This document shows, one piece after another, positions 1-57,373 of a DNA stretch of 57,373 nt. The stretch is taken from positions 1 through 57,373 of the IMG/VR virus record IMGVR_UViG_3300027708_000084, one strand, 5' to 3'. The notes beneath the pieces are model-generated. The model saw only the letters and a program-made list of their open reading frames with translations, was not told the origin of the DNA and did not search any database. Source of the stretch: a virus. Lineage: Duplodnaviria > Caudoviricetes. Both the position numbers and the translations under genes were made by a program. Every line of letters begins with the position of its first letter. Within the stretch, counting starts at the first letter, position 1.

Positions 1-60
1 AAGCGCGCAAGCCTGCGGCGCCATAGTGGTCAACCTAAATTTTTTGAGTGTGGCGCGCCC

Positions 61-89
61 ATTATACAGTGGCCAAGCAAACTTGTCAA
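61..89 (-). promoter_or_regulatory. sigma70-like promoter, leftward
   Basis: Reverse complement reads TTGACA-N17-TATAAT. Confidence 0.7.
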
Positions 90-132
90 GTGTATTTTCA
101 ACACAATTAGCACAACACTCAAAAAAACTCAC

Positions 133-161
133 TTGTCCAAAATTTCAAAAAGTTTTATAAT
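133..161 (+). promoter_or_regulatory. sigma70-like promoter
   Basis: TTGTCC-N17-TATAAT with an A-tract upstream. Confidence 0.65.
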
Positions 162-190
162 TTCTTTATGAAATCAGGAAGGGGTCACAC

Positions 191-325
191 ATGACAGACA
201 GCGAATTTTTTGCCTTGGTTCAGGAGCAATGGTTTTGGGAAGTACAGGAAACAGAACTATCCAAAAAAGTTGCCCTTACCCAAGTACACAATGAAATTTT
301 TGATCTTGAAGATGTTCCCTTTTGA
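191..325 (+). CDS. 44-aa acidic peptide ending EDVPF (SSB C-terminal tail-like)
   Basis: Manual translation MTDSEFFALV...IFDLEDVPF; purine-rich SD and promoter upstream; below the ORF-track cutoff. Confidence 0.55.
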   Translation: MTDSEFFALVQEQWFWEVQETELSKKVALTQVHNEIFDLEDVPF

Positions 326-335
326 GTAGTATAAT
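306..335 (+). promoter_or_regulatory. sigma70-like promoter
   Basis: TTGAAG-N18-TATAAT. Confidence 0.6.
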
Positions 336-373
336 ATTTCTTTAAACAGCGCAGAAACCAATTGAAAGGACAT

Positions 374-685
374 ATGATGACTGCAACTAACACAAACTAC
401 ACACCCGAGATGACCATGGAAGTTGTTGCCAGCTACAAAGCTGGTGACACTGTGGAAATGATCGCGGAACGCACAGGTAAAAGTGTGCGAAGCATTGTTG
501 CCAAGCTGTCACGCGAAGGCGTGTACGTGGCAAAAAGCAAAGCCAAAGGCGTTGCTGCTCCCCGCAAGGCTGAGCTGATTACCGAGATTGCTACCGCAAT
601 CGGTACTAGCGAGGAATTGATCGAGTCGCTTGAAAAAGCTACCCGCGAAGCCTTGGAACTGATCGCAAAGGCTGTTAAAGCCTGA
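374..685 (+). CDS. T5 A2-like DNA-binding protein
   Basis: NYTPE...VEMIAERTGKSVRSIVAKLSREGVY HTH-like motif; AAAGGA SD before ATG 374. Confidence 0.7.
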   Translation: MMTATNTNYTPEMTMEVVASYKAGDTVEMIAERTGKSVRSIVAKLSREGVYVAKSKAKGVAAPRKAELITEIATAIGTSEELIESLEKATREALELIAKAVKA

Positions 686-711
686 TCGGTTTAGGGTCAG
701 AAAATTCTATC

Positions 712-740
712 TTGAAGTTCTGACCCTTTTATTGTATAAT
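712..740 (+). promoter_or_regulatory. sigma70-like promoter with an inverted repeat straddling the -35
   Basis: TTGAAG-N17-TATAAT; AGGGTCAGAA (693-702) / TTCTGACCCT (718-727). Confidence 0.65.
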
Positions 741-768
741 ATTTATATAAACAGTCGGGAAGGGCTTA

Positions 769-915
769 ATGAATTGGCATGAAAGTGCCGCCCGTTTGTC
801 ATCGATCTCTTTGTCTACCAACCAGTCACTGTATGTCGACACACCTGCGAAGCTAGATCAATATGGCAACGATTGTTTATTTTCTCTTGATTTTAGTCAG
901 TTGATCGTGTTATAA
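769..915 (+). CDS. possible 48-aa peptide
   Basis: ATG after GGGAAGGG, downstream of a promoter; no motif. Confidence 0.3.
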   Translation: MNWHESAARLSSISLSTNQSLYVDTPAKLDQYGNDCLFSLDFSQLIVL

Positions 916-916
916 T
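887..916 (+). promoter_or_regulatory. sigma70-like promoter for the ncRNA locus
   Basis: TTGATT-N18-TATAAT. Confidence 0.55.
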
Positions 917-924
917 ATTATATA

Positions 925-1915
925 ATTTAGTGAGTTGCTAGTTAACAAGAGCACTAGCGTAAAGCGTCTGAAATCATAAGCGCTTCTCTTAGATTGGGTG
1001 GAAAGCGGTCTTCAGCGCGATTGCGCTTTTGATGATACTTCCTTAATTGTGGTAAATATCCGAACCACAGCCCTTAGCCTCCATATATTAGTGACAACAT
1101 TAATATATGGGTGTTATGAGTGCCACGCACATGATTTGGCTTAACAACTTAATTGCAACCGAAATCTCTAGTTGCAGCCCTCCATTTTGCTGGGTTCGTC
1201 TATCGGTTAGGACGCTGCCCTTTCAAGGCGGAAAGACGAGTTCGATTCTCGTACCCAGTACCAAACTTTTGTAGATTAGGAATTTTTTGGAGTCTATAAA
1301 ATTTTGGTAGTCTGTTTTTAGTTTAGTGTTATCAGGGTATCGCTACAAGACGTTGTAGCTACGCGACAGTAAGCGTGCGAGCAACACTGTCTGATATAAC
1401 CGCCATTCGCTTGTCAGTGCTAGCTACATTTTTGACAAATAGGCACGATAATGCTAAACTAAAAATAGAAGCAATCAACTTGCTTGGGTTGTGGAACCCG
1501 AAACGTTGAGGAGTTTTTGTGCGATTTGAACATCCTTAAACTAAATCACATAGCTTGACACAGCTTTACCATGTTAGTTTTAACTGTGTTCTTAGAACAG
1601 TTCGTTAATGCAAGGCTATCGATAACGGTCTGCCAGTGGCGTGTTGTGCCCCTAGCTATAGGTTAATTAGTTCCACAGTGAAAGAACACTCTAAAAATAC
1701 AGCCATCATCTAAGCAAAGAGCCACGGCAGTGGTAATGTGAGTAACCAATCTCACTGGCGCACTTAGCAAAACCCCCTGCAAGGATTTACAGTCCTTGGC
1801 TTCGACCCTAGGTTGTAGCGTATGTAGACCATAGGCGGTTTGGCATTAGGTAGTCGTCAGGCTTTAAATCTCAACCTTACATGGTAGCAGAGCCTTAAAA
1901 AACTTGATCAGTTTC
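925..1915 (+). ncRNA. large structured non-coding RNA locus (GOLLD/ROOL-like candidate) with embedded tRNA
   Basis: About 1 kb with no ORF >=60 aa between promoter and terminator; many G-U-containing stems and long-range complementarities. Confidence 0.55.
1189..1263 (+). tRNA. tRNA-Glu(UUC)
   Basis: Cloverleaf; anticodon loop CTTTCAA; TTCGA T-loop; CCA. Confidence 0.9.
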
Positions 1916-1916
1916 A

Positions 1917-1953
1917 AAAGCCACCCAGCCACAAGCTCGGTGGCTTTTGTTTT
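1917..1953 (+). terminator. intrinsic terminator
   Basis: AAAAGCCACC/GGTGGCTTTT stem followed by T-rich tail. Confidence 0.75.
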
Positions 1954-2124
1954 GCCTGAAATAAGCCACTTATAAAATTTTGCACGTGGCTGCGCCATTT
2001 TACTAGTGCCAAACTGATTTGTCAAGTGAATTTTCTTTGAAGTCTGACCCTAAGCCGCAACAAGTGTACATATCACACACGTTTCACAATTTTGTGTCGA
2101 AATTTCACCAAAATTAAAGCACGA

Positions 2125-2156
2125 AAAAAAGCCCACCTATTATCAAATAAGTGGGC
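2125..2156 (-). terminator. intrinsic terminator
   Basis: GCCCAC/GTGGGC stem with an A7 tract on the left, downstream of the minus-strand ORF. Confidence 0.65.
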
Positions 2157-2177
2157 AATTGGTCAAATTAAGTTGGA

Positions 2178-2498
2178 TTAACTCAGTTTAGGGTCAGATT
2201 TGTTGACTAAATTTCGTTCAATCATGAGTAGCACCTGCTTGTTGACCTTTTCTAGTGATTCTAGGAGCTCAAGGTTGCAGTTGAGCAGTTGTGCAATGCG
2301 TTCAATGTGCTCGGACTTTTTCACAGGCACCTCACCACGTTTGTTCAAGTACTGCTTTTTTTGGTACACACCCAAACTTGAGAGCTTGGCGATTATGCTA
2401 CGCTCTGGCACCTCGAGCTGTTGTGCAAGCTCTAAGACGGTCGCTCCCGCTTCATAGTCTTCTACTAATTTTTTGGTTGATTCTGGAGTATATTTCAT
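2178..2498 (-). CDS. A2-like DNA-binding protein, paralogue of 374..685
   Basis: Shares YTPE...RSI[IV]AKLS..GVY and L.ESLEK motifs with 374..685. Confidence 0.7.
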   Translation of the reverse strand: MKYTPESTKKLVEDYEAGATVLELAQQLEVPERSIIAKLSSLGVYQKKQYLNKRGEVPVKKSEHIERIAQLLNCNLELLESLEKVNKQVLLMIERNLVNKSDPKLS

Positions 2499-2500
2499 GC

Positions 2501-3508
2501 TTATACGTTCCAAGGTAATTCATTGCTAGTATCTTCTACTTTAAGTTTTTTTGTGATTGTGGGTTTCATGTTAAAAATATCCTCTGTGATTAGTGGTGTA
2601 GGCATTTGATCCCAATTATAGGGATTTAAAACCATACTGTTTGTGCGATTACTAGGATGTGCACACCAAATTTGAGTTAACATTACTTGAGCTAAATCAG
2701 GTACTTCTTCTAGAACTGTACCCTTAGTAGACCACAATTTGTGTGTGGTCATTGGATTTCGTTTAGAACCTTCTTTTTCTCCTGACATAATAGTCAATCC
2801 TTGATTACGTGCAGCTAATAGCTCTTCTCTGGTAAATTCTTGGCGTTCTAGTGTCATTGCATCGCACAATGATTTATTTACTACCCACCTTAAGGTAGTT
2901 TTATCCCACTTGGAGTATGGAATACTTTTATATAGCTTAAAAGCATAGGGTATAAGGGGAACTAGTGAGCAATATGGCTTGCTTTCTCCCTTATACTGTG
3001 TAGATAAATACGCACTACGGGCATCTAACATTAAAAATTGATATAAACCTCTGTCCCATTCGTTGCTAAAATCAAAAATATGATTTAACATTTTTCGACC
3101 ATCAATCTGACCCTCAGCTGTACAAACCTCAGCTAAAATCAGGTGTTTTTGCTGTAACCAAACTATAATCTGTGGCATTAGTGCGACTAGCACAGGTTTT
3201 AACCTGTACTTGGGAATCCATGTATCTTTGATGATTTCTTGAGTGACCTTTCGCCTGATTGCGGAAGCTTCTTCAGCGCTTAGCTGTTGCTGAGAAAATT
3301 GATCGGCAAAACTCGTTTCACTAGGAGCTTCCGAACTATTGCTGTAGTGTTGTTCTGCTTGCTCAACTTGCTGAAGGAACTTGCTCTCTAGATTCATTTC
3401 CTGCAATCGGATTTGCTCTTCTACAGCAAGCTCTACGCTTTGGTAGAGCTCTCGAAATGGTGTCTGATGTAACTGTTTTATATTAATTTTTTGTGTTAAA
3501 AAACTCAT
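2501..3508 (-). CDS. hypothetical protein, 335 aa
   Basis: Long ORF adjacent to the A2 paralogue; no motif recognised. Confidence 0.75.
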   Translation of the reverse strand: MSFLTQKINIKQLHQTPFRELYQSVELAVEEQIRLQEMNLESKFLQQVEQAEQHYSNSSEAPSETSFADQFSQQQLSAEEASAIRRKVTQEIIKDTWIPKYRLKPVLVALMPQIIVWLQQKHLILAEVCTAEGQIDGRKMLNHIFDFSNEWDRGLYQFLMLDARSAYLSTQYKGESKPYCSLVPLIPYAFKLYKSIPYSKWDKTTLRWVVNKSLCDAMTLERQEFTREELLAARNQGLTIMSGEKEGSKRNPMTTHKLWSTKGTVLEEVPDLAQVMLTQIWCAHPSNRTNSMVLNPYNWDQMPTPLITEDIFNMKPTITKKLKVEDTSNELPWNV

Positions 3509-3887
3509 TTGGTATATACCTTGAATTGACCCTAAATTGCGGAAATCCGACTAGAGCAGGGTTACGCTAGAGTGGGACAGCTTGACCAGCCCTCTTCAGT
3601 TTAGGGTCGGGCAAAGCGAGAAAGTGCGTAGAAAACTCCAATTTACTTTAGATTACAAAAAACAAAAAAACATAGTAGTAGCCCTTTGCAACATTGTTAT
3701 CAATTGTGGGAAATTTATGCATTTAACAACATTGCTCTCTGTAGCTACCTACGACGGGTACGGAGTCCCTTACGAAGTTCGCTCAGAGAGCTATTGTTAA
3801 ATTAAATTTCTTTGGTTATCTGTTATAACTTTTTATATATTATAACACACGTTTTTGTATTTTGCAAGATGTATTTTTATCAATGCT

Positions 3888-4127
3888 CTAGATACTAGGA
3901 TTGCTTTTTGCAAAAAAGTCGATTTTGTGGAATTGTTGCTGTGCGGCCAAGCTGTATTGCAGGAGTGTTAGGATTCCAAACAGCTGCAACCAGGTCAGTG
4001 GAAAACCACCCCAGTAGACTAGCAGCATCCAAGCTGGGTTTGTTAGCAGCAGGGCTATTACGATAAGCGTTAGCGCATAACGGACCAGCATGCAGGGTTT
4101 ACATGGTAACATATTCAGGGACTCCAT
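3888..4127 (-). CDS. small membrane protein (start uncertain)
   Basis: Two hydrophobic segments. Confidence 0.5.
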   Translation of the reverse strand: MESLNMLPCKPCMLVRYALTLIVIALLLTNPAWMLLVYWGGFPLTWLQLFGILTLLQYSLAAQQQFHKIDFFAKSNPSI

Positions 4128-4344
4128 TTACAAAGTTGATTTGGGTAATACGGCGACCACCAATAGTGCTGCCTAGGCCAATGCTTAGTTGTCCTGAGTA
4201 GTTGACTACCTGACAGTTGGTGGTGTCGTTGGTGACAAGCTTGCCGCCTTTGACTACAGTGCTTAACACTGGTTGACCTTGTAGTTGCCAGTGGTTGGGT
4301 GTGACCTCTACAAATTCGTAGTTTTCACCTTGACGATTTTTCAT
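4099..4344 (-). CDS. hypothetical protein
   Basis: ORF with AAGGA SD. Confidence 0.6.
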   Translation of the reverse strand: MKNRQGENYEFVEVTPNHWQLQGQPVLSTVVKGGKLVTNDTTNCQVVNYSGQLSIGLGSTIGGRRITQINFVNGVPEYVTM

Positions 4345-4376
4345 GTGTGGGTTCCTTGGGTTCGTGAAATTTTGAG

Positions 4377-4405
4377 TTGACCTTGCGGTTGATACGTGCT
4401 ATACT
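4377..4405 (+). promoter_or_regulatory. sigma70-like promoter
   Basis: TTGACC-N17-TATACT. Confidence 0.6.
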
Positions 4406-4428
4406 GGTACAAAAATTTTGGAGACAGC

Positions 4429-4695
4429 ATGGCATATGGATTACAGATAAATGGTTTTGACTTTACCTATGGCGTTTATTCAGTTATACAAAAAGGCACA
4501 CTATATTACACAGTTATAGTAGACAAAGCAAATCATCCAGATATTAGGGAATGGCGTACTGTTTTTGTGCCACTAGGAATTCGTGATATTAGCAAAAACG
4601 AACTCAGACCCACAGTTGTAGAAATCAATAACACCATTGTAATGACACCTCCTGCAAGTGGCGTAGAACACTTGTACTTTGTTTTAGGAAGATAG
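4429..4695 (+). CDS. small virion/tail-tip-like protein
   Basis: MAYGLQING... start after GGAG; beta-rich; precedes the adhesin. Confidence 0.55.
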   Translation: MAYGLQINGFDFTYGVYSVIQKGTLYYTVIVDKANHPDIREWRTVFVPLGIRDISKNELRPTVVEINNTIVMTPPASGVEHLYFVLGR

Positions 4696-4696
4696 T

Positions 4697-6733
4697 ATGG
4701 CAACACAAAGATGGGGCATTAAAACCCTGGATGATAATGGATATGTTAACCTGCACTCGGACTATAGTTCAGTTGTGTATGTGGGTGAAATGGCTCAAAG
4801 CACTGACCCAGTAAAACCCAACTACTTGGGAGATTATGCCATTGGCATACCTGAGAGCGTTAAAAACTCAAATTATCACATGGGTTATCTTATACAGTAC
4901 TTGATAACTGGCATAAGCACTGATTTTTTGGTGCCCTTTTACAAACCTAATTTTAGCCTGCAACAAATTTCCATACTAGACGTAGTTAGAAAGGACAACA
5001 CAACCTGGGCAGTTAACTTACTCTATAGCGGTGATATAGGCGCAGTACCCAGAGTATTTGCATTTGCTCCACTAAATGCACTGCCAATACCTGCTGCTGT
5101 AGCAGGTGAAACTGGACTACGTGTTTATGATCAGCAAGGTGGTTTAGTGTTTACTACTACCAAAAAACCACTACGAGTTGATGATGTGTTACAAATACTA
5201 CACCCCAGTTCAATTAAAACCAATGGTCGTGGCGGTTGTGGTGACGATCACGGGTGTCATGTTGATTTTACACCAAACCTGAGTTCAGACTATACTGGCA
5301 CAGTAACAAATACAAGCACTAAAATATATCACATTGTACCTAGTGCATATGGTGGTTTAGCCTATAGTAATAGTGGGAGCGGCACTAGAAGTTGTGGTTT
5401 TGCTGGCTGGGGTGAGCGTGAGTATGCTTGGGCATATCAAAGTTGGGCAAGTTATCGAGGTACATTGGGTCATGAGTTTGGTACACAAAAACATAAATCA
5501 GATTGGTACGGTGACTTTGCTGGAGCATATCATAGGTACCAAGAAGGTGATTGTGGAATTGGTGGTATTTTAGGTGCAATTTTAGGTGGGCTTTTAGCTG
5601 TGTTTACATTTGGTGCTAGTTTAGCACTTTTTGTAGGCGGAGCTTTAGTTGGCTGGGCAATAAGTGGAGTACCAAATGCTCCAGCATTAAAAGCATATCA
5701 AGCAGACCAAACGTTTGATACAAACAACCCAAGTAACTTAATTATTACTGATTTAAACTATTATACTAGCGAAGGTATTACTCAGCTACCACTAAGTTTT
5801 TACAATTTAATTGCTACAACCACCAGTGTAACTGAGGGCACTTCCATAACATTTGATGTAAGTGGATTTAATATTGTTAGTGGCACATACTACTGGACTA
5901 TTAACAACATTGGTACCGTTAATGCAGACTTTGTTAATGCTTCAGGATTTTTTAATATTTCAGGAAACAAGGGATCATTTGCCGTTAATATCTTACAAGA
6001 TAACCTTAATGAAAGTGACGAATACTTTACAGTAGAAATTCGCAGAGATAGTATTAATGGCCCAATTTTAAAAACTAGTTCAAATGTTAAAATACCTGCA
6101 AACGGTTGGATTATAACTCCTGCGGCTACAAAAATATATGAAGGTTTAACTGCAATAGTTAATGTAGATGTAGTTAATTTGGGTAGTATTAGTGGTACAT
6201 ACTACTGGAAAATTGAGCATATTAGTACAGCTCATTCAGACTTTACCAATAATTCAGGTACTGTTGTTATTGCAAACAGTAAAGGTAGTTTTACAATAAG
6301 TCCTATACAAGATTTTGCTAAAGAAACAGATGAAACATTTACAATATCTATTCGTAGTGGTAGTATTACTGGCCCAGTTATAACAACCAGTGATACAATT
6401 ACACTTGGTGGATTCGGAGGCGATAGTTATAAATTTGCAGTATCAACAGGCAGGGCTGATGCTCAATTTTTTTATTCAGGTGGAACAACAGAATGGATAC
6501 AAGAAAATATATATAATACTAATAATGGTCAAAGTTATGATAATGTTACTATTTATTATAATGGCTATGTTGGTAACTATCAAGGTGTTCCGTATAATAC
6601 AACTTCACTTAATAATGGTAAAGATAATACCTATTTTCGAGGATTCCAAATGGGTGTATATACCCAAGGTGAGATAGCACCTGGTGTACTTAGAGGACTT
6701 AGTAGTTGGTCAATAGTTAGAAGTGGTGGATAA
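4697..6733 (+). CDS. putative receptor-binding/tail protein with two Calx-beta-like repeats and a hydrophobic Gly-rich segment
   Basis: Two repeats EG...YYW.I.....ADF...SG...I...GSF...QD...E.DE.FT..IR..SI.GP; GIGGILGAILGGLLAVF segment. Confidence 0.6.
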   Translation: MATQRWGIKTLDDNGYVNLHSDYSSVVYVGEMAQSTDPVKPNYLGDYAIGIPESVKNSNYHMGYLIQYLITGISTDFLVPFYKPNFSLQQISILDVVRKDNTTWAVNLLYSGDIGAVPRVFAFAPLNALPIPAAVAGETGLRVYDQQGGLVFTTTKKPLRVDDVLQILHPSSIKTNGRGGCGDDHGCHVDFTPNLSSDYTGTVTNTSTKIYHIVPSAYGGLAYSNSGSGTRSCGFAGWGEREYAWAYQSWASYRGTLGHEFGTQKHKSDWYGDFAGAYHRYQEGDCGIGGILGAILGGLLAVFTFGASLALFVGGALVGWAISGVPNAPALKAYQADQTFDTNNPSNLIITDLNYYTSEGITQLPLSFYNLIATTTSVTEGTSITFDVSGFNIVSGTYYWTINNIGTVNADFVNASGFFNISGNKGSFAVNILQDNLNESDEYFTVEIRRDSINGPILKTSSNVKIPANGWIITPAATKIYEGLTAIVNVDVVNLGSISGTYYWKIEHISTAHSDFTNNSGTVVIANSKGSFTISPIQDFAKETDETFTISIRSGSITGPVITTSDTITLGGFGGDSYKFAVSTGRADAQFFYSGGTTEWIQENIYNTNNGQSYDNVTIYYNGYVGNYQGVPYNTTSLNNGKDNTYFRGFQMGVYTQGEIAPGVLRGLSSWSIVRSGG

Positions 6734-6752
6734 TAATTAACAAGGAATTAAA

Positions 6753-7100
6753 GTGACAATTAAAACAGAATTTATAGTAGACTTAATAAAAAAATATGAT
6801 AATTATGCAGGATTTGAAAATGTTATTGCATACATTGAAGCCCGTTGGAAAATAACAGATTCAATGTATCCAAATGGCGCTGCTTATCACGTATTTAGGT
6901 GTAAACTAGATTTAACTAATTTACAACCAGATACATATAAACCTATTAGTGAAATAACAAATGAAGAAATGGAAGTGTGGTGTACCAAAACCATATCACA
7001 AAATGAAAAGATAAATATATTAAACAATGCTATTGGCACTATTATAGAATCTCACGAAATTAACAGCATGACTGTATACTATGTAAATCCCAATCGTTAG
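6753..7100 (+). CDS. hypothetical protein, possible tail-associated chaperone
   Basis: Follows the adhesin; AAGGA SD. Confidence 0.55.
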   Translation: MTIKTEFIVDLIKKYDNYAGFENVIAYIEARWKITDSMYPNGAAYHVFRCKLDLTNLQPDTYKPISEITNEEMEVWCTKTISQNEKINILNNAIGTIIESHEINSMTVYYVNPNR

Positions 7101-7106
7101 CCGTAT

Positions 7107-7140
7107 AAAAGCCCACAAATTTATTGTTTGTGGGCTTTTT
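7107..7140. terminator. bidirectional terminator
   Basis: AAAAGCCCACAAA/TTTGTGGGCTTTT between convergent genes. Confidence 0.8.
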
Positions 7141-7143
7141 ACT

Positions 7144-7389
7144 TTATATTAGCTGTTGCATTTTATTGTAAATAGACTGTTGACTTGTTTGCAAGTTAAT
7201 ATAGCCTTTGTGTTCAAGGGCAGCAAGAATTGCAAGAAAATCTTCTAGTTCACCAACAAGCTCTTGTTTATTAGTGGTTTTCCGATCAGGGTGGTGACTA
7301 TTGTCACCAAAACGATGAATTTTACTAATGGCTTGGATTACTTCAGCTGCTTCTTCCTGCAATTTGGCACCTAGTTCTCTTAACTCCAC
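7144..7389 (-). CDS. MazG-like nucleotide pyrophosphohydrolase
   Basis: LQEEAAEV...ELED acidic metal-binding pattern. Confidence 0.6.
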   Translation of the reverse strand: MELRELGAKLQEEAAEVIQAISKIHRFGDNSHHPDRKTTNKQELVGELEDFLAILAALEHKGYINLQTSQQSIYNKMQQLI

Positions 7390-7718
7390 GATTGATGTAC
7401 CTCATGTATGCTTTCAATACCATCATACTCATGTATGTACCAGTTTGTTCCATCAGGAATTTCTACAACTTTTAGTGATGCAAAATTACCCCAGCTTTGT
7501 TCGCCTAAAAGTTCTACTACCTGAACCAAGTCTGGATCATCACGAACAATATCGTACTGACTAATATATTCATTGTTGGGACTATAGAATTCTTGTCCAA
7601 TAAAAGTGCTCTCATTGGGCACTATAACATATTCAATGTTTTTGAGTTTTAGGTAAGCTTCAAAAGCTTGTGCACTTAAACCAAAACCACCATACTCTGT
7701 GTTGATTACAATTTTCAT
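7380..7718 (-). CDS. conserved phage hypothetical protein
   Basis: MKIVIN.. YGGFGLS...RDDPDLVQVVE..G...LKVVEIP pattern. Confidence 0.75.
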   Translation of the reverse strand: MKIVINTEYGGFGLSAQAFEAYLKLKNIEYVIVPNESTFIGQEFYSPNNEYISQYDIVRDDPDLVQVVELLGEQSWGNFASLKVVEIPDGTNWYIHEYDGIESIHEVHQSWS

Positions 7719-7766
7719 GGTCTATGTCCTGTTGGAAAAGGCCAACTTGCCGTTGGCTTAGATTTT

Positions 7767-8093
7767 TTACATATCAGAGTTATCAGGCGTCGAAGCAGGT
7801 GTTTCATTGACAGTTTCCTTTTGTTTGACTGGTTTAGCAACGGGTGTCTCTGCAACTACAAGTTGTTCATAGCCATTTTCATCTACTACAATACCATACT
7901 GTTCGCCTAAGATTTCTAAGATAACTAATTCACAACCTAAACCGCAAGCAGTTGCACCCATTGTTTCTAGTGTTTCAATAAGTTGTGGACTATGACGTTC
8001 AATTTCAATATTACCACCTAAGGTAAGATAGTGTGTCATAGCAGGACCACTTAGTGAAAATGGGGCGGTTGTTTTGTTGATTACTACTTTCAT
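7767..8093 (-). CDS. diverged paralogue of 7380..7718
   Basis: MKVVIN....FSLS...R..P.L...E..G pattern. Confidence 0.65.
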   Translation of the reverse strand: MKVVINKTTAPFSLSGPAMTHYLTLGGNIEIERHSPQLIETLETMGATACGLGCELVILEILGEQYGIVVDENGYEQLVVAETPVAKPVKQKETVNETPASTPDNSDM

Positions 8094-8110
8094 GTTTTTC
8101 CTTTAGTGGG

Positions 8111-8764
8111 TTAGTCCCACAAGTTTTGATAATATTTTCCAAAAAGTTGGAAAGCGTTTTGTTTGCGAGCCTGGTGTGCTTTTAATCCTACTTCATCAAT
8201 TTGAATTCGATTCATTTTGGATTCAAAACTTTCACCTGCGACTTCCACACCGTGATTGTAGAACTTATCTGTGCTGTTATCATCACAGTGTTGCTCAAAA
8301 GCCCAGATCATTTCATCAAGCACATATGTCCAACGATAGTGCCAGTTGTCATCAGTGTCCCAATCATTCTCGCATTTATCACGAGCACCTGGTGCTGTTG
8401 AACGCAGTGGTGCTGGCACGTCTGCATCATCTACACTAGGAGCACCATGTTGCGTTGCTTTTAGCTGACGTAACATTGGCAACACAATAAGTGCTAGTGT
8501 ATGGTCTGCACTCCAAGTATCGTACTTGTCAATTTTAACATAAATTTGACGTTTGCGCTTGGACTCAATCCAATTACAAAAATTGGTTAACCAAGTGTTT
8601 GATCCATCTTTGCGTTCAGCAAGCCAAGTACCAAAATCATGTACCCAGTCCGCTTTGCTTTTAAAACCCGATTCATCTGTTTGTGGTTTAGCCCACCAAC
8701 AAAGTGCATCAGCAATTTGATAAGGACCAATCCAGTTGATGTAAGGTCCAATTTTTACTTTCAT
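8111..8764 (-). CDS. hypothetical protein (Trp-rich)
   Basis: 217-aa ORF, translationally coupled. Confidence 0.75.
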   Translation of the reverse strand: MKVKIGPYINWIGPYQIADALCWWAKPQTDESGFKSKADWVHDFGTWLAERKDGSNTWLTNFCNWIESKRKRQIYVKIDKYDTWSADHTLALIVLPMLRQLKATQHGAPSVDDADVPAPLRSTAPGARDKCENDWDTDDNWHYRWTYVLDEMIWAFEQHCDDNSTDKFYNHGVEVAGESFESKMNRIQIDEVGLKAHQARKQNAFQLFGKYYQNLWD

Positions 8765-9033
8765 TATGTATTCTCCTCTGGTCCGTAGTTGTCAAAATCT
8801 ATTCGTGTTTCATTCCAGTCTATTAGACTAGTCCAGTCTAAATCAGCTACACTGGGTGCAGTAGTATTAATAGCACTCCAGTAACCTGCTGTAAATGCCT
8901 GACGCATCCAGTAGTCACGATCATCCTGTGTGGGATTATTATTCATGTTGGCAGTAAAAACTTGACTGCGATTGCTGTTTTCTAAAGGATAGTTTTCGTC
9001 ATAAAACCAAGCATTAAATTTACGATTTATCAT
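8764..9033 (-). CDS. hypothetical protein
   Basis: Coupled ORF. Confidence 0.65.
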   Translation of the reverse strand: MINRKFNAWFYDENYPLENSNRSQVFTANMNNNPTQDDRDYWMRQAFTAGYWSAINTTAPSVADLDWTSLIDWNETRIDFDNYGPEENT

Positions 9034-9224
9034 AACTTGGGTTCCTTTTGAACTGGAATTTCATGCACGGTTTTACCCTCAAGATCATAGATATTCCACT
9101 TAACTGTTTTCCAGTATTTGTGAAAAATGTTGTTTAGTGAAAGTATTAACAGTGCAAGTACAAACGCACCGCAACTAAATAAAATACTACAAACCAACCA
9201 ATTAACTCCTGCATCTAGTGTCAT
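9030..9224 (-). CDS. small membrane protein
   Basis: One transmembrane segment; ATGA overlap. Confidence 0.6.
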   Translation of the reverse strand: MTLDAGVNWLVCSILFSCGAFVLALLILSLNNIFHKYWKTVKWNIYDLEGKTVHEIPVQKEPKL

Positions 9225-9781
9225 GCTATTTCCTTTTCTTGATAATGTGTTTCACAAAGTGTACGAACCCAACCACCACTACGAGTTTCACCTGGGCTAC
9301 CGCATTGTTCACAAGTCACATCACTCATAGCTTCTGCTAGTGTAACCATGCCTGTTATGCGGTCATCACCGCCGTCATAGTAAAATCGTAGCGTGCCATA
9401 TTTTTCTTTGACTTGAGCGGCTACTACTTGTTGTACCAAGTCAGGTAGTTTACGAGGTTGATTGCGATCAATTTCAAATTCTACATTTTTAAGTGTTTGT
9501 TCGTCTACAACACCACCAAATGTATAATATTCAGTTAATTTAGTACGATCACCTGCTTGCGCTAGTGCTAGTGCATGGTTATAGTTTATAGCATTATTGT
9601 ACTTATGCTGACGCCAGTCAATGTAATGCTGAATTTGACTGCAAAGTTGATCTAGAATATTGTACCAACCATCTCCACAGTCAAAACCCCAGCACATTGC
9701 TGTGGTTGTCATGTCTGCGTAACGGTTTGCAAAAATTTTAGGATACTTGTCACAAAGTAGTTTGTCTAGTTCGGGTTTCAT
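9221..9781 (-). CDS. conserved phage protein with C-terminal Zn-ribbon
   Basis: QVKEKYGTLRFY...CEQCG...LC..H. Confidence 0.7.
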   Translation of the reverse strand: MKPELDKLLCDKYPKIFANRYADMTTTAMCWGFDCGDGWYNILDQLCSQIQHYIDWRQHKYNNAINYNHALALAQAGDRTKLTEYYTFGGVVDEQTLKNVEFEIDRNQPRKLPDLVQQVVAAQVKEKYGTLRFYYDGGDDRITGMVTLAEAMSDVTCEQCGSPGETRSGGWVRTLCETHYQEKEIA

Positions 9782-10392
9782 GTTGTTCCAGTTATAGAAT
9801 TTATACCTAAATTATTGTAGTATGTAAGTCTAGTATTAATAGTTTCCCAATTAATAATTTTCCACATATTTTTTAAATATTTAACTTTATCCCACTTGTA
9901 GTCAAGTGCCCAAGCGTGTTCCCATAAGTCAACTAAAAGAATAACATCATAGAAGGCTACTGGTAAATAGTGATTTTGAAAAATTCTAATATCACCTTCA
10001 CTATCTAAGAAAACCCACCCACTGCCTTCTAGCTGTAGTGCTGTATTTTCAAACTCTGTTTGAAATTCTTCAAAAGTTTTCCACCTTTTAACAATTACTT
10101 CAGCTGAAATACCAAAAGGTTTTGCATCCAAGTATGGCTCAACAAATAAGTCATTTTGAATATCTCCAGTAATATCTGGATTAGGAGTTGGAGGCTTAAA
10201 TTGTTCAAAAAACAAGTTATGTAGTGTAGCCCCAAATTTATTAAAATTTTCTCCACCTATACCATCATTATTTCTATTAACATAGCCTCTGGCAAGATTA
10301 TTATAGTGATAATCAAGTGTAGCAGAACTCATAACGGGTTCTAGTGCTTGAGTTTCATAAGGCAAAACTGTTAGTGTAATTTGATCTCTCAT
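9778..10392 (-). CDS. sod: Fe/Mn superoxide dismutase
   Basis: LPY...LEP, YH, HNLFF, GSGW and DLWEHAW motifs. Confidence 0.85.
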   Translation of the reverse strand: MRDQITLTVLPYETQALEPVMSSATLDYHYNNLARGYVNRNNDGIGGENFNKFGATLHNLFFEQFKPPTPNPDITGDIQNDLFVEPYLDAKPFGISAEVIVKRWKTFEEFQTEFENTALQLEGSGWVFLDSEGDIRIFQNHYLPVAFYDVILLVDLWEHAWALDYKWDKVKYLKNMWKIINWETINTRLTYYNNLGINSITGTT

Positions 10393-10568
10393 TGATAGCC
10401 TCCACTAGCCTGTGCCATTAAGTAGTTGTATATTTCATCAACAGGCAACAGTCTTGGTATAGCATTAAAGTATTCGTTATAGCTGTCCCACCACAGTTCA
10501 GCATTAGCTTTGCCCACAAAGGCAATAACCAGTGCTTCACATCTTTGTATTTTTTGTTCTGTATTCAT
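10389..10568 (-). CDS. 59-aa protein, weak resemblance to Xre/MbcA/ParS antitoxin C-terminal domain
   Basis: Manual translation; A.LWWDS.N..F...P..L; fills the gap and is coupled at both ends. Confidence 0.5.
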   Translation of the reverse strand: MNTEQKIQRCEALVIAFVGKANAELWWDSYNEYFNAIPRLLPVDEIYNYLMAQASGGYQ

Positions 10569-10750
10569 TATTCAACTCCAAAATGTTTCTTTAGTTGTTC
10601 GGTATCAGCATACCATCCATTGTCAATCATTTCTTCAATTTTACGAGCACATTCCTGCACAATCAACTCGGCGAGTTTTTGAGCACGTAGGGCAATCTCA
10701 GGAGCTGCATATCCTGCTTTAAGCATTAGTTCTCGAATTCGTTCGTTCAT
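10568..10750 (-). CDS. hypothetical protein (MNERIRELM family)
   Basis: Coupled ORF; paralogous to its neighbour. Confidence 0.65.
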   Translation of the reverse strand: MNERIRELMLKAGYAAPEIALRAQKLAELIVQECARKIEEMIDNGWYADTEQLKKHFGVE

Positions 10751-11085
10751 ATATCATTTCCAAAGTAAGTGCTACGATTCCGTAATTGTTCATTTACACT
10801 GGATTCTTCAACTCCGAAATTTTTTAAAATCAAATCTGTGGACTTGTATGGTTCAGCACGGTCGGCAATCGCCGCACATTCCCGCACAATCAACTCGGCA
10901 AGGATTTCATCATAGATACCACGTGTTTCGCTGCATTTACGGTCAGCCTCTGCCATTAGTTCTCGAATTCGTTCGTTCATTTTAGGTTTGAGTTTGGGTG
11001 CATACGGACCTTTGCTACACACATGAGCCGCATCAAAATCTGGATAAGTGTCCCCGCAATGTGGGCAAGTAATTTGTTCATTCAT
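10747..11085 (-). CDS. hypothetical protein, CxxC/H-C zinc motif plus MNERIRELM module
   Basis: CPHCG...HVC followed by the duplicated module. Confidence 0.65.
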   Translation of the reverse strand: MNEQITCPHCGDTYPDFDAAHVCSKGPYAPKLKPKMNERIRELMAEADRKCSETRGIYDEILAELIVRECAAIADRAEPYKSTDLILKNFGVEESSVNEQLRNRSTYFGNDI

Positions 11086-11327
11086 ACTATTTCCTTTGAT
11101 TTAATTTTCATGCCAACCCAAGTTCCACAAAATGCACCCATCATGGCAGGAATCAGCAACCAGTGGTTGGTAGTATAGCTGATAACAGCAAGACTGCCCA
11201 GCAAGTAACAAGGCATTGCCCAAAAACTAGCACCTAGTGCTTCACCATTACCTACACAACGTAGATAATAAGTGTACACTACATCAAGTGCAAACACAGC
11301 GCAAAAAGTTACAATAAAGTCAATCAT
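11082..11327 (-). CDS. small membrane protein (3 TM)
   Basis: Hydrophobic segments; GAFCGTWVG. Confidence 0.65.
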   Translation of the reverse strand: MIDFIVTFCAVFALDVVYTYYLRCVGNGEALGASFWAMPCYLLGSLAVISYTTNHWLLIPAMMGAFCGTWVGMKIKSKEIV

Positions 11328-11533
11328 TAGTATGCTCCTTCATGATTATCAATAGCAGTAGACATATAAGGTTTATAACTTTCAACAACTTTTAACACAT
11401 CTGCTTCAGTTCCGTGCTTTTCAGCACTACGAAGTGCCCGATACAAGTCATGAATCAAGCCATGATACTCTAGGGCATTAAGATAAATTCGCGCTTCGTC
11501 ATTAGTTTCACAATTAATGGTAAGTGTAATCAT
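11327..11533 (-). CDS. hypothetical protein
   Basis: Coupled ORF. Confidence 0.6.
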   Translation of the reverse strand: MITLTINCETNDEARIYLNALEYHGLIHDLYRALRSAEKHGTEADVLKVVESYKPYMSTAIDNHEGAY

Positions 11534-11535
11534 AA

Positions 11536-11733
11536 TTAAGTCCTCGCATACTTGTTGAGTTGTTTAAGCATATTAAGATCGGTAACAGGCTGATAGTTAC
11601 TTTTAGCCATAGGCACAATACAATGTTTATATGCTCTGGCACGAAGCTCACCACAGTCTAAGCAAAAGTGAAAGCCTAATGCCCAGCGTGCTGGCGCTAC
11701 TACCTGTCCACAACTGACGCAATGTTTTTTCAT
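11536..11733 (-). CDS. DksA/TraR-like C4 zinc-finger protein
   Basis: CVSCG.V...R...G...CLDC; GGAG SD; own promoter. Confidence 0.6.
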   Translation of the reverse strand: MKKHCVSCGQVVAPARWALGFHFCLDCGELRARAYKHCIVPMAKSNYQPVTDLNMLKQLNKYART

Positions 11734-11754
11734 AATTTTCTCCGTTAAAGAAAT

Positions 11755-11783
11755 ATTATATAACAAAACTATTGCAAAATCAA
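11755..11783 (-). promoter_or_regulatory. sigma70-like promoter
   Basis: Reverse complement TTGATT-N17-TATAAT. Confidence 0.65.
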
Positions 11784-11786
11784 GTG

Positions 11787-12122
11787 TCAATCATCAGACT
11801 TTGTTTTCTTTATCTTGTCAGTTAGTATAGTTAGACTACGTTGATAAGCACCTACAAGTGCTTTTTGACCTACTAGCCATTCTGGTTTAAGCATTAATAT
11901 ATCTATTTCGTCTTCACTTACTAAAATAGGTTTAAGTGTATTATCAAACCAGCGTATTTTAAAACACTCTACTTTAATAAGTCTAGACCCTAAACTGGAG
12001 CCAGGGGGCGGTTTTAATTCTATACCAATAACACCGTTTCGTTCAGCACTTTCTATTATTTCAAGTGGTAAATCGAGCACAGTTATTGGTTCAAAATCTT
12101 TTGTGTAAATAATAATATTCAT
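11787..12122 (-). CDS. hypothetical protein
   Basis: 111-aa ORF. Confidence 0.65.
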   Translation of the reverse strand: MNIIIYTKDFEPITVLDLPLEIIESAERNGVIGIELKPPPGSSLGSRLIKVECFKIRWFDNTLKPILVSEDEIDILMLKPEWLVGQKALVGAYQRSLTILTDKIKKTKSDD

Positions 12123-12249
12123 AATTTTGATGGGTATAAACTAGCAGAAATTTTTCTATGTGGTTATTCTACCACACAACAAAAAAGCCAGCAAGCACAA
12201 ATTCTGTGGACCTGCTGGCTTTGACTATAGCTGACTTTTGCCGTTGGAA

Positions 12250-12477
12250 TCAATTTATATGCACACACTCACCAGGAGTACAAATTGTACATACTGGATT
12301 AAAATTTTGCATTTTTTTATTGCTTACCGACCATCTACCATCGCCTAAATCTTCCCAATATAGGGTATCCCCCGCTACCCAGCCTAATTCTGTGAGTATT
12401 TCAGGGGCAATATCAAAATATAGTCCACTGTCATCTTCTTTGACCACTACCAGTTGTTTAAATTCTTTTGTTACCAT
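12250..12477 (-). CDS. AbrB/MazE-like DNA-binding protein
   Basis: G...I.PEIL.ELGW..GD.L.W pattern. Confidence 0.55.
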   Translation of the reverse strand: MVTKEFKQLVVVKEDDSGLYFDIAPEILTELGWVAGDTLYWEDLGDGRWSVSNKKMQNFNPVCTICTPGECVHIN

Positions 12478-13394
12478 GATGCCTCCCCAGGTATTGTTTT
12501 ACGAAATTGAACCCATCCACGCAAATTGCCTGACCATAGGTCACCGTTGGCATTAACGTGCGTAACTCCAGCTTGCCAAGTTTCAGGATCAAAGCAGTCC
12601 ATTAGCTCCAAGCTCATTGGCGTAGCCTGATGTTCAACTGGACTAGCATGGCAAGGCTCAGATTCAATTAGTTGAGCAAATATCTTTTTGGCTTTTTCAA
12701 CTGAGTAATCACTACGGCGATAGCTAACTTGTGCACAGCAGCTTGCACTTACTACTCTGGCTTCTAGGGCAGTTAGTGTTTCACCAGTTTGATCAAAATA
12801 CTCAAGCCTATCGCGACTATTTCGCTTAGTGGTTATATAGGGCAAATGCCACTCACCTGGGTGCAACAGTTGTGGCACACTGTTAATGTAGGTTTCTTTC
12901 ATTTTGCTTGCCAGCAACTGTATTTCAGGTTGTGCATCTGGATGTGCACGCAAGTAGAAAAAGTTATTCCACTCAGTTCCTGATATAACAGTTTTCATTG
13001 TCATCCAAGGTTCTGTAATACGATTAACTATCTGTTTGTGTACATCTAGTTCTGCAAGTTGCTGAGAGTAGTCTATGGCAGTATCCATAGCTTGTTCCCA
13101 GATTAACATAGCTTCCACAGTATCTGTAGCATCAATCTGTTCTCGGGCTTTCATGCCTGATTGATTTTTGCCCCAACTTACTGGTTGTGCAGGATTTTGT
13201 CTGATATGAGTGTGCATTGTTTGCACAGGAATAGCACGACTACTTGCACTATTTTTACTTAACATTCTGTGAGTGTTAAGTTCTGCTAAAATAAATCTTG
13301 GATACTCTATTTCCATAGTAACCATTCGATTGCCTGACATATTTACGGAATCAGCAATAATTTTAGCTGTAATCAATTCTTCTGGTGTTTTCAT
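12471..13394 (-). CDS. thyX: flavin-dependent thymidylate synthase
   Basis: ELNTHRMLSKNSASSRAIP ThyX-type motif; HASPVEHQA. Confidence 0.85.
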   Translation of the reverse strand: MKTPEELITAKIIADSVNMSGNRMVTMEIEYPRFILAELNTHRMLSKNSASSRAIPVQTMHTHIRQNPAQPVSWGKNQSGMKAREQIDATDTVEAMLIWEQAMDTAIDYSQQLAELDVHKQIVNRITEPWMTMKTVISGTEWNNFFYLRAHPDAQPEIQLLASKMKETYINSVPQLLHPGEWHLPYITTKRNSRDRLEYFDQTGETLTALEARVVSASCCAQVSYRRSDYSVEKAKKIFAQLIESEPCHASPVEHQATPMSLELMDCFDPETWQAGVTHVNANGDLWSGNLRGWVQFRKTIPGEASW

Positions 13395-13591
13395 GCTACC
13401 CTAACTATAGTGGTTGTTAAATCAAGCCATACTCCTAGGCGGTCGGCTATGAGTACATCAATATCACGAACACTTGTGTATCTGTGAGATTCAGCATCAA
13501 TAAAGTCTTTGCCCATAAACCAGTCGTTTACGGCTGCAGATTTAGTTGCATACTGTCTGCCGTATGCTGGCAACAAGATTCTGCGTTTCAT
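13391..13591 (-). CDS. hypothetical protein
   Basis: ATG after AAAGGA; PAYGR.Y motif; own promoter at 13616-13644. Confidence 0.6.
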   Translation of the reverse strand: MKRRILLPAYGRQYATKSAAVNDWFMGKDFIDAESHRYTSVRDIDVLIADRLGVWLDLTTTIVRVA

Positions 13592-13640
13592 AGTTATCCT
13601 TTGTGTTAAAATAATATTATACAATATTTTGAGTGTTTGT

Positions 13641-14114
13641 TCAAGTGTAAAATAAGTGATTGCCAATCGCAGCAACTTTAGTTTTGGTTTTAGCCCAACT
13701 GGGTTTTACAGTGCGATTGTGAAAGTATTTTGCATTAAAGTTGGGCAGTCTTAGTTCACCACCAAGTACTGCACGCGCAATAATTAAAGAATTTTTCCAT
13801 TGCGTATAGTTTTTGTTACCGTTGGTATAGTCTTGGGTCCAAGAAAATTGACCTTTACTGTAGATTATACCACAAATTGTATTTTCAAATTTCCTACTGT
13901 GCAACCTATTAACAACCACTTGTGCAACTGCAATTTGCCCATGCCAAGGTTCTCCACGAGATTCCATGTAGATATTTAGTGCCAAGCACTCTACGTCGCT
14001 TTTGTTGAATTTTGTGTCTTTGATGGCGGGTGGGCGTCCTGCATTAGAAACATTGAATGTAAAAAACAGTCCTAGGGCTAGCAGTGACAGTTTAAGTTTG
14101 GTTATATGGTACAT
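13641..14114 (-). CDS. cell wall hydrolase, SleB/Hydrolase_2 family
   Basis: CLA.NIY.ESRGE...GQ.AVA.VV.NR, QFSW, IGNH.FY; signal peptide. Confidence 0.85.
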   Translation of the reverse strand: MYHITKLKLSLLALGLFFTFNVSNAGRPPAIKDTKFNKSDVECLALNIYMESRGEPWHGQIAVAQVVVNRLHSRKFENTICGIIYSKGQFSWTQDYTNGNKNYTQWKNSLIIARAVLGGELRLPNFNAKYFHNRTVKPSWAKTKTKVAAIGNHLFYT

Positions 14115-14307
14115 TGAGCTGCCTTTGTAGGTTACCAATAACAACATTGTTTTGTTCTAACTGTTGGCATAATGCAATTAAACTTCTAGCTGCTTGTAGG
14201 TTTAGGGCAGTAGGTGGAGTATTAACTTGATATTCTTGACCTTCTGCATTTGTGGCTGTGTAGCTATCTCCATGCTGCAATCGTTGAAGTAGTATGTTAA
14301 GATCCAT
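14092..14307 (-). CDS. hypothetical protein
   Basis: ORF downstream of a leftward promoter. Confidence 0.55.
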   Translation of the reverse strand: MDLNILLQRLQHGDSYTATNAEGQEYQVNTPPTALNLQAARSLIALCQQLEQNNVVIGNLQRQLNVPYNQT

Positions 14308-14339
14308 GATTTATTTAGTGTATAGTTAAATGAACACAA

Positions 14340-14443
14340 ATTATAAACCATTGTTGTTGACTTGTCAAGTGAAAAATTTTTACATCAAATTTACTGGTAT
14401 AAAAAATTTCAATATTGACTAGGCCAAGGTAAAATGATATAAT
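14340..14443. promoter_or_regulatory. divergent sigma70-like promoters
   Basis: Leftward TTGACA-N17-TATAAT (14340-14368); rightward TTGACT-N17-TATAAT (14415-14443). Confidence 0.7.
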
Positions 14444-14473
14444 TGTGATTCATAAAATTTTAGGGCACAAACA

Positions 14474-14662
14474 ATGACATTTAGTGAATTTATAAACAAA
14501 TGCTCTTATAGTGATTATATTAACTACTGCAACAAACATAGTTTACAGCCTATTTTTGATATGCGATTGGAAGTGCCTAAAAAATTATGTTGGTTAGTAG
14601 AACCCAAAGAACAAACAACTATAAATCAAAACAAAAGAAAACACAATGAACACATTAATTAA
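14474..14662 (+). CDS. hypothetical protein
   Basis: First ORF after the promoter. Confidence 0.5.
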   Translation: MTFSEFINKCSYSDYINYCNKHSLQPIFDMRLEVPKKLCWLVEPKEQTTINQNKRKHNEHIN

Positions 14663-15095
14663 AGATATACAACAGTTCATGGAACACAAAACAATGTTTG
14701 GTGATATTCCAGCAGAAATTAAACCTACAGGCACAGCACTAAAATTTGATCAAGATAAATTGCCACTGCACTTGTTAAGCACAGAAGCAATGAATCAAAC
14801 AGCTGCAGTTCTTGCCTTTGGCGCACAAAAATATTCTGAACACAACTGGCGCAATGGTTTTACATGGAGCCGACCCTTAGCTGCAGCAATGCGGCATATT
14901 ACAGCTTTTAACGATGGTGAAGACCGTGACCCTGAATCAGGACTGTCTCACTTAGCTCATGCAGCTTGCTGCATTATGTTTCTTTTAGAGTTTGAAAAAA
15001 CTCACCCTGAATTAGATGACCGATATAAACCAACCTTACCTGCTCTTAGCAAAACACCTGAATCGTTCGAGAAAAATCCTTACACAGGTCTGTGA
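14646..15095 (+). CDS. dATP/dGTP diphosphohydrolase-like (DUF5664 family)
   Basis: KFD..K..L.LL...V..FGA.KY...NWR.G...A.RH......D.ESGL.HLAHA. Confidence 0.8.
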   Translation: MNTLIKDIQQFMEHKTMFGDIPAEIKPTGTALKFDQDKLPLHLLSTEAMNQTAAVLAFGAQKYSEHNWRNGFTWSRPLAAAMRHITAFNDGEDRDPESGLSHLAHAACCIMFLLEFEKTHPELDDRYKPTLPALSKTPESFEKNPYTGL

Positions 15096-15249
15096 AGAAT
15101 TAGACATTGACCCACTAGATATTGATGACGAAGTACTAGAACAACATATTCAAGAGTGTTGTAATTGCGGCATCTGGGGTACAAATCACAAACGAGACCT
15201 AGACGATTTTCCAATCTGTGATCTTTGTTTTAGACTAACAGGTGCATAA
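15016..15249 (+). CDS. Zn-ribbon protein
   Basis: CCNCG...CDLC. Confidence 0.55.
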   Translation: MTDINQPYLLLAKHLNRSRKILTQVCEELDIDPLDIDDEVLEQHIQECCNCGIWGTNHKRDLDDFPICDLCFRLTGA

Positions 15250-15257
15250 AATTAATC

Positions 15258-15286
15258 TTGATTTACAAAGTTTTTTTGATTATAAT
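15258..15286 (+). promoter_or_regulatory. sigma70-like promoter
   Basis: TTGATT-N17-TATAAT. Confidence 0.65.
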
Positions 15287-15317
15287 ATATGGTTAAACTT
15301 ATTATAAAAGGCTAAAA

Positions 15318-16322
15318 ATGTTTGACCAAAATGTACATCGTGTGGGATTTGCTTGTAAAATACAAACAAGCCATGATAAAGCTGATCCAAAATTAAATAC
15401 TAAATCAACTACTATTAGTTACTTAGCACGTCAAACACAAGCTAATGCCTATGGCAAATTGTGGGACTTGCTAGAACACAACATGACTACAATTCAAGCT
15501 CAACTTGTGTACCTAAGTAAACTTCCAAATAATCAACGTATGTTTAGGCTTACATCAGATGTATTGCCTGCGTACACGCATGAAGACTGGATGCCTTTTT
15601 ACTTTCAAGCAGACGTTGTTGCCTACTTAGAAAAACATTTAAGTAAGATTGGTGAATATGCGCGTGCAAACGATATTAGACTATCATTTCACCCAGGTCA
15701 ATACTGTGTGCTTGCATCAGAAAATCCTGGGGTAATTGAAAATTCAATCACAGAGTTTGAGTATCATGCTGACCTTATTCGCTACATGGGATATGGTCGT
15801 ACATTTCAAGACTTTAAGTGCAATGTACACGTAGGTGGTAAACTAGGTCCACAAGGTATTGTTGCAGCACTCAAGCGATTGAGTCCTGAAGCACGTAATA
15901 CTTTAACTATTGAAAATGCTGAGTTTACATGGGGCATTGATGCCAGTCTAGAGCTAGTAGAACACTGTGCCTTAGTACTTGACATTCACCATCACTGGAT
16001 TCACTCAGGTGAGTATATTCAACCAACTGATAGTCGTTTTAAACGTGTGTGTGACTCATGGCGTGGTGTTCGTCCTGTGATACACCTATCAACTAGCCGT
16101 GAAGATGTAATTGTAGATCATGACCCTAGTGTTCGACCAGATCTAGCACAACTAAAAGCCATGGGTTTTACAAGTGCTAAACTTCGTGCACACAGCGACT
16201 ACTGCTGGAATCAAGCAGTAAATAATTGGGCCTTGACATTTAGTACATATGCTGATATAATGGTTGAAGCAAAACAAAAAAATCTTGCAAGCAAACAATT
16301 GTTAGAACAAAATGTCCAATAA
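15318..16322 (+). CDS. uvsE: UV damage endonuclease
   Basis: RLSFHPGQY..LAS, LTIEN, LDIHHH, H.S, AHSDY, DIMVEAK.K motifs. Confidence 0.9.
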   Translation: MFDQNVHRVGFACKIQTSHDKADPKLNTKSTTISYLARQTQANAYGKLWDLLEHNMTTIQAQLVYLSKLPNNQRMFRLTSDVLPAYTHEDWMPFYFQADVVAYLEKHLSKIGEYARANDIRLSFHPGQYCVLASENPGVIENSITEFEYHADLIRYMGYGRTFQDFKCNVHVGGKLGPQGIVAALKRLSPEARNTLTIENAEFTWGIDASLELVEHCALVLDIHHHWIHSGEYIQPTDSRFKRVCDSWRGVRPVIHLSTSREDVIVDHDPSVRPDLAQLKAMGFTSAKLRAHSDYCWNQAVNNWALTFSTYADIMVEAKQKNLASKQLLEQNVQ

Positions 16323-16503
16323 AATTTTATTAAACAGACAGCAAGCAGAAAAATTTATAGAAGTTTATAAATTTTTCAAAGACACAGAAGCGTTTTACTT
16401 AGATGTAAAAGACGATGGAGAAGTAATGGTAACTTTTAGTTTAGCTGATAGCAACACTAACAAGTTAAACTTTAAACCTGCAGAATATGGGCGTGTGGTG
16501 TAA
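16312..16503 (+). CDS. hypothetical protein
   Basis: ORF whose stop lies inside tRNA-Leu. Confidence 0.55.
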   Translation: MSNKILLNRQQAEKFIEVYKFFKDTEAFYLDVKDDGEVMVTFSLADSNTNKLNFKPAEYGRVV

Positions 16504-16571
16504 TTGGTAGCCACGCTGGTCTTAGAAGCCAGTGCGTAAGCGTGTCAGTTCGAGTCTGACCATGCCCACCA
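16489..16571 (+). tRNA. tRNA-Leu(UAG)
   Basis: Loop CTTAGAA; long variable arm; CCA. Confidence 0.9.
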
Positions 16572-16596
16572 AATTTTAATTTAAAGGAGTAAGCCA

Positions 16597-16800
16597 ATGG
16601 CTACAAATCCGCAACAAGTAACACTAGTTCCTCAGCCTGAGCAGTTTATAAATGACGAGACTCAAGGTGAGGTTATTAATCCACAAACAGGCATTGATGT
16701 AAGCGATGTATATCCAGGTAGCTTTGAACAAATGCCACTACAACAACGATATACTGGTAACGCTACATTTGAAGGCGACATGGGAAGATTGAGTCGTTAA
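16597..16800 (+). CDS. hypothetical Gln-rich protein
   Basis: Strong AAGGAG SD. Confidence 0.65.
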   Translation: MATNPQQVTLVPQPEQFINDETQGEVINPQTGIDVSDVYPGSFEQMPLQQRYTGNATFEGDMGRLSR

Positions 16801-16801
16801 T

Positions 16802-17119
16802 ATGCCTTGTATAAAATGTTCTAATGGTAAATACAAATATGGTGCACATGGTAACTGTGTTTTTGATACCTTAGAAGCCTGTCACGCAGCTGCTGCTGCA
16901 ATTCATATAGAGGATAAAATGGATAATAAAATGCCCAAAAAACCAAAACCAATGGCAATTGCCAAACCCAGTGGTCCGCACCTACCTGGACCTAGTCAAG
17001 TGGGTGATTCACCTGTTGGTATGCCTGTGCCTTATAAACCCACACAAACAGAAGGGTATCACGATCCTAGCTGTATGTGTGCTAGTTGTCAAATGGCATA
17101 CCCAATGGGAAGAATGTAA
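16802..17119 (+). CDS. Cys/His/Pro-rich hypothetical protein
   Basis: MPCIKC...C...C and HDPSCMCASC. Confidence 0.6.
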   Translation: MPCIKCSNGKYKYGAHGNCVFDTLEACHAAAAAIHIEDKMDNKMPKKPKPMAIAKPSGPHLPGPSQVGDSPVGMPVPYKPTQTEGYHDPSCMCASCQMAYPMGRM

Positions 17120-17124
17120 TTTTT

Positions 17125-17212
17125 AACTAAAGTAAATATACTTTAGTTTTTTGAGCCCATAGCCGAAAGGTATGGGCATTTATTTGTTTCTCGCTTAATA
17201 GGAGATAATATG
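17125..17212 (+). promoter_or_regulatory. ROSE-like RNA thermometer
   Basis: UCGCU (17191-17195) pairs with the AGGAG SD leaving a bulged G; two upstream hairpins. Confidence 0.6.
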
Positions 17213-17644
17213 AGAAATTTAGAAAACCTTTTTGGTTTTACTGGAGTTGATAAACACTTTGTAGGTTTTGATACTATTGCTGATCGTTTTGCTAAAATCA
17301 ATGCCGAACTTGCAAAAAATACCAGTTACCCACCCTATAATATTTGTAAGACGGGTGATACTAGTTATTTGATTGAAATGGCTGTTGCTGGTTTTAGTAA
17401 AAGTGAAATTGATATTGAAATTACTGAAGGTAAACTAGTTATCAAAGGTAACATAGATAGTGAAAAGTATTCTGAAAAAGAATACCTATTCAAGGGATTA
17501 GCTAACAGATCATTTACTAGAACTTTTGTACTAGAAGATGAAATTGAAATTAAAGGCGCAACTTTAGTAGATGGTATTCTTTCAATTGAATTAGAAAGAA
17601 TTGTTCCAGATACAAAGAAACCAACAAAAATTACTGTAAAGTAA
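17210..17644 (+). CDS. small heat shock protein Hsp20 (IbpA-like)
   Basis: YPPYNI, IE.AVAGF, R.F.R.F.L, DGIL.I.L. Confidence 0.92.
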   Translation: MRNLENLFGFTGVDKHFVGFDTIADRFAKINAELAKNTSYPPYNICKTGDTSYLIEMAVAGFSKSEIDIEITEGKLVIKGNIDSEKYSEKEYLFKGLANRSFTRTFVLEDEIEIKGATLVDGILSIELERIVPDTKKPTKITVK

Positions 17645-17716
17645 TATAAGGTAAAAGTGGCTTAAATTTATTTAAGCCACCATACATAATAAAATTAATT
17701 TAGTTTTATTATCTAT

Positions 17717-17800
17717 GCGAGGGTGGTGGAATGGTATACACAGCAGATTTAAAATCTGCCGCCGTAAGGCGTACGGGTTCGAGTCCCGTCTCTCGTACCA
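17717..17800 (+). tRNA. tRNA-Leu(UAA)
   Basis: Loop TTTAAAA; long variable arm; CCA. Confidence 0.9.
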
Positions 17801-17805
17801 AATGT

Positions 17806-17879
17806 TGGGGGTTAGTTAAATGGTATAACCACGGATTTTGATTCCGTTATTACAAGTTCGATTCTTGTACCCTCTGCCA
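17806..17879 (+). tRNA. tRNA-Gln(UUG)
   Basis: Loop TTTTGAT; CCA. Confidence 0.88.
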
Positions 17880-17893
17880 AACCAAGTAAAATC

Positions 17894-18370
17894 ATGCGTA
17901 AACTTAATATAGAAGAAGTAAAAGAGTACATAAGCAATAGTTCTCCTGAAAGTAAGATTTATTTAGGAGTTGATAGTGAACGTGTAAACGTACAGGGTAA
18001 ATGGTATGCAGACTATACATTGGCAATTGTAATACACATTGATGGAAAACATGGATGTAAAATTTTTGGTGAAGTTGAACGAGAGCGAGACTGGGATCAA
18101 AAAGCCAATAAACCTTCAATGAGATTAATGCAAGAAGTATATAAAGTAAGCGAATTATTTCAAAAATTAAGCAGTGTACTAGAAGACAAACACGTTGAAG
18201 TACACTTGGATATTAATCCACAAGAACGATATAAATCTTCGGCTGTAGTACAACAAGCTGTAGGTTATATAAAAGGTACTTGTAATATACAAGCACAAAT
18301 AAAACCAAGGGCATTTGCTGCAAGTTATGCAGCAGATAGATTAAAATTTATATTAAGTAAACAAAAATGA
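17894..18370 (+). CDS. RNase H-like YkuK family protein
   Basis: Y.G.DS, RL..EV, EVH.DIN, AADR. Confidence 0.75.
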   Translation: MRKLNIEEVKEYISNSSPESKIYLGVDSERVNVQGKWYADYTLAIVIHIDGKHGCKIFGEVERERDWDQKANKPSMRLMQEVYKVSELFQKLSSVLEDKHVEVHLDINPQERYKSSAVVQQAVGYIKGTCNIQAQIKPRAFAASYAADRLKFILSKQK

Positions 18371-18570
18371 CTGACAGATTTGACCTAGAACAAGATATTA
18401 TGAAATGCTGGAATGTTGTAGAAGATATTAAAAATCTTTATGATGTTAGTGACAGTTTAACTGAAGATCAGTTACAAAATTATTTACTTGGCTTGACTGC
18501 CATTTATGAAGTAAAATTTAATAAATTATGGGAATCATTTGAATATTGTATAAACAATAAACAAATATAA
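18367..18570 (+). CDS. hypothetical protein
   Basis: DRFDLEQ.IM.CW pattern; coupled. Confidence 0.65.
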   Translation: MTDRFDLEQDIMKCWNVVEDIKNLYDVSDSLTEDQLQNYLLGLTAIYEVKFNKLWESFEYCINNKQI

Positions 18571-18615
18571 ATGCAGAGCAATCTGCTTTCATCAATAACA
18601 AAAGAAGGAAATATT

Positions 18616-18840
18616 ATGCAAGGATTTAATAACCAAGGAGTTCCTGATTACATGAATCAAACTCCAAATGCACGTATGCAACAAGTACCAGAAACTGATG
18701 ATTTGCCTATGCTAACACCAGTACAAGGAGTTAACGACAATGCAAACAGCAATCATCAAGGTGATTTAGGTGGCGCTGTAATGAGCACGCAAACTATTAG
18801 TGAACCAGCAGAAACAAGTAAACTTGACACAAAAGCATAA
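18616..18840 (+). CDS. hypothetical low-complexity protein
   Basis: ATG after GAAGGA. Confidence 0.55.
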   Translation: MQGFNNQGVPDYMNQTPNARMQQVPETDDLPMLTPVQGVNDNANSNHQGDLGGAVMSTQTISEPAETSKLDTKA

Positions 18841-18845
18841 TTTAT

Positions 18846-18919
18846 AAAGGCGGAGCCAGTTGGACGGGCACTGGATTGCAAATCCATGGAAGCAGGTTCG
18901 ATTCCTGTCGCCTTTTCCA
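18846..18919 (+). tRNA. tRNA-Cys(GCA)
   Basis: Loop TTGCAAA; U73 discriminator; CCA; atypical G8. Confidence 0.8.
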
Positions 18920-18938
18920 AAAACTTGAAAAGTATAAC

Positions 18939-19226
18939 ATGAAAAAACTAATTGTAGCAAGTTTAGTAGCATTGACTATTTGCACGGCAAACTCAGAAGC
19001 GTTTACTGCAGCAAAACCAATTCTTTGCGGTGAAACACAAGAAGTACTAGAATCCTTAAAAGATTTTAAGGAAACTATTGTGTATGCGGGCATTAATGGG
19101 GACAATCACTTAATAAGTGTATGGATTAATCCTTCTGCACAAACTGCTACAATTACTGAATCTAATAATCAAATAACTTGCATACTAACAATAATCAATA
19201 ATTTAAAATACAAAGAAATTTTTTAA
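18939..19226 (+). CDS. exported hypothetical protein
   Basis: MKKLIVASLVAL signal peptide. Confidence 0.6.
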   Translation: MKKLIVASLVALTICTANSEAFTAAKPILCGETQEVLESLKDFKETIVYAGINGDNHLISVWINPSAQTATITESNNQITCILTIINNLKYKEIF

Positions 19227-19235
19227 GGAACCAAA

Positions 19236-20102
19236 ATGAAAATCGCAGTTTGCTCAGACTTGCACTTAGAGTTTGATACATTAACACTAAAAAATACTGA
19301 AAACGCACAAGTTTTAATCTTGGGCGGAGATATTTGCGTGGCTCGTGATTTACTGGACAAAGATAGCGTAGAAATATTTGACAGATTTGATCGTAGCGGT
19401 GGACTACACGAATTCTTCCAAATGTGCTGCCGTAACTTTAGTCACGTTGTGTATGTTGCTGGTAATCACGAGCACTACAACGGCGACTATGCCAAAACTT
19501 TTACAATTCTGCGTGATAGACTAGCGTACTTGCCCAACCTACACATCTTAGACAAACAAACATTTGTATTAGATGACGTTACCTTTATTGGCGGCACGCT
19601 GTGGACTGACATGAATAACGAAGACAGCATGACCTTACGTCATATCAAAGGCATGATGAATGATTTTCGTTGTGTCAATAATAGTAATAGTATAGTCAAT
19701 TTCAAGACGTTTGATGAAAATGGTAATGCTGAATTCAAAACACGTGTTGCTAAATTTTTACCAGAAGATGCTGTTGCAGACCACAAACTAATGATGAGTT
19801 ATGTTGCTGAAGTTATTTCAGGCAAATTTGACAAAAAGTTTGTGGTTGTTGGGCATCATGCTCCTAGTAAGGCATCAACTCATCCTCGCTATAAGTATGA
19901 AGAATTAATGAATGGTGCTTATAGCAGCGATCTAGATGACTTTATAATCGATCATCCACAAATCAAATTGTGGACTCATGGTCACACTCATGAAGACTTT
20001 GACTATCAAGTTGGCTCAACCAGAGTAGTTTGCAATCCACGTGGTTACGCAAACTATGAAGATCGTGCTGACAAGTTTCAGTTAAAGTTTGTAGAAGTAT
20101 AA
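19236..20102 (+). CDS. metallophosphoesterase (calcineurin-like)
   Basis: SDLH, GD, GNHE, HH.P, HGHTH motifs. Confidence 0.9.
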   Translation: MKIAVCSDLHLEFDTLTLKNTENAQVLILGGDICVARDLLDKDSVEIFDRFDRSGGLHEFFQMCCRNFSHVVYVAGNHEHYNGDYAKTFTILRDRLAYLPNLHILDKQTFVLDDVTFIGGTLWTDMNNEDSMTLRHIKGMMNDFRCVNNSNSIVNFKTFDENGNAEFKTRVAKFLPEDAVADHKLMMSYVAEVISGKFDKKFVVVGHHAPSKASTHPRYKYEELMNGAYSSDLDDFIIDHPQIKLWTHGHTHEDFDYQVGSTRVVCNPRGYANYEDRADKFQLKFVEV

Positions 20103-20107
20103 TTTAT

Positions 20108-20435
20108 TGTTGTATGAAGCAACGAGAACCGTGTCTTGGACGGGGGTGCGAATCCCCCCACCTCCACCATAAGGATTTTTATGTTTGATGAATGGCATTG
20201 GGTTTATCTATGGGGCATATTAATTTGGATAAATTATATGTTCTGTCTCATAAAAAGTCTTTATGATGGGGGTGACTAGTTTCGACAGGGCAAGTAGTAG
20301 CAGAGTGGACAACACATCAGAGCAGATGTTAAAACTAAACAAAAGTAAACGCAAACGACTCACAGTTCGCATTAGCAGCTTAAACACTGCTTAGGGTTTT
20401 TGGTAGGTTTCCTCGTAACAGAATAACCTACCGCT
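20108..20435 (+). ncRNA. ssrA: circularly permuted two-piece tmRNA
   Basis: Acceptor piece ends ...CACCTCCACCA at 20169; coding piece starts GGGGGTGA at 20268 (G3-U70 Ala identity); tag ANDSQFALAA* at 20351-20383; outer ends approximate. Confidence 0.88.
20181..20279 (+). CDS. 32-aa hydrophobic peptide encoded in the tmRNA intervening segment
   Basis: TAAGGA-N5-ATG; MFDEWHWVYLWGILIWINYMFCLIKSLYDGGD. Confidence 0.5.
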   Translation: MFDEWHWVYLWGILIWINYMFCLIKSLYDGGD

Positions 20436-20455
20436 TTACTAACGGATAAATAATT

Positions 20456-21064
20456 ATGGCAAATAAAAACACAAGCCTTTTTGACCCTAAACTGCTAGAT
20501 CTTGAAGGTGGTACAAATCACTTTTGCAAATCAGCTGCAAAATTGTATGAATTTTACCTAAGTGGTGACATTGGTTCACCTGAAGAATATATTGAATGGT
20601 TTGATGTTATTCGTAATGCCACATCCAGTGATACTATTCGCATCTACATTAACAGTGCAGGCGGAGATCTTTATACAACTCTACAATTTTTGCGTGTAAT
20701 GGGCGAAACTCAAGCCGAAATAATTACCAGTGTAGAAGGCGCTTGCATGAGTGCTGCTACTATGATATTTTTAAGCGGACACGTTCATGAAGTAACACCG
20801 CACTCACTATTTATGTTTCACAACTACAGTGCAGGAACATTTGGCAAAGGCGGAGAAATGTATGACCAAGTACAATTTGAACGCCGTTGGTCAGAAAACT
20901 TTATGGTAGAAGTGTACAAAGATTTTCTAACTGAAGACGAAATCAAATCTATGTTGAACAACAAAGACATTTGGTTAAGTTCTGAGGAAGTAATAAGCCG
21001 ACTAGAAGTAATCTACAAAAAACTAGAAGCTAAAAGAAATGATGTTGTGGCGTCTGTGGACTAA
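20456..21064 (+). CDS. clpP: ClpP-like protease
   Basis: IYINS.GG, G.CMSAAT.I (Ser), FMFH (His), DIWL. Confidence 0.85.
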   Translation: MANKNTSLFDPKLLDLEGGTNHFCKSAAKLYEFYLSGDIGSPEEYIEWFDVIRNATSSDTIRIYINSAGGDLYTTLQFLRVMGETQAEIITSVEGACMSAATMIFLSGHVHEVTPHSLFMFHNYSAGTFGKGGEMYDQVQFERRWSENFMVEVYKDFLTEDEIKSMLNNKDIWLSSEEVISRLEVIYKKLEAKRNDVVASVD

Positions 21065-21194
21065 GGCCTTAGGTGACAAATCAGGCAGTACAAATCGTGA
21101 AGCAGATTATATTGCACTAATTCGTACTGCAATAGTATTGCTTAGTATAATAGCTAACATAGTTATTATACTAGGCGTAATCAGACATTGGTGA
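21042..21194 (+). CDS. 50-aa membrane protein
   Basis: Manual translation MLWRLWTKALG...IALIRT...GVIRHW. Confidence 0.55.
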   Translation: MLWRLWTKALGDKSGSTNREADYIALIRTAIVLLSIIANIVIILGVIRHW

Positions 21195-21198
21195 ACAC

Positions 21199-21459
21199 AT
21201 GGCTATTAGTTTTAAAAGTATAAAATCAACCAACTTAGGTATGTTGGATAAAATCACAACAGGCAAACTACAAGGTTGCCGAGTGTGTGATGTTATACCA
21301 GATCACTATGAATACCTAATCTGGGCAGAAAAATCTGGATTACTAAAGTTTAATACAGAAACAACAAAGTTTATACAGCAACAGGCAGGTTATGTTGAAA
21401 AACAACGTCACTATGACGAAGAAGTCAAGCCTTGGCTAGACGAAGACATTCCATTTTAA
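21199..21459 (+). CDS. ExoX C-terminal-like domain protein with DEDIPF tail
   Basis: GKLQG..V.DV.....YL.W; acidic IPF C-terminus. Confidence 0.6.
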   Translation: MAISFKSIKSTNLGMLDKITTGKLQGCRVCDVIPDHYEYLIWAEKSGLLKFNTETTKFIQQQAGYVEKQRHYDEEVKPWLDEDIPF

Positions 21460-21464
21460 TTATC

Positions 21465-21540
21465 ATCCCTATCATCTAGCGGCCAAGGATAGCAGGTTTT
21501 CAGCCTGTTCACGTGGGTTCGAATCCCGCTAGGGATGCCA
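21465..21540 (+). tRNA. tRNA-Glu(UUC), second copy
   Basis: Loop TTTTCAG; G73; CCA. Confidence 0.88.
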
Positions 21541-21546
21541 AAATTT

Positions 21547-21620
21547 GCGGGTAAGCCTAAGGTAGGACGCCAGCCTTCCAAGCTGCGCTGAGTGGAGTTC
21601 GATTCTCCCTACCCGCTCCA
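21547..21620 (+). tRNA. tRNA-Gly(UCC)
   Basis: Loop CTTCCAA; GCGGGTA/TACCCGC acceptor; TCCA. Confidence 0.85.
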
Positions 21621-21634
21621 CTTAAGGATATGCT

Positions 21635-21937
21635 ATGAAAAAAGAAATTGCTGATTATATTAATGCGGTAGATAGTTTTATTAAAAGCATTAAAATAAAA
21701 ACAGGTGATAGTGTTAGTTGGTCTAGCAGCGGAGGTTCTGCGCGTGGCAAAATAACAAAAATAATTACCAGTGGCAGTGAAAATATTCCTGGCAGTAGTT
21801 TTAAAATTACAGGTACTCCTGAAGACCCAGGTGCTCTTATTCGTGTATACAGACCTGATGCTGATGGCAAGTATAAACCCACAGATACTATTGTTGGACA
21901 CAAAGTCAGCAGTCTTAATAAAATTGCAGACTTATAG
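21635..21937 (+). CDS. Tudor/SH3-like protein (DUF2945-like)
   Basis: GD.VSW.S.GG...G.I; DP...I; V.HK.S.L. Confidence 0.6.
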   Translation: MKKEIADYINAVDSFIKSIKIKTGDSVSWSSSGGSARGKITKIITSGSENIPGSSFKITGTPEDPGALIRVYRPDADGKYKPTDTIVGHKVSSLNKIADL

Positions 21938-22008
21938 TCAGTTCCTATGTGACTTTAAAAAAGGCCGCGACAACGCCAACGGTTTAGCGTAAGGTAACAG
22001 TTGGATTT

Positions 22009-22083
22009 GCATCCTTAGCTCAGCGGTAGAGCAGTGCTTTTACACGGCAAAGGTCGGCGGTTCGAACCCGTCAGGATGTACCA
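22009..22083 (+). tRNA. tRNA-Val(UAC)
   Basis: Loop TTTACAC; CCA. Confidence 0.88.
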
Positions 22084-22118
22084 AGATAGCCTATCAGATA
22101 GAACAGAAGATAAAACAC

Positions 22119-23567
22119 ATGAATTTTTTAGGAATACATACTGGTACACATGATTCTAATTTTACCTTTACAAGCGGTAAAAATATAAGGTATTTTAAAT
22201 CTGAAAGATTTAAACAGATAAAACATCACGCTTACTACGGTATTACTACTGAATTACTAAATGATTTAAAAAATTTTGGTATAGATATAAACAAACTAGA
22301 CGCTGTAGCAATATCAGGTCAGTTTAATTTGACAGATGCCGAAGAAAAACAATATCACTTATTAAAACAAACAGTATTTAACTGCGCTACTTACAGCGTA
22401 AATCACCATTATAGTCACGCATTAAGTTGTTTTCCTTTAGAAAATTATAATTTAGTTACTAAAAAATTTGTATTAGATGGAGCTGGTGTAAGCTCCTCTT
22501 CTGAAAAGCAGGATTACGAAACTATTTCAGTTTTTGATAATCAGGGAATTGTATTAAAAAAATATAGATTACCAGAAGTAATGTCTTTAGGTAGGGCGCT
22601 TAGAATTCTTGGGCAACATTGGAATCTAGAGGGCCATAGAACCGACCATGCGGGCAAGTTAATGGCATATCAGTCATATGGAAAAATTGACCTCTGTCTT
22701 ATAAAGCAACTTGAAAATCTAAATATAACACAAATAGAAAAATTATTTTCAAATCCCCCAACAGAACCCTGTCACGATTGGTTAAGAAATAGGCATTTTA
22801 TTAGTGAAAAAATAATTAATGACTTTTTTAAGTATTTAGCTTTAAATAGTGAATATATTTCTTACTCAGGTGGAGTAGCACATAATATACTAATTAACTC
22901 TCAGTTAAAACAGTGGAATAATAATATTGTTATTCCACCTCATTGTGGAGACGACGGAATATCATTAGGTCTAGTAGAGTTACTAAGACAAATATATCAA
23001 CAAGAACCTTTTATTAATACTGGATTTCCTTACTGGCAACAAGATGAAGTTAAAGAGCTGCCATCAAAAACAGTAATTAAAAAAGCAGCAGAAATGATTG
23101 CTAATGGTAAAATAATTGGTTGGTGCCAGGGTAAAGGTGAAATAGGTGCAAGAGCTTTAGGCAATCGCTCTATATTAATGAGAGCAGATCTGGTAGATGG
23201 AAAAGACATAATAAATACTAAAGTAAAACATCGAGAACACTATAGGCCTTTTGGGTGCAGCATTCTATTAGAAGATACAAATAAACACATGGACTGTAAT
23301 TTTTATAGCCCATATATGTTATACAGTGTTAATGTATCTGATTCATCTCTTAAATCTATAACTCACGTAGACGGAACCACTAGGCCTCAAACAGTAGTAG
23401 ATGGGTTGTTTTCAGAACTATTACTTGAAGTAAAAAAATTAACAGGTTCTTCTATAGTTTTAAATACTTCACTAAATGTTAATGGATTTCCAATAGCTAC
23501 ACCAGAATATGCTATAAATCTTAAACATAAACTAGATGGATTATTTATAGGCAATAGTTATATTTAA
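22119..23567 (+). CDS. carbamoyltransferase, NodU/CmcH family
   Basis: HDS, ER....KH, HH..HA, DG.G, GKLM, SGGVA.N, GD.G, E.G.RALGNRS, RPF, HVDGT.R.Q, LNTS.N. Confidence 0.88.
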   Translation: MNFLGIHTGTHDSNFTFTSGKNIRYFKSERFKQIKHHAYYGITTELLNDLKNFGIDINKLDAVAISGQFNLTDAEEKQYHLLKQTVFNCATYSVNHHYSHALSCFPLENYNLVTKKFVLDGAGVSSSSEKQDYETISVFDNQGIVLKKYRLPEVMSLGRALRILGQHWNLEGHRTDHAGKLMAYQSYGKIDLCLIKQLENLNITQIEKLFSNPPTEPCHDWLRNRHFISEKIINDFFKYLALNSEYISYSGGVAHNILINSQLKQWNNNIVIPPHCGDDGISLGLVELLRQIYQQEPFINTGFPYWQQDEVKELPSKTVIKKAAEMIANGKIIGWCQGKGEIGARALGNRSILMRADLVDGKDIINTKVKHREHYRPFGCSILLEDTNKHMDCNFYSPYMLYSVNVSDSSLKSITHVDGTTRPQTVVDGLFSELLLEVKKLTGSSIVLNTSLNVNGFPIATPEYAINLKHKLDGLFIGNSYI

Positions 23568-23583
23568 TTAAGTACTAATATAT

Positions 23584-23659
23584 GGCTTTAAAGTGTTCAC
23601 GGACGCACGCCACACTGTCACTGTGGAAGAGTGGGGATCGTTACCCCCTAAAGCCGCCA
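23584..23659 (+). tRNA. tRNA-Asp(GUC)
   Basis: Loop CTGTCAC; GCCA; atypical T-loop ATCGTTA. Confidence 0.82.
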
Positions 23660-23663
23660 ATAT

Positions 23664-23739
23664 CTCTCTAAAGTGTTATCAGGTTGCATCCGCGGTTTGG
23701 GGCCGTGTGGTCTTGGTTCAAATCCAAGTAGGGAGACCA
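23664..23739 (+). tRNA. tRNA-Pro(UGG)
   Basis: Loop TTTGGGG; CCA. Confidence 0.85.
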
Positions 23740-23751
23740 GTTTGTTTTGGC

Positions 23752-23825
23752 GTGGCCATGTTGTAATGGTAGCAACCTAGACTGTGACTCTGGTAGTATG
23801 GGTTCGAAACCCATTGGTCACCCCA
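23752..23825 (+). tRNA. tRNA-His(GUG)
   Basis: Loop CTGTGAC; C73; CCA. Confidence 0.88.
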
Positions 23826-23836
23826 AAGCAAATTAA

Positions 23837-23910
23837 GTCTCGTAAGTGTTATGGTAGCACATTAGTCTCCAAAACTAAGGGCGGCGGTTCGACTCCGTCA
23901 CGGGATACCA
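23837..23910 (+). tRNA. tRNA-Trp(CCA)
   Basis: Loop CTCCAAA; CCA. Confidence 0.88.
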
Positions 23911-23919
23911 AATTTAAAC

Positions 23920-23948
23920 TTGAAGTTTTTTTAAAAAAATTTTATAAT
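23920..23948 (+). promoter_or_regulatory. sigma70-like promoter
   Basis: TTGAAG-N17-TATAAT. Confidence 0.65.
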
Positions 23949-23967
23949 ATATTCTTTAAGGAAAAAT

Positions 23968-24177
23968 ATGGCTAAAGCATATACAAAAGAATTTTTAGTT
24001 GACGCTTTCTTGTCTAGATATGTGTGTTTGGGATCGGTTGTGCTTGCTTCAATGCGAGTAATGGCTGAAAACCACTACGATAGTGTAGGCAAAGAAAAGT
24101 TTCGCACAAGTGCTTCGCTAGATGCAGAAGCAATTAAAAAGTATGTCGCAGAGTATGGAAGTGGTCTATCCGTCTAG
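23968..24177 (+). CDS. hypothetical protein
   Basis: TAAGGA SD; stop lies inside tRNA-Met. Confidence 0.65.
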   Translation: MAKAYTKEFLVDAFLSRYVCLGSVVLASMRVMAENHYDSVGKEKFRTSASLDAEAIKKYVAEYGSGLSV

Positions 24178-24223
24178 TCTCATAAGCTAGAAATCGCAGG
24201 TTCGAATCCTGCCTCTGCTACCA
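24147..24223 (+). tRNA. tRNA-Met(CAU), initiator-like
   Basis: Loop CTCATAA; C1xU72 mismatch; CCA. Confidence 0.8.
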
Positions 24224-24227
24224 AATT

Positions 24228-24314
24228 GGAGAATGAGAAGCATTGGCGACTTCAGCAGACTGTAAATCTGTAGCCCCCAGGGGCAACGGGGTTCGAATCC
24301 CTGATTCTCCACCA
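24228..24314 (+). tRNA. tRNA-Tyr(GUA)
   Basis: Loop CTGTAAA; long variable arm; CCA. Confidence 0.88.
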
Positions 24315-24321
24315 AGTATAT

Positions 24322-24396
24322 CTCGCCTTAGTATAATGGATAATACATTAGGCTTCTACCCTACGAATGTGGGTTCGATTCCTGCAGGCGAGACCA
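24322..24396 (+). tRNA. tRNA-Arg(UCU)
   Basis: Loop CTTCTAC; CCA. Confidence 0.88.
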
Positions 24397-24403
24397 ATAA
24401 TAT

Positions 24404-24583
24404 ATGAATAATGAAAATTTAGTTTATCGCCTAAGAAAACGTGCTGAAATTCGCAGGCAAATACCAACACGAAAATCTGTGCAAGAAAATGCACCTGATA
24501 GAATTGCAGACTTGTTAGAAGAAGCTGCTAATATAATAGAATTGTTGGAGAGTGGGCAGGATGGTAATGCAACAGATTGCTAA
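24404..24583 (+). CDS. 59-aa hypothetical protein
   Basis: Manual translation MNNENLVYRLRKRAEIRRQI...DRIADLLEEAA...; stop lies inside tRNA-Ser. Confidence 0.6.
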   Translation: MNNENLVYRLRKRAEIRRQIPTRKSVQENAPDRIADLLEEAANIIELLESGQDGNATDC

Positions 24584-24633
24584 TCTGTCATCCAGAAATG
24601 GGTGAGTGGGTTCGACTCCCACACTCTCCGCCA
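24547..24633 (+). tRNA. tRNA-Ser(GCU)
   Basis: Loop TTGCTAA; long variable arm; GCCA. Confidence 0.88.
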
Positions 24634-24638
24634 ATTAT

Positions 24639-24713
24639 TGCCACGTAGCTCAGAGGCAGAGCAATCGGTTGATAACCGATAGGCCGACATTTCGAAATTG
24701 TCCGTGGCAACCA
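24639..24713 (+). tRNA. tRNA-Ile(GAU)
   Basis: Loop TTGATAA; CCA. Confidence 0.88.
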
Positions 24714-24718
24714 AACGC

Positions 24719-24795
24719 GCGCTGATAGCTCAGTTGGTCAGAGCAGGCGACTCATAATCGCTTGGTCGGGGGTTCAAGTCCCTCTCGGCGTACCA
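24719..24795 (+). tRNA. tRNA-Ile2(CAU) (lysidine type) or Met
   Basis: Arm GGCGACTCATAATCGCT resembles enterobacterial ileX; CCA. Confidence 0.8.
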
Positions 24796-24798
24796 CTC

Positions 24799-24824
24799 AA
24801 CCCAGCTACCTAGCTGGGTTTTTT
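24799..24824 (+). terminator. intrinsic terminator
   Basis: AACCCAGCTA/TAGCTGGGTT stem plus T tract. Confidence 0.75.
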
Positions 24825-24841
24825 GATTCAAAAAAATAATC

Positions 24842-24870
24842 TTGAACTTTTATGCTAATTTTAGTATAAT
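24842..24870 (+). promoter_or_regulatory. sigma70-like promoter
   Basis: TTGAAC-N17-TATAAT. Confidence 0.65.
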
Positions 24871-24906
24871 ATAATCTTTCCATAACCAACCAACCAAAGG
24901 AAACAA

Positions 24907-25197
24907 ATGAAATACTATTTCGGACAAGTAGACAGTGATGATGTAGACAATTACGGAGACGAAGGTCTTTTTGAGTATGCTGGTGACCAGTACTACAGTT
25001 CAGTTGAATTTAATGGAGAAGATGACTTTGTTATTTCTGATTCAGTGGGTCGTAGCATCCCTATGTCAGTTAATCACATTGGTTTACTTATTCAAGTTTT
25101 AGAAGGAATAAGAGATTCAATTGAAACCATTGAAAATGGTAAAGCAGAACAAGAAGCAGTCGAAGACGAAGACAATATTACTGTATTTGAGTGGTAA
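24907..25197 (+). CDS. highly acidic hypothetical protein
   Basis: D/E-rich 96 aa; AAAGGA SD. Confidence 0.7.
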   Translation: MKYYFGQVDSDDVDNYGDEGLFEYAGDQYYSSVEFNGEDDFVISDSVGRSIPMSVNHIGLLIQVLEGIRDSIETIENGKAEQEAVEDEDNITVFEW

Positions 25198-25203
25198 TCC
25201 CTA

Positions 25204-25395
25204 GTGAAAAAAACAGTTACAGAAACAAAAGTAAATACTCAATATCAGCCAACTAGACTAAATAAGTTGAAAAAGCTTCTTGAAGATAATCCTAATAATA
25301 AACAACTTCAAGAAGCTGTAACTAAAATTGCAACAACTTTGCCTGAGGGCAAGGTTGATTTTAGTATTGCGGCTCGTGTAAATTGGAAACCTTAA
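25204..25395 (+). CDS. hypothetical protein
   Basis: ORF within the operon. Confidence 0.5.
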   Translation: MKKTVTETKVNTQYQPTRLNKLKKLLEDNPNNKQLQEAVTKIATTLPEGKVDFSIAARVNWKP

Positions 25396-25652
25396 TGACT
25401 ATATTTGAATGGTATTTATTAATTGCCTTAACAACTTCGATTTATAGTATGTTTGATGTGTATATTCCAGTAATGCAAACAGCTAAAAGTAATTCAGTAA
25501 ATAATGTGTTAACCAATAACTTTTTTCTGAGTTGTTTTATATTTTTTTGCATTACCATGATTATTACACCTTTTATTATTGCTCCACTGTTAATTCCTAG
25601 TATGAACGCTAGGTTTCGTGAGAGTTTGTTAAACAACATAAGCCAAGAGTAA
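25395..25652 (+). CDS. membrane protein
   Basis: Two transmembrane segments; TAATG coupling. Confidence 0.6.
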   Translation: MTIFEWYLLIALTTSIYSMFDVYIPVMQTAKSNSVNNVLTNNFFLSCFIFFCITMIITPFIIAPLLIPSMNARFRESLLNNISQE

Positions 25653-25717
25653 AAATTTAAATTTGAATATTGTGTTATTGTATTGTATAATATATCTTTA
25701 TTCAAAGGAAAACATCA

Positions 25718-25990
25718 ATGAAAATTAAAGAATTTACTTATACCAAGCCAAATGGCGATGTATCTCAACGTACTATAGTAGAGTTGGTCACTCCTACTGA
25801 ACACATTGAAGGTATTGATATTAGTGAATTGAGCATGGACTCTTACGCAGAGTTTGTTCAACAACTGAGTGAACTTGAAAAAGAAATCTATAACAAGCGT
25901 ACAGAGTTGTACAATCAATTTGACCTCAAACATAATTACAGAAGGTTTGTACCTAGTCGTATGACCAATGTAGTAACCGACTACGAATAA
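25718..25990 (+). CDS. hypothetical protein
   Basis: F.YTK.NG..S.R motif; own promoter at 25663-25691. Confidence 0.7.
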   Translation: MKIKEFTYTKPNGDVSQRTIVELVTPTEHIEGIDISELSMDSYAEFVQQLSELEKEIYNKRTELYNQFDLKHNYRRFVPSRMTNVVTDYE

Positions 25991-25999
25991 GGAAATAAA

Positions 26000-26359
26000 A
26001 TGGCATCAGCATGGACCGATGAATTGAAAGCGTCTGTTATTGAAAAATACGAGGGCGCAGAACCAACACCAGAAACATCAACAGAAATTATCAAAGATAT
26101 TGCAGAAGAAATCGAAATGTCTCCTAACGGAGTTCGTATGGTTCTTGTGCAAGCAGGTGTTTATGTTAAAAAAGAAGCAGGTACTTCTAGTACTAAAACA
26201 TCAACAAAGAAAGACGGCGACAAGCCAGCTCGTGTTAGCAAAGAAGATTCAATTGCAGCATTGCGTACAGCATTGATTGACGCTAACAAACCCGTTGATG
26301 AAGATATTTTGTCTAAATTAACAGGTAAAGCAGCAGTTTACTTTTTAAGCGTACTCTAA
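26000..26359 (+). CDS. T5 D3-like protein
   Basis: WTDELK...SPNGVRM.L..AGVYVKK; T5 synteny. Confidence 0.65.
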   Translation: MASAWTDELKASVIEKYEGAEPTPETSTEIIKDIAEEIEMSPNGVRMVLVQAGVYVKKEAGTSSTKTSTKKDGDKPARVSKEDSIAALRTALIDANKPVDEDILSKLTGKAAVYFLSVL

Positions 26360-26365
26360 TTATTT

Positions 26366-26390
26366 AAGGCGGCTTTGTGCCGCCTTTTTT
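26366..26390 (+). terminator. intrinsic terminator
   Basis: AAGGCGGC/GCCGCCTT stem plus T tract. Confidence 0.75.
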
Positions 26391-26405
26391 ATTTCAAGGA
26401 CTAAA

Positions 26406-27032
26406 ATGGCAACTAAAAAACGAAGCGAATTAGAACAAGAATTGATGACTGACGCTAATATTTTGCGAGTTATTGGATTGCTTGAGCCTAAAGATACTGC
26501 TACAAAACCTATTACTAAAAAAGATGCTTGCCAAATTTTAGGCATGGCATATAATACTACACGTCTTGCTACAATTATAGAAGAATTTAAACAAAAACGT
26601 GAACGTGATCAAAAACGCAGAGCAGAACTGCGGGGTAAACCAGCCACTAAAGACGAAATTTGCTATATTATTCAAGAGTATTTAGAAGGTAAACCAATTG
26701 ACTCTATTTCAAAGTCAACTTATCGTGGTACAACATTTATTAAATCAATTTTAGAAGATCACGCTGTACCAATTCGTGTGCCTGGGCATACTTACTTTAA
26801 CCCTCAACTGATTCCAGATGGAGCTGTTCGTGACAGATTTCAAATTGGTGAAGTAGTTTATTCAGCACGATATGATTCTACTGCTCGTATTGATGCAGAA
26901 CAAAAAACCGATAAACATGGGTATGTTTATCGTGTATGGCTGCTTGCTGACAACTGGAAACAAAGTGCCTATCAAGAAGCCACAGAACTTGCCTCGCTGC
27001 AACATTTGCGTGAAATTGGAGTACGTATATAA
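26406..27032 (+). CDS. hypothetical DNA-binding protein
   Basis: HTH-like TKKDACQILG. Confidence 0.7.
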   Translation: MATKKRSELEQELMTDANILRVIGLLEPKDTATKPITKKDACQILGMAYNTTRLATIIEEFKQKRERDQKRRAELRGKPATKDEICYIIQEYLEGKPIDSISKSTYRGTTFIKSILEDHAVPIRVPGHTYFNPQLIPDGAVRDRFQIGEVVYSARYDSTARIDAEQKTDKHGYVYRVWLLADNWKQSAYQEATELASLQHLREIGVRI

Positions 27033-27319
27033 TGGATGAAAATATTCACTATAACAAAACCATTGATGAAAACATGGACAAAGGCTTTCAGGTTCGATTA
27101 GTAGTCAATGAATTTAAAAACGTAGAATATATTCAGCTACGCAAGTATTTTTTAACCTATGAGGGTGATTGGCAAGCTAGTCGTGAAGGTATTTCAATCC
27201 CAGCAACTATTGAGAACATCTATGGATTATTAGACGGCCTTCTTGACATCTGCGCCAAAGCAGAAGGCGATGATATTATCAGACACTATGCTGCTAAAAT
27301 ATTGATTGAAGAAAATTAA
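27032..27319 (+). CDS. PC4/YdbC-like ssDNA-binding protein
   Basis: V.EFK..EYI.LRKY...G.W....GIS; T5 synteny. Confidence 0.75.
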   Translation: MDENIHYNKTIDENMDKGFQVRLVVNEFKNVEYIQLRKYFLTYEGDWQASREGISIPATIENIYGLLDGLLDICAKAEGDDIIRHYAAKILIEEN

Positions 27320-27374
27320 ACTTGTTTTGTTTATTTAATAATGGTATAATATTCTTTTAAAGAAAGGAATAATC

Positions 27375-28013
27375 ATGAAACCAACAATAGCAGTTTTTAT
27401 TCACGATCCTTGGTGCGAGACCGATTGCGGCTTAGCAATGGCAGATTATTTTAAAAAGTATTTTACTGTAAAAATCATAGACTTAGATCACATAAACTCA
27501 GAGTTTCTAAACACAGTAGATGTGTTAGCACTTCCTGGTGGCATGGGTGATGCGGATGATTTTCACAATGTTTTTAGTTCTGCACAAATTAAAACTGTGC
27601 AAGACTGGGTATCTAATGGCGGTAAATACTTAGGCATTTGCATGGGTGCTTACTGGGCTGGCCCAAACTACTTTAATTTGGTTGTAGATTTAGAGGTTGA
27701 GCAGTATATTGCACAACCAACCGCAGATATTACAACTGATGAACCAACATTTGCTAACATAACTTGGAATAATGTTCCATACAATATGTACTTCTATGAT
27801 GGTTGTGCTATTTTAGGTAATGATATGGAAGTTGTAGCTGAGTATGCAAATGGTGATGCTATGGCTGCTATTCAGGAAAATGTAGGCATGATAGGTTGTC
27901 ATCCTGAAAGTGCAGAGTGGTGGTTTACTAGTGTTGATATGGATGCCTCACTGTTTGACCCACAACATGGTGAATTAATGTGTAATTTTGTACAAAGGTT
28001 AATAAACAAATGA
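27375..28013 (+). CDS. BPL-N / class I glutamine amidotransferase-like protein
   Basis: PGG, GGKYLGICMGAY, HPE triad; promoter at 27322-27350. Confidence 0.75.
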   Translation: MKPTIAVFIHDPWCETDCGLAMADYFKKYFTVKIIDLDHINSEFLNTVDVLALPGGMGDADDFHNVFSSAQIKTVQDWVSNGGKYLGICMGAYWAGPNYFNLVVDLEVEQYIAQPTADITTDEPTFANITWNNVPYNMYFYDGCAILGNDMEVVAEYANGDAMAAIQENVGMIGCHPESAEWWFTSVDMDASLFDPQHGELMCNFVQRLINK

Positions 28014-28960
28014 CCAAGATTGAACAGTTTTTAGATTCCGCTTCAAAAGCTTATTATGCTGGTAGTCCTATTATTAGTGATGAACAGTTTGATAAGTTAG
28101 CGGATTCTATTGGCTATAATAAAGTAGGCTCAAAGCAGCATGAAAACAAGGAAAAACACTTATACCCAATGTACAGTCTTCAAAAATACTACGAAGACGA
28201 GGGAGTAAAACCGCTTGAAGGCATCAAAGATTTATCTTATAGTGTTAAACTTGATGGTGCTGCGGTTAGTTTACTTTACATAGATGGGCATTTAACCCGA
28301 GCACTAACTCGTGGCGATGGCACAGAAGGTCAGCTTATCACAGATAAGCTATTAGCCACTAAATTAGTGCCACTTGAAATCCCCTATAAGGGAGTAATCC
28401 AAATTACTGGAGAAATAGTAGCACCGATTAATATTGAAAATAGTCGTAACTATGCTGCTGGTTCACTAAATTTAAAAGATTTAAACGAATTTAAAACTCG
28501 TGCTCTTAGCTTTTTTGCCTATGGTGTTCAACCATGCCTACGCGATACTTTTGACCAAGACATGGCAGAATTAAAATCTTATGGTTTTGGTGTAATCAAG
28601 GAAAATGATTTAGATAAAATATTTCCTTGTGATGGTATTGTATTTCGTGTAAATAATAATAAACAATTTTACGAACTAGGATACACAGCCAAACACCCAA
28701 AAGGTGCTTTTGCTAAAAAGGAAAGAGCTGCTCATGTAGAAACTAAACTATTAGATGTTGAGTGGCAAGTAGGAAAAAGCGGAAAAGTAACCCCAGTTGC
28801 AATCTTAGAACCAGTTTATATTGGTGATGCACTTGTAAGTAGAGCTACACTAAACAACCCAGGTTTTATAGAATCACTAGACCTTCGTATAGGTGACACA
28901 GTTGCAGTGATTAGGTCTGGAGAAATTATTCCTTGTATTTTACATAAAGTAGATGCTTAA
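28010..28960 (+). CDS. ligA: NAD-dependent DNA ligase, subunit A
   Basis: KLDG, TRGDG, GE, DG.V, OB-fold RATL.N. Confidence 0.9.
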   Translation: MTKIEQFLDSASKAYYAGSPIISDEQFDKLADSIGYNKVGSKQHENKEKHLYPMYSLQKYYEDEGVKPLEGIKDLSYSVKLDGAAVSLLYIDGHLTRALTRGDGTEGQLITDKLLATKLVPLEIPYKGVIQITGEIVAPINIENSRNYAAGSLNLKDLNEFKTRALSFFAYGVQPCLRDTFDQDMAELKSYGFGVIKENDLDKIFPCDGIVFRVNNNKQFYELGYTAKHPKGAFAKKERAAHVETKLLDVEWQVGKSGKVTPVAILEPVYIGDALVSRATLNNPGFIESLDLRIGDTVAVIRSGEIIPCILHKVDA

Positions 28961-29031
28961 GGCATAAGAAATTTTGACTTGTTAAATGTTCCTAAAATCA
29001 GTATAATATATATTCAAATTGATGAGAAACC

Positions 29032-29787
29032 ATGAAAATTGAAATACCTGTAAACTGTCCTTGCTGTTCGTATACACTTGAGATGATTAACGATCAACTC
29101 TTTTGTAGAAACACGGCTTGTGATGCACAGCTTACCAAAAAAGTTGAGCATTTCTGCAAGACTTTGGGTATCAAAGGCATGGGTGCTAAAACTATTGACA
29201 AATTAGGTTTGGCTGATATTACAGAGATTTTTTACTTAGATGAAGATCAAGTATCTAGTGCTCTGTCAAGTAAAGTATTAGCCACAAAATTAATCAATGA
29301 AATAGAAAAAGCCAAACAAGTTGATTTAGCCACAATTATTACATCATTTTCTATACCATTAGTAGGCAATACTGCCTCTAAAAAGATTTGTGCAGCCATC
29401 AATAATATTGATGAAATTACCTATGACAAATGTCGTGAGGCAGGTTTAGGCGATAAAGTTTCACAAAATCTAGTATCATGGTTAGAATCTGAGTTTCTAG
29501 AAGTAAGAGAATTCCTACCCTTCTCTTTTACTTCAGTAAAAGTCCAATTACAGAGTGGCGGAAAGTCCGTCTGTATTACTGGAAAACTATCTTCTTATAA
29601 GACAAAATCAGAAGCCTACAAAGCATTAGAAGAGGCAGGTTTCAAAGTTACGGAAACAGTAACGAAATCTACTGATTATCTTGTTGATGAAGATAGTAAG
29701 GGAAGCGCAAAACGTAAAAAAGCCGATGAACTCGGTATTACAATTATCCAAAACCTAAACACTTTCTTGAAAGAAAAACAAAAATGA
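29032..29787 (+). CDS. ligB: NAD-dependent DNA ligase, subunit B (Zn, HhH, BRCT)
   Basis: CP.C...C.N..C, IKGMG, C-terminal BRCT; promoter at 28979-29007. Confidence 0.88.
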   Translation: MKIEIPVNCPCCSYTLEMINDQLFCRNTACDAQLTKKVEHFCKTLGIKGMGAKTIDKLGLADITEIFYLDEDQVSSALSSKVLATKLINEIEKAKQVDLATIITSFSIPLVGNTASKKICAAINNIDEITYDKCREAGLGDKVSQNLVSWLESEFLEVREFLPFSFTSVKVQLQSGGKSVCITGKLSSYKTKSEAYKALEEAGFKVTETVTKSTDYLVDEDSKGSAKRKKADELGITIIQNLNTFLKEKQK

Positions 29788-30530
29788 CAGAAAAAGCTAA
29801 AAAATGGAGTGACGACGCCGTTGACCAAATGTTGAAAATCGTTAATGGTGAAAGTCCCGTATCAGTTGGCAAAGTTGAAACCGTTGCAGAAATCCTTGGT
29901 TTTACAACACGATCAGTTGCCAGCAAATTGCGTCAAATGGACTTTGAAGTTGCTTCTATGGCTAAAGAAAAAACCAGCACATTTACAGCTGAAGAAGGCG
30001 AAGCTCTTGCCAAGTATGTAAAAGCTCACGCAGGCGAACTTACATACAAAGACATTGCCAGTAATTTTGCAAATGGACAATTCTCCGCAAAAGAAATCCA
30101 AGGCAAACTATTGGCTTTGGAATTGACTGGTTCAGTTAAGCCAGCCGAAAAAGTTGAAGCAGCTCGTAGCTATACAGAAGCTGAAGAAACTACATTTATC
30201 AAAATGGCTGAAAGCGGTGCTTACATTGAAGAAATCGCTGCTAAACTTGGTAAGGAAATTGCCAGTGTTCGTGGTAAAGCACTCAGTTTGACACGCAAAG
30301 GTCAAATCAGCAAGATTCCCGCACAACGTGAATCACACGCTAAAGAGTCAGTTGATCCAGTAGCCGCACTAGGCTCTGCAATTACAACTATGACTGTTGC
30401 TGAGATCGCTAAAGCTGTTGATAAAACAGAACGTGGTCTTCGTACTTTGCTTACCCGTCGTGGTATCAAAGTTGTAGACTATGATGGCGCTGCCAAAAAA
30501 GCTAAAGCAGAAGCTAAAGCCGCTGCTTAA
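29784..30530 (+). CDS. T5 D5-like DNA-binding transcription regulator
   Basis: Repeated HTH-like units; TLLTRRGI..DYDG; synteny. Confidence 0.8.
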   Translation: MTEKAKKWSDDAVDQMLKIVNGESPVSVGKVETVAEILGFTTRSVASKLRQMDFEVASMAKEKTSTFTAEEGEALAKYVKAHAGELTYKDIASNFANGQFSAKEIQGKLLALELTGSVKPAEKVEAARSYTEAEETTFIKMAESGAYIEEIAAKLGKEIASVRGKALSLTRKGQISKIPAQRESHAKESVDPVAALGSAITTMTVAEIAKAVDKTERGLRTLLTRRGIKVVDYDGAAKKAKAEAKAAA

Positions 30531-30547
30531 TATAGTTTAAACCATGT

Positions 30548-30581
30548 AGCCCAAGAGTCTATAATAACTCTTGGGCTTTTT
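30548..30581 (+). terminator. intrinsic terminator
   Basis: AGCCCAAGAG/CTCTTGGGCT stem plus T tract. Confidence 0.75.
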
Positions 30582-30598
30582 ACTTTGGAGATCAGTAA

Positions 30599-30898
30599 GT
30601 GAAAGTAAAAATTACATACCACGATAACGAGTCGTTTACTGTTGAAGAAGTAGTAAAACAAGCAGTCCATAATTATGGTAAAATGGCGCAAGTAGAAGTA
30701 ATGCCTGAGTCAACAATGGCATACGATTACTTGTACTTTGGATTGCAACAGTTAATTACTCATGAGCAGTTGAGTATGCTTTTTGATAAAGATCCTACAT
30801 ATCAAAAAGAATTAAAAAAATTAAGAGAGCAAGTTCTTTATAAAGTAACTGAAATTATAGATCAAGTCATTATTGATAATGAAGCTAAGGTAAGTTAA
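30599..30898 (+). CDS. hypothetical protein
   Basis: GTG start after GGAG. Confidence 0.7.
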   Translation: MKVKITYHDNESFTVEEVVKQAVHNYGKMAQVEVMPESTMAYDYLYFGLQQLITHEQLSMLFDKDPTYQKELKKLREQVLYKVTEIIDQVIIDNEAKVS

Positions 30899-30899
30899 T

Positions 30900-32291
30900 A
30901 TGGATGTTTCAGCCGTTGTTCTAAATAAGCTACTTAGCGAGCAAAGCCTAGATATATGGGCAAAGCTAAAGCTTGTGTTTTTAGACCCGGCCTACTCAAG
31001 CATATATTCGATTGTTAATAAGCATTACGAGAAGTACAATAAACTTCCTAGCTTTGATGATCTTGAGCTTACCCTTAGAGAAGGTCCGTCAGCAAAAACA
31101 CTGGCAACTTTAAAGTTAACAGAAGTTCCAGAAGTATCAGCAGAAATAGCGTTAGACGCTCTCATAGACCACTATACTCAAAACGAAACAATAAAATTAT
31201 TAGATAAATTTGTAGATAAGTTACCACTCTACGACTCTAATGAAATCAAAGAAAATTTATCTTCAATTGCACTAACTATTGAAGAAAAAACGCATACTAG
31301 TGAAAAAGTATTCACTATGTCAGATATGCTATTATTTCAACACCCCGAGGACCTTGCCAAAGAACGTGTGTTTTTGGGTCTTAACAATACTTTTGATGCA
31401 GTATTGGGTGGTGTTGCACGTCAAGAATTAATACTAATAGGCGGTAAGCGTGGTTCTGGTAAATCTATTACCAGTTCAAATATTTTTGTTAATCAATATG
31501 AGATGGGCAACAGTTGCCTGTACTTTAGTATTGAAATGACTGCGCAAGAAACAAACCAAAGAAACTTGGCTATCTTGGCCAACGTTGACTTACAAAATTT
31601 AAAACAAAATAAACTAACAGATGACGAAGTACTACGAATAGTAAAAGCCAGAGCAGGAATGTTTGAAAGCGCAGATGAATTAGTTTCCGATTATCTGCGC
31701 CATCGAGACAGATTTAAGTTTGAAGAAACATTAGTTAGAAACTTTGCTCTTAAACCAGAAAATCAGATGGTTATTGTTGATGACAGAGACTTAACTCTTG
31801 GAAATATTGACTTACACATAGGCAAAATGAAAGCTAGATTTGGAGATAAACTAGCGGTTGTAGTAGTAGATTATATAAATCAAATTAAAATTGAAGGTAG
31901 TTCACAGTATGATTGGCAACCACAAATTGAAGTGTCCAAAAAGCTTAAAAATCTTGCACGCAAATACGAAGTGGTCGTGGTCTCACCATATCAAATTGAT
32001 GCTAGCGGTGAAGCTCGCTTTGCAAAAGGACTACTTGATGCCGCAGACATTGCACTTGTTATGGAAGCCCATGATAAAGATCAACAAGCAATATCCTTTG
32101 AAACCACTAAAATTCGTGGTGGCAAAGAAATGGCCTTTACCTGTCCCATTAATTGGGATACCTTACGCATCTCGCCACAGTCTCTTGACAAACCTGCAAG
32201 TAAAGAAATTATTAAAAAAGCTGGATCGTCTAAAAAGTCAACAGACTCCGTAAAAGATGAACAATCCAGTGACTTACCTTGGAACGCATAA
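30900..32291 (+). CDS. replicative DnaB-like helicase (T5 D6)
   Basis: GKRGSGKS, FSIEM, VVVDY, SPYQ. Confidence 0.9.
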   Translation: MDVSAVVLNKLLSEQSLDIWAKLKLVFLDPAYSSIYSIVNKHYEKYNKLPSFDDLELTLREGPSAKTLATLKLTEVPEVSAEIALDALIDHYTQNETIKLLDKFVDKLPLYDSNEIKENLSSIALTIEEKTHTSEKVFTMSDMLLFQHPEDLAKERVFLGLNNTFDAVLGGVARQELILIGGKRGSGKSITSSNIFVNQYEMGNSCLYFSIEMTAQETNQRNLAILANVDLQNLKQNKLTDDEVLRIVKARAGMFESADELVSDYLRHRDRFKFEETLVRNFALKPENQMVIVDDRDLTLGNIDLHIGKMKARFGDKLAVVVVDYINQIKIEGSSQYDWQPQIEVSKKLKNLARKYEVVVVSPYQIDASGEARFAKGLLDAADIALVMEAHDKDQQAISFETTKIRGGKEMAFTCPINWDTLRISPQSLDKPASKEIIKKAGSSKKSTDSVKDEQSSDLPWNA

Positions 32292-33145
32292 TGAGTGATC
32301 CAGTACTAGAACTAATACAAAAGAATAACTTAGCTTTTACAGTGAGTGGCCGAGACTACCTAATTGGTTGTTTAAATCCAGAACATCCAGATAGTAATCC
32401 TAGTTTTCGTGTAGATAGGATTAGTGGTGTAGCACACTGTTTTGCTTGTGGATTTAAAACTAACATATTTAAATATTATGGAGTTTTTACTAATCCTGTA
32501 CCAATCAAGATAGCAAAACTAAAAGAAAAACTACAGGAAATAAAAGCGTATTCAGGCAACTTAGAAATACCTTCAGGCGCTACTCCCTATACTAAACCTT
32601 TTAGAGGAATATCTGTAAAAACACTACAACACTTTAATGCTTTCTACACACATCAAGTTGAAAAACTAGTAGACAGAATTATATTTCCAATTACAGATGT
32701 AACTGGTAGAACCGTAGTTTATGTTGGTAGACATACCTTAAGTAATGGTAATCCAAGGTATCTTAATTACCCTAGTGGTGTTCAGATTCCGCTATTTCCT
32801 GCACAATTACCCTCAGCTGGAAAAAGTTTAGTAATTGTAGAAGGCATATTTGATATGCTTAACTTGTACGATAAAGGTTTAACAAATGTAACTTGTGCCT
32901 TTGGTACTAACACACTACAAAATAACACAGTACAAAAACTACTGCCGTTTAAGGCTCAGGGCGTAACACACATCTATCTTATGTTTGATGGTGATGAAGC
33001 TGGAGAAAAAGCAATGTTTACTCTAAAACCCATAATAGAAGAATGTGGTTTTATAGTTGAAAATATTGTACTACCTGATGGCAGTGACCCTGGTGAACTA
33101 TCTGAAGAAGATGTAAAATCCACCATAGAATATATTAAAAAATAA
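32291..33145 (+). CDS. DNA primase
   Basis: C...H...PS......HCFACG zinc motif; EG.FD; DGD.AG TOPRIM. Confidence 0.9.
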   Translation: MSDPVLELIQKNNLAFTVSGRDYLIGCLNPEHPDSNPSFRVDRISGVAHCFACGFKTNIFKYYGVFTNPVPIKIAKLKEKLQEIKAYSGNLEIPSGATPYTKPFRGISVKTLQHFNAFYTHQVEKLVDRIIFPITDVTGRTVVYVGRHTLSNGNPRYLNYPSGVQIPLFPAQLPSAGKSLVIVEGIFDMLNLYDKGLTNVTCAFGTNTLQNNTVQKLLPFKAQGVTHIYLMFDGDEAGEKAMFTLKPIIEECGFIVENIVLPDGSDPGELSEEDVKSTIEYIKK

Positions 33146-33196
33146 ACTTGAATTGTTAGCCCAAATACGCTATAATAAAGTATTACAAGGAAAATT

Positions 33197-35479
33197 ATGA
33201 CAAAAATTGCACTCATTGATAAAGCACCCAATAAAACTAGATATTCAGAGTATTTTGAGTTTGAGTTTGACCACTATCATATGTCAAGCAAACCCATAAC
33301 AAAACTGTTGAAAAAAGACGTAGATCTTGAAGTAGACTTAAGCGAGTACAATTTTGTTATCTTGGTAGGGTCAGAAGCTGCCAAAGAGTACGCTAAAATT
33401 ACGTCGGTAACAAACATGGCTGGACAGCTTGTTAATGATAAATTTATTGCTATTTCAAATCCCAGTATGCTGTCGTTTAAACCTGAAGGTAAGCCAGACT
33501 TTCAACGTGCTTGTGATAGAATTCACAAGTACATTAAAGGCGATATTAAACCTACAGTTAGCGGAGATTATTCTGGTATTAATAGTACCAAGGAAGCCAA
33601 AGCTTATTTAGAAGAAATTATTGCTAATGCAAGTGGTTATGTGGCTTGGGACACAGAAACAACAGCACTTTATCCCAGAGATGGTTATGTTTTAGGTGTA
33701 TCTTTAACCTACAAAACTCATCAAGGCAGATATATCTCCACAGATTGCCTTGATGAAGAGTGCATGGAGTTGCTGAACACTATTGCTCGTGATTTTATAA
33801 CTGTGTTTCACAACATGAAATTTGACTACAAGATGATTAAGTATCATCTTGGAATTGAGTTTGATCGTAGCAGAGTTCATGACACTATGTTGTTACACTA
33901 CGTACTTGATGAAAATGATACACACGGCTTAAAGCCACTAGCACTTAAGTACACAGATTATGGTGACTATGACAGTGAACTAGATTCTTTTAAAAAGGAT
34001 TATTGTAACACGCACGGTATGCTACAAGATGACTTTAGCTATGACTTGATTCCTTTTGACATTATTTCACAATACGCTAGTATTGATACTGCTGTTACTT
34101 TTGACTTGTTTAACAAGTTTTGGCCTATTGTACAAAAGAATGACAAATTTAGATCAGTATATGAAAATTTACTAGTTAAAGGCACACTATTCTTAATGGA
34201 CATGGAAGAAGTAGGTATTCCTATTAGCCGTGAACGCATGGAAGCTGCAAACACTTACTTAAATGAAAAGATTCAAGAAGCAAAAGAAACTATTTATACC
34301 TTTGATGAAGTAAAACAGTTTGAGCAAGACCAAGGCAAAATCTTTAACCCTAACTCTGTACTTCAACTAAGAACAATCTTATTTGACTACCTTAAATTAA
34401 AGCATACTGGTAAGAAGACTGCAACTGGTGCAATTTCCACTGATGCAGAAGTGCTTGAAGAACTTAGCGAACAACACCGCTTACCTGCAGCTATTCTAAA
34501 TGTACGTAAACTGGGCAAAATTCAGAATACTTATATACAAAAAATTCTTCCAGAATTGGACAAAGATGATAGAATTCGTACTAACTTTAACCTTATTTTT
34601 ACCACATCTGGCAGGTTGTCTAGTAGCGGTAAGTTTAATGCCCAGCAGATACCGCGAGATGATCCAATTATTAAAGGATGCATCCGAGCTCCACTTGGCT
34701 ATAAAATTGTAAGCCAAGACTTGGCTACAGCAGAAATGTATTACGCTGCTGTGTTAAGTGGCGACACAAACTTGCAGCAAGTTTTTATTAGCAAAGGTGA
34801 TTTTCACTCAACTATTGCTAAAATGGTGTTTGATTTAGTTTGTCAAGTAGAAGATGTTAAAAAACTATTTGGCGATAAGCGTCAAAGTGCTAAAGCAATT
34901 TCTTTTGGAATTTTATATGGTAGTGGACCACAAAAAGTATCAGACACGGTATCAAAAGCAACAGGAGAAACCTATGGCGTTGACAGGGCTAAAGAAGATA
35001 TTAAAAGTTATTTTACAAAATTTAGTGGACTTAAAACTTGGCTTAATTCTCGCAAAGAGTTTATTCAAGAAAACGGCTATACTTATAGTTTTTTTGGTCG
35101 CAAGCGCAGGCTGCCTAATGTGTTTAGCACAGACAAAGGTATTGCCGCCCACGAAGTTAGGTCAGGCATCAATTCGGAGATCCAATCTATTGCTAGTGAT
35201 ATAAACTTATTGGCTGCAATAGACACTGCCAATGAAATATCTGCTAAAGGTTTAGATGCTAAAATATTTATGCTTGTACATGACTCTATTGTTGCACTAG
35301 TAAAAGACGAGTGTGTAGAAGAATACTGTGAAATCTTAAAACGTAACACACAAAAAGATCGTGGTTGCTCTATAAAAGGCTGCCCTATTGGAGTAGATCA
35401 AGATATTGGTCAAGATTACTCCTTTGATAAGTTTGAAGGATACTATGAACTTAGAGAAAATAGTTTGGCCCGTATTTAG
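33197..35479 (+). CDS. pol: DNA polymerase, family A (T5-type)
   Basis: DTET exonuclease, HN.KFD, GRLSS, RQSAKAISFGILYG (Phe at the 762-equivalent), VHDS; promoter at 33148-33176. Confidence 0.95.
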   Translation: MTKIALIDKAPNKTRYSEYFEFEFDHYHMSSKPITKLLKKDVDLEVDLSEYNFVILVGSEAAKEYAKITSVTNMAGQLVNDKFIAISNPSMLSFKPEGKPDFQRACDRIHKYIKGDIKPTVSGDYSGINSTKEAKAYLEEIIANASGYVAWDTETTALYPRDGYVLGVSLTYKTHQGRYISTDCLDEECMELLNTIARDFITVFHNMKFDYKMIKYHLGIEFDRSRVHDTMLLHYVLDENDTHGLKPLALKYTDYGDYDSELDSFKKDYCNTHGMLQDDFSYDLIPFDIISQYASIDTAVTFDLFNKFWPIVQKNDKFRSVYENLLVKGTLFLMDMEEVGIPISRERMEAANTYLNEKIQEAKETIYTFDEVKQFEQDQGKIFNPNSVLQLRTILFDYLKLKHTGKKTATGAISTDAEVLEELSEQHRLPAAILNVRKLGKIQNTYIQKILPELDKDDRIRTNFNLIFTTSGRLSSSGKFNAQQIPRDDPIIKGCIRAPLGYKIVSQDLATAEMYYAAVLSGDTNLQQVFISKGDFHSTIAKMVFDLVCQVEDVKKLFGDKRQSAKAISFGILYGSGPQKVSDTVSKATGETYGVDRAKEDIKSYFTKFSGLKTWLNSRKEFIQENGYTYSFFGRKRRLPNVFSTDKGIAAHEVRSGINSEIQSIASDINLLAAIDTANEISAKGLDAKIFMLVHDSIVALVKDECVEEYCEILKRNTQKDRGCSIKGCPIGVDQDIGQDYSFDKFEGYYELRENSLARI

Positions 35480-35978
35480 ACTAGGTGAAAAAACTCCGCA
35501 AACAGAAGACGGTGTAACGTACTATGCTACTGAGTATGAAGATTTAGATACCAATGAGCATAGTGCAGTTATGCGGATAGTTGATGATAAAAGCATAAAT
35601 AAAGAAACCCTAAGTCGCAGAAGGCTACAATTATTGGTTGAAGGCGTAAAGCTTTTTCCTATTAATAAAGCAGTGTATTTTCTAGGTGATTTGCTAAAAT
35701 TAGCTAAAAATACTACTTGGTTTATTGACAGCCATGGAACGGTATTTCAGTATAAAAAGACTCGGCGAGTTAAATTGTTAGTGCAAGAAATAACTAAAGT
35801 TTTACCAACTAACGGCTTAGGTGCAGTTATAGAACTTAAAAATATACCACAAAGATTTAAAACTGCTTTTAAACCAAATGATGATGATACTTACGCTGCT
35901 GTACTATATTCAAACCATTGTTATATATTATATGGTTTGTACAAAGACAAACCAAAAGAAAGTTGGAGATTAATTTAA
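35445..35978 (+). CDS. T5-like hypothetical protein between pol and D10
   Basis: Synteny; WFIDS.G..F.YKK. Confidence 0.7.
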   Translation: MNLEKIVWPVFRLGEKTPQTEDGVTYYATEYEDLDTNEHSAVMRIVDDKSINKETLSRRRLQLLVEGVKLFPINKAVYFLGDLLKLAKNTTWFIDSHGTVFQYKKTRRVKLLVQEITKVLPTNGLGAVIELKNIPQRFKTAFKPNDDDTYAAVLYSNHCYILYGLYKDKPKESWRLI

Positions 35979-37288
35979 TGGCTAAGGCTATAATATCTAA
36001 TCGTATATACATGGATAATCCAGGTGTAGAAGAAACCAAAGCCATACTTAAAGCATTAACTTATAAAATTAACAAAGATACTGGGTCTAAGAAATTTTCC
36101 ACAGTAGAAACAATTAAAAATTATAGGTTACTACCACGCGGTATTTTATCTATTCCACAGGGCAGACATGATTTAATTCCCACAGAGTATGAAATTACAG
36201 ATAAAAGAATTTTTGTACCAGCTCCTTTTCCAAACCCAAAATTCCCGCTTAGACCAGAACAGCAAATTGTTTTTGACGAAATTTCAGACACAGTTTTTAT
36301 CAATGCTCTTGTTGGATGGGGAAAGACTTTTACAGCCCTACACCTTGCACACAAGTTTGGGCAAAAAACCTTGGTTATTACCCACACCGCAGCCCTCAGA
36401 GATCAGTGGGCAGAAGAAGTTGAAGTTTTATTTGGACATAAACCTGGAATCATTGGCGGTGGACAAGTTGACCACGAAGACCACTTTATAACAGTTGCCA
36501 ATATTCAAACACTAGTCAAATACACTAGTCAACTTGCCAAAGAGTTTGGTACTATTATCTTGGATGAAGCCCACCACTGTCCTGCCACTACATTTGCATC
36601 AACTATTGACTGTTTTCATGCCAGATATAGAATTGCGCTAAGTGGCACAATGATTCGCAAAGATCAAAAACACATTGTATTTCGCGACTATTTTGGAGAT
36701 CATGTAGTTAAACCACCTCAATCTAATACTCTTACTCCTCAGGTTAAGATTATAAAACCAGGAATTATATTAAAACCCAACGCTACTTGGGTAGAAAAAA
36801 TCAATTATCTTACGCAAGACGACGACTATCGCCGCTTTATTGCAAGTATTGCATTAACTCAAATGGCTGCAGGACACAGAGTATTAGTAATTGCAGATCG
36901 TGTAGAATTCTTAGAAAAGGTTTCAGAATATGTTGGTGACGAAAGTGTGTTGGTTGTTGGTGGGTCAGAAAGTCAAGAACGACAGCTTGCCAAACGACAG
37001 CTTGCCAAAGAACAATTACTTAGTGGAGAAAAGAAGTGTGTTTGCGGCTCAAGACAAATATTCTCAGAAGGCATATCTATTAACTCGTTGTCCTGCGTTA
37101 TTTTAGCAGTTCCTATGAGCAATGATAGTCTACTAGAACAAATTGTAGGGCGAATACAGCGTATTCATGAAGAAAAACTTACACCTTTAGTAATAGACAT
37201 AAATTTTTCTGGATATGCTGACAAGAAGCAAAATAATGATAGGTTAGGTCTTTATATGCGTAAAGGTTGGGAAATCATTACAGTTTGA
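35978..37288 (+). CDS. SF2 helicase (T5 D10 / UvsW-like)
   Basis: GWGKT, DEAH, SGT, Q.VGR..R. Confidence 0.9.
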   Translation: MAKAIISNRIYMDNPGVEETKAILKALTYKINKDTGSKKFSTVETIKNYRLLPRGILSIPQGRHDLIPTEYEITDKRIFVPAPFPNPKFPLRPEQQIVFDEISDTVFINALVGWGKTFTALHLAHKFGQKTLVITHTAALRDQWAEEVEVLFGHKPGIIGGGQVDHEDHFITVANIQTLVKYTSQLAKEFGTIILDEAHHCPATTFASTIDCFHARYRIALSGTMIRKDQKHIVFRDYFGDHVVKPPQSNTLTPQVKIIKPGIILKPNATWVEKINYLTQDDDYRRFIASIALTQMAAGHRVLVIADRVEFLEKVSEYVGDESVLVVGGSESQERQLAKRQLAKEQLLSGEKKCVCGSRQIFSEGISINSLSCVILAVPMSNDSLLEQIVGRIQRIHEEKLTPLVIDINFSGYADKKQNNDRLGLYMRKGWEIITV

Positions 37289-37351
37289 TGAAAAATTCAC
37301 TTGTCTAGAAATCCTTAAAGTGGTATAATATTATCTAGAGAATAGCACACA

Positions 37352-37753
37352 ATGACTACTCTATTTTTCAACATATTAGTCCTGGAACAAGAAACTAATT
37401 GTAACCCAGACTATATGATGCGAGCTCTTTATTTTTATTGGCAAAATAAAACATTACCTAAAACAAAATATAGTGTTTATAAACCCATTACAAAATCATT
37501 AGCTGGCAGTAGTTTTCTACTAAATCCAAAAGACTTTTTTAAAGATAAAACTACAGATATTCGGTATTTAGCTCAATATCTAAGATTATGTGGTCGCAGA
37601 GACTATCAATTATATAAACTACAACACATTAAATACTTAGATCTGAGCTACTTTACTGATTTAAACTTAAATGCATTGGATACTAATCCATTGCTAGAAA
37701 TAACAAACGAACAAATAAAATTCAAATACGAGGAATTAACAAATGGCAATTAG
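37352..37753 (+). CDS. hypothetical protein
   Basis: Own promoter at 37301-37329; T5-like position. Confidence 0.7.
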   Translation: MTTLFFNILVLEQETNCNPDYMMRALYFYWQNKTLPKTKYSVYKPITKSLAGSSFLLNPKDFFKDKTTDIRYLAQYLRLCGRRDYQLYKLQHIKYLDLSYFTDLNLNALDTNPLLEITNEQIKFKYEELTNGN

Positions 37754-38384
37754 CTTTAAAAATACTAAAGGCAAAGCACAATCAAATAAGGTTGAAGCCT
37801 TTGAGTACAAAGACGGAGAAAATTCAGTACGATTAATTGGTGGTATTCTTCCACGATATATTTACTGGTTAAAAGGCACTAACAACAAAGATATTCCTAT
37901 TGAGTGCTTGGCATTTAGCCGTGAAAAAGAAAAGTTTGATAATCTTGAAAAAGATCATGTTCAAGAGTTCTATCCCGAAGCTAAATGTGCTTGGAGTTAT
38001 TCAATTAATTGCATTGACCCAAAAGATGGTAAAGTCAAAGCTCTTAACTTAAAGAAAAAATTATTTGAGCAAATTATGGCAGCCGCAGAAGACTTGGGTG
38101 ATCCTACCGATTTTGATACAGGTTGGGATGTAGTGTTTAAACGCACTAAAACAGGTCCACTAGCGTTTAACGTTGAATATCAACTACAAGTTTTGCGCTG
38201 CAAACCACGTAAACTTTCAGAAGCAGAACGTGAATTAGCTAATGCTGAAAAAACAATTGATGAAAAATATCCACGTCCTACAGAAGCTGAAGTGCTAGCA
38301 TTACTGCAAAAAATTAGTTCTGGTACTGACGATGAAGGTCAATCAGAGTCTGAAAAAGAAGCAGTAAAAGACTTAGTAGAATAA
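37743..38384 (+). CDS. T5 D11-like ssDNA-binding protein
   Basis: RY.YW, LKKKLFEQI, DPTD...GWD...KR; acidic tail; synteny. Confidence 0.75.
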   Translation: MAISFKNTKGKAQSNKVEAFEYKDGENSVRLIGGILPRYIYWLKGTNNKDIPIECLAFSREKEKFDNLEKDHVQEFYPEAKCAWSYSINCIDPKDGKVKALNLKKKLFEQIMAAAEDLGDPTDFDTGWDVVFKRTKTGPLAFNVEYQLQVLRCKPRKLSEAERELANAEKTIDEKYPRPTEAEVLALLQKISSGTDDEGQSESEKEAVKDLVE

Positions 38385-38391
38385 ATAACAC

Positions 38392-38426
38392 AGGCCTGGT
38401 AAACTTATAGCTTACCAGGCTTTTTT
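38392..38426 (+). terminator. intrinsic terminator
   Basis: GCCTGGTAA/TTACCAGGC stem plus T6. Confidence 0.7.
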
Positions 38427-38439
38427 GTCTAAAAAAATA

Positions 38440-39393
38440 ATGAAAATACTTTTCACAGCAGATGTTCACATAAAATTAGGGCAAAAGAACGTACCTATAG
38501 AGTGGGCAAAAAATCGATTTAATATGCTTTGGGAACAACTCAAACAACAACAAAAACAATGCGACTTATTTGTTGTAGGTGGTGACATATTTGATAAATT
38601 ACCTAATATGGAAGAACTAGAAACTTACTTTGATTTCGTTTCTAGTTGTCAAGTGGAAACTATAATTTATCCAGGTAATCATGAAGCCGTTAAAAAAGAC
38701 ACAACTTTTTTATCAAATTTAAAAATTGTAACAAGTCGCCTTAATCCTTTAGTTAGAATTGTAGATGACTTTTATACGTATAAAGGCGTTGATTTCGTTC
38801 CCTACAATAAACTAAAAGAACTTGAAAAAACGGAATTTAGTTTTGCCAAAAAAGTTTTGTGTACCCACGTAAGGGGAGAAATTCCTCCTCATGTTAAACC
38901 TGAGATTGATCTTGATGTATTCAATAAATGGGAAGTGGTACTCGCTGGCGATCTACATTCTTATGATAATTGTCAGCGTAATATCTTATATCCTGGAAGT
39001 CCTATTACTACCAGTTTTCACCGTAATTTAGTAGATACTGGTACTATACTGTTTGATACAGATAGCACAGAACATCAATGGTTAAAATTAGAATTGCCAC
39101 AATTAATTCGTAAAACTGTTGGTGTACATGATGAAAAGCCTGCTACTCAATTTCATCATACAATGTATGAAATTGAAGGCGATATGCAAGAATTAGCAGA
39201 GTTAGAAAACTCTGATTTAATAGATAAAAAAGTTATAAAACGAGCCACAGAGTCTGCCTTAATCCTAGACCCTACTATGAGCTTATCGGAAGAAGTTTCC
39301 GAATATTTAACATTTATTTTACAACTACCACAACCAACAGTAGAAAACGTACTAAAGGAAATGCAAAATTATGCAGACAAATTCGAACAATAA
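38440..39393 (+). CDS. recombination nuclease D12 (SbcD/Mre11-like)
   Basis: ADVH, GDIFD, GNHE, GDLH, YPGSP. Confidence 0.9.
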   Translation: MKILFTADVHIKLGQKNVPIEWAKNRFNMLWEQLKQQQKQCDLFVVGGDIFDKLPNMEELETYFDFVSSCQVETIIYPGNHEAVKKDTTFLSNLKIVTSRLNPLVRIVDDFYTYKGVDFVPYNKLKELEKTEFSFAKKVLCTHVRGEIPPHVKPEIDLDVFNKWEVVLAGDLHSYDNCQRNILYPGSPITTSFHRNLVDTGTILFDTDSTEHQWLKLELPQLIRKTVGVHDEKPATQFHHTMYEIEGDMQELAELENSDLIDKKVIKRATESALILDPTMSLSEEVSEYLTFILQLPQPTVENVLKEMQNYADKFEQ

Positions 39394-39616
39394 TCTTACA
39401 GTAGAACTATGGTCACAGCCCAACTGCCCTGCCTGTGAACAAGCAAAAAATTTACTAGTTTCTAGGGGCATAGCATATCAAGTAAAAATGCTAAATGTAG
39501 ATATTACCAAAGAAGAGTTTTATGCTCGTTTGCCCGATGCACGCTCAGTACCGCAAGTATTTATTAATAACGAACATATTGGCGGATTAGCAGAACTAAC
39601 AAATGCATTAAGATGA
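39371..39616 (+). CDS. glutaredoxin
   Basis: CPAC, SVPQVF, HIGG. Confidence 0.88.
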   Translation: MQTNSNNNLTVELWSQPNCPACEQAKNLLVSRGIAYQVKMLNVDITKEEFYARLPDARSVPQVFINNEHIGGLAELTNALR

Positions 39617-41451
39617 TTACATTAAAAACATTACGATGGTCTAATGCTTTTAGTTATGGCAAAGATAATAGTGTATGTTTTATTAGTGGCCCACTAACCC
39701 AATTGGTTGGAAAAAACGGTCACGGTAAATCTAGTATTGCTTTAATCCTAGAAGAAGTACTGTTTAATAAAAATAGCAAAGGCATTAAAAAAGCCGACAT
39801 ACTTAATCGTTATACCAAAGATAAAAGTTATACAATAGAATTAGACTTTGAAAAAGACGGAGTAGACTATCAAATTAAAACTACTCGTGGTACTACGCAA
39901 GCCGTAAAATTATTTAAATTTAACAACGATATTTCAGCACACACAGCCACAGCAACTTACAAGATGATTGAAGACATTATAGGTTTTGATCATAAAACGT
40001 TTGCACAAATTGTGTATCAATCAAATGCCAGTAGTTTAGAATTTTTAACTGCGCCAGACACGGCTAGAAAAAAGTTCCTTATAGAATTACTTAACCTAGG
40101 CAAGTATACCAAAGCGCAAGAAATATTCAAAGAAGTAGCCAGTAACCTTAACAAAGATATAGTTGCTGTTGACACACAAGTAAAAACAATAAGTAGTTGG
40201 CTAGACAAGTACAGTAGTACTAACTTAACACAAAAAACAATAATAGAAGTACCAGTATTAGATGAAACATTAATTGCCGAGCAAGCTAATATTGAAAACA
40301 AATTAAAAACTCTAGAACAAACCAATAAAAAAATTACTGCAAATAATACTTATAAACAAATACAAAACAATTTAAAAGTATTTCCAATACCAGATAAACC
40401 TGACTCTGTAGATAGCACACTAAAAGTTAGTGCTGAGGAAGCTAATACTGAACAAATAGAATTAAATAAAACTATCAGAGATTCTCAAACTTTTGTAACA
40501 AAAATGAATGGATTATCTGGTACTTGTCCTACTTGTTTACAAACTATTGATGAATCTAAAATTGCAAGTTTATTAGCAGAACAAGAAGATTTGCAACAAA
40601 AAGCTAAAATTAGAAAGCAAGAAGCTGATAAAATTATATCAGAGTATAGTACTCAACAAACAAAATATAAAAATCAACTTTTTGATTATGATAAAGCTAT
40701 AAAAGCCAAAGAAGAATGGGAGAAGTATCATTCTTTGATTGATACAGAATTATCAGAAGATTTATTAGACAAGAATGAACTTGAATCTAAGTTTACAGCA
40801 CTTCAAATTGCAGTAACTAATATTAAAACTGCTATTACCCAAGCAGAAAAAAATAACCGTGAAGCAGAAGCGCATAATACTAAAACTGAAATTATTTCTA
40901 AGCAGTTAATAGAAATGGGCGAAGAATTAGAAAAATATTCTGGTACTTTACATGAGCTATCTGAAAAGATGGGTATTATAAATATTCTTAATAAAACATT
41001 TTCAACAACAGGTTTAGTTGCCTACAAAATTGAGTGTTTGGTCAAAGATCTAGAAGAATTAACCAATCAGTACTTGGTAGACTTAAGTGATGGTAGATTT
41101 CAAATAGCTTTTCGTATTAGTGCCAGTGATAAATTAAATGTAGTTATCACTGACAACGGCAAAGATATTGATATTCTTGCACTTAGCGGAGGAGAACGTG
41201 CTAGAGTAAATGTAGCTACACTACTGGCTATTCGCAAATTAATGCAATCTCTGTCAAGTTCTAGAATTAACTTATTAATTCTAGATGAAACTGTAGAAAC
41301 ACTAGATGTTGATGGAAAAGAAAAATTAGTAGAAGTTTTATTAACCGAAGAGTACTTAAATACTTTTATTGTATCTCACGGATTTACTCATCCTCTACTA
41401 GAAAAAATAAATGTTATTAAGAAAAATAATATTTCACAAATAGAGGCATAG
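39613..41451 (+). CDS. recombination ATPase D13 (SbcC/Rad50-like)
   Basis: GKNGHGKS, CPTC hook, LSGGE, LILDE. Confidence 0.92.
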   Translation: MITLKTLRWSNAFSYGKDNSVCFISGPLTQLVGKNGHGKSSIALILEEVLFNKNSKGIKKADILNRYTKDKSYTIELDFEKDGVDYQIKTTRGTTQAVKLFKFNNDISAHTATATYKMIEDIIGFDHKTFAQIVYQSNASSLEFLTAPDTARKKFLIELLNLGKYTKAQEIFKEVASNLNKDIVAVDTQVKTISSWLDKYSSTNLTQKTIIEVPVLDETLIAEQANIENKLKTLEQTNKKITANNTYKQIQNNLKVFPIPDKPDSVDSTLKVSAEEANTEQIELNKTIRDSQTFVTKMNGLSGTCPTCLQTIDESKIASLLAEQEDLQQKAKIRKQEADKIISEYSTQQTKYKNQLFDYDKAIKAKEEWEKYHSLIDTELSEDLLDKNELESKFTALQIAVTNIKTAITQAEKNNREAEAHNTKTEIISKQLIEMGEELEKYSGTLHELSEKMGIINILNKTFSTTGLVAYKIECLVKDLEELTNQYLVDLSDGRFQIAFRISASDKLNVVITDNGKDIDILALSGGERARVNVATLLAIRKLMQSLSSSRINLLILDETVETLDVDGKEKLVEVLLTEEYLNTFIVSHGFTHPLLEKINVIKKNNISQIEA

Positions 41452-41452
41452 T

Positions 41453-41911
41453 ATGACAGTTGATCCAAGAGCCAAAGGTGCTAGAACCGAAACAACAGTG
41501 CGAGATTTACTTCGAAAGCACACAAATTTAAATTGGGAAAAAATACCTGGATCTGGGGCGCTTGACCCTAAACATCAGCTTAAAGGCGATTTATATGTAC
41601 CTGGGCGCACTAACTTGTGGTGTACTGAAGTAAAAGGGTATGCTAAGGATCACCTTACCAGCAATATTTTAACTGGTAAGAGCCCTCAGTTAATAGAATT
41701 TTGGAAACAAGCTATTCGTCAAGGTGAGCAAGTAGGCAAAAAACCTTTGCTAATATTTAAATACGATCGCAGCAAGGTATTTGTAGCCTTTAAAGAAATG
41801 CCTACAGATAATGAGTACAGATACGTATTTGTAAATTGTGATCAGCATGAATTCTATATAGCACTCTTAGAAGACTGGTTAACACATGAGCAACCAGAAT
41901 TTGTCACTTGA
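41453..41911 (+). CDS. T5 D14-like Holliday junction resolvase
   Basis: KG.R.E, GD, EVK PD-(D/E)xK motif; synteny. Confidence 0.8.
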   Translation: MTVDPRAKGARTETTVRDLLRKHTNLNWEKIPGSGALDPKHQLKGDLYVPGRTNLWCTEVKGYAKDHLTSNILTGKSPQLIEFWKQAIRQGEQVGKKPLLIFKYDRSKVFVAFKEMPTDNEYRYVFVNCDQHEFYIALLEDWLTHEQPEFVT

Positions 41912-41965
41912 ATTTTCTAGTAAAATATTGTATAATTATGTCTTAAATCACAGAAAAGAACGCAA

Positions 41966-42811
41966 ATGAAATCATTTCAAGAAATTAACCAAGACAATAA
42001 TACATTACTTATTGTAGATTCACTAAACTTAGCCTTTCGCTATAAACACAGTGGCGCTACAGATTTTGCTGAAGACTACTTACGCACAGTAAATAGCTTA
42101 AAGAAAAGCTATAAAGCATCACACGTTATTATAGCTTGCGATCAAGGTTCTAGTACTTATAGAAAAGCACTGTACCCAGAGTATAAACAAAATCGCAAAG
42201 ATAAACAAGCCGAACAAACTGATGCGGAAAACGCAGCTTTTGAGTTATTCTTCGAAGACTTCTTGGCTACACTCGAACACATTAAAACAAACACAGACTA
42301 TCCTATTATTAAGTTTCAAGGTGTAGAAGCAGACGATATAGCAGCATATATTGTTTCAAAGAAAAAAACACTTCCTTTTGACGAGATATGGCTAGTGTCC
42401 TCAGACAAAGACTGGGATTTACTGGTTCAGCCCAAAGTATCAAGATTTAGCTATGTTACCAGAAAGGAAGTTACCCATGAAAATTGGGAAAATCACTATG
42501 AGTGGTCTCAAGAAGAATATATTAGTATTAAGTGTCTTATGGGGGATACTGGAGACAATATTTTTGGTGTACCTAGTGTGGGGCCAAAACGAGCCACTAG
42601 CTTGGTTAAAGAATTTGGATCTACCTGGGACATTATTGCAAGTATTCCCTTAAGTGGCAAGTACAAGTATATTCAAGAGCTAAATAAGTGCAAAGACCAA
42701 CTAGTGGTAAACTACCAGTTAATGGATTTAGTTACGCACTGTGAAGAAGCAGTTGGCACAGAAAATTGTAAAACAATAGATGAAATTTTGGAAAAGTATA
42801 TAAATGAGTAA
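41966..42811 (+). CDS. 5'-3' flap endonuclease (T5 D15)
   Basis: YK.NR, EADD, DKD, GD..DN..GV..VG.K; promoter at 41908-41936. Confidence 0.92.
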   Translation: MKSFQEINQDNNTLLIVDSLNLAFRYKHSGATDFAEDYLRTVNSLKKSYKASHVIIACDQGSSTYRKALYPEYKQNRKDKQAEQTDAENAAFELFFEDFLATLEHIKTNTDYPIIKFQGVEADDIAAYIVSKKKTLPFDEIWLVSSDKDWDLLVQPKVSRFSYVTRKEVTHENWENHYEWSQEEYISIKCLMGDTGDNIFGVPSVGPKRATSLVKEFGSTWDIIASIPLSGKYKYIQELNKCKDQLVVNYQLMDLVTHCEEAVGTENCKTIDEILEKYINE

Positions 42812-43280
42812 TTTTATAAATATTAATCAAAACTACGACCACAGCCGTGGAGTAGCCATAAAACAAGTAATTGAGTGTCTAGTAGAAGACAAAACATTTT
42901 TACCAAAACGTGCTAATCCCACAGATGCTGGTGCAGATTTAATGAGCACTGAAGCTTGTGAGATTTATCCCAACGAACAAAAAATGATTGATACAGGAGT
43001 AGCGGTAAAAATTCCAGAAGGCTACGCAGGCTTTGTTTTTAACAGAAGCAGTCAGGGAAAAAAGGGAATTACTATCCCTCACTCAGTAGGCGTTATTGAC
43101 AGCGACTATCGTGGAAACATAAAAATAATTTTAAAAAACACCAGCGAAGATCGCTATGAAATTAAAGTAGGCGACAGAATTGCACAACTGGTAATTTTAC
43201 CAGTTTTATTGCCTGCATTTGTAGATGCATGGAATGATACGGAACGCGGTACTGGCGGATTTGGCAGTACTGGTAAATAA
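42804..43280 (+). CDS. dut: dUTPase (trimeric)
   Basis: AGADL, RSS, GVIDSDYRG, RIAQL, RG.GGFGSTG. Confidence 0.95.
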   Translation: MSNFININQNYDHSRGVAIKQVIECLVEDKTFLPKRANPTDAGADLMSTEACEIYPNEQKMIDTGVAVKIPEGYAGFVFNRSSQGKKGITIPHSVGVIDSDYRGNIKIILKNTSEDRYEIKVGDRIAQLVILPVLLPAFVDAWNDTERGTGGFGSTGK

Positions 43281-43289
43281 AGGATAAAG

Positions 43290-45254
43290 ATGACAATAAG
43301 CACAAGAGCTCAAGTAATTACACGCAGAACATATAATAGGCCTACAAGCGATGATGGTCAAGAGTTTGAAACGTGGCAAGAAACAGTTGCCAGAGTTATT
43401 GACCATCAAGAGTGGTTGTGGCAACGAGCAGCAAAACGTGAATTAAATGACCTAGAATACGCAGAACTTTACGACCTTGAGCAACTTATGCTAGATCGCA
43501 AAGTATTAATGAGTGGTCGTACGCTTTGGTTGGGCGGTACAAACGTAGCCAAAACACGTGAAGCATCACAATTTAATTGTAGTTTTACAAATGTAGAAAC
43601 AGTGTATGATGTAGTAGACGTGTTATGGTTGCTATTACAAGGTTGTGGCGTAGGTTTCAAACCAATTGTTGGTACATTAAATGGTTTTTCAAAACCTATT
43701 AAAAATATTCGCACAATTAGATCTACTCGTACTGCCAAAGGTGGTAATGAGCACAACACAGAAACTTGGGATGCAGAAACAGCTACTTGGACACTGCAAA
43801 TTGGTGATAGTGCAGAAGCTTGGGCCAAGTCTATCGGCAAGTTGTTAGCAGGTAAATACCCAGCAAATACACTGGTATTAGATTTTTCACAATTACGCCC
43901 CGCAGGGGAAAGGTTAAAAGGTTATGGTTGGATTTCTTCGGGCGATAGCGCAATTAGTACTGCTTATCTTGCTATCGCCAATATACTTAATGGCCGTGCT
44001 GATAGTTTACTGTCTAGGATGGATATTTTGGACATTGTTAATCATCTTGGCACTATTTTATCCAGTCGCCGCAGTGCTGAAATTGCCCTTTTTGACTACG
44101 GACAACCAGAATGGGAAGAATTTGCCGTAGCTAAAAAAGACTGGTGGTTACATAATAATGCACACCGCACACAGTCAAACAACAGTTTAGTATTCAAAGA
44201 AAAACCGTTGCGTTCAGATTTAGAACGCATTTTTTCAATGATGCAAGAAGCTGGTGGAAGCGAACCAGGATTTATAAATGAAGTTGAAGCCTTACGACGT
44301 GCCCCTTGGTTTAAAGGAGCAAATCCCTGTGTAGAAATCTTACTTGGAAATAAAAGTTTCTGTAACCTTACCGAAACTGACATTGCCAAGTTTAAAGGAG
44401 ACACCGCTGGTTTGCACAGTGCAATTAGATTAGCTGCTCGTGCAAACTACCGACAAACTTGTGTTAATCTTCAAGACGGAATACTACAAGAAGCTTGGCA
44501 CTTAAACAACTACTTTATGCGATTATGTGGTGTAGGTTTAACAGGTATTGCAATGCGACCAGACATGGGCAGTTATGATTACGAATACCTAAAGCGCACA
44601 GCAACAGGTGCTGCTATTGGCATGGCTCAAGAACTAGGATTGCCTAGTCCAAAAAATATTACTTGTGTTAAACCAAGTGGCACGCTAAGCAAAATCATGG
44701 ATACTACCGAAGGCGTACACAAGCCGCTGGGCAAGTATATTTTTAATAATGTGCAATTTTCAAAACATGATCCAGTAGTAGAAAAACTGCGTGAAGCAAA
44801 CTACAGAGTAATCAACCACCCTGTTGATGATTCAGGAGTGTTAGTAACTTTTCCAGTAGCTTGGGACGGTGTGCCTTTTGACAATGTTGCTGGCAAAGAA
44901 GTTAACTTAGAGTCAGCAGTAGTACAACTAGAACGATATAAATTGTTGCAAACTAGTTGGAATCAACAAAATACTAGTGTAACAATTAGTTATGATCCCA
45001 CTGAAGTACCAGCAATTATTGACTGGTTGTTAGTTAACTGGGATTGTTATGTAGGCGTTAGTTTTATCTATAGAACCGATCCTACTAAAACAGCAAAAGA
45101 TCTTGGTTACTTATACCTTCCACAAGAAGTCGTAACTCAACAAGATTATGAAGAATATGTAAAAACCCTATCAGTAGTTGATCTTAACAATACAAATAGT
45201 TTTGATGAGATCACAGATGCTGAATGTGCAACTGGAGCTTGTCCCGTAAAATGA
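43290..45254 (+). CDS. nrdJ: class II (B12-dependent) ribonucleoside-triphosphate reductase
   Basis: RTY.R, GR.LW, FNC, NPC.EI, KPSGT.S, C-terminal C..GACP. Confidence 0.9.
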   Translation: MTISTRAQVITRRTYNRPTSDDGQEFETWQETVARVIDHQEWLWQRAAKRELNDLEYAELYDLEQLMLDRKVLMSGRTLWLGGTNVAKTREASQFNCSFTNVETVYDVVDVLWLLLQGCGVGFKPIVGTLNGFSKPIKNIRTIRSTRTAKGGNEHNTETWDAETATWTLQIGDSAEAWAKSIGKLLAGKYPANTLVLDFSQLRPAGERLKGYGWISSGDSAISTAYLAIANILNGRADSLLSRMDILDIVNHLGTILSSRRSAEIALFDYGQPEWEEFAVAKKDWWLHNNAHRTQSNNSLVFKEKPLRSDLERIFSMMQEAGGSEPGFINEVEALRRAPWFKGANPCVEILLGNKSFCNLTETDIAKFKGDTAGLHSAIRLAARANYRQTCVNLQDGILQEAWHLNNYFMRLCGVGLTGIAMRPDMGSYDYEYLKRTATGAAIGMAQELGLPSPKNITCVKPSGTLSKIMDTTEGVHKPLGKYIFNNVQFSKHDPVVEKLREANYRVINHPVDDSGVLVTFPVAWDGVPFDNVAGKEVNLESAVVQLERYKLLQTSWNQQNTSVTISYDPTEVPAIIDWLLVNWDCYVGVSFIYRTDPTKTAKDLGYLYLPQEVVTQQDYEEYVKTLSVVDLNNTNSFDEITDAECATGACPVK

Positions 45255-45421
45255 ACGAAGAAGCAATATTTAATATAAGATTAACTTTAACTGAAGCTAA
45301 TACTATACTAGAAGCTTTACAAGAACTTCCAGCAAAGATCTGTAATCCTCTAGCTACAAGCATTAAGTCTCAAGCGGAACAACAGCTGCAAGAGATGAGT
45401 ATTAAACCAGAACAAGAATAA
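45251..45421 (+). CDS. hypothetical protein
   Basis: ATGA-type coupling; N.IL.AL.ELP motif. Confidence 0.6.
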   Translation: MNEEAIFNIRLTLTEANTILEALQELPAKICNPLATSIKSQAEQQLQEMSIKPEQE

Positions 45422-45436
45422 ATTTTATCCAAAAAG

Positions 45437-45470
45437 AAAAGCCCCGTAGATTTTGTCTACGGGGCTTTTT
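45437..45470 (+). terminator. intrinsic terminator
   Basis: AAAAGCCCCGTAGA/TCTACGGGGCTTTT. Confidence 0.8.
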
Positions 45471-45565
45471 GTTTGCGGAACATAATTAGCAACGTTTTAT
45501 TTATCCTGTTACTGGAATTAAAAAGTTGCTATACTATAATACTCCTGAAACCCTAAAAACTATCA

Positions 45566-45594
45566 TTGACTAGAAATAATATTTATGCTATAAT
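45566..45594 (+). promoter_or_regulatory. sigma70-like promoter
   Basis: TTGACT-N17-TATAAT. Confidence 0.7.
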
Positions 45595-45660
45595 TATCGC
45601 AAGTCGAAAAAATTTCGACTGCGCGTGATACGCAGTATCACTATATCCAAGGAGCTGTAA

Positions 45661-46647
45661 TTGGCAGACGATACAGTAGAAAGCGTACCAGTAGATAGTA
45701 CAACAACAGGAACTACAGCTGCACAAGCAGATGTAGAAAAAGCTGTTACTAATGATCTAGTGAGTGCGCTAAATCAGCAAGCTGATCAAGCTCGTAAATA
45801 CTACGAGAAATTAGCAAAACAAATTAAACAAGTTGCTAGTAATGCAACAACATCTTTAGGAGATAAAAATATGGCAGAAGTATTAAACCCAAGCGGAATG
45901 ATGATGGCTGGTGGTGGAGACGGCGGTTTAGGTTTTGGAAGTGGTGGCGGATTGATTGGCGGATTGATTTTAGGTAGTTTACTACGCAACGGTCAAGGCG
46001 GATTATTTGGCGGTGGAGAAAGTGGCGGTGCAGCAGCAGCACTACGTTCACCTCCAGAACAAGCAGCAGCCAATATGTCATTGATGCAATCAATTGGTCA
46101 AGTTGACAAAGCAGTGGCTGTAGGTCAAGCAGCAATGGAAGCTTCACAAGCTCAACAAACTATTGGTATTACCAATCAATTTAATGCTACAACAGGTAGT
46201 TTAGTTAATCGTATTGATGGCGTAAAAGATGCTGTTAATGCAAATGCAGTTGCAGTAATGCAACAACTAAATCAAGTTAACACAAATATGTTAGTTGGTT
46301 TTAATAACACAGAACGTGCTATTACGGCTGATGGTACTACTACTCGTGCATTGATTGTAAGTCAATACGAACAAACATTAAATCGTCAACTAACTGATGC
46401 AAATGCAGAAATTATTGAGCTACGTGGCGACAGTCGTCTACAAGCAGCTACTAACGGTATTAATGTTACTACTACAAATAATATTAATCAAATGCAGCAA
46501 CAAGCTCAGCAACAACAACAGTATGGCCAACTGGCTAATTTGATCTATGGTCTTGGTCAGTCAATTCGTTCAACTAATGAAGCAATCAATGTTGGAAGCG
46601 GCACACTAACTGCTAGCCCAGCTAATACTAATACTAACATTCGTTAA
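45661..46647 (+). CDS. Gly/Gln/Asn-rich coiled-coil protein with two in-frame starts
   Basis: TTG 45661 after AAGGAG; ATG 45871 after AGGAG; GGLIGGLILG segment. Confidence 0.75.
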   Translation: MADDTVESVPVDSTTTGTTAAQADVEKAVTNDLVSALNQQADQARKYYEKLAKQIKQVASNATTSLGDKNMAEVLNPSGMMMAGGGDGGLGFGSGGGLIGGLILGSLLRNGQGGLFGGGESGGAAAALRSPPEQAAANMSLMQSIGQVDKAVAVGQAAMEASQAQQTIGITNQFNATTGSLVNRIDGVKDAVNANAVAVMQQLNQVNTNMLVGFNNTERAITADGTTTRALIVSQYEQTLNRQLTDANAEIIELRGDSRLQAATNGINVTTTNNINQMQQQAQQQQQYGQLANLIYGLGQSIRSTNEAINVGSGTLTASPANTNTNIR

Positions 46648-46653
46648 TTAGTT

Positions 46654-46688
46654 AAGCCCCCTCAGCCACAAGCAGTGGGGGCTTTTTT
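46654..46688 (+). terminator. intrinsic terminator
   Basis: AAGCCCC/GGGGCTT stem plus T tract. Confidence 0.7.
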
Positions 46689-46703
46689 ACAAGGAGAAAA
46701 CGA

Positions 46704-47165
46704 ATGGCAACTTTAACAGACTTACAAGCTTGGACCAGAAAATCTTTTGCAACAACTTATGGATTTTTGTTACTGGCTCAATGTTATCACTGGAACTTTG
46801 AAAGTAACAGTAATTTAATATACTTTGACTTATTTGGTAATATTTATAAAGAAGTAGATAAAAGTCTTGAACCTTTTGCAGACCATGTAAGAAGTGTGCG
46901 AGCATATGTTCCATCAAAGTTTACAAATTTAATGGAACTATCAAGTGTAGACACAGACCCTAAGTATGCAGGAATGTGGCCTACAGCTGAAGAAATGAAT
47001 TCTGCGCTTTATTTAGCTAATGGTAAAGTAAATACAGATTTAGTAACTACTTACAAAATGGCGGAAGAATTAGAAGAATTTGGTTTAGCTAATTTTTTAA
47101 GTGAACGCATGGATCAACACCGTAAACATGGATGGTTACTTTACTCAAAAATGAAAGTAGCATAG
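46704..47165 (+). CDS. dps: Dps/ferritin-like protein (degenerate ferroxidase residues)
   Basis: YHWN, F..IY, FAD..R, G..NFL.ER...H.K..W.L. Confidence 0.75.
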   Translation: MATLTDLQAWTRKSFATTYGFLLLAQCYHWNFESNSNLIYFDLFGNIYKEVDKSLEPFADHVRSVRAYVPSKFTNLMELSSVDTDPKYAGMWPTAEEMNSALYLANGKVNTDLVTTYKMAEELEEFGLANFLSERMDQHRKHGWLLYSKMKVA

Positions 47166-47231
47166 TATGTTTCAAACACAATCACAAACACAAGGAATTG
47201 CACCTTACTTGCTGGAATATAGTTAATTAGT

Positions 47232-47270
47232 AAAAAAGCCCCTAAGTAGCAATACTTAGGGGCTTTTTTT
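47232..47270. terminator. bidirectional terminator
   Basis: A6-GCCCCTAAGTA/TACTTAGGGGC-T6 between convergent dps genes. Confidence 0.85.
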
Positions 47271-47271
47271 A

Positions 47272-48063
47272 TCAAAACTTTTGACTGGCTTTTAACATCC
47301 AGTTGTGTGATTTGTGTGCAGTAATACGATCTGCTAAGAAATTTTGAAAACCAAATTCTGTGTATAAACCACACATATTATATGCTGAATTTAATACATC
47401 AATTACTGTACCGTTATCCATTAGTAATGTATTAACCATAGTATCCGTGTCTATGGGCGCTATGCTATCCTCAATTAGTGAATACTCAGCTAATTGCTCT
47501 AAACCTGCTGGTACAAATAAATCTAGTGTACGAACATTTTCTGCAAAACCATCAATTGATTCGTATACTTCGGTATAAATACGTTCAAATAGTAAGTGAT
47601 ACTCATAAAAATCACGTGACTCAACGTTCCAGTGAAAATTAGCTGCTTTTAGGTAAAAGCTAAACTCAGTAGCAAAAGCTGCTAAGATTGTTTTTTGAAA
47701 TTCTGTCATTGTTTGATCCATATTTAAACTCTTATTTTCACGTTGATTCATAATATGATCACGTTTTTGTGCAGCCCAAGTTTGACCACCATCTCCGCCC
47801 CATAAGTCCCAAGCTACTCTGCCTTTACTAGGAAAACCTTCTTCACCGCTTGAAAATCCAGTAGCTTGTTTATCAACTTCATGTCGGCTAAAAAATGAGT
47901 GCATACGAAGTACAGTTGAAGCAGTTAGCGGTTCACGATTTTTTAGTTGATTAGCGCGAGCCAATCCCACTAGTGTACCGCCAGGTTTACCATCTGCGTG
48001 CCATTGTAGTGCTCGTTTGGCTGCACTTGCCATGCCCTCTGTGGGCGTATATGTTTCTGCCAT
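47272..48063 (-). CDS. fusion of a conserved phage domain and a Dps domain
   Basis: N-terminal RM.SFF.RH...GR.AW.LWGG; C-terminal HWNV....F...H..F...Y.....D..AE. Confidence 0.8.
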   Translation of the reverse strand: MAETYTPTEGMASAAKRALQWHADGKPGGTLVGLARANQLKNREPLTASTVLRMHSFFSRHEVDKQATGFSSGEEGFPSKGRVAWDLWGGDGGQTWAAQKRDHIMNQRENKSLNMDQTMTEFQKTILAAFATEFSFYLKAANFHWNVESRDFYEYHLLFERIYTEVYESIDGFAENVRTLDLFVPAGLEQLAEYSLIEDSIAPIDTDTMVNTLLMDNGTVIDVLNSAYNMCGLYTEFGFQNFLADRITAHKSHNWMLKASQKF

Positions 48064-48128
48064 AATTATAATACCTATAAAAACACTATTATACCACTTT
48101 AGGAGTAGTCACACAAGTGTAAAATTTG

Positions 48129-48842
48129 TTAATCTTTGTAGGCAATAATTACTTGCTTACACATTTTTGAACGTACAATATCGTCATCTAAAAATCTAAT
48201 TACTTCAATTCCTGGTAGTCCCTCTAGGCGTTTAACAGCATCTAGCAGTCCTGAATCTTGAATATCACACTGATAGGGATCACCACTTAAAATCATTTTG
48301 CAGTTTTTGCCTATGCGCGATAAAAGCATTTTAAACTCAGTTTTGGTCATATTTTGCACTTCATCTACTAAGATAATGGCATCTTCAAAACTTGCACCAC
48401 GCATAAATCCCAGTGGTTTAGGCTCAATTGCTTTTGCCTTTAATGAGTATTCATACAATCCTGTGCCTAGTGCACGTTTAAATACTTGAGTAAAAGGATC
48501 TAAATAAGGCGCGTATTTTTCATCTAATTCGCCAGGTAAAAATCCCAGCCCACGTCCTGTTTCTACGTTAGGTCTGGTTAAAATAATTTTATTGATTTTT
48601 TTATAGTACAACTGTTCTGCAGCATAATTAGCTGCCACAAATGTTTTACCTGTGCCTGCCGAACCAATGCCAAAAATAATATCACAACTTTTAATTGCTT
48701 CCAAATATTCGCCTTGAATAAAATTTAGTGGTCTAATTGGCACAAACTTTGTAACTGGTGGTCCGTCTGGAAATAAATCTTCTTGATATTGCTCAAATGC
48801 TTGTTGTTGTTTTTTACGAGCTTTTTTACCTGAATTTGTCAT
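48129..48842 (-). CDS. phoH: PhoH-like ATPase
   Basis: GSAGTGKT, LGFLPG, MRG..F, DE.QN, R.G, GD..Q.D. Confidence 0.92.
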   Translation of the reverse strand: MTNSGKKARKKQQQAFEQYQEDLFPDGPPVTKFVPIRPLNFIQGEYLEAIKSCDIIFGIGSAGTGKTFVAANYAAEQLYYKKINKIILTRPNVETGRGLGFLPGELDEKYAPYLDPFTQVFKRALGTGLYEYSLKAKAIEPKPLGFMRGASFEDAIILVDEVQNMTKTEFKMLLSRIGKNCKMILSGDPYQCDIQDSGLLDAVKRLEGLPGIEVIRFLDDDIVRSKMCKQVIIAYKD

Positions 48843-48857
48843 AAAATATCCTAAAAG

Positions 48858-49013
48858 TTATTTCTTCTTTTTCTTTACAGACTCTGGAACTTTATGCCCT
48901 TTTAACATATGGTGTGTTTTACATTTTGGTTTGCAACTGCCAGCAGGTTTAGCTAATGCTGGTGTAATTGTTAGTGCTAGTATGGCGCACAAAACTACAA
49001 ATAATTTTTTCAT
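48858..49013 (-). CDS. 51-aa exported basic peptide
   Basis: Manual translation MKKLFVVLCAILAL...ALA-KPAGSCKPKC...KKKKK. Confidence 0.55.
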   Translation of the reverse strand: MKKLFVVLCAILALTITPALAKPAGSCKPKCKTHHMLKGHKVPESVKKKKK

Positions 49014-49357
49014 AATTCAGGATCTTTCTTAACAGGAATAACTGATGTTGGTTTAGTTGGTGACGCAACGGTTTGAGCTTGATTTAACTTTTCTTGTGTG
49101 CGACCAAAAGCAGCAATACCAAGAACAGCACCCATTGCAATATGATATAATCCAGCACCCTGTAAGGTTAGGGGTTGCCATTGTGTTTGTACACTGCCAT
49201 GGCTTATTGCTTGTAGTAAACTCCAAAGTATTGGAAATAATACAAAATCAGCTATACAAGTACCCATATAAGTCCAACCCATCATTGGACGCCACCTAGT
49301 GTTCATCCAATGTTCTTTTTGTTCTTCACTCGTTGAGGATTCTATGCCCATTAGCAC
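49010..49357 (-). CDS. holin (3TM/GTA-holin-like)
   Basis: WRP..GW.Y, TM segments, LG..A.GRT.EK; located in the lysis cassette. Confidence 0.7.
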   Translation of the reverse strand: MLMGIESSTSEEQKEHWMNTRWRPMMGWTYMGTCIADFVLFPILWSLLQAISHGSVQTQWQPLTLQGAGLYHIAMGAVLGIAAFGRTQEKLNQAQTVASPTKPTSVIPVKKDPEL

Positions 49358-50099
49358 TCCTTTTTATTTCTCTGTGAGGGATTATGTCTTGCCCAAATTC
49401 AGGGTATCTTTGCTGCCTATCTTGAGCTACCAACATCATTAAATACATAAATATTATGATTATCCATAAAATACTACATCCAACTACGGCTTGTTGTGTT
49501 AGTTTACGATTTCTTGCCAACCGCCTAGCTTCTTCAACACGAAAACGTTGCATTTGAATGGCAACTAAACTTTTTTGTTCTTTGCCAATTTTTATCATCA
49601 TTTCATTAACTTCAGTCCAAAGTGCACCCAATTCAGGCGGACATTGATAGATCATTAATTCTTGCAGTTCAGTGCCCATTTGTTCTAGTTGTTTACGCAT
49701 CAGCACACGTTGTAGTGCACGTTTGCCTAGACTTGAATCACCTTGATAAATTTCAGTACGACTACGGCGTTCTTCTTCTTCAAAAACTGCTATGCATTTA
49801 TAGTAGTTGTCATAGTAAGTACCTAAATGTTCACCAATCTGTTGGTAAACATTTGTGGTATTGCCATCGTGTTTGTTTAACTCAATAACACGATTTTTTT
49901 CTTGAACATATTGATTTCGTTGTTCTGTGCTGGCTGGTTTATCTGGCGGATGTTTTTTATGAAACTGATCTTCTAGATCTTTTAAAACACTTTTGACATC
50001 ACCAGCAGCACCTTTTATATCTTTGTAAAGTTTACATCCAGCTTTAACAGCACTAACAGCACCATTAGCCAAAGCAAAAAGTGTTACTGGATCAATCAT
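49326..50099 (-). CDS. helical protein with C-terminal TM
   Basis: MIDP.T..A.A..AV..VK N-terminus; C-terminal hydrophobic helix. Confidence 0.7.
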   Translation of the reverse strand: MIDPVTLFALANGAVSAVKAGCKLYKDIKGAAGDVKSVLKDLEDQFHKKHPPDKPASTEQRNQYVQEKNRVIELNKHDGNTTNVYQQIGEHLGTYYDNYYKCIAVFEEEERRSRTEIYQGDSSLGKRALQRVLMRKQLEQMGTELQELMIYQCPPELGALWTEVNEMMIKIGKEQKSLVAIQMQRFRVEEARRLARNRKLTQQAVVGCSILWIIIIFMYLMMLVAQDRQQRYPEFGQDIIPHREIKRSANGHRILNE

Positions 50100-50107
50100 A
50101 GCCGTTC

Positions 50108-50671
50108 CTACTTAGCAGATTCGTATATTTGTTTTTGAGTCTTATACCACTCCTGCCAAGCTTTTAATTTTTCTGCCAACTCATAATAAGTGGCATAATT
50201 AACAACTACTGTGTCAAGGAGCTCACTGGCTTTAACATTTGAGGAGGTTCCAGCAGTATCTCGGGCACTTGAGGCCACGGCATTTTGACTGGCACTGTTG
50301 TGGAGCATGACTGCAGATTCAGGCAAAACGCAGCTACTATCAAGCTCTTTGATAATTTGTGTTTTGATAATATCTCTGTTAACATATTCAATCTCTTTTA
50401 CTTTTTTGATTTTGGTTACCGTTTTGGTTTGTATTTCCTGATTAACTTTAGCAGATTGTTGTTGAATTACTGCAGCCTGCTCTTTAAGCTTGGACACTTC
50501 AGTTTTCCAAGATTGTTGACTCATATTCCAACTTAAGCATCCAACACAAAAAACTACAACCAAAAAATTACCGTTGCGCCAATGTTGACTATAACTAAAC
50601 CAAACAGCAAGGGTACTAAAAGTCAACAGTGTTAAATATACCCAGTAGGGAATCCACTCTAAGATCCACAT
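50108..50671 (-). CDS. i-spanin (Rz-like)
   Basis: N-terminal TMs and coiled coil; downstream of the endolysin. Confidence 0.7.
   Translation of the reverse strand: MWILEWIPYWVYLTLLTFSTLAVWFSYSQHWRNGNFLVVVFCVGCLSWNMSQQSWKTEVSKLKEQAAVIQQQSAKVNQEIQTKTVTKIKKVKEIEYVNRDIIKTQIIKELDSSCVLPESAVMLHNSASQNAVASSARDTAGTSSNVKASELLDTVVVNYATYYELAEKLKAWQEWYKTQKQIYESAK
50206..50391 (-). CDS. o-spanin (Rz1-like lipoprotein), embedded
   Basis: Lipobox-like LQSC followed by a Pro-rich tail, out of frame within the i-spanin. Confidence 0.65.
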   Translation of the reverse strand: MNMLTEILSKHKLSKSLIVAAFCLNLQSCSTTVPVKMPWPQVPEILLEPPQMLKPVSSLTQ

Positions 50672-51273
50672 AGTATTTCCTTGATGTGTTCATACTTGGC
50701 CTCGCGGTCTTCTAAGCCAATATAGCCACCATTAATACGTTTGGTCATTGCTTTAATATCGCCAGTATCAGCTAATTGATTAAGACTATTAGTTTCCCAA
50801 AACCAGCAAGCCGATTGTACTGCTCCCTCAAAGGTTGCTAAGTAATCAACCGCCTGTTCTAGGCTGCACTCCATTGAATCAGCAAAAGCTTGGTAGTTGT
50901 TACGACCTGTTAATTGAATCAATCCACGGCCACAGTAGCGATAACCATCACCTGAACTTTCGTCACCATTACCCATGCGATCAGCATACACGCGATTAGC
51001 AATCTTTTCAGGTTGCTTAGCGTATTGTTCAGCAAGTTCTTGGGTAGGAAAGTACTTTGCAAATACCTTTTGCAAACTTTCTGCTCGGTAGTTTAAGTTT
51101 TCACGAATAGCAGTAAACTCAGCGCTTTCATGAGCGCATTGTGCAATAAATGCTGCAATGCGCTCAGGAGTGTTGATGTTGTATTCAGGCAATAGCTGCT
51201 CTAGCGCTTGTTGCCACTGTTCTGCATTAGGATTTTTAGGAATAATTTGTTTTAATTGATTAAGTGAGATCAT
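50659..51273 (-). CDS. endolysin, glycoside hydrolase family 19
   Basis: FIAQC.HES, ENLNY, GRGLIQLTG..NY, SA.WFW, INGG. Confidence 0.92.
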   Translation of the reverse strand: MISLNQLKQIIPKNPNAEQWQQALEQLLPEYNINTPERIAAFIAQCAHESAEFTAIRENLNYRAESLQKVFAKYFPTQELAEQYAKQPEKIANRVYADRMGNGDESSGDGYRYCGRGLIQLTGRNNYQAFADSMECSLEQAVDYLATFEGAVQSACWFWETNSLNQLADTGDIKAMTKRINGGYIGLEDREAKYEHIKEILCGS

Positions 51274-51280
51274 ATAATCC

Positions 51281-53269
51281 TTAAATAAACATTTGATGGT
51301 TTGGAGTTTTTGTTACAAAATACTGTACAACTGCTAAACCTTGTCCACCTTTAGGATTCATTGTAGTGTCACCAACAACAACTAAGCCATTATATGCATT
51401 ATAGTACGTATTTGCAGTACTCGACCAACTGGTAGTACCAGTACCACCACCACCACCATATTTACCAGGAGCTGCAGCTAAGCTAGTGTAATTGTTATCA
51501 TACGAAAATTGATACGATCCAGTACCAGTTGCATAATTCCTAATTCTTCCAGCACCGCCACTACCTGATCCAGGTCCAAACGTAGTACTACCTGTAGGAT
51601 TCCATTCTGTAATTACATCTGTACTACCCGCGCCACCTTTTGTATTAGCTAAAGCAGTAACATAGTAAGTAGGGGGCGTACCAGTGGTCTGATTAAGTGG
51701 TGTTGCTGTATAATAGTAACTAGCTCCACCTCCGCCACTACCATTGCTGCCTACTCCAGCAGGTATACTACTGTCATAAGTTACACCTACTCCACCTGCA
51801 GTACCTGTTCTACTTGCACCGCCATTGCTGCCTGCTTTACCTGTAACTTGAGCAGCATTACCACCACCATTTGCGGCACCACCACCACCACTACCACCAC
51901 CAGCACCAGTACCAGCACTACCAGTAATACCAGTACTAGTACTTAAATAGTATCCACTAGCACCATTACCTCCAGGACCATTAGGCCCTGCACAACCGCC
52001 ACCACCAGCACCACCCATTTTATAATCTTGATAAAAAACACTGTCTGCAAGACTATACGTAGTTCCGCCGTTACCACCGCTATAAGTTATTTGACCTATA
52101 CTGTTACTGGCTTGACCGCCAAGACTATATATTGGAACTATTGCATTGCTAGAAGAAAAAGATTGTATAAATGGTAGAGCACCTTCCGCTAAAACACCAT
52201 TATTTATACTAGTAGGTACTGCATTGGTTTTATTAACCCAAGTTCTGTTGTTTGTTGAAGAAGACACACTTGGTACATTTATATATAAAACATCACCTGT
52301 ATTTATTTTTAAAATACTGCTGGCATAAGCACCACCACCACCAGCATAGCTTGTATAGAAAGTAAAATTACCATTACCTGGATTTATATTATTATAATAT
52401 AAATAAAGATAACTACTTGCACCAGGACCTAAACATTCTACTTTAGCTGCGTTTACACCAAAAGGTACTCTAAGATTACTAGTACCTGTGGTACTAAATA
52501 CGTGTAAATATTTACCTTGTGATGGTAGTTGTGGTGTAAAAGTAATAACAATTAAACCATTATATCCTTTACCAGTACCATAAGTGTTGCCTTGGTAACC
52601 GCCCCCACCATAAGGTGAATTTAAGGTTAGGGTTGTGCCACTTGATTTACCTTGACTATAGCTACCACCACCACCAGAACCACCTGCTGGACCAAATTGT
52701 TTGCCTAGATAATCAGTATAAATTAAACTCATACTACCAGCTGTTTGACCTGAAGTGCCACTAATATTGCTACCAGTACCTCCATATGAGCCAGTACCAC
52801 CATTTGCTGAGCCGCCAGGTCCGCCTTCATTGCCATATCCGCCACTAGTAGAGCTTGGTACATCACCACCAGCACCGTTTGGTCCTGCGGCTCCACCACA
52901 AGCATATCCCCTTGCATCACCTTTACCACCACTATATGCACCTGTGCTAGGTATACAATTAGCTGCTAGACCTTGTGAGGCAGTAGTATTAAGTCCGCTA
53001 CGACCACCAGCTGCTAATATGCCTTGCGCTGTACTAGTAGGTGCAGCATTAGTACTAATATTCATCCAGGTTGAATCAACCCAATTTAAATATACTGTTT
53101 GCCCAGCAGTTAATGTTAAGTTGGTTTTAGTATATGCACCGCCTCCGTTGCTACCACCTCCACCACCACCTGGACCTATGGCCTCTACCTGAACAGTGCC
53201 ATAACAATCAGGCGGAACAACCCAAGTATTACCTTGAGTATAATCTAATCCAATTACAACTGTTGCCAT
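51281..53269 (-). CDS. glycine-rich tail fibre / virion protein
   Basis: Two repeated Gly-rich domains VE..GPG...GGGGAY...G.V.I. Confidence 0.7.
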   Translation of the reverse strand: MATVVIGLDYTQGNTWVVPPDCYGTVQVEAIGPGGGGGGSNGGGAYTKTNLTLTAGQTVYLNWVDSTWMNISTNAAPTSTAQGILAAGGRSGLNTTASQGLAANCIPSTGAYSGGKGDARGYACGGAAGPNGAGGDVPSSTSGGYGNEGGPGGSANGGTGSYGGTGSNISGTSGQTAGSMSLIYTDYLGKQFGPAGGSGGGGSYSQGKSSGTTLTLNSPYGGGGYQGNTYGTGKGYNGLIVITFTPQLPSQGKYLHVFSTTGTSNLRVPFGVNAAKVECLGPGASSYLYLYYNNINPGNGNFTFYTSYAGGGGAYASSILKINTGDVLYINVPSVSSSTNNRTWVNKTNAVPTSINNGVLAEGALPFIQSFSSSNAIVPIYSLGGQASNSIGQITYSGGNGGTTYSLADSVFYQDYKMGGAGGGGCAGPNGPGGNGASGYYLSTSTGITGSAGTGAGGGSGGGGAANGGGNAAQVTGKAGSNGGASRTGTAGGVGVTYDSSIPAGVGSNGSGGGGASYYYTATPLNQTTGTPPTYYVTALANTKGGAGSTDVITEWNPTGSTTFGPGSGSGGAGRIRNYATGTGSYQFSYDNNYTSLAAAPGKYGGGGGTGTTSWSSTANTYYNAYNGLVVVGDTTMNPKGGQGLAVVQYFVTKTPNHQMFI

Positions 53270-53637
53270 TATTCAGGCTCCTTTGCTACAGTGTCCAAAT
53301 TATTTAAAATATTTTTAGGATATTGAATTCCTGCAGGAATTTGGCTGTGATCATAAATATCTTCTTGTTTTTCTCCACGAATGGGATGTATACAGTAAGC
53401 AACTGTACCTGGCTCAATTGCTTCAATTTCATGCACTTTATCTTTTGCAATAAAAATAATATGTGGTGCACGAAAAACTGTTGAAATACCTTCTACAGTT
53501 ACTTTTACTGATCCTGTGGCAACTAGTGTAGGATGATCAAATTTGTGCGAATGACCTTGCATTTTATCGCCTGGATTTTCAAAATGCATTTGTTTTACCC
53601 ACAAATTACTTACTAAAATAATATCTTGATTTAACAT
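53269..53637 (-). CDS. cupin-fold protein
   Basis: GHSHKFDH...H...CIH. Confidence 0.7.
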   Translation of the reverse strand: MLNQDIILVSNLWVKQMHFENPGDKMQGHSHKFDHPTLVATGSVKVTVEGISTVFRAPHIIFIAKDKVHEIEAIEPGTVAYCIHPIRGEKQEDIYDHSQIPAGIQYPKNILNNLDTVAKEPE

Positions 53638-54197
53638 TTATTTTCCCATTCTGTATCTTTAATTTGGAAGCCAAACATCCACAATATTCGCGAACTGGTT
53701 CCTGTTACTGTAGTAACACTATGTTTATATTTACTTGCTAAATAGCAGTGCAGGTCGCCTTGACCAACATTTATTGTATTATTATTAACCGTTAGTACAG
53801 CACCACTATCCGCCATTTGTGTTATAATATTACAACGAAGTACGTGACAACCACCCATTTCAAGCGGATCACTATGGTAGTAAACATCTCCACCTGGTAG
53901 TGTATTACTTACTACAATACCATGCTTACCTCCGCCCAATATACTTATAGGTTCAATATTTAAACTCAATTGTTTACGTATACGTTCTTGTATTTTATAT
54001 GCTAAACTACAATAACTATCAAATCTATCCGCATAAAGTCTAGTAGTTAGTCTTCCATTATACCCAACCTTTCCACCAGTGGTTATTCCTGAATCCAACC
54101 ATTTGTTTTCTATGGCTTTTTTTACCCAAGTATTAAGTATATTGCACTCCTCTTGGGTAATAAAATTAGGTATAATAGTTACCACGTTATCATTCAT
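53631..54197 (-). CDS. 2OG-Fe(II) oxygenase
   Basis: HSD...H.V......R facial-triad pattern. Confidence 0.7.
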   Translation of the reverse strand: MNDNVVTIIPNFITQEECNILNTWVKKAIENKWLDSGITTGGKVGYNGRLTTRLYADRFDSYCSLAYKIQERIRKQLSLNIEPISILGGGKHGIVVSNTLPGGDVYYHSDPLEMGGCHVLRCNIITQMADSGAVLTVNNNTINVGQGDLHCYLASKYKHSVTTVTGTSSRILWMFGFQIKDTEWENKC

Positions 54198-54457
54198 AAT
54201 GGCTCAGCAATAGCAGCTACGTGATCACGTATTTCGTTATCATTAGTAGCGGTTTGATAATTTATTGGTTGATTATCCATAGTAGTAACGCCCCAGTTTG
54301 TAGCTTTTATTTCTTTTGGTTTAGAGTATGGATGACCAATAAGATATACTATAGAATCATCGTGTTCAATCCAGTAGTCTTCTTCTGTATTACCAGTATA
54401 TGGTTGTTCAGCTGTAGTATTTACAAATCCATTGTAAATTCTTGTGTAAACTATCAT
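54194..54457 (-). CDS. hypothetical protein
   Basis: ATGA coupling at both ends. Confidence 0.6.
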   Translation of the reverse strand: MIVYTRIYNGFVNTTAEQPYTGNTEEDYWIEHDDSIVYLIGHPYSKPKEIKATNWGVTTMDNQPINYQTATNDNEIRDHVAAIAEPL

Positions 54458-54975
54458 ACTTCTACACCTACGCCAGTTACATCCCAAGTTGAATCAGTTG
54501 AATTATAAATACAATTTACATAAGTTAATTTACTTGCTGTTGTGGTTGATGTAGGTAATGTAGTATTTATAACCCTAAATCGATTAGTACCCATAACAGT
54601 CCAACTTAAATTGCACACAGTACCACTATCACGAATTCTAAAAACTACTCTTTGACCATTAGCAGGGCTACTATTACTGTCCAATGCAATATTGCAAGTT
54701 ACACCTGTATTACCGCAAGTAATATTAATTTGATCATAAGCAGCACTTGACCAAGTTAAACTTGTTTGGTTAGTAGTTGTTGTTTGTGATTGAACACGTG
54801 GAGTGTATGCACTAGTAGTTTGATAGTAAGCAAGCGAGGTCCAAGCTGTTGAGCCATCACCAATTTTTATTTTTAATGTGTCTGTTTCTAAGGCAAGTTC
54901 GCCTTGAGCTAACACAGTATTTGCCGTAGTCCATTGTGCAGCAGTAGCACGTCTTAGTTGTATTTGTATAGCCAT
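54454..54975 (-). CDS. tail fibre protein with Mtd/hyaluronidase-like N-terminal module
   Basis: IQLRR.TAAQW...N.VLA.GE...ETDT...KIGDG...W..L.Y. Confidence 0.75.
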   Translation of the reverse strand: MAIQIQLRRATAAQWTTANTVLAQGELALETDTLKIKIGDGSTAWTSLAYYQTTSAYTPRVQSQTTTTNQTSLTWSSAAYDQINITCGNTGVTCNIALDSNSSPANGQRVVFRIRDSGTVCNLSWTVMGTNRFRVINTTLPTSTTTASKLTYVNCIYNSTDSTWDVTGVGVEV

Positions 54976-55727
54976 TAAGTTATTCCTCCAGCATCTATAG
55001 CTGTTGTGCCTGTGTAAACAGAATTATAAAAACCACCATCAACATTATAAGGAGTTGATCCACCTGCAGCAGGGGTGCTCCATTGTGTTGCATAATCAGT
55101 GGCGCTTGTTTTAGTTAATACTTGACCAGTAGTACCGCCAGTGGGAACACCTTGTCCGTTTGTGCCTGCGGAACCTGTTGCACCTGTTGCACCTGCAGCA
55201 CCTGCAGCACCTGCAGCACCTGCAGCACCTTGCGGTATTGTAAAGTTTAAAACTGCTGCATTAGCAGTTCCAGTATTAGTTATTGTAACAGAAGTACCTG
55301 CAGCACCTGTGGTAACTGTTCCTAAACTAATAGTGCCTGCAGCACCTCCGCTGAGTTTAAGTTGTCCAGTACTGTTTGTTGTTTGCCAACCGCTACCATG
55401 TGTATAAGTTAATTTATCACCAACACTTAGGGTAGCAGTTAAAATTTTATAAGTAGTTGCTGTGTCTAGTAATCTAATTGTAACTGTTTTATCAGCTGTA
55501 TCAGCGTTTACCACAGATACCATGTCAATATCTCTGATAGTAGATGCAGCAGGTGCGCTACAGATAGTTACTGCAGTTGTGCCATTTGAATTTGAAACCT
55601 GTGTGGCTCCTAAATATGAAGTGGCTGTTTGATCTGAGTACGAAACAACAATTTGCATTGCTGCAGTTGTTTGTGCAGCATCAAGCAGTAGTTGTAACGA
55701 TCTATTTGTTGAGTCTAGTCTAATCAT
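54975..55727 (-). CDS. virion protein with collagen-like repeat
   Basis: (GAA)n/(GAT)n; GGTTGQVL.K; DGG motifs. Confidence 0.75.
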   Translation of the reverse strand: MIRLDSTNRSLQLLLDAAQTTAAMQIVVSYSDQTATSYLGATQVSNSNGTTAVTICSAPAASTIRDIDMVSVVNADTADKTVTIRLLDTATTYKILTATLSVGDKLTYTHGSGWQTTNSTGQLKLSGGAAGTISLGTVTTGAAGTSVTITNTGTANAAVLNFTIPQGAAGAAGAAGAAGATGATGSAGTNGQGVPTGGTTGQVLTKTSATDYATQWSTPAAGGSTPYNVDGGFYNSVYTGTTAIDAGGIT

Positions 55728-55733
55728 AATTTT

Positions 55734-57373
55734 TTATCCATGTGCTGCTGCAAAAGCAAGAGTGCTTGGGCCTCCGCTAGCTGTTGAAGATCCATTAACT
55801 ACTGTAAATGTAGAGCTAGTACTATCACTATAACTAATTGTATAAGTATCTGTTGAACCTGCAGTACCATCACCAGCGGTTCTACTTATAGAACTAATAC
55901 CACGACCATTTGTGCCCGCAGTACCATTACTACCATTAACTACTGTAAAAGTACTTGTAGTTGAATCACTGTAAGTAATAGTATAAGTATCTGTACTACC
56001 AGCTAAACCAGTTCCACTGGTTCTTGAAATAGTAGAAATACCCTTACCAGTAGCACCTGTAGCACCCGTAGCACCTGTAGTACCCGTAGCACCATTACTA
56101 CCATTAACTACTGTAAAAGTAGAATTAGTTGAGTCGCTATAACTAATAGTATAAGTATCAGTACTACCAGCTAAGCCAGTTCCACTAGTTCTAGTTATTG
56201 AGTTAATACCACGACCATTAGCGCCTGTTGCACCCGTACTACCTGTAGCACCTGTACTACCTTGAGCACCATTACTACCATTAACTACTGTAAAAGTACT
56301 TGTAGTTGAATCACTATATGTAATAGTATAAGTATCTGTACTACCAGCTAAACCAGTTCCACTGGTTCTTGAAATAGTAGAAATACCTTTACCAGTAGCA
56401 CCTTGAGCACCTGTAGCACCTTGAGCACCCGTAGCACCTTGAGCACCCGTAGCACCATCATTACCATTAGTACCATTAACTACTCTAAAAGTTGAAGTAG
56501 TTGAATCACTGTAAGTAATAGTATATGTATCAGTTGAACCTGCAGTTCCAGTACCACTGGTTCTAGCTATTGCATTAATAGCTCGTCCATTAGTACCATT
56601 ACTACCATTAGTTACACTAAAAGTACTTGTAGTTGAATCACTGTAAGTAATAGTGTAGGTATCTGTAGTACCTGCGGCACCTGTTCCACTAGTTCTGGCT
56701 ATTGAATTAATACCTTTACTACCATTAACTACTGTAAAGGTACTTGTAGTTGAATCGCTATAGGTAATAGTATAGGTATCTGTAGTACCAGCAGCACCTG
56801 TTCCGCTAGTTCTGGCTATTGCATTAATGCCTCGCCCATTAGTACCATTACTACCATTACTACCATTAACTACTGTAAAAGTACTTGTAGTTGAATCACT
56901 ATAGGTAATAGTATAAGTATCAGTACTACCAACAACCCCTGTTCCACTGGTTCTGGCTATTGAACTAATAGCTCTGCCAGAGGTGCCCTTAAAGTTACCA
57001 ATTATAGAGTAAACACCGCTGGTTCTTTTATAAATATCACTTGTAGTAGTATTTAAGTAGAAGTCACCATCTATACCTAATGTATTTGATGGAACTATTG
57101 TACCGTTTCTCCATATAATTCGATTGGCTTGTAGTGCATAATTACTAGCACTTTGAACATAATCTGCGGCTTGTGGTAATAGAACATTTTTAATATTATT
57201 TTCAGTAGTAAGTGCACCACTTGCAGAAAGAGTTGCTCTATCAGCAGCAATTCCTGCTGCCTGTGCATACGAATTAGCATTTTGAGAAGATGTTAGTACT
57301 TGATCTGCTTCAGCTACTGCTACATTCTTTGCTTCTACTGCAGTTGTAGCAGCGCTTGCAGCACTTGCACTTG
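55734..57373 (-). CDS. tail fibre protein, 5'-truncated by the window edge
   Basis: Frame appears open to the edge (both ends translated by hand); Ala-rich coiled coil, GIDGDFYLN, 8 repeats and collagen spacers; missing from the ORF track. Confidence 0.8.
   Translation of the reverse strand, partial: SASAASAATTAVEAKNVAVAEADQVLTSSQNANSYAQAAGIAADRATLSASGALTTENNIKNVLLPQAADYVQSASNYALQANRIIWRNGTIVPSNTLGIDGDFYLNTTTSDIYKRTSGVYSIIGNFKGTSGRAISSIARTSGTGVVGSTDTYTITYSDSTTSTFTVVNGSNGSNGTNGRGINAIARTSGTGAAGTTDTYTITYSDSTTSTFTVVNGSKGINSIARTSGTGAAGTTDTYTITYSDSTTSTFSVTNGSNGTNGRAINAIARTSGTGTAGSTDTYTITYSDSTTSTFRVVNGTNGNDGATGAQGATGAQGATGAQGATGKGISTISRTSGTGLAGSTDTYTITYSDSTTSTFTVVNGSNGAQGSTGATGSTGATGANGRGINSITRTSGTGLAGSTDTYTISYSDSTNSTFTVVNGSNGATGTTGATGATGATGKGISTISRTSGTGLAGSTDTYTITYSDSTTSTFTVVNGSNGTAGTNGRGISSISRTAGDGTAGSTDTYTISYSDSTSSTFTVVNGSSTASGGPSTLAFAAAHG
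55790..56985 (-). repeat. 8 intragenic ~39-codon repeats
   Basis: G(R/K)(G/A)I..I.RTSG.G..G.TDTYTI.YSDST.STF.V.NG x8. Confidence 0.85.

Follow-up and report, generated by a model that had tools for sequence, protein, structure and literature searches.

The long perfect stem that lies just 3' of a tRNA gene in this phage genome raises the question of whether it closes an RNA with a function of its own, serves the processing of its neighbours, or is a feature of the DNA itself. In the window (the whole stretch of 57,373 nt that was analysed), positions 1311-1333 (TCTGTTTTTAGTTTAGTGTTATC) and 1447-1469 (GATAATGCTAAACTAAAAATAGA) form a helix, P1, of 23 contiguous base pairs that can be read directly from the sequence and that enclose an interior of 113 nt. 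Of the 23, 20 are Watson-Crick pairs (87%); G1314-U1466, U1327-G1453 and G1328-U1452 are G-U when read on the + strand and become A-C mismatches on the - strand. P1 is the longest contiguous G-U-tolerant stem in the window at spans up to 470, the maximum on the - strand being 19 bp, and dinucleotide shuffles of the whole window yielded longest stems of 15-20 bp, with 23 bp reached in none of 60. The folding energy of the module is -55.1 kcal/mol on the + strand (z -4.44; equalled in 0/200 shuffles) and -45.4 kcal/mol on the - strand (z -2.60; equalled in 2/200). The stem reported in an earlier note on this DNA is thus borne out, and the three interior hairpins that it listed (GCTACAA/TTGTAGC, GACAGT/ACTGTC and TTGTCA/TGACAA) are all present as helices of the minimum free energy structure.

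The four-helix fold and its covariation

On the evidence of aligned relatives, 1311-1469 is one copy of a conserved four-helix RNA of about 145-165 nt (P1, P2, P3/P3b and P4), whose predicted parts in the window are as follows.

1311..1333, + strand: P1 5' arm; the inner 20 pairs, tested in 41 sequences, have both-side changes at 12 of 20 and pair in 98.2% of cells
1337..1362, + strand: P2a (1337-1339/1360-1362) and the P2 hairpin (1342-1348/1353-1359, loop GACG); both-side changes at 6 of 10 pairs
1365..1391, + strand: P3 (1365-1370/1386-1391) and P3b (1373-1374/1381-1382), with the hexaloop GTGCGA (1375-1380) invariant in the alignment
1392..1410, + strand: J3/4 (CTGATATAAC...ATTCGC), a mostly invariant single strand, from invariant alignment columns
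1411..1438, + strand: P4 hairpin (1411-1416/1433-1438) with a 16-nt loop; both-side changes at 3 of 6 pairs
1439..1446, + strand: J4/1 (AATAGGCAC), nearly invariant in the alignment columns
1447..1469, + strand: P1 3' arm, partner of 1311..1333; changes in relatives preserve the + strand pairs

Comparison of these copies shows that selection acts on the fold at the level of the + strand RNA. Across 41 distinct aligned sequences, 96.7% of 1926 cells pair (29-47% in slid controls), and both members of the pair have changed at 24 of 47 pairs (202 cells); the covariation score is 0.321, as against 0.032-0.066 with the structure slid by 1-3 columns, a value reached by none of 500 shuffles, and a set of 13 sequences gives the same picture. 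The family's model, R1, scores 181.8 bits on the + strand versus 17.9 bits on the - strand, and close relatives differ in the 3' arm of P1 (AATG to AGCG or AGCA; three extra U-G pairs in L060) only in ways that preserve + strand pairing. Covariation, the strand-specific model score and the placement of the G-U pairs together confirm the selection at the RNA level that had been surmised from the G-U pairs, and the interior is strongly conserved.

The individual elements vary to different degrees. P1 is about 18-23 bp long in other copies (counted by eye); GCTACAA/TTGTAGC of P2 is replaced by GTGCTAA/TTAGCAC in L048; P3 is near-constant in the 41 sequences (5 of 6 pairs unchanged, with U1370-A1386 becoming C-G in five) and in L114 and L115, two divergent copies, its changes are fully compensated; and the P3b pair 1374-1381 is C-G, U-G or G-C. 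A short helix 5 (1402-1404 with 1442-1444) pairs in 100% of cells and varies at two of its three pairs, mostly by one-sided C-G/U-G wobble exchange, C1403-G1443 becoming U-A in three sequences. The palindromic P4 loop comes in two alternative types within the family, and the joining strands hold many invariant nucleotides; strong sequence conservation, seen on contigs of 4 to 168 kb, extends over about 45 unpaired positions and the 12 innermost pairs of P1.

Two further pairings proposed in the earlier note are possible in the window sequence and are maintained by the relatives in neither case. For the pseudoknot between GTGCTA (1417-1422) and TAGGCAC (1440-1446), 69 of 78 cells pair, covariation is absent, and L032, L025 and L067 break the pairing; the alternative fold of TGTAGCTA (1354-1361) with TAGCTACA (1421-1428) is kept in 78 of 104 cells, P2 changing without compensation in the P4 loop. 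Candidate tertiary pairings GTGC 1375-1378/GCAC 1443-1446 (50 of 52 cells) and GCGA 1377-1380/TCGC 1407-1410 (52 of 52) are mutually exclusive and carry no usable covariation signal, because both are invariant.

Setting in tRNA arrays and upstream of an abundant ncRNA

Pattern scans recovered 55 module loci, reducing to at least 42 distinct copies, on uncultured phage and lake metagenome contigs. A 17-mer gave 19 hits in IMG/VR, five of these by chance (L008, L009, L011, L012 and L018). The 335-aa neighbour protein, used as a query, led to one related locus only, L002. As a rule the module occurs within phage tRNA arrays, immediately after one tRNA and in many cases immediately before another. 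A tRNA (Glu in 14 cases, Asp in 5 and Gly in 3) marks the start of 22 of the 42 copies, and in 30 the next tRNA starts no more than 24 nt from the end of the 159-nt frame; within 120-nt flanks, no tRNA lies just downstream of 12 copies and none directly upstream of 20. The tRNA's CCA is paired in register with TGG in 16 of 41 copies, and six further rows, with a stem one base shorter, show the same CCA/TGG arrangement by eye. The module is hence self-contained: its start coincides with the CCA of one tRNA or overlaps it, another tRNA often follows within a few bases of its end, and the position just 3' of a tRNA, already noticed in the window, turns out to be a hallmark of the whole family. 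Most tRNA junctions of the same arrays are without a module. Among related complete genomes, G002 and G003 carry it at tRNA-Glu or tRNA-Tyr, far from the ncRNA locus described below, and G001 lacks it.

In the T5-like lineage of the window, the leader of a conserved ncRNA contains a cassette made up of tRNA-Glu and the module, and the locus has the following layout.

887..916, + strand: promoter-like site (TTGATT-18-TATAAT with TG), from a consensus scan only
1042..1180, + strand: leader with two 'CTTAATTG-hairpin-GCCC' units (1042-1073 and 1148-1180), the second with a covarying hairpin
1185..1463, + strand: 279-nt cassette (tRNA-Glu, spacer and nearly the whole module), missing from a related RNA contig
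1189..1263, + strand: tRNA-Glu (UUC), called by ARAGORN; 56.3 bits with the Rfam tRNA model
1264..1310, + strand: lineage-specific tRNA-module spacer, found only in the window and L060
1474..1923, + strand: abundant downstream ncRNA with a conserved core at 1635-1808, from lake metatranscriptome contigs
1927..1953, + strand: terminator-like hairpin and T tract, from a scan; compensatory changes in L065 and L050

The site at 887..916 would start a transcript running through leader, tRNA, module and ncRNA, and comparable TTGAAG/TATAAT sites occupy the equivalent relative place in sister loci. The second leader hairpin covaries (TGCAAC/GTTGCA to GAAGAC/GTCTTC in L065, L058, L048, L050 and L025). 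In the window and L060, tRNA-Glu lies 47 nt upstream of the module; in L032, in L048/58/65 and in L025/50, GTTTTTAG follows directly on the tRNA's ACCA with no spacer. The related RNA contig that lacks the cassette (run X2, record 11, depth 765.6) joins 1184 to 1464 with three other letters between, and differs from the window over 934-1184 by 18 other letters and 4 gaps.

Sister loci offer a counterpart: the 'CTTAATTG-hairpin-GCCC' unit also precedes a hammerhead there, and 17 of 44 distinct sister sequences have a complete type I hammerhead upstream of the ncRNA core. No hammerhead was found upstream of the core in the window lineage, nor the motif CTGANGA...GAAA in the window's 1100 nt upstream of it. 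A candidate remnant at 1479-1503 (CTTGCTT...CCCGAAAC) was dropped, its GAAA not being kept in L065 and L050 (AAAAAC).

The ncRNA itself is structured, and very abundant in lake metatranscriptome contigs. Its contigs reach depths of 1669 (1474-1800), 1731 (1524-1697), 185 (1668-1923) and 176 (1479-1834), whereas contigs of flanking genes in the same RNA runs have depths of 3-9; contigs from DNA runs that closely match the window (records 5 and 8) have depths of 14-15. Thirteen of 19 pairs in the core show compensatory change, and blastn and nhmmer detected no similarity of the core to T5 rnaX or to any of the RNAs of the T5 tRNA region. RNA contigs begin at 1474 and 1479 in two runs from two studies, 5-10 nt past P1, and the loose letters abutting these starts are presumably Illumina adapter; one DNA contig spans 1226-1717 uninterrupted. 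These starts hint weakly that an RNA has its 5' end at this distance from P1, contigs being unreliable as to ends and strand. Their distance from the helix is compatible with a cut inside P1 and equally with none. Cover of the module itself (bin 1201-1400) is next to nil in X2, X8 and X9, with a single X2 contig at 1336-1486 (depth 3.1), but this is uninformative on a module RNA, because contigs and standard libraries under-represent small structured RNAs.

Proposed excision of the module, and its alternatives

The reading that we favour, with a probability of roughly 0.55, is that the tRNA-processing RNases of the host release the module as a separate, structured RNA. It would be co-transcribed with the adjoining tRNA or tRNAs, and P1 would join its two ends next to tRNA-processing sites. 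It would be freed by RNase P at the next tRNA, by the enzymes that form tRNA 3' ends, and by RNase III or RNase E acting on P1 at its base or close to it. In the window, those cuts would part the leader and tRNA-Glu from the downstream ncRNA, a separation that self-cleavage of the hammerhead would likewise serve in sister phages. RNase III acts on substrates of about two helical turns, and the 23 contiguous pairs of P1 attain the around 20 bp or more of near-perfect double-stranded RNA that this would take; the excision of a small RNA by RNase III that the earlier note suggested is plausible, as is excision by tRNA-processing enzymes. The hammerheads in 17 of 44 sister sequences, the RNA contig without exactly 1185-1463 and the contig starts at 1474 and 1479 lend support to excision, and the invariant loops imply a specific partner (a protein, an RNA or a ligand) for the released RNA.

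An alternative that we hold to be unlikely, though it fares best among the rivals, is that the module acts purely in cis as a processing or insulating element, compacting the spacer between tRNAs and so ensuring correct folding and cleavage of the neighbours, which in the window are tRNA-Glu and the downstream ncRNA; what is excised would be discarded. The snug fit between tRNAs, with 0-13 nt to spare, the drawing of the CCA into P1 and the processing ribozyme that precedes the same core RNA in sister phages speak for it; however, the strong sequence conservation, which covers some 45 unpaired positions and the 12 innermost pairs of P1, goes far beyond what a spacer hairpin needs, the module is kept with compensatory changes in the window lineage though no tRNA follows it, and most tRNA junctions of the same arrays manage without one.

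We consider it improbable that the module is a new class of self-cleaving ribozyme, cutting at or near its own boundaries, thereby freeing the 3' end of the tRNA and/or the 5' end of the following RNA, and interchangeable with the sister hammerhead. Its place upstream of the same conserved RNA as the hammerhead, the many invariant unpaired nucleotides around a multi-helix junction and the RNA contigs that start just past it would agree with cleavage, as would the fact that 22 of 42 copies begin right behind the CCA of a tRNA, in the way described for theta (HDV-like) ribozymes beside phage tRNAs (PMC10879173). Yet no Rfam ribozyme family matches at E up to 10; neither the hammerhead core CUGANGA...GAAA nor any GAAA occurs in 1311-1469; the first bases of the module pair with the last, in a helix that covaries at 12 of 20 pairs, which is not an HDV-like topology with its nested double pseudoknot; a length of about 150 nt exceeds that of the small self-cleaving classes; and the ends of the array copies are already explained by RNase P and the tRNA 3' enzymes. 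Similarly doubtful is the wider proposition of a new class of catalytic RNA, self-cleaving or tRNA-end-processing, that phages place between tRNAs and that would in this lineage have been swapped in for a hammerhead to sever the leader from the phage's most abundant ncRNA.

A feature at the DNA level is very improbable, whether a promoter for the downstream sequence, a palindrome that forms a cruciform or binds protein, or a small mobile element with inverted repeats. A sigma-70-like site (TTGACA-17-TAAACT with TG) does lie within the module at 1432-1460, RNA contigs begin 14-19 nt later and their start at 1474-1479 could be transcription initiation from it, the presence of the cassette differs between relatives, and the arms of P1 resemble terminal inverted repeats. 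Against this, all three non-Watson-Crick pairs of P1, and all the changes that relatives show in its 3' arm, are G-U if read on the + strand and would be A-C on the other, in line with the one-sided score of R1; changes in the -35-like hexamer are compensated in the 5' strand of P4 (TTCACA with TGTGAG; TTGGCA with C-G); in arrays, a start 7 nt past the -10-like hexamer would land within the next tRNA; and no target-site duplication is visible at 1310/1470.

The RNA switch suggested in the earlier note, sensing a ligand or a tRNA through two alternating folds, has likewise very little to recommend it: invariant junction nucleotides are typical of aptamers, P1 ends in a TGG that pairs with the CCA of the tRNA, recalling T-box leaders, which read tRNA 3' ends, and the TGTAGCTA/TAGCTACA pairing is available in the window, but relatives leave P2 changes uncompensated in the P4 loop, a tRNA or other RNA rather than a terminator or ribosome-binding site follows the module, and no riboswitch or T-box family in Rfam matches.

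A new family among known phage RNAs

Searches against known families point to a new one. The whole window matches only tRNAs and tmRNA among the 4227 models of Rfam 15 at gathering thresholds, and 800-2400 at E up to 10 gives tRNA and MIR5998 (19.2 bits; threshold 180), with no hammerhead, HDV-like, GOLLD or ROOL match; the matches of a typical array copy, L072, are MIR5512 (16.4 bits), RAGATH-13 (13.2 bits; threshold 80, - strand) and SAM-SAH (12.1 bits). All of these subthreshold matches, MIR5998 included, were set aside as chance, far below threshold, and attributed to the long A/U-rich stem. The module had no blastn match (E up to 1) among 50,697 records of cultured phages, a 4-kb query against cultured phage records returned tRNA matches only, a pattern scan of 185,579 species genomes returned none, and no description of the family was found in a literature search. 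Nor is the module tRNA-like: ARAGORN, allowing introns up to 300 nt, calls only the flanking tRNAs, and the module alignment contains no T-loop motif of the GTTCRANYC type. Its copies are normally non-tRNA RNA genes on the tRNA strand inside phage tRNA clusters.

Extra stable RNAs in phage tRNA clusters, e.g. T4 species 1 and 2 and the T5 RNAs, have long been known and are not understood, and the module family provides a well-defined new case, with dozens of copies, a fold backed by covariation and a fixed relation to tRNA ends, as well as a model, R1, that can be used for further searches. Moreover, the ncRNA locus constitutes a natural experiment, one abundant phage ncRNA being preceded by a hammerhead, by tRNA-Glu and the module or, in at least one relative, by neither, thereby making the role and processing of extra tRNA-cluster RNAs directly testable. 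The module also stands out as a possible case of RNA catalysis, or of partnership between RNA and protein, of a new kind.

Several known systems share part of this picture. GOLLD and ROOL lie near tRNA islands, and the GOLLD linker can hold tRNAs (10.1101/2024.12.08.627333); the unit at 923-1953 (about 1 kb) is likewise phage-encoded, ornate and highly expressed with an internal tRNA, but it matches neither these nor any other Rfam model apart from the matches given above. Theta (HDV-like) ribozymes sit beside gut-phage tRNAs and are proposed to shape the tRNA 3' end (PMC10879173); like the module they are structured RNAs directly beside phage tRNA genes, whereas HDV-like ribozymes form a nested double pseudoknot with P1 starting at the cleavage site, and the module pairs its first bases with its last and matches no HDV-like family of Rfam. 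The proposed role of phage hammerheads is the fragmentation of long transcripts (PMC3088659), and the sister type I hammerheads lie, as the module does, between a conserved leader and a conserved downstream RNA; the module differs from them in fold and lacks their core.

Also comparable are the stable non-tRNA RNAs of T5 (rnaI, rnaIII, rna1, rna2H, rnaIV, rna2, rna3 and rnaX) and T4 (species 1, rnaC, and species 2, rnaD), which, like the module, are encoded on the tRNA strand inside or beside the cluster and mostly measure 100-170 nt (rna3 73 nt, rnaX 719 nt). Record annotations place T4 tRNA-Arg, rnaD and rnaC at gaps of 1 and 6 nt, and have T5 rnaIII abutting tRNA-His and rnaX abutting tRNA-Arg. 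No homology links them to the module, R1 with filters off giving at best 15.4 bits, on a 54-nt hairpin, over the 14-kb T5 and 5.5-kb T4 tRNA regions, and T4 rnaC has a tRNA-like T arm that the module does not.

The 23-bp P1 also likens the module to the processing stalks of rRNA operons and to other RNase III hairpins, in which the sequences on either side of an RNA pair in a long helix and the RNA is excised from a longer, tRNA-bearing precursor; in P1, unlike those stalks, the 12 innermost pairs keep their sequence and not just their pairing.

Setting and fold of the module

The phage whose contig makes up the window (uncultured virus, 57,373 bp, about 54% complete) appears from its gene content to be T5-like, because of its D5-like regulator hits, the relatives of its polymerase A (the best cultured ones, at 49% identity, are in 106-118-kb Salmonella phages) and its 18 tRNAs with a permuted tmRNA. 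This two-piece type tmRNA lies inside the phage tRNA array (20045-20438; tag ANDSQFALAA), and its best Rfam match, the betaproteobacterial tmRNA model, hints at the host. Elsewhere, a weak tRNA-like match at 21547-21617 (30.8 bits, just above threshold, not called by ARAGORN) is directly 3' of a second tRNA-Glu (21465-21540). The module is found within 685-2178, 1.5 kb without long ORFs bordered by two small D5-like regulator genes, and this stretch reads as follows:

887-916, + strand: promoter-like site
between the promoter-like site and tRNA-Glu, + strand: leader with two 'CTTAATTG-hairpin-GCCC' units
1189-1263, + strand: tRNA-Glu
between tRNA-Glu and the module, + strand: spacer, 47 nt
1311-1469, + strand: module
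3' of the module, + strand: non-coding sequence continuing for about 450 nt
1927-1953, + strand: terminator-like hairpin

A repeated GTTTAGGGTCAGA motif occurs in both orientations at 686-701, 2183-2198 and, inverted, 2043-2057, with many copies in the related locus L002 (7300-7950); it lies on either side of promoters and of both D5-like regulator genes, recurs within the ncRNA of relatives, and looks like an operator for these regulators.

As the earlier note had read from the sequence, 1311-1333 pairs with 1447-1469 in 23 contiguous pairs enclosing 113 nt, and this closing helix, P1, comprises 20 Watson-Crick and three G-U pairs on the + strand (G1314-U1466, U1327-G1453, G1328-U1452). P1 is the longest G-U-tolerant stem anywhere in the 57-kb window; when the window was dinucleotide-shuffled 60 times, the longest stems were 15-20 bp and 0 of 60 reached 23 bp. 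The + strand of the module folds at -55.1 kcal/mol (z -4.44; equalled by none of 200 shuffles) versus -45.4 kcal/mol (z -2.60) for the - strand, and the three inner hairpins that the same note had proposed are the helices of its minimum free energy fold. An Rfam search of the surrounding non-coding stretch returned the tRNA as sole match. R1, a covariance model built for the module, scored 181.8 bits on the + strand of this copy versus 17.9 bits on the - strand and found no second copy in the window.

Comparison among relatives demonstrates that the module is a conserved RNA fold under selection on the + strand. A conserved 17-mer at 1697, downstream of the module, served as probe and yielded 14 true relatives among 19 IMG/VR hits, plus 44 metagenome loci; four distinct relatives align through the module, namely L032 (90.9% identity), L048, identical to L058 and L065 (88.7%), L025, identical to L050 (84.8%), and L060 (79.0%). 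Among them the 5' arm of P1 is unchanged and all changes in its 3' arm (AATG to AGCG or AGCA) still pair on the + strand, with three additional U-G pairs in L060; P2 shifts from GCTACAA/TTGTAGC to GTGCTAA/TTAGCAC, that is, by four double changes, and P4 from TTGTCA/TGACAA to TTGTCT/AGACAA. The spacer is missing in three of the four, where the ACCA of the tRNA directly joins the stem.

Across 41 distinct sequences, a model consisting of P1, P2a/P2, P3/P3b and P4e/P4 is paired in 96.7% of 1926 cells, with both-side changes at 24 of 47 pairs (202 cells) and a covariation score of 0.321; sliding the partners by 1-3 columns reduces pairing to 29-47% and the scores to 0.032-0.066, and none of 500 shuffles attains the observed pairing and covariation values. 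Compensatory changes are present in each of P1, P2, P3b and P4. P3 is nearly without variation in this set, but R1 picked up two more distant copies (L114, 146 bits; L115, 93 bits) in which its changes are fully compensated. Little or no variation is seen at about 45 unpaired positions and in the 12 innermost bp of P1. Two further proposals of the earlier note fared worse: the suggested pseudoknot pairs in 69 of 78 cells without covariation and is broken by changes in L032, L025 and L067, and the alternative fold pairs in only 78 of 104 cells. Two other invariant tertiary candidates display no variation. The P4 loop (1417-1432) comes in two types: the commoner, GTGCTAGCTACATTGT, contains the palindromes GCTAGC and TAGCTA and is a candidate for kissing-loop dimerisation, and that of L032, L081 and L114, GAGGAAGCACCTTT, extends the stem instead.

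A self-contained unit tied to tRNA ends

Family copies were gathered by scanning for exact patterns taken from the conserved inside of the module, in IMG/VR contigs whose lengths run from about 4 to 168 kb; the sample of 55 loci, or 42 distinct 159-nt copies, is therefore biased towards conserved members, the true family being probably larger and more varied. Nearly all copies lie within tRNA arrays on the tRNA strand, and their placement establishes the module as a self-contained unit tied to tRNA ends: it starts at the 3' end of a tRNA in 22 of 42 copies (Glu 14, Asp 5, Gly 3), and in 30 of 42 another tRNA starts at most 24 nt from the end of the 159-nt frame (Tyr 14, Ala 5, Lys 3, Leu 3, Thr 2, then Asp, Met and Cys). 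In L074 the module occupies the entire gap from tRNA-Asp to tRNA-Ala. Of the 41 aligned copies, 16 draw the CCA of the tRNA into P1, whose 3' end there is a TGG that pairs with it in register; by eye, six further rows with a stem one base shorter exhibit the same pairing. No copy was detected by pattern scan of 185,579 species genomes or by blastn against 50,697 cultured phage records; nor did the accessible literature yield a description of the family, which may be among the 8,495 IMG/VR candidates of PMC10690425.

The downstream RNA and the origin of the cassette

In the window, tRNA-Glu and the module form a cassette (1185-1463, all but the end of the module) in the leader of an abundant RNA, which in many sister phages is preceded by a hammerhead. 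The RNA data are contigs only, hence weak evidence, with the region present in three lake metatranscriptome runs, each of a different study: contigs over 1474-1923 reach depths of 176 to 1731 versus 3-9 on flanking genes of the same runs, and in a DNA run contigs closely matching the window (records 5 and 8) have depth 14-15, one spanning 1226-1717. RNA contigs start at 1474 (run X2) and 1479 (X9, two contigs from two strains), and one ends at 1923 (X8); the loose letters abutting them at these positions we take to be Illumina adapter. These boundaries look like fragment ends and suggest an abundant + strand RNA whose 5' end lies 5-10 nt beyond P1.

This ncRNA has a conserved structured core at 1635-1808, with compensatory change in 13 of 19 predicted pairs (34 sequences). 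It combines an AAAGAA-loop hairpin and an unvarying stretch, ATACAGCYATCATCTAA, with two covarying hairpins that AGCY/CTRGCG closes; no Rfam model matches it, and IMG/VR together with lake metagenomes contributed 41 distinct copies. A rule-based search of the 450 nt upstream of the core in 44 distinct sequences recovered complete type I hammerheads in 17 (L013 = L002, L006, L007, L010, L014, L016, L019, L029, L037, L038, L041, L045, L052, L055, L057, L061 and L064), made up of CUGAYGA, a covarying stem II, GAAA, stem III, predicted cleavage after GUC or GUA, and a covarying stem I of 3-5 bp. They lie 130-330 nt 5' of the core, stems I, II and III covarying and stem III being long and variable; the GUC site of most falls within a copy of a repeated TTTAGGGTCAG motif, and that of L002 scores 20.1 bits for Rfam Hammerhead_3, below threshold.

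The same search found no hammerhead in the five distinct sequences of the window lineage, which carry tRNA-Glu and the module after the same leader hairpin as the sisters. The order in the L016 lineage is tRNA-Glu, promoter, hammerhead. In place of hammerhead or tRNA, L003 and L005 display a tRNA-like T arm (GGTGGTTCGAATCCACC) and then a hairpin, 100-270 nt from the core on its 5' side, which may be another processing signal at the same place. Among related complete genomes, G001 has no module, and in G002 (136 nt after a tRNA-Glu) and G003 (directly 3' of a tRNA-Tyr) the module is remote from the ncRNA locus; from these arrangements we infer that the cassette moved in from a tRNA array. An abundant X2 RNA contig (record 11), aligned to 934-1546, joins 1184 to 1464, so that this diverged relative lacks exactly the cassette; because the contig departs from the window at many further positions (18 in 250 nt, with more indels elsewhere), we read the junction as a genomic difference rather than RNA splicing. 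Positions 390-933 are likewise skipped in it and 1547-1649 replaced, so that leader and core are made as one piece in at least one relative, without cassette or hammerhead.

Function and relation to known RNAs

Our best reading, to which we give a probability of roughly 0.55, is that the module is a unit co-transcribed with tRNAs and released by RNase P, RNase III or E and the enzymes that process tRNA 3' ends. Module and tRNAs would be made on one transcript; P1, whose length is about 18-23 bp in other copies (counted by eye), would keep the module ends together beside tRNA-processing sites; the putative cuts releasing the module would, in this phage, also free the downstream RNA; and the invariant loops may point to a specific partner of the released RNA.

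A purely cis-acting processing or insulating element is distinctly less probable, and a new self-cleaving ribozyme is improbable. Least credible are a switch and a promoter or palindrome acting at the DNA level. The TTGACA-17-TAAACT site at 1432-1460 speaks for a promoter, but its hexamers take part in RNA helices with compensatory changes, and in arrays a start from them would land within the next tRNA.

As to identity, the module is not a tRNA, intron-bearing ones included, not a hammerhead, not HDV-like in topology according to the 41-sequence pairing model, and not in any Rfam family. Nor is it a homologue of the annotated stable RNAs from the tRNA regions of T5 and T4 (best R1 match with filters off 15.4 bits, a 54-nt hairpin); these extra RNAs, mostly 100-170 nt, of unknown function and abutting tRNAs in phage tRNA clusters, are nonetheless the closest known kind. 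In phage T5 (L116, 40848-41566), the annotated 719-nt 'stable RNA with unknown functions' rnaX is directly 5' of tRNA-Arg; a T-arm-like element lies close to the 5' end of rnaX, and ...TAAACTGGA motifs are repeated in it. Although homology is not detectable, the arrangement of rnaX and tRNA-Arg is analogous to that of the window unit.

Follow-up and report, generated by a model that had tools for sequence, protein, structure and literature searches.

Few non-coding RNAs are large and intricately folded, and what those few do has long been an open question; two of them, the phage-linked and tRNA-linked GOLLD and ROOL, have recently been shown to form RNA-only cages. As outlined in PMC12286853, GOLLD is phage-borne, longer than 800 nt and partly lake-derived; its 3' region is conserved, its 5' region less so, and the linker sometimes holds tRNAs. 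ROOL, whose function is unknown in that account, is a large ornate RNA carried by phages and prophages and frequently lies close to tRNAs. Phage hammerhead ribozymes are thought to process long transcripts, in the account given by Perreault et al. 2011 (PMC3088659). At the DNA level, the injection-stop (iss) region of T5 is described in a preprint as untranslated, defined by eight DnaA boxes and acting on DNA (bioRxiv 10.1101/866236).

The window analyzed here is a stretch of 57,373 nucleotides of viral DNA, and its source record is a fragment, estimated to be 54% complete, with undefined ends. The locus at 925-1950 resembles GOLLD, as outlined in PMC12286853, in being a large phage-borne non-coding RNA of two domains that occurs in lake samples, has a tRNA within or adjoining the linker and sets variable modules alongside a conserved part. 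This GOLLD-type layout, here a 5' domain, a tRNA-Glu and a 3' domain over about 1 kb, is a resemblance and not homology. The preliminary description had called the locus GOLLD-like, which as a statement of membership failed: the GOLLD model RF02032 (416 positions, gathering score 150 bits) found nothing in the entire window at E ≤ 10, and it was absent from a permissive cmscan of 700-2200 and from gathering scans of the window and of 13 relatives' loci. Unlike GOLLD, most members of the present family carry a hammerhead, and their signature of 5' module, GUC site, scaffold and optional core is unrelated to it in sequence. The locus is also like ROOL in being a large ornate phage RNA near a tRNA, on the outline in PMC12286853, and unlike it in size and modules. 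The ROOL model RF03087 (gathering score 99.1 bits) gave no match at E ≤ 10, a weak test in that 14 control genomes were equally empty, and the all-family cmscan lists none. The canonical hammerhead in relatives of the locus is like those of phages and prophages, but compared with the phage hammerheads as presented in PMC3088659 it lies within a non-coding RNA rather than between genes and has an insert in stem III. Finally, the locus resembles the T5 iss region, so far as the preprint describes it, in lacking genes over about 1-2 kb, in being rich in repeats and palindromes and in lying beside small early genes in a T5-like genome; unlike that region, it has no DnaA box. The T5 region has no similarity to the core, and the locus shows covariation at the RNA level.

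Boundaries and coding potential of the locus

The features of the locus are collected in Table 1. We consider it likely that a non-coding RNA is encoded on the + strand at 925-1950, a judgment made jointly for the whole of our best explanation, which takes in a modular family, processing and a 3' domain acting in trans.

Table 1. Features of the RNA locus and its immediate surroundings, in window coordinates.
Feature	Position	Strand	Description and source
Promoter P1	887..916	+	TTGATT-18-TATAAT with extended -10 TG; consensus scan; predicted to drive the locus
5' domain	925..1188	+	Family 5' module, hairpin 1081-1110 and a second UUAAUUG-hairpin-CAGCCC unit (1148-1180)
5' module	about 996-1072	+	GGGUG..AGCGG, variable hairpin, CUUAAUUGUGG, loop, CCACAGCC
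tRNA-Glu	1189..1263	+	Anticodon UUC, CCA encoded; ARAGORN; Rfam RF00005 56.3 bits (gathering score 29); between 5' and 3' domains
AU-rich hairpin	1264..1313	+	Hairpin (about 1267-1301) then UUUUGG; from fold; only in the window and L119
Long imperfect hairpin	1314..1470	+	Outer stem about 1314-1333 with 1447-1469, small hairpins inside; part of tRNA-plus-hairpin insert
Promoter-like site P2	1432..1460	+	TTGACA-17-TAAACT; consensus scan, 10/12 matches; inside long hairpin; status uncertain
3' domain	1474..1954	+	Hairpin 1486-1499, variable hairpins, core, optional module 1763-1870, terminator; hinted stable product
Three-way-junction core	1654..1787	+	Covariance model R1, 93.8 bits; the window is a seed sequence of R1
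Core: AAAGAA-loop hairpin	1677-1680/1687-1690
Core: near-invariant 18-mer	1696-1713		AAUACAGCYAUCAUCUAA
Core: closing helix	1702-1705/1756-1759		GCYA/URGC
Core: hairpins	1721-1725/1730-1734 and 1738-1742/1751-1755
Intrinsic terminator	1915..1954	+	Stem about 1915-1925/1939-1949 then UUUUGUUUUG; scan hairpin overlapping at 1927-1945; RNAalifold stem
Convergent promoter	1997..2025	-	TTGACA-17-TAAAAT; consensus scan, 11/12 matches; just outside the locus, facing the terminator

The preliminary description had bounded the locus by a promoter at 887-916 and a terminator and had reported no ORF of 60 aa or more, and all three claims were borne out. The sigma-70-like P1 recovered by the consensus scan is almost unchanged across seven close relatives, and an equivalent promoter precedes the homologous RNA in distant relatives. 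The terminator hairpin and its U-run were likewise found, with two stem pairs changed on both sides in the close relatives L113 and L116 (RNAalifold), and an AAAAGCC..GGCUUUUGUUUUG terminator also ends the homologous RNA in distant relatives. The longest ORF overlapping 925-1950, at 1107-1274, has 55 aa and passes through the tRNA. Substitutions by codon position between the locus and four close relatives numbered 29/25/26, 43/45/48, 40/35/38 and 35/35/39, with no 3-base periodicity (p ~0.85), compared with 15/3/4 in the neighboring hth1 gene (p 0.002), and indels at the locus among close relatives are mostly not multiples of three in length. Downstream, a block around the minus-strand promoter (1990-2060) is 72-85% conserved in many syntenic loci. 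The neighboring protein p335 matched no PHROG or Pfam family, its Atlas features reached at most 0.81, and its own model had a pLDDT of 0.36.

Modules and conserved structure in the family

The locus belongs to a previously undescribed modular RNA family with members of about 0.7-1.0 kb, found in uncultured T5-like lake phages and always between two paralogous small HTH genes. The phage DNA polymerase shares about 49% identity with its T5-like counterparts. Of 80 syntenic loci collected via the neighboring HTH protein, 43 have the 5' module, 47 a strict hammerhead, 16 tRNA-Glu and 24 the core, while 15 have none of the four. The 5' module pattern, a regular expression, matched the window and these 43 loci but none of 80 shuffled and none of 80 opposite-strand controls. 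The 5' module is thus at least as widespread as the 3' core, unlike the situation in GOLLD, where the 3' region is the conserved one. The parts common to the family are the 5' module, a 3' scaffold and the terminator; tRNA-Glu, hammerhead and core are gained or missing. The core cannot be the essential part of the family, as it is missing from 56 of the 80 loci, including L018 and L019, which have the closest HTH proteins. The window itself combines the 5' module, tRNA-Glu, a covarying 155-nt hairpin insert and the core, without a hammerhead.

Rfam scans, at the gathering score for the window and 13 relatives' loci and at permissive thresholds for 700-2200 and for positions 7200-9400 of the relative L002, returned only tRNAs, tmRNA and sub-threshold noise. 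The phage tmRNA has the two-piece form seen in betaproteobacteria and so points to a host in that class. In GenBank phages, blastn of 700-2200 found tRNA-Glu only and tblastn of the HTH protein found no match, and thus there is no cultured relative among them. The alternative of a new RNA class, raised in the preliminary description, holds: no Rfam 15 family except tRNA matches the locus, which is conserved and covaries in related phages. Its broader claim of an ornate non-coding RNA running from promoter to terminator with an embedded tRNA-Glu is supported by this conservation and covariation and by the presence of the locus in RNA libraries, where sequence outside the tRNA is represented; some of the proposed helices are conserved and covary in homologues.

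The embedded tRNA-Glu named in the preliminary description was recovered, with anticodon UUC, by ARAGORN and by the Rfam tRNA model. Close relatives show covariation in its acceptor, anticodon and T stems, and the same slot holds tRNA-Glu(UUC) in 16 of the 80 syntenic loci, with no other tRNA type found there. The AU-rich hairpin that follows may be a weak terminator, a position where the terminator scan gave no listing, and the segment 1264-1313 is missing from three of five close relatives (L114, L113 and L116). As a counterpoint to the single-locus view, a possible weak terminator at 1267-1307 together with P2 would give two transcription units. Of the segments tested for folding energy against shuffles, 1264-1473 was the only strongly folding one (z -4.08), with a modest value for 925-1188 (z -1.86) and an unremarkable one for the 3' part (z -0.43, no better than shuffles). 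Within the long hairpin, the inner hairpin 1341-1347/1352-1358 is kept paired in L113 and L116 by changes on both sides. A relative's RNA-library contig runs from 1184 straight into 1464 without the insert, and the tRNA and hairpin are therefore an insert within a continuous RNA.

Relatives of the locus carry a canonical hammerhead, for which self-cleavage is predicted. It consists of CUGANGA, stem II, GAAA and stem III, followed by GUC or GUA, with an insert of about 60-70 nt in stem III; the motif as defined here also includes a stem I, an A15.1-U16.1 pair closing stem III and any base but G at the cleavage site. A strict search matched 57 of 242 strands, always the RNA strand, and 1 of 242 after shuffling. 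Across 37 distinct relatives, the core letters C, U, G, A, G, A, G, A, A, A and U16.1 never vary, and compensatory change is seen in 15 of 17 stem pairs; the search that yielded them demanded short stems, so pairing percentages are biased upward. No Rfam hammerhead reached the gathering score in 13 relatives' loci, and L002, the one relative scanned permissively, fell short of the gathering score of 48.5, at only 20.1 bits, because of the stem III insert. The strict search was empty for positions 1-5000 of the window and for eight close relatives (L113-L120), and the Rfam hammerhead models found nothing at E ≤ 10 in 700-2200. A decayed hammerhead at 1480-1510 was considered and set aside as speculation: a hairpin there is followed by GAAAC, but CUUGCUU replaces CUGANGA and the GAAAC is not kept in L113 and L116.

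The three-way-junction core is recovered by R1 in close relatives outside its seed at 83-101 bits. In 28 distinct sequences 92% of cells are paired, a percentage biased upward by the fitting of the alignment (A4) to the model, and 17 of 19 pairs are compensatory, a result equaled by none of 500 shuffles. The covariation score of 0.539 fell to at most 0.151 when slid. In the core, 18 G-U combinations stand against a single A-C, and the window has GCCA/UGGC where other members have GCUA/UAGC. The 18-nt block is unchanged across phages whose flanking proteins are 48-70% identical. A scan of viral contigs for this 18-mer found 15 loci, consisting of 14 syntenic homologues and one chance match (L014). 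Another 15 matches, in unrelated taxa among 185,579 species genomes, were attributed to chance, all scoring at most 20 bits with R1. Elsewhere in the 3' domain, the hairpin 1486-1499 (GGGUU-GUGG-AACCC) covaries, being AGCCU/AGGCU in L119.

The complementary segments listed in the preliminary description are all present in the sequence where it places them, and the helices proposed from them fared unevenly in an alignment of five distinct close relatives (A5). Stems 1154-1159/1171-1176 and 1738-1755 are both 100% paired, with compensatory changes in four of six and three of five pairs, respectively. Stems 1081-1093/1098-1110 and 1780-1798 are kept and invariant and so carry no covariation information, and the module at 1780-1798 is missing in two of the five. 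Stem 1630-1640/1721-1730 breaks in L119, where the rival local hairpin 1721-1725/1730-1734 stays paired via compensatory changes. The three long-range pairings had been proposed to cross one another as pseudoknots, which as a set are not supported: 1567-1574/1879-1886 is not conserved (only 55% of cells paired), and 1490-1497/1670-1677 (92.5%) and 1505-1510/1870-1875 (100%) are kept but near-invariant, without covariation information. By our own calculation, chance alone should give any 1 kb of sequence about 8 perfect complementarities of 8 nt and about 120 of 6 nt, and therefore long-range matches alone are not above chance. RNAalifold on the whole locus in the five close relatives predicted 248 pairs, 37 of them compensatory; its helix closing the 5' and 3' ends (993-1000 with about 1903-1910) and its pairing of 1070-1078 with 1505-1514 show no sequence change among the five and carry no covariation information.

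RNA-library contigs and rival explanations

Contigs identical or near-identical to the window were found in three lake metatranscriptome runs, covering 1474-1800 (X2), 1479-1834 (X11) and 1668-1923 (X10). Their word depth was 176-1669 and that of contigs on flanking genes 3-9 (X2, X10), with the proviso that contig depth cannot rank genes and that contigs cannot establish ends, strand or level. In a DNA run (X1), depth was flat at about 14 from 1771 rightwards and 14-82 by bin to the left. Adapter-like letters adjoin 1474, 1479 and 1923, oriented as they are on the contig of the hth1 mRNA. This points weakly to the + strand and to a 5' end near 1474-1479; the two candidate ends do not coincide and may reflect fragmentation or transcription starting from P2. 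Window-type sequence from about 984 to 1473 had little or no cover in X2, X10 and X11, which is no evidence of absence, and in relatives without the insert one RNA-library contig spans the 5' and 3' domains. The depth is a weak hint that what accumulates is a stable 3' domain of about 450 nt and not one giant RNA. The single giant RNA of the preliminary description is thus not supported, as the contigs and the modular architecture point, weakly, to processing into parts.

The same contigs bear on a different reading, rather unlikely in our view, in which the locus comprises two or three independent units: P1 would drive a 5' RNA and tRNA-Glu ending near 1301, P2 would drive a separate 3' RNA of about 480 nt, and this phage would have no 1-kb molecule. 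P2 matches the consensus at 10 of 12 positions with a TG, and the contig starts at 1474 and 1479 lie just 3' of it; these ends, however, are 14-19 nt past the P2 -10, beyond the usual 5-9 nt between a -10 and the transcription start. Moreover, the P2 -35 is retained in four of five distinct close relatives but lost in L113 (GAGACA), the TG occurs in the window only, and the -10 doubles as a strand of a conserved stem and is constrained as such. The AU-rich hairpin and UUUUGG after the tRNA would suit an end of the first unit, but the hairpin is absent in three of five close relatives and falls below the terminator scan criteria. That the tRNA and hairpin are an insert compared with a relative's RNA contig also fits separate units, yet in insert-less relatives the 5' and 3' domains lie on one contig.

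A role at the DNA level, with the locus as a T5-like injection-stop control region or an HTH operator cluster and its transcription incidental, is improbable. The similarity of the DNA polymerase to those of T5-like phages and the convergent promoters on either side of the locus would fit such a role, as would the large untranslated, repeat- and palindrome-rich region in the T5 left terminal repeat (NC_005859 annotation and the description in bioRxiv 10.1101/866236). R1, however, reached at best 7.8 bits (E 0.81) on the T5 terminal repeat with filters off, and the DnaA box TTATCCACA at ≤1 mismatch had 21 matches in the window against 19.6 expected, no enrichment, with none in 925-1950. The 10-mer TTAGGGTCAG is over-represented (13 matches at ≤1 mismatch against 2.6 expected), lies near promoters outside the RNA and recurs in several copies and both orientations in relatives' RNA gene, but the window's three exact copies are all outside 925-1950. 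Further arguments against a DNA element are the catalytic RNA motif in the family, which is strand-specific and in which no hammerhead core letter varies, the tolerance of G-U over A-C in the core and the RNA-library contigs.

That the locus is a divergent member of GOLLD or ROOL is very improbable, despite an architecture resembling that of GOLLD as outlined in PMC12286853. Neither model matches at E ≤ 10, the ROOL test being weak with no match in its control genomes. Least probable of all is that small proteins are encoded by ORFs of 25-55 aa and that RNA structure is secondary: several + strand ORFs have 31-55 aa and T5-like early regions are rich in small genes, but codon periodicity is lacking here and evident in the neighboring gene, frame-breaking indels are common, the largest ORF crosses the tRNA, and the 18-nt block is invariant where flanking proteins have diverged.

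Proposed maturation and role

Under the favored reading of one processed RNA, P1 would start transcription, possibly with P2 as a second start. Host RNase P and the 3' tRNA-processing enzymes would cut the precursor at the tRNA, and a further cut around 1474-1479, close to the foot of the long hairpin, would leave three products: tRNA-Glu, a 5' RNA (about 260 nt) and a 3' RNA (about 450 nt). Hammerhead self-cleavage at the GUC would make the same separation in most relatives. The freed 3' domain would be the functional stable product and would act in trans as a folded scaffold or decoy, with near-invariant unpaired nucleotides of the core junction (UCAUCUAA..AAGA and UAAUG) as a putative recognition surface for a partner; the tRNA would be an accessory passenger and not the purpose of the locus. 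Our best guess at the function is a processed, trans-acting structured RNA. Tentatively, the family may form a third class of ornate phage RNAs, independent of both GOLLD and ROOL and self-processing, in which interchangeable cutting modules free a 3' domain that serves in an RNA-only assembly or as a host-factor decoy early in infection, the core junction docking a partner or ligand.

The exchange of a hammerhead for a tRNA plus hairpin in one slot amounts to a natural experiment on the maturation of large RNAs, and a built-in ribozyme that would mark the start of the mature RNA offers a concrete experimental handle. The apparent abundance of the RNA in lake metatranscriptomes suggests that it matters in the infection of common freshwater bacteria. 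An unrelated family with the habits of GOLLD and ROOL, being phage-borne and modular with a tRNA in the linker, would mean that phages evolved such RNAs more than once.

A conserved, structured RNA gene

The locus at 925-1950 is a conserved, non-coding, structured and modular RNA gene on the plus strand, and its RNA is present in RNA libraries. Of the elements named in the preliminary description, the promoter-like site (887-916), terminator and tRNA-Glu (1189-1263) are all present, and no open reading frame of 60 aa or more lies within the locus, the largest (55 aa) crossing the tRNA. The complementary segments listed there were likewise all found; by simple arithmetic, chance alone should produce long-range complementarities of 6 to 8 bases within 1 kb. 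Folding energy was significant only for 1264-1473 (z -4.08), modest for 925-1188 (z -1.86) and without signal for 1474-1926 (z -0.43). On the window sequence alone a structured RNA would be unproven; the proof comes from sequence comparison with relatives.

The covariation check on homologues yielded helices with compensatory change both in the three-way-junction core (1654-1787) and in the window's close relatives. Across 28 distinct core sequences, in an alignment itself fitted to the core model, 92% of cells were paired and both-sided changes occurred in 17 of 19 pairs; none of 500 shuffles reached the observed values, and slid controls gave 0.05-0.15 against an observed 0.54. G-U exceeded A-C by 18 to 1 in the core, which points to pairing in the plus-strand RNA rather than in double-stranded DNA. 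In the core's closing helix one compensatory change is private to the window, which reads GCCA/UGGC as against GCUA/UAGC elsewhere. The hammerheads of 37 distinct relatives, a set chosen by a search that requires short stems, had invariant core letters throughout and compensatory changes in 15 of 17 stem pairs; their stem III includes an insert of 60-70 nt, and cleavage is predicted after GUC or GUA. An RNAalifold prediction on the window's five distinct close relatives contained 248 pairs, 37 of them compensatory. Elements with such changes include the stems of the tRNA, the second UUAAUUG hairpin, the long insert's inner hairpin, hairpin 1486-1499, the hairpins of the core and the terminator.

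Among the stems proposed from the window, 1154-1159/1171-1176 and 1738-1755 covary in the close relatives, while 1081-1110 and 1780-1798 are invariant. Of the long-range pairs, 1490-1497/1670-1677 and 1505-1510/1870-1875 are retained there almost without variation, and just 55% of cells are paired in 1567-1574/1879-1886. The pair 1630-1640/1721-1730 is disrupted in one relative (L119), in which covariation is seen for a local hairpin that competes with it. The proposed picture of crossing pseudoknots is not established by these alignments.

A modular family between HTH genes

A scan of the locus against Rfam 15 returned the tRNA only, even at E<=10, and 13 related loci gave only tRNAs at the gathering score. 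Dedicated searches for GOLLD (RF02032) and ROOL (RF03087) found no match at E<=10, the positive control for ROOL giving no match either. Membership in GOLLD or ROOL, one of two options offered in the preliminary description, is unlikely; its other option, a new class, was borne out, and the locus belongs to a new large-RNA family of phages, distinct from both. A full-text literature search, at the level of listings and abstracts, found no description of such an RNA.

The position of the locus is constant, between two paralogous small HTH genes and followed by a ~335-aa protein. The flanking paralogues carry the PHROG labels 'transcriptional regulator, D5-like' and 'DNA binding protein', and had no tblastn match in GenBank phages. 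In some relatives (L006, L008, L009), small HTH genes reach up to four copies within a few kb. A syntenic locus (L002, 48% protein identity) has a few collinear islands in common with the window, including an 18-mer; the 18-mer scan of viral contigs found 15 loci, 14 of them syntenic homologues. Scanning metagenomes with the motif as it reads in the window recovered 8 close relatives, which fall into 4 distinct types and show 75-82% identity across most or all of the locus. With the better conserved of the two HTH proteins as bait, a set of 80 loci was fetched, whatever their RNA content.

In this bait-defined set, a 5' module (GGGUG..AGCGG, a variable hairpin, CUUAAUUGUGG, a loop and CCACAGCC) occurs in 43 loci, with matches in 0/80 shuffled and 0/80 opposite-strand controls. 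A strict search allowing no bulge detected a hammerhead in 47 loci; the core is present in 24 and a tRNA in 16, tRNA-Glu(UUC) every time. None of the four modules was found in 15 loci, part of which are truncated. Members of the family have either a hammerhead or a tRNA, or both. One locus of the set (L074) shares the window's combination of 5' module, tRNA and core without hammerhead. L018, the locus whose HTH protein is closest, has the 5' module, tRNA-Glu and a 3' scaffold that lacks the core, and the core is thus an optional insert; a hammerhead candidate right after the CCA of L018, judged by eye, was overlooked by the strict search. In L016 (identical to L012 and L013), at ~3380-3660, tRNA-Glu lies upstream of the RNA promoter and the hammerhead starts ~30 nt past the promoter, a layout indicating that tRNA and RNA can be separate units. 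Second matches to the core model, 1.5-2 kb away from the main match, suggest duplicated or decayed core copies.

Features of the window and of related loci
Feature	Position	Strand	Remarks
HTH gene hth1	374-685	+	flanks RNA gene
Second HTH gene	2181-2498	-	flanks RNA gene
Minus-strand promoter	61-89	-	strong, near-identical to next; 12/12 matches
Minus-strand promoter	1997-2025	-	strong; 11/12 matches
10-mer TTAGGGTCAG	691-700	+	several copies in L002/L009, L018, L019, L023
10-mer TTAGGGTCAG	2044-2053	-	
10-mer TTAGGGTCAG	2188-2197	+	
Two-piece (permuted) tmRNA, betaproteobacterial type	20045-20438	+	within tRNA cluster; Rfam beta_tmRNA 112.2 bits, tmRNA_permuted 119.7 bits
Second tRNA-Glu(UUC)	21465-21540	+	main tRNA cluster
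Extra tRNA-like sequence	21547-21617	+	directly after second tRNA-Glu; Rfam 30.8 bits, barely over gathering score
Nol-like carbamoyltransferase gene	22119-23567	+	mid tRNA cluster; PHROG 1601, E 5e-125
Second core-model match (weaker/partial)	L049 4136-4279	- of locus	27-43 bits (whole set)
Second core-model match (weaker/partial)	L063 5579-5717	- of locus	as L049
Second core-model match (weaker/partial)	L031 5749-5808	- of locus	as L049
Second core-model match (weaker/partial)	L025 4558-4619	- of locus	as L049
Second core-model match (weaker/partial)	L033 4664-4725	- of locus	as L049
Second core-model match (weaker/partial)	L035 5737-5798	- of locus	as L049

Expression and probable maturation of the window RNA

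No hammerhead was found in the window or its 8 close relatives by the strict search, or in the window by Rfam at E<=10. At the relatives' hammerhead slot, the window has the tRNA-Glu and, after it, a hairpin element of 155 nt whose inner stems covary. A relative's RNA-library contig joins 1184 directly to 1464, indicating that tRNA and hairpin are an insert into an otherwise continuous RNA.

Three lake metatranscriptome runs from three studies contain contigs identical or near-identical to the window at 1474-1800, 1479-1834 and 1668-1923, with word depths of 1669, 176 and 185, respectively. Flanking-gene contigs had depths of 3-9 in two of the RNA runs (X2 and X10), and depth in the DNA run was flat at ~14 from 1771 rightwards and 14-82 by bin leftwards. 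Since contig depth cannot rank genes and contigs fix neither ends nor strand, these depths only hint that the 3' domain (1474-1954) accumulates. Adapter-like letters adjoin 1474, 1479 and 1923, oriented as on a plus-strand hth1 mRNA contig, a weak hint of a plus-strand RNA with a 5' end near 1474-1479. This end maps to the loop of a small hairpin just past the long hairpin, and 14-19 nt downstream of the -10 element of a promoter-like site at 1432-1460; given this location, processing and a second start are each possible, and two separate transcription units in the window phage are a live alternative.

Departing from the single giant RNA first proposed, the window copy is probably matured to a ~450-nt 3' RNA and not kept as a 1-kb molecule. 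The precursor would be cut into three, a 5' RNA, tRNA-Glu and a 3' RNA, in the window by the host's tRNA-processing enzymes together with cleavage close to the base of the hairpin, and in most relatives by the hammerhead. The 3' RNA would be the working product and the tRNA an accessory, because 64 of the 80 loci are without one.

Genomic setting and possible role

The window, the entire virus record (57,373 bases), is classed as linear with an estimated completeness of 54%. It encodes, among others, a family A DNA polymerase, an SbcC-like nuclease, ribonucleotide reductase and helicases, along with a 17-tRNA cluster and a two-piece tmRNA. The polymerase shares ~49% identity with its counterparts in T5-like Salmonella and Escherichia phages (106-117 kb), making the phage a distant, uncultured T5-like relative; DNA and RNA runs containing it are labelled freshwater or lake water. 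The type of the tmRNA, whose tag is ANDSQFALAA per ARAGORN, is a hint to the host group. The two tRNA-Glu(UUC) copies of the phage each stand in a different transcription context, and the tRNA-like sequence after the second is absent from the ARAGORN output.

It is unlikely that the locus encodes small proteins; its substitutions are without codon periodicity, in contrast to the neighbouring gene, and the majority of its indel lengths are not multiples of three. A DNA-level element resembling the T5 injection-stop region would fit the location and the over-represented 10-mer TTAGGGTCAG (13 matches at <=1 mismatch against 2.6 expected), but this explanation fails, with a DnaA-box test, a similarity test and the strand-specific RNA signals going against it. 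In the window, the 10-mer lies in the hth1 terminator stem, at a site upstream of a minus-strand promoter, and in the codons for the HTH protein's SDPKL tail. In related loci, it is also the source of the hammerhead cleavage site (GGGUC) and of a downstream complement, with ~12 bp of pairing possible; it may be an operator, an RNA helix or both. The right-hand minus-strand promoter, whose block is conserved in many relatives, aims directly at the RNA's terminator, and its antisense transcript would be very short.

By analogy with GOLLD and ROOL, and from the pattern of conservation, we propose with low confidence that the RNA may act in trans as a scaffold or decoy whose recognition surface is the near-invariant core junction.

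Follow-up and report, generated by a model that had tools for sequence, protein, structure and literature searches.

Sequence comparisons point to a conserved small-protein gene nested in the intervening segment of a phage permuted tmRNA

The window analyzed here, a stretch of 57,373 nt that makes up a 57-kb IMG/VR viral contig (~54% complete), contains a circularly permuted tmRNA gene whose intervening segment (IVS) carries an open reading frame (ORF) for a 32-residue, Trp-rich peptide. Judging from the substitution pattern among its relatives, the peptide belongs to a family that is a conserved protein-coding gene under purifying selection. Wherever enough flanking sequence is available, the family occurs only beside permuted tmRNA genes of phages, at one of two places: inside the IVS, or ahead of the tmRNA in its 5′ leader or upstream region. 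All sequences compared stem from uncultivated viruses. We consider it likely that the ORF is a real cargo gene that is translated from the pre-tmRNA and specifies a Trp-rich, single-helix peptide of ~30 residues, probably membrane-associated. One transcript would then probably act both as a messenger and as the precursor of a ribosome-rescue RNA. Textbooks present tmRNA as the molecule that combines tRNA and mRNA; here its precursor would bear a further message of the ordinary kind, located in what has been regarded as throw-away spacer.

The contig derives from a large uncultivated freshwater phage. It encodes a DNA polymerase, a DnaB-like helicase, a ribonucleotide reductase, a ligase, and Hsp20, along with 17 to 18 tRNA genes, among them one for tRNA-Trp (ARAGORN). 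Two protein-coding genes flank the tmRNA gene:

19236..20102, + strand, metallophosphoesterase gene, immediately 5′ of the tmRNA (Pfam PF00149; phrog_1649)
20456..21064, + strand, ClpP-like protease gene, immediately 3′ of the tmRNA (Pfam PF00574, E 1.6e-11; phrog_1827 "ATP-dependent protease," E 7.9e-63)

The phosphoesterase found matches in jumbo phages only, at less than 37% identity. No match to the tmRNA region was returned by blastn against GenBank phages, and scanning a genome collection with a 17-nt tmRNA motif gave 20 stretches, four with this tmRNA type, all on MAG or bin contigs of mixed taxa, with no host signal.

Two-piece (circularly permuted) tmRNA genes occur in Alphaproteobacteria, some Betaproteobacteria, cyanobacteria, and aquatic phages (Rfam RF04321 and RF01850). 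The window matches them in gene order (acceptor piece with CCA, intervening sequence, and coding piece with tag) and in both covariance models: RF04321 (tmRNA_permuted) scored 119.7 bits at 20108-20383 (cut-off 47), and RF01850 scored 112.2 bits (cut-off 84), its match ending at 20438. ARAGORN called a permuted tmRNA at 20074-20474 with the tag ANDSQFALAA. The parts of the gene are as follows:

20098..20103, + strand, TATAAT, a −10-like box 4 nt 5′ of the acceptor piece (sequence reading)
20108..20169, + strand, tmRNA acceptor (tRNA-like 3′) piece with its encoded CCA at 20167-20169 (RF04321 model positions 1-62; ARAGORN)
20170..20267, + strand, IVS, 98 nt (insert between CCA and GGGGGTG in the Rfam alignment; the acceptor-stem pairing rule agrees)
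20268..20438, + strand, tmRNA coding piece, starting with GGGGGTG at 20268 (ARAGORN; RF01850)

The permuted order is present, in that the T-arm and the acceptor 3′ strand with CCA lie 5′ of the acceptor 5′ strand. The acceptor stem has 7 bp, formed by CACCTCC+ACCA at 20160-20169 and GGGGGTG at 20268-20274, with G3 opposite T (a G-U at the third pair). The tag reading frame, ANDSQFALAA plus TAA at 20351-20383, has a hydrophobic end followed by the stop, as in permuted tmRNA. By homology with bacterial two-piece tmRNAs, the IVS is presumably removed on maturation. Since a simple sigma-70 scan called no promoter at 20098-20103, the TATAAT box there is a lead from sequence only; similar boxes (TATAAT, TAAAAT, and TATAGT) precede the acceptor piece at related loci.

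The first-pass annotation had described, within the IVS, a TAAGGA-N5-ATG element opening a 32-codon Trp-rich ORF whose TAG lies inside the tmRNA 5′ end. Every element of this description is present in the sequence:

20181..20279, + strand, 32-codon ORF plus TAG, peptide MFDEWHWVYLWGILIWINYMFCLIKSLYDGGD (ORF list, sequence, relatives, and pN/pS)

The start region occupies 20171-20183, with a Shine-Dalgarno sequence (SD), AAGGA, at 20171-20175, then N5 and the ATG at 20181-20183. The TAG (20277-20279) is found 10 to 12 nt inside the tmRNA 5′ end, and the final three codons together with the stop fall within the tmRNA coding piece. Four Trp and 10 aromatic residues are found among the 32 residues of the peptide. 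AlphaFold2, supplied with the family alignment, predicted a single helix over residues 5 to 30 (pLDDT 86.5). The Kyte-Doolittle maximum of 1.49 over 19 residues is borderline for a membrane span. Clues to its function were sought in Pfam and PHROGs, which gave nothing, in a PDB profile search, which gave 0 hits, and in the ESM Atlas, which gave no usable match. Taken alone, the window ORF is not beyond chance, as 1,240 of 20,000 dinucleotide shuffles with TAAGGA held fixed (6.2%) equaled it, success being defined as an SD-spaced start plus a segment-filling ORF. What places the ORF above chance is the comparison with its relatives only.

These relatives were reached through a phmmer search in which the 32-residue peptide was compared with 1.84 billion representative proteins; it yielded seven matches (E 1.6e-6 to 2.1e-4) with 56 to 62% identity along the whole peptide. 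Their C-terminal ends read ...K[SG][LF][FY]DG.D and then run into variable tails that are translated tmRNA; one match continues into a tag ending in ALAA. Back-translated patterns from the alignment of these matches located relatives at 34 loci of viral contigs and at 13 of metagenome contigs. No relatives were detected in 185,579 prokaryote species (one genome each) or, by tblastn with a family peptide, in 50,697 GenBank phage records, and a homologous-protein search with a 47-residue form starting at TTG gave no candidate. Flanks included, the family comprises 28 distinct DNA versions, counting the window and L221, the locus whose IVS is nearly identical to that of the window.

A comparison of related IVSs for ORF conservation and dN/dS had been suggested in the first-pass annotation. 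In the peptide family, pN/pS was 0.36 to 0.39 over 276 pairs, which are not phylogenetically independent. Among 27 versions, the ORF frame had a pN/pS of 0.36 and 0 stops, compared with 0.68 and 79 stops in the +1 frame and 0.99 and 39 stops in the +2 frame. Differences at codon positions 1, 2, and 3 numbered 1,422, 827, and 2,075 in the 276 pairs, so that the third position varies most, a coding signature that has to be read with the caveat that part of the ORF (codons 23 to 29) is also constrained as a helix arm. M1, W5, Y9, G12, I13, N18, and K25 are invariant in the family (alignment A3), and substitutions in the peptide core are confined to aliphatic and aromatic residues (A, I, L, V, and F). 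The window peptide has the invariant residues and is 53 to 94% identical to 25 other family members. Together, the pN/pS values and the stop pattern argue that the ORF is a genuine gene and that the precursor is dual-purpose, coding as well as tmRNA, in agreement with the dual-function precursor that had been proposed from the window; purifying selection in turn would imply translation.

Wherever the flank suffices, every one of the 28 versions is associated with a phage permuted tmRNA. Of these versions, 20, including that of the window, are placed in the IVS, and eight are upstream. The IVS versions stand directly after ..TCCACCA, with [AT]AAGGA[CT]T..-ATG, and the tmRNAs that host them represent at least three acceptor stems and many tags, some of 27 to 33 residues. 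The geometry noted in the window extends to this whole group: none of the 20 has a stop inside the IVS, the frame crosses the GAT-GGG junction, and the stops lie 12 to 96 nt beyond the IVS/tmRNA boundary, in non-conserved tails encoded by the tmRNA. The eight upstream versions carry their own stop (e.g., ...KSLFDNVKE). At six of them (L394/L395/L416, L420, L397, L399/L417, L405-L407/L421, and L408/L422; Rfam and sequence), the acceptor piece starts 5 nt past the stop, and the peptide gene is thus in the tmRNA 5′ leader. At the remaining two, an inserted gene is found between the peptide gene and the tmRNA. L409 has the peptide gene, a truncated tmRNA 5′ fragment, an inserted ORF, and the full tmRNA 1.1 kb on, and at L402/L418 the inserted ORF seen at L409 separates the peptide gene from a tmRNA ~440 nt on.

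We also gathered tmRNA loci irrespective of IVS content, through their ClpP-like and phosphoesterase neighbors and with two tmRNA-body patterns. According to the acceptor-stem pairing rule, which includes at least one doubtful cluster (L291/L320/L357), 226 of 376 loci hold a permuted tmRNA; locus counts are upper bounds, since some contigs are present more than once. These 226 loci contain 166 distinct IVSs of 11 to 284 nt, which form 97 blastn clusters. An ORF was counted as segment-filling if it started with ATG or GTG within 25 nt of the IVS 5′ end, had 20 codons or more, took up 75% or more of the segment, and stopped at most 15 nt beyond it. Such ORFs were present on the sense strand in 13 of the 97 clusters and on the antisense strand in none. 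When the first members of at least 60 nt were considered, 12 of 78 passed this filter, versus 4.97 ± 2.07 in 300 shuffles (maximum, 13). L013 and L261 passed it but were rejected as genes, being short, without an SD, and not conserved as ORFs. Two additions bring the curated set to 13 ORF clusters, equivalent to 35 of the 226 loci: L235, where the ORF extends deeper into the tmRNA, and the L182 family, in which a Pfam domain is encoded but no start lies in the IVS.

Several of these IVS ORFs encode recognizable or strongly conserved proteins. PF09791 is encoded in the IVSs of L182, L209, and L255 (36 to 45 bits, cut-off 24) and PF03692 in that of L187 (29.4 bits, cut-off 23). dN/dS was 0.06 to 0.22 in family A (the L216 group), 0.10 to 0.19 in family B (the L191 group), and 0.06 to 0.20 in the PF09791 family, and close pairs in these three families differ by 5 to 6 synonymous and 0 nonsynonymous changes. 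AAGGA marks the 5′ end of the IVS in 8 of the 13 ORF clusters versus 1 of the 84 others (Fisher p 7.6e-8). The IVSs of L311 and L284 contain a tRNA-Arg(CCG) gene, and other IVSs hold conserved RNA-like cassettes, in which an Rfam E-value scan of 12 representative loci, with overlapping tRNA-clan matches suppressed, found no known family. The IVS of this clade is a hypervariable, horizontally exchanged slot, occupied at different loci by genes for small proteins, by a tRNA gene, or by cassettes that resemble RNAs.

This mobility bears on a test put forward in the first-pass annotation, which had taken homologous IVSs lacking the ORF as evidence against a gene. Such a lack was indeed seen at the closest tmRNA relatives, L076/L279, whose tmRNA pieces are 98.4% and 93.0% identical to those of the window and whose unrelated IVS is 78 nt long and ORF-less. 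The test was nevertheless ill-posed, because the IVS is a mobile cassette: L221 shares an IVS that is 99% identical (one change, M20I) next to tmRNA pieces that are only 87.1% and 84.3% identical, and the missing ORF of L076/L279 is accounted for by such exchange. Descent of the peptide from the Oxidored-like IVS family (L182, L209, and L255) was considered and rejected. The two have a similar look ("IWINY/VWISY ... KSLYD"), but the interior local alignment scored 19 versus 16.7 ± 2.6 for shuffles, 20% of which reach 19, and only the closing-helix ends are common to both.

The complementary ends that had been noted in the 98-nt IVS are present and were predicted by RNAfold to pair in a closing helix that continues the stack of the acceptor stem and comprises 16 pairs and a single bulge (z −3.7 and −2.7):

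20168..20183, + strand, closing helix 5′ arm, which holds the SD AAGGA and the ATG (RNAfold minimum-energy and centroid structures)
20249..20265, + strand, closing helix 3′ arm (20249-20251 and 20253-20265), which also forms codons 23 to 29 (RNAfold)

The helix covers the SD and AUG in both the minimum-energy and the centroid structure, which bears out the proposed burial of the start signals at the level of prediction, and interior hairpins are predicted in the IVS as well. In the peptide family, 87.2% of 368 cells preserve the helix, versus 49 to 65% when the partner is slid. Covariation of the helix within the family was not above that of shuffles (90 of 500 reach it), and RNA pairing therefore does not explain the conservation of the ORF. 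Across the clade, pairing of 9 or more of 10 positions with the cluster's own 3′ arm was seen in 76 of 91 IVS clusters, versus 21% when arms were swapped between clusters. Because the closing helix is also found in ORF-less IVSs, it probably serves tmRNA processing first. Nascent RNA that ends before the 3′ arm (20108-20248) was predicted to have no stable structure over the SD and AUG (z −0.42).

Our best guess is that the ORF specifies a small membrane protein that would be co-expressed with the phage tmRNA-ClpP module by way of the tmRNA gene's own transcription. The six leader copies are too close to the tmRNA for a separate promoter to fit, and in the IVS copies the peptide gene is itself enclosed by the tmRNA gene, which argues that the peptide would be translated from the tmRNA primary transcript. 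Ribosomes would most likely bind AAGGA-N5-AUG during transcription, ahead of the synthesis of the closing helix 3′ arm; this would be the simplest route, because that arm is transcribed 70 to 85 nt later and the nascent start is predicted to be unstructured. A translating ribosome would then cross the RNase P site, open the acceptor 5′ strand, and terminate 10 to 12 nt into the tmRNA. During its passage the acceptor stem could not form, and RNase P would meanwhile be without a substrate. After termination, the RNA would refold, the closing helix and acceptor stem would form, and the precursor would be cut into the two tmRNA pieces. Since the ribosome would block the RNase P substrate and the cut frame would be without a stop, translation and maturation would compete on each molecule, probably in sequence and not as a stable switch. 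Several observations count against this explanation. The window ORF is not significant by itself; the SD and AUG of the folded precursor lie in a 16-pair helix, which would be inhibitory unless loading is co-transcriptional; the closest tmRNA relatives are without the ORF; and the hydropathy of the peptide is borderline.

Three other readings were weighed against translation of a cargo gene, and the one that we regard as having very little chance of being correct is that there is no gene at all, the frame being either a chance opening in an AT-rich spacer or a conserved RNA element that happens to be open. It could draw on the shuffles of the window IVS that give an equivalent ORF, on the comparison of filling ORFs, in which the best shuffle reached 13 against the 12 observed, and on the structure of the RNA, with its predicted interior hairpins and closing helix. 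The comparison among relatives points the other way, through the contrast between the ORF frame and the other two frames in stops and in pN/pS, the excess of differences at third codon positions, the copies outside the IVS that keep the frame and end at their own stop, and helix covariation that stays within the range of shuffles. We also think it improbable, if somewhat less so, that the ORF acts in cis, with ribosome occupancy of its Trp-rich codons holding the helix and acceptor stem open and so tuning tmRNA maturation to translational status, while the peptide itself would have no role. The ORF always accompanies the tmRNA transcript in one of two positions, Trp codons 5, 7, and 11 are invariant or nearly so, the phage has its own tRNA-Trp, and in either position the stop lies at a tmRNA piece or immediately before it, all of which would suit such a sensor. 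Conservation nevertheless extends beyond the Trp codons to the whole peptide (G12, I13, N18, K25, and a conservatively replaced hydrophobic core), and other IVSs hold unrelated proteins, including Pfam domains, and thus a cargo fits better than a dedicated sensor.

The remaining reading takes the position of the stop as its point of departure and describes a self-limiting switch or feedback, the model put forward in the first-pass annotation, which we judge unlikely, though less so than the two preceding readings. The peptide would be completed only from unprocessed precursor, and the freed IVS would be a non-stop message, rescued by the released tmRNA, with the peptide tagged for degradation; peptide output would thus report on, or be limited by, tmRNA maturation. 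The absence of an internal stop in all 20 IVS versions, with stops 12 to 96 nt past the boundary, is compatible with this, and an internal stop is achievable, because other IVS ORF families terminate before the segment ends, at the TGA of ..TTATGAT or further 5′. The ClpP-like protease gene 3′ of the tmRNA and the closing helix over the SD and AUG would also have a place in it. Against it stand the eight leader or upstream versions that end in their own stop (..NVKE and others), from which it follows that the non-stop outcome is not conserved in the family and not essential to the peptide, and the frame may be fixed simply because codons 25 to 29 double as a helix arm. A broader version, to which we give a similarly low probability, holds that phage two-piece tmRNA genes are bifunctional units with a general, exchanged slot for small proteins, tRNAs, and small RNAs, and that the processed IVS of the Trp-rich peptide serves as a non-stop message whose product is tagged and passed to the adjacent ClpP-like protease. 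As the stop of the peptide lies past the RNase P site, its fate would in that case be coupled to tmRNA maturation: unprocessed precursor would give free peptide, and the phage's own trans-translation module would have a built-in substrate and timer.

Translation of a cargo gene from the pre-tmRNA, the reading we prefer, has partial counterparts in known systems. Dual-function bacterial RNAs such as SgrS/SgrT and RNAIII/delta-haemolysin combine an RNA role with a short ORF, often for a membrane-active peptide. The candidate described here would likewise join a non-coding role and a small-peptide ORF in one transcript; it differs in that peptide and functional RNA would come from different segments of a precursor, which would be cut apart, with the ORF stop inside the functional RNA. 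In hok-type type I toxin mRNAs, a 5′-3′ fold-back hides the ribosome binding site. Shared with these are a small hydrophobic helical peptide and an SD and AUG that pair with the last part of the coding sequence, and by analogy RNA processing would change translatability here too. In a weak test for a hok-like antisense antitoxin RNA, no minus-strand promoter-like site was detected in 20100-20400, the only one lying at 20571-20542.

The homing-endonuclease ORFs of group I introns in tmRNA, tRNA, and rRNA genes are likewise protein genes nested in the removed part of a stable RNA precursor, and the element likewise moves between related host genes. No group I intron or any other intron family was found in the window (Rfam, gathering thresholds). 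Unlike intron ORFs, the window segment is situated between the permuted ends (CCA and 5′ end) and not in the T-loop, its removal is presumably tRNA-end processing and not splicing, and the IVS cargo is a protein of 30 to 90 residues with no nuclease family match. As far as the available text of the 2025 tmRNA database paper goes, endonuclease ORFs are mentioned for the intron form only (36 of 883 intron-form tmRNA genes), and for the permuted intervening sequences a single tRNA-Ala gene, described as unique, and a single repetitive element are noted, with no mention of ORFs (PMC11915505). Two-piece forms make up 53 of 133 unique phage tmRNA structures according to the Melnitz paper (PMC9004378). 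In a full-text literature search, we came across no account of a protein gene within the intervening sequence of a permuted tmRNA. Nested genes and dual-function transcripts are of a known kind, and a protein gene in a tmRNA IVS is, within the literature so searched, not yet described; the window departs from known two-piece tmRNAs in having an intervening sequence that bears a conserved protein-coding gene.

If the ORFs are translated, the intervening sequences of permuted RNA genes would hide small protein genes that are missed by gene callers and RNA annotators alike, and phage tmRNA genes would offer a natural system for studying competition between the ribosome and RNase P or 3′ processing. 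The tmRNA-linked peptide, with its ClpP-like neighbor in the window, would provide a handle on why phages carry tmRNA, and the combination of a swappable IVS with a conserved closing helix would supply a ready-made scheme by which a cargo and a stable RNA could be expressed together. Contigs from two RNA and two DNA sequencing runs include none that covers 20188-20259; those from the DNA runs skip 86 to 94 nt between ~20169 and 20264, which fits the presence of other IVS variants in the population.

Two families of conserved proteins of 50 to 52 residues are encoded in the intervening segments (IVSs) of permuted tmRNAs from related viral or metagenome contigs: family A in loci L216, L218, L265, L278, L313, L316 and L360, and family B in loci L191, L238, L352 and L223. 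Neither matched any known family. The stop codons of these ORFs lie within the IVS, dN/dS is 0.06 to 0.22, and close pairs differ solely by synonymous changes. Pfam searches identified domains in other IVS proteins, as follows:

L182:243-434, minus strand, Oxidored-like domain (PF09791)
L209:1406-1585, minus strand, Oxidored-like domain (PF09791)
L255:7826-8020, plus strand, Oxidored-like domain (PF09791)
L187:2967-3224, minus strand, Cys-rich 86-residue protein (PF03692)

The three PF09791 matches scored 36 to 45 bits, and dN/dS in this family is 0.06 to 0.20. None of the three IVSs contains a start codon for the protein; in all three, the frame is uninterrupted from an ATG located 56 nt upstream, in the acceptor piece of the tmRNA (GTATGAAGC). 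Judging from this open frame, the protein may start inside the tmRNA sequence itself. In L187, the IVS is 284 nt long, AAGGA-N5-ATG precedes the ORF, and its product matched PF03692 (CxxCxxCC) with 29.4 bits (cutoff, 23).

Further IVS ORFs preceded by a Shine-Dalgarno (SD) sequence were found in four loci, of which L425 and L433 come from contigs assigned by binning to bacterial MAGs:

L399:1671-1841, plus strand, Trp-rich, 56 residues
L174, hydrophobic peptide, 23 to 24 residues (range over L174 and L425)
L425:2337-2420, hydrophobic peptide, same range
L433, minus strand, 38 residues

L399 additionally carries the Trp-rich peptide gene, in the tmRNA leader. In L409, this gene is separated from the tmRNA by an inserted ORF:

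L409:1594-2710, region with an ORF starting MRIDEITAYHGTDA.. between peptide gene and tmRNA

The same separation by an ORF starting MRIDEITAYHGTDA.. occurs in L418, on a contig shared with L402. In L409, the ORF has left behind a second, truncated version of the 5′ part of the tmRNA, a pattern that resembles a mobile insertion into the tmRNA start.

Two permuted-tmRNA IVSs contain a tRNA gene:

L311:2738-2811, minus strand, tRNA-Arg(CCG)
L284:171-244, minus strand, tRNA-Arg(CCG)

ARAGORN called no tRNA in the related IVS of L025. As excerpted, a 2025 tmRNA database paper presents a single tRNA-bearing case (tRNA-Ala), termed unique (PMC11915505). Several ORF-less cassettes are each kept across many loci (the L281, L206, L033, L315 and L334 clusters), the largest (L281:1274-1361 and 24 other loci) being present in 25 loci, with 9 distinct versions among them. 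T-arm-like hairpins occur in some of these conserved cassettes, and Rfam matched no family inside them.

Contigs from DNA sequencing runs of two lake metagenomes (X1 and X2) were joined across window positions 20169-20264, where 86 to 94 nt were either skipped or replaced. Assembly broke at the IVS. This pattern fits several IVS variants co-occurring within one population.

A ClpP-like protease gene (window 20456-21064) lies directly 3′ of the tmRNA, as it does in the tmRNA-bearing loci among L002-L075, which were found through this gene itself; its position suggests a phage tagging-plus-degradation module. Of the 155 loci collected via the ClpP-like and phosphoesterase genes, 29 had a permuted tmRNA predicted by ARAGORN, the window's own among them. 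Further downstream, Rfam placed a weak additional tRNA that was absent from the ARAGORN output:

window 21547-21617, tRNA immediately after tRNA-Glu (30.8 bits; cutoff, 29)

The usual tag of these phage tmRNAs is ANDxxFALAA (10 residues); unusually long tags of 26 to 33 residues were predicted by ARAGORN in L377, L380, L385, L389, L393 and L403, and both types occur with near-identical IVSs.
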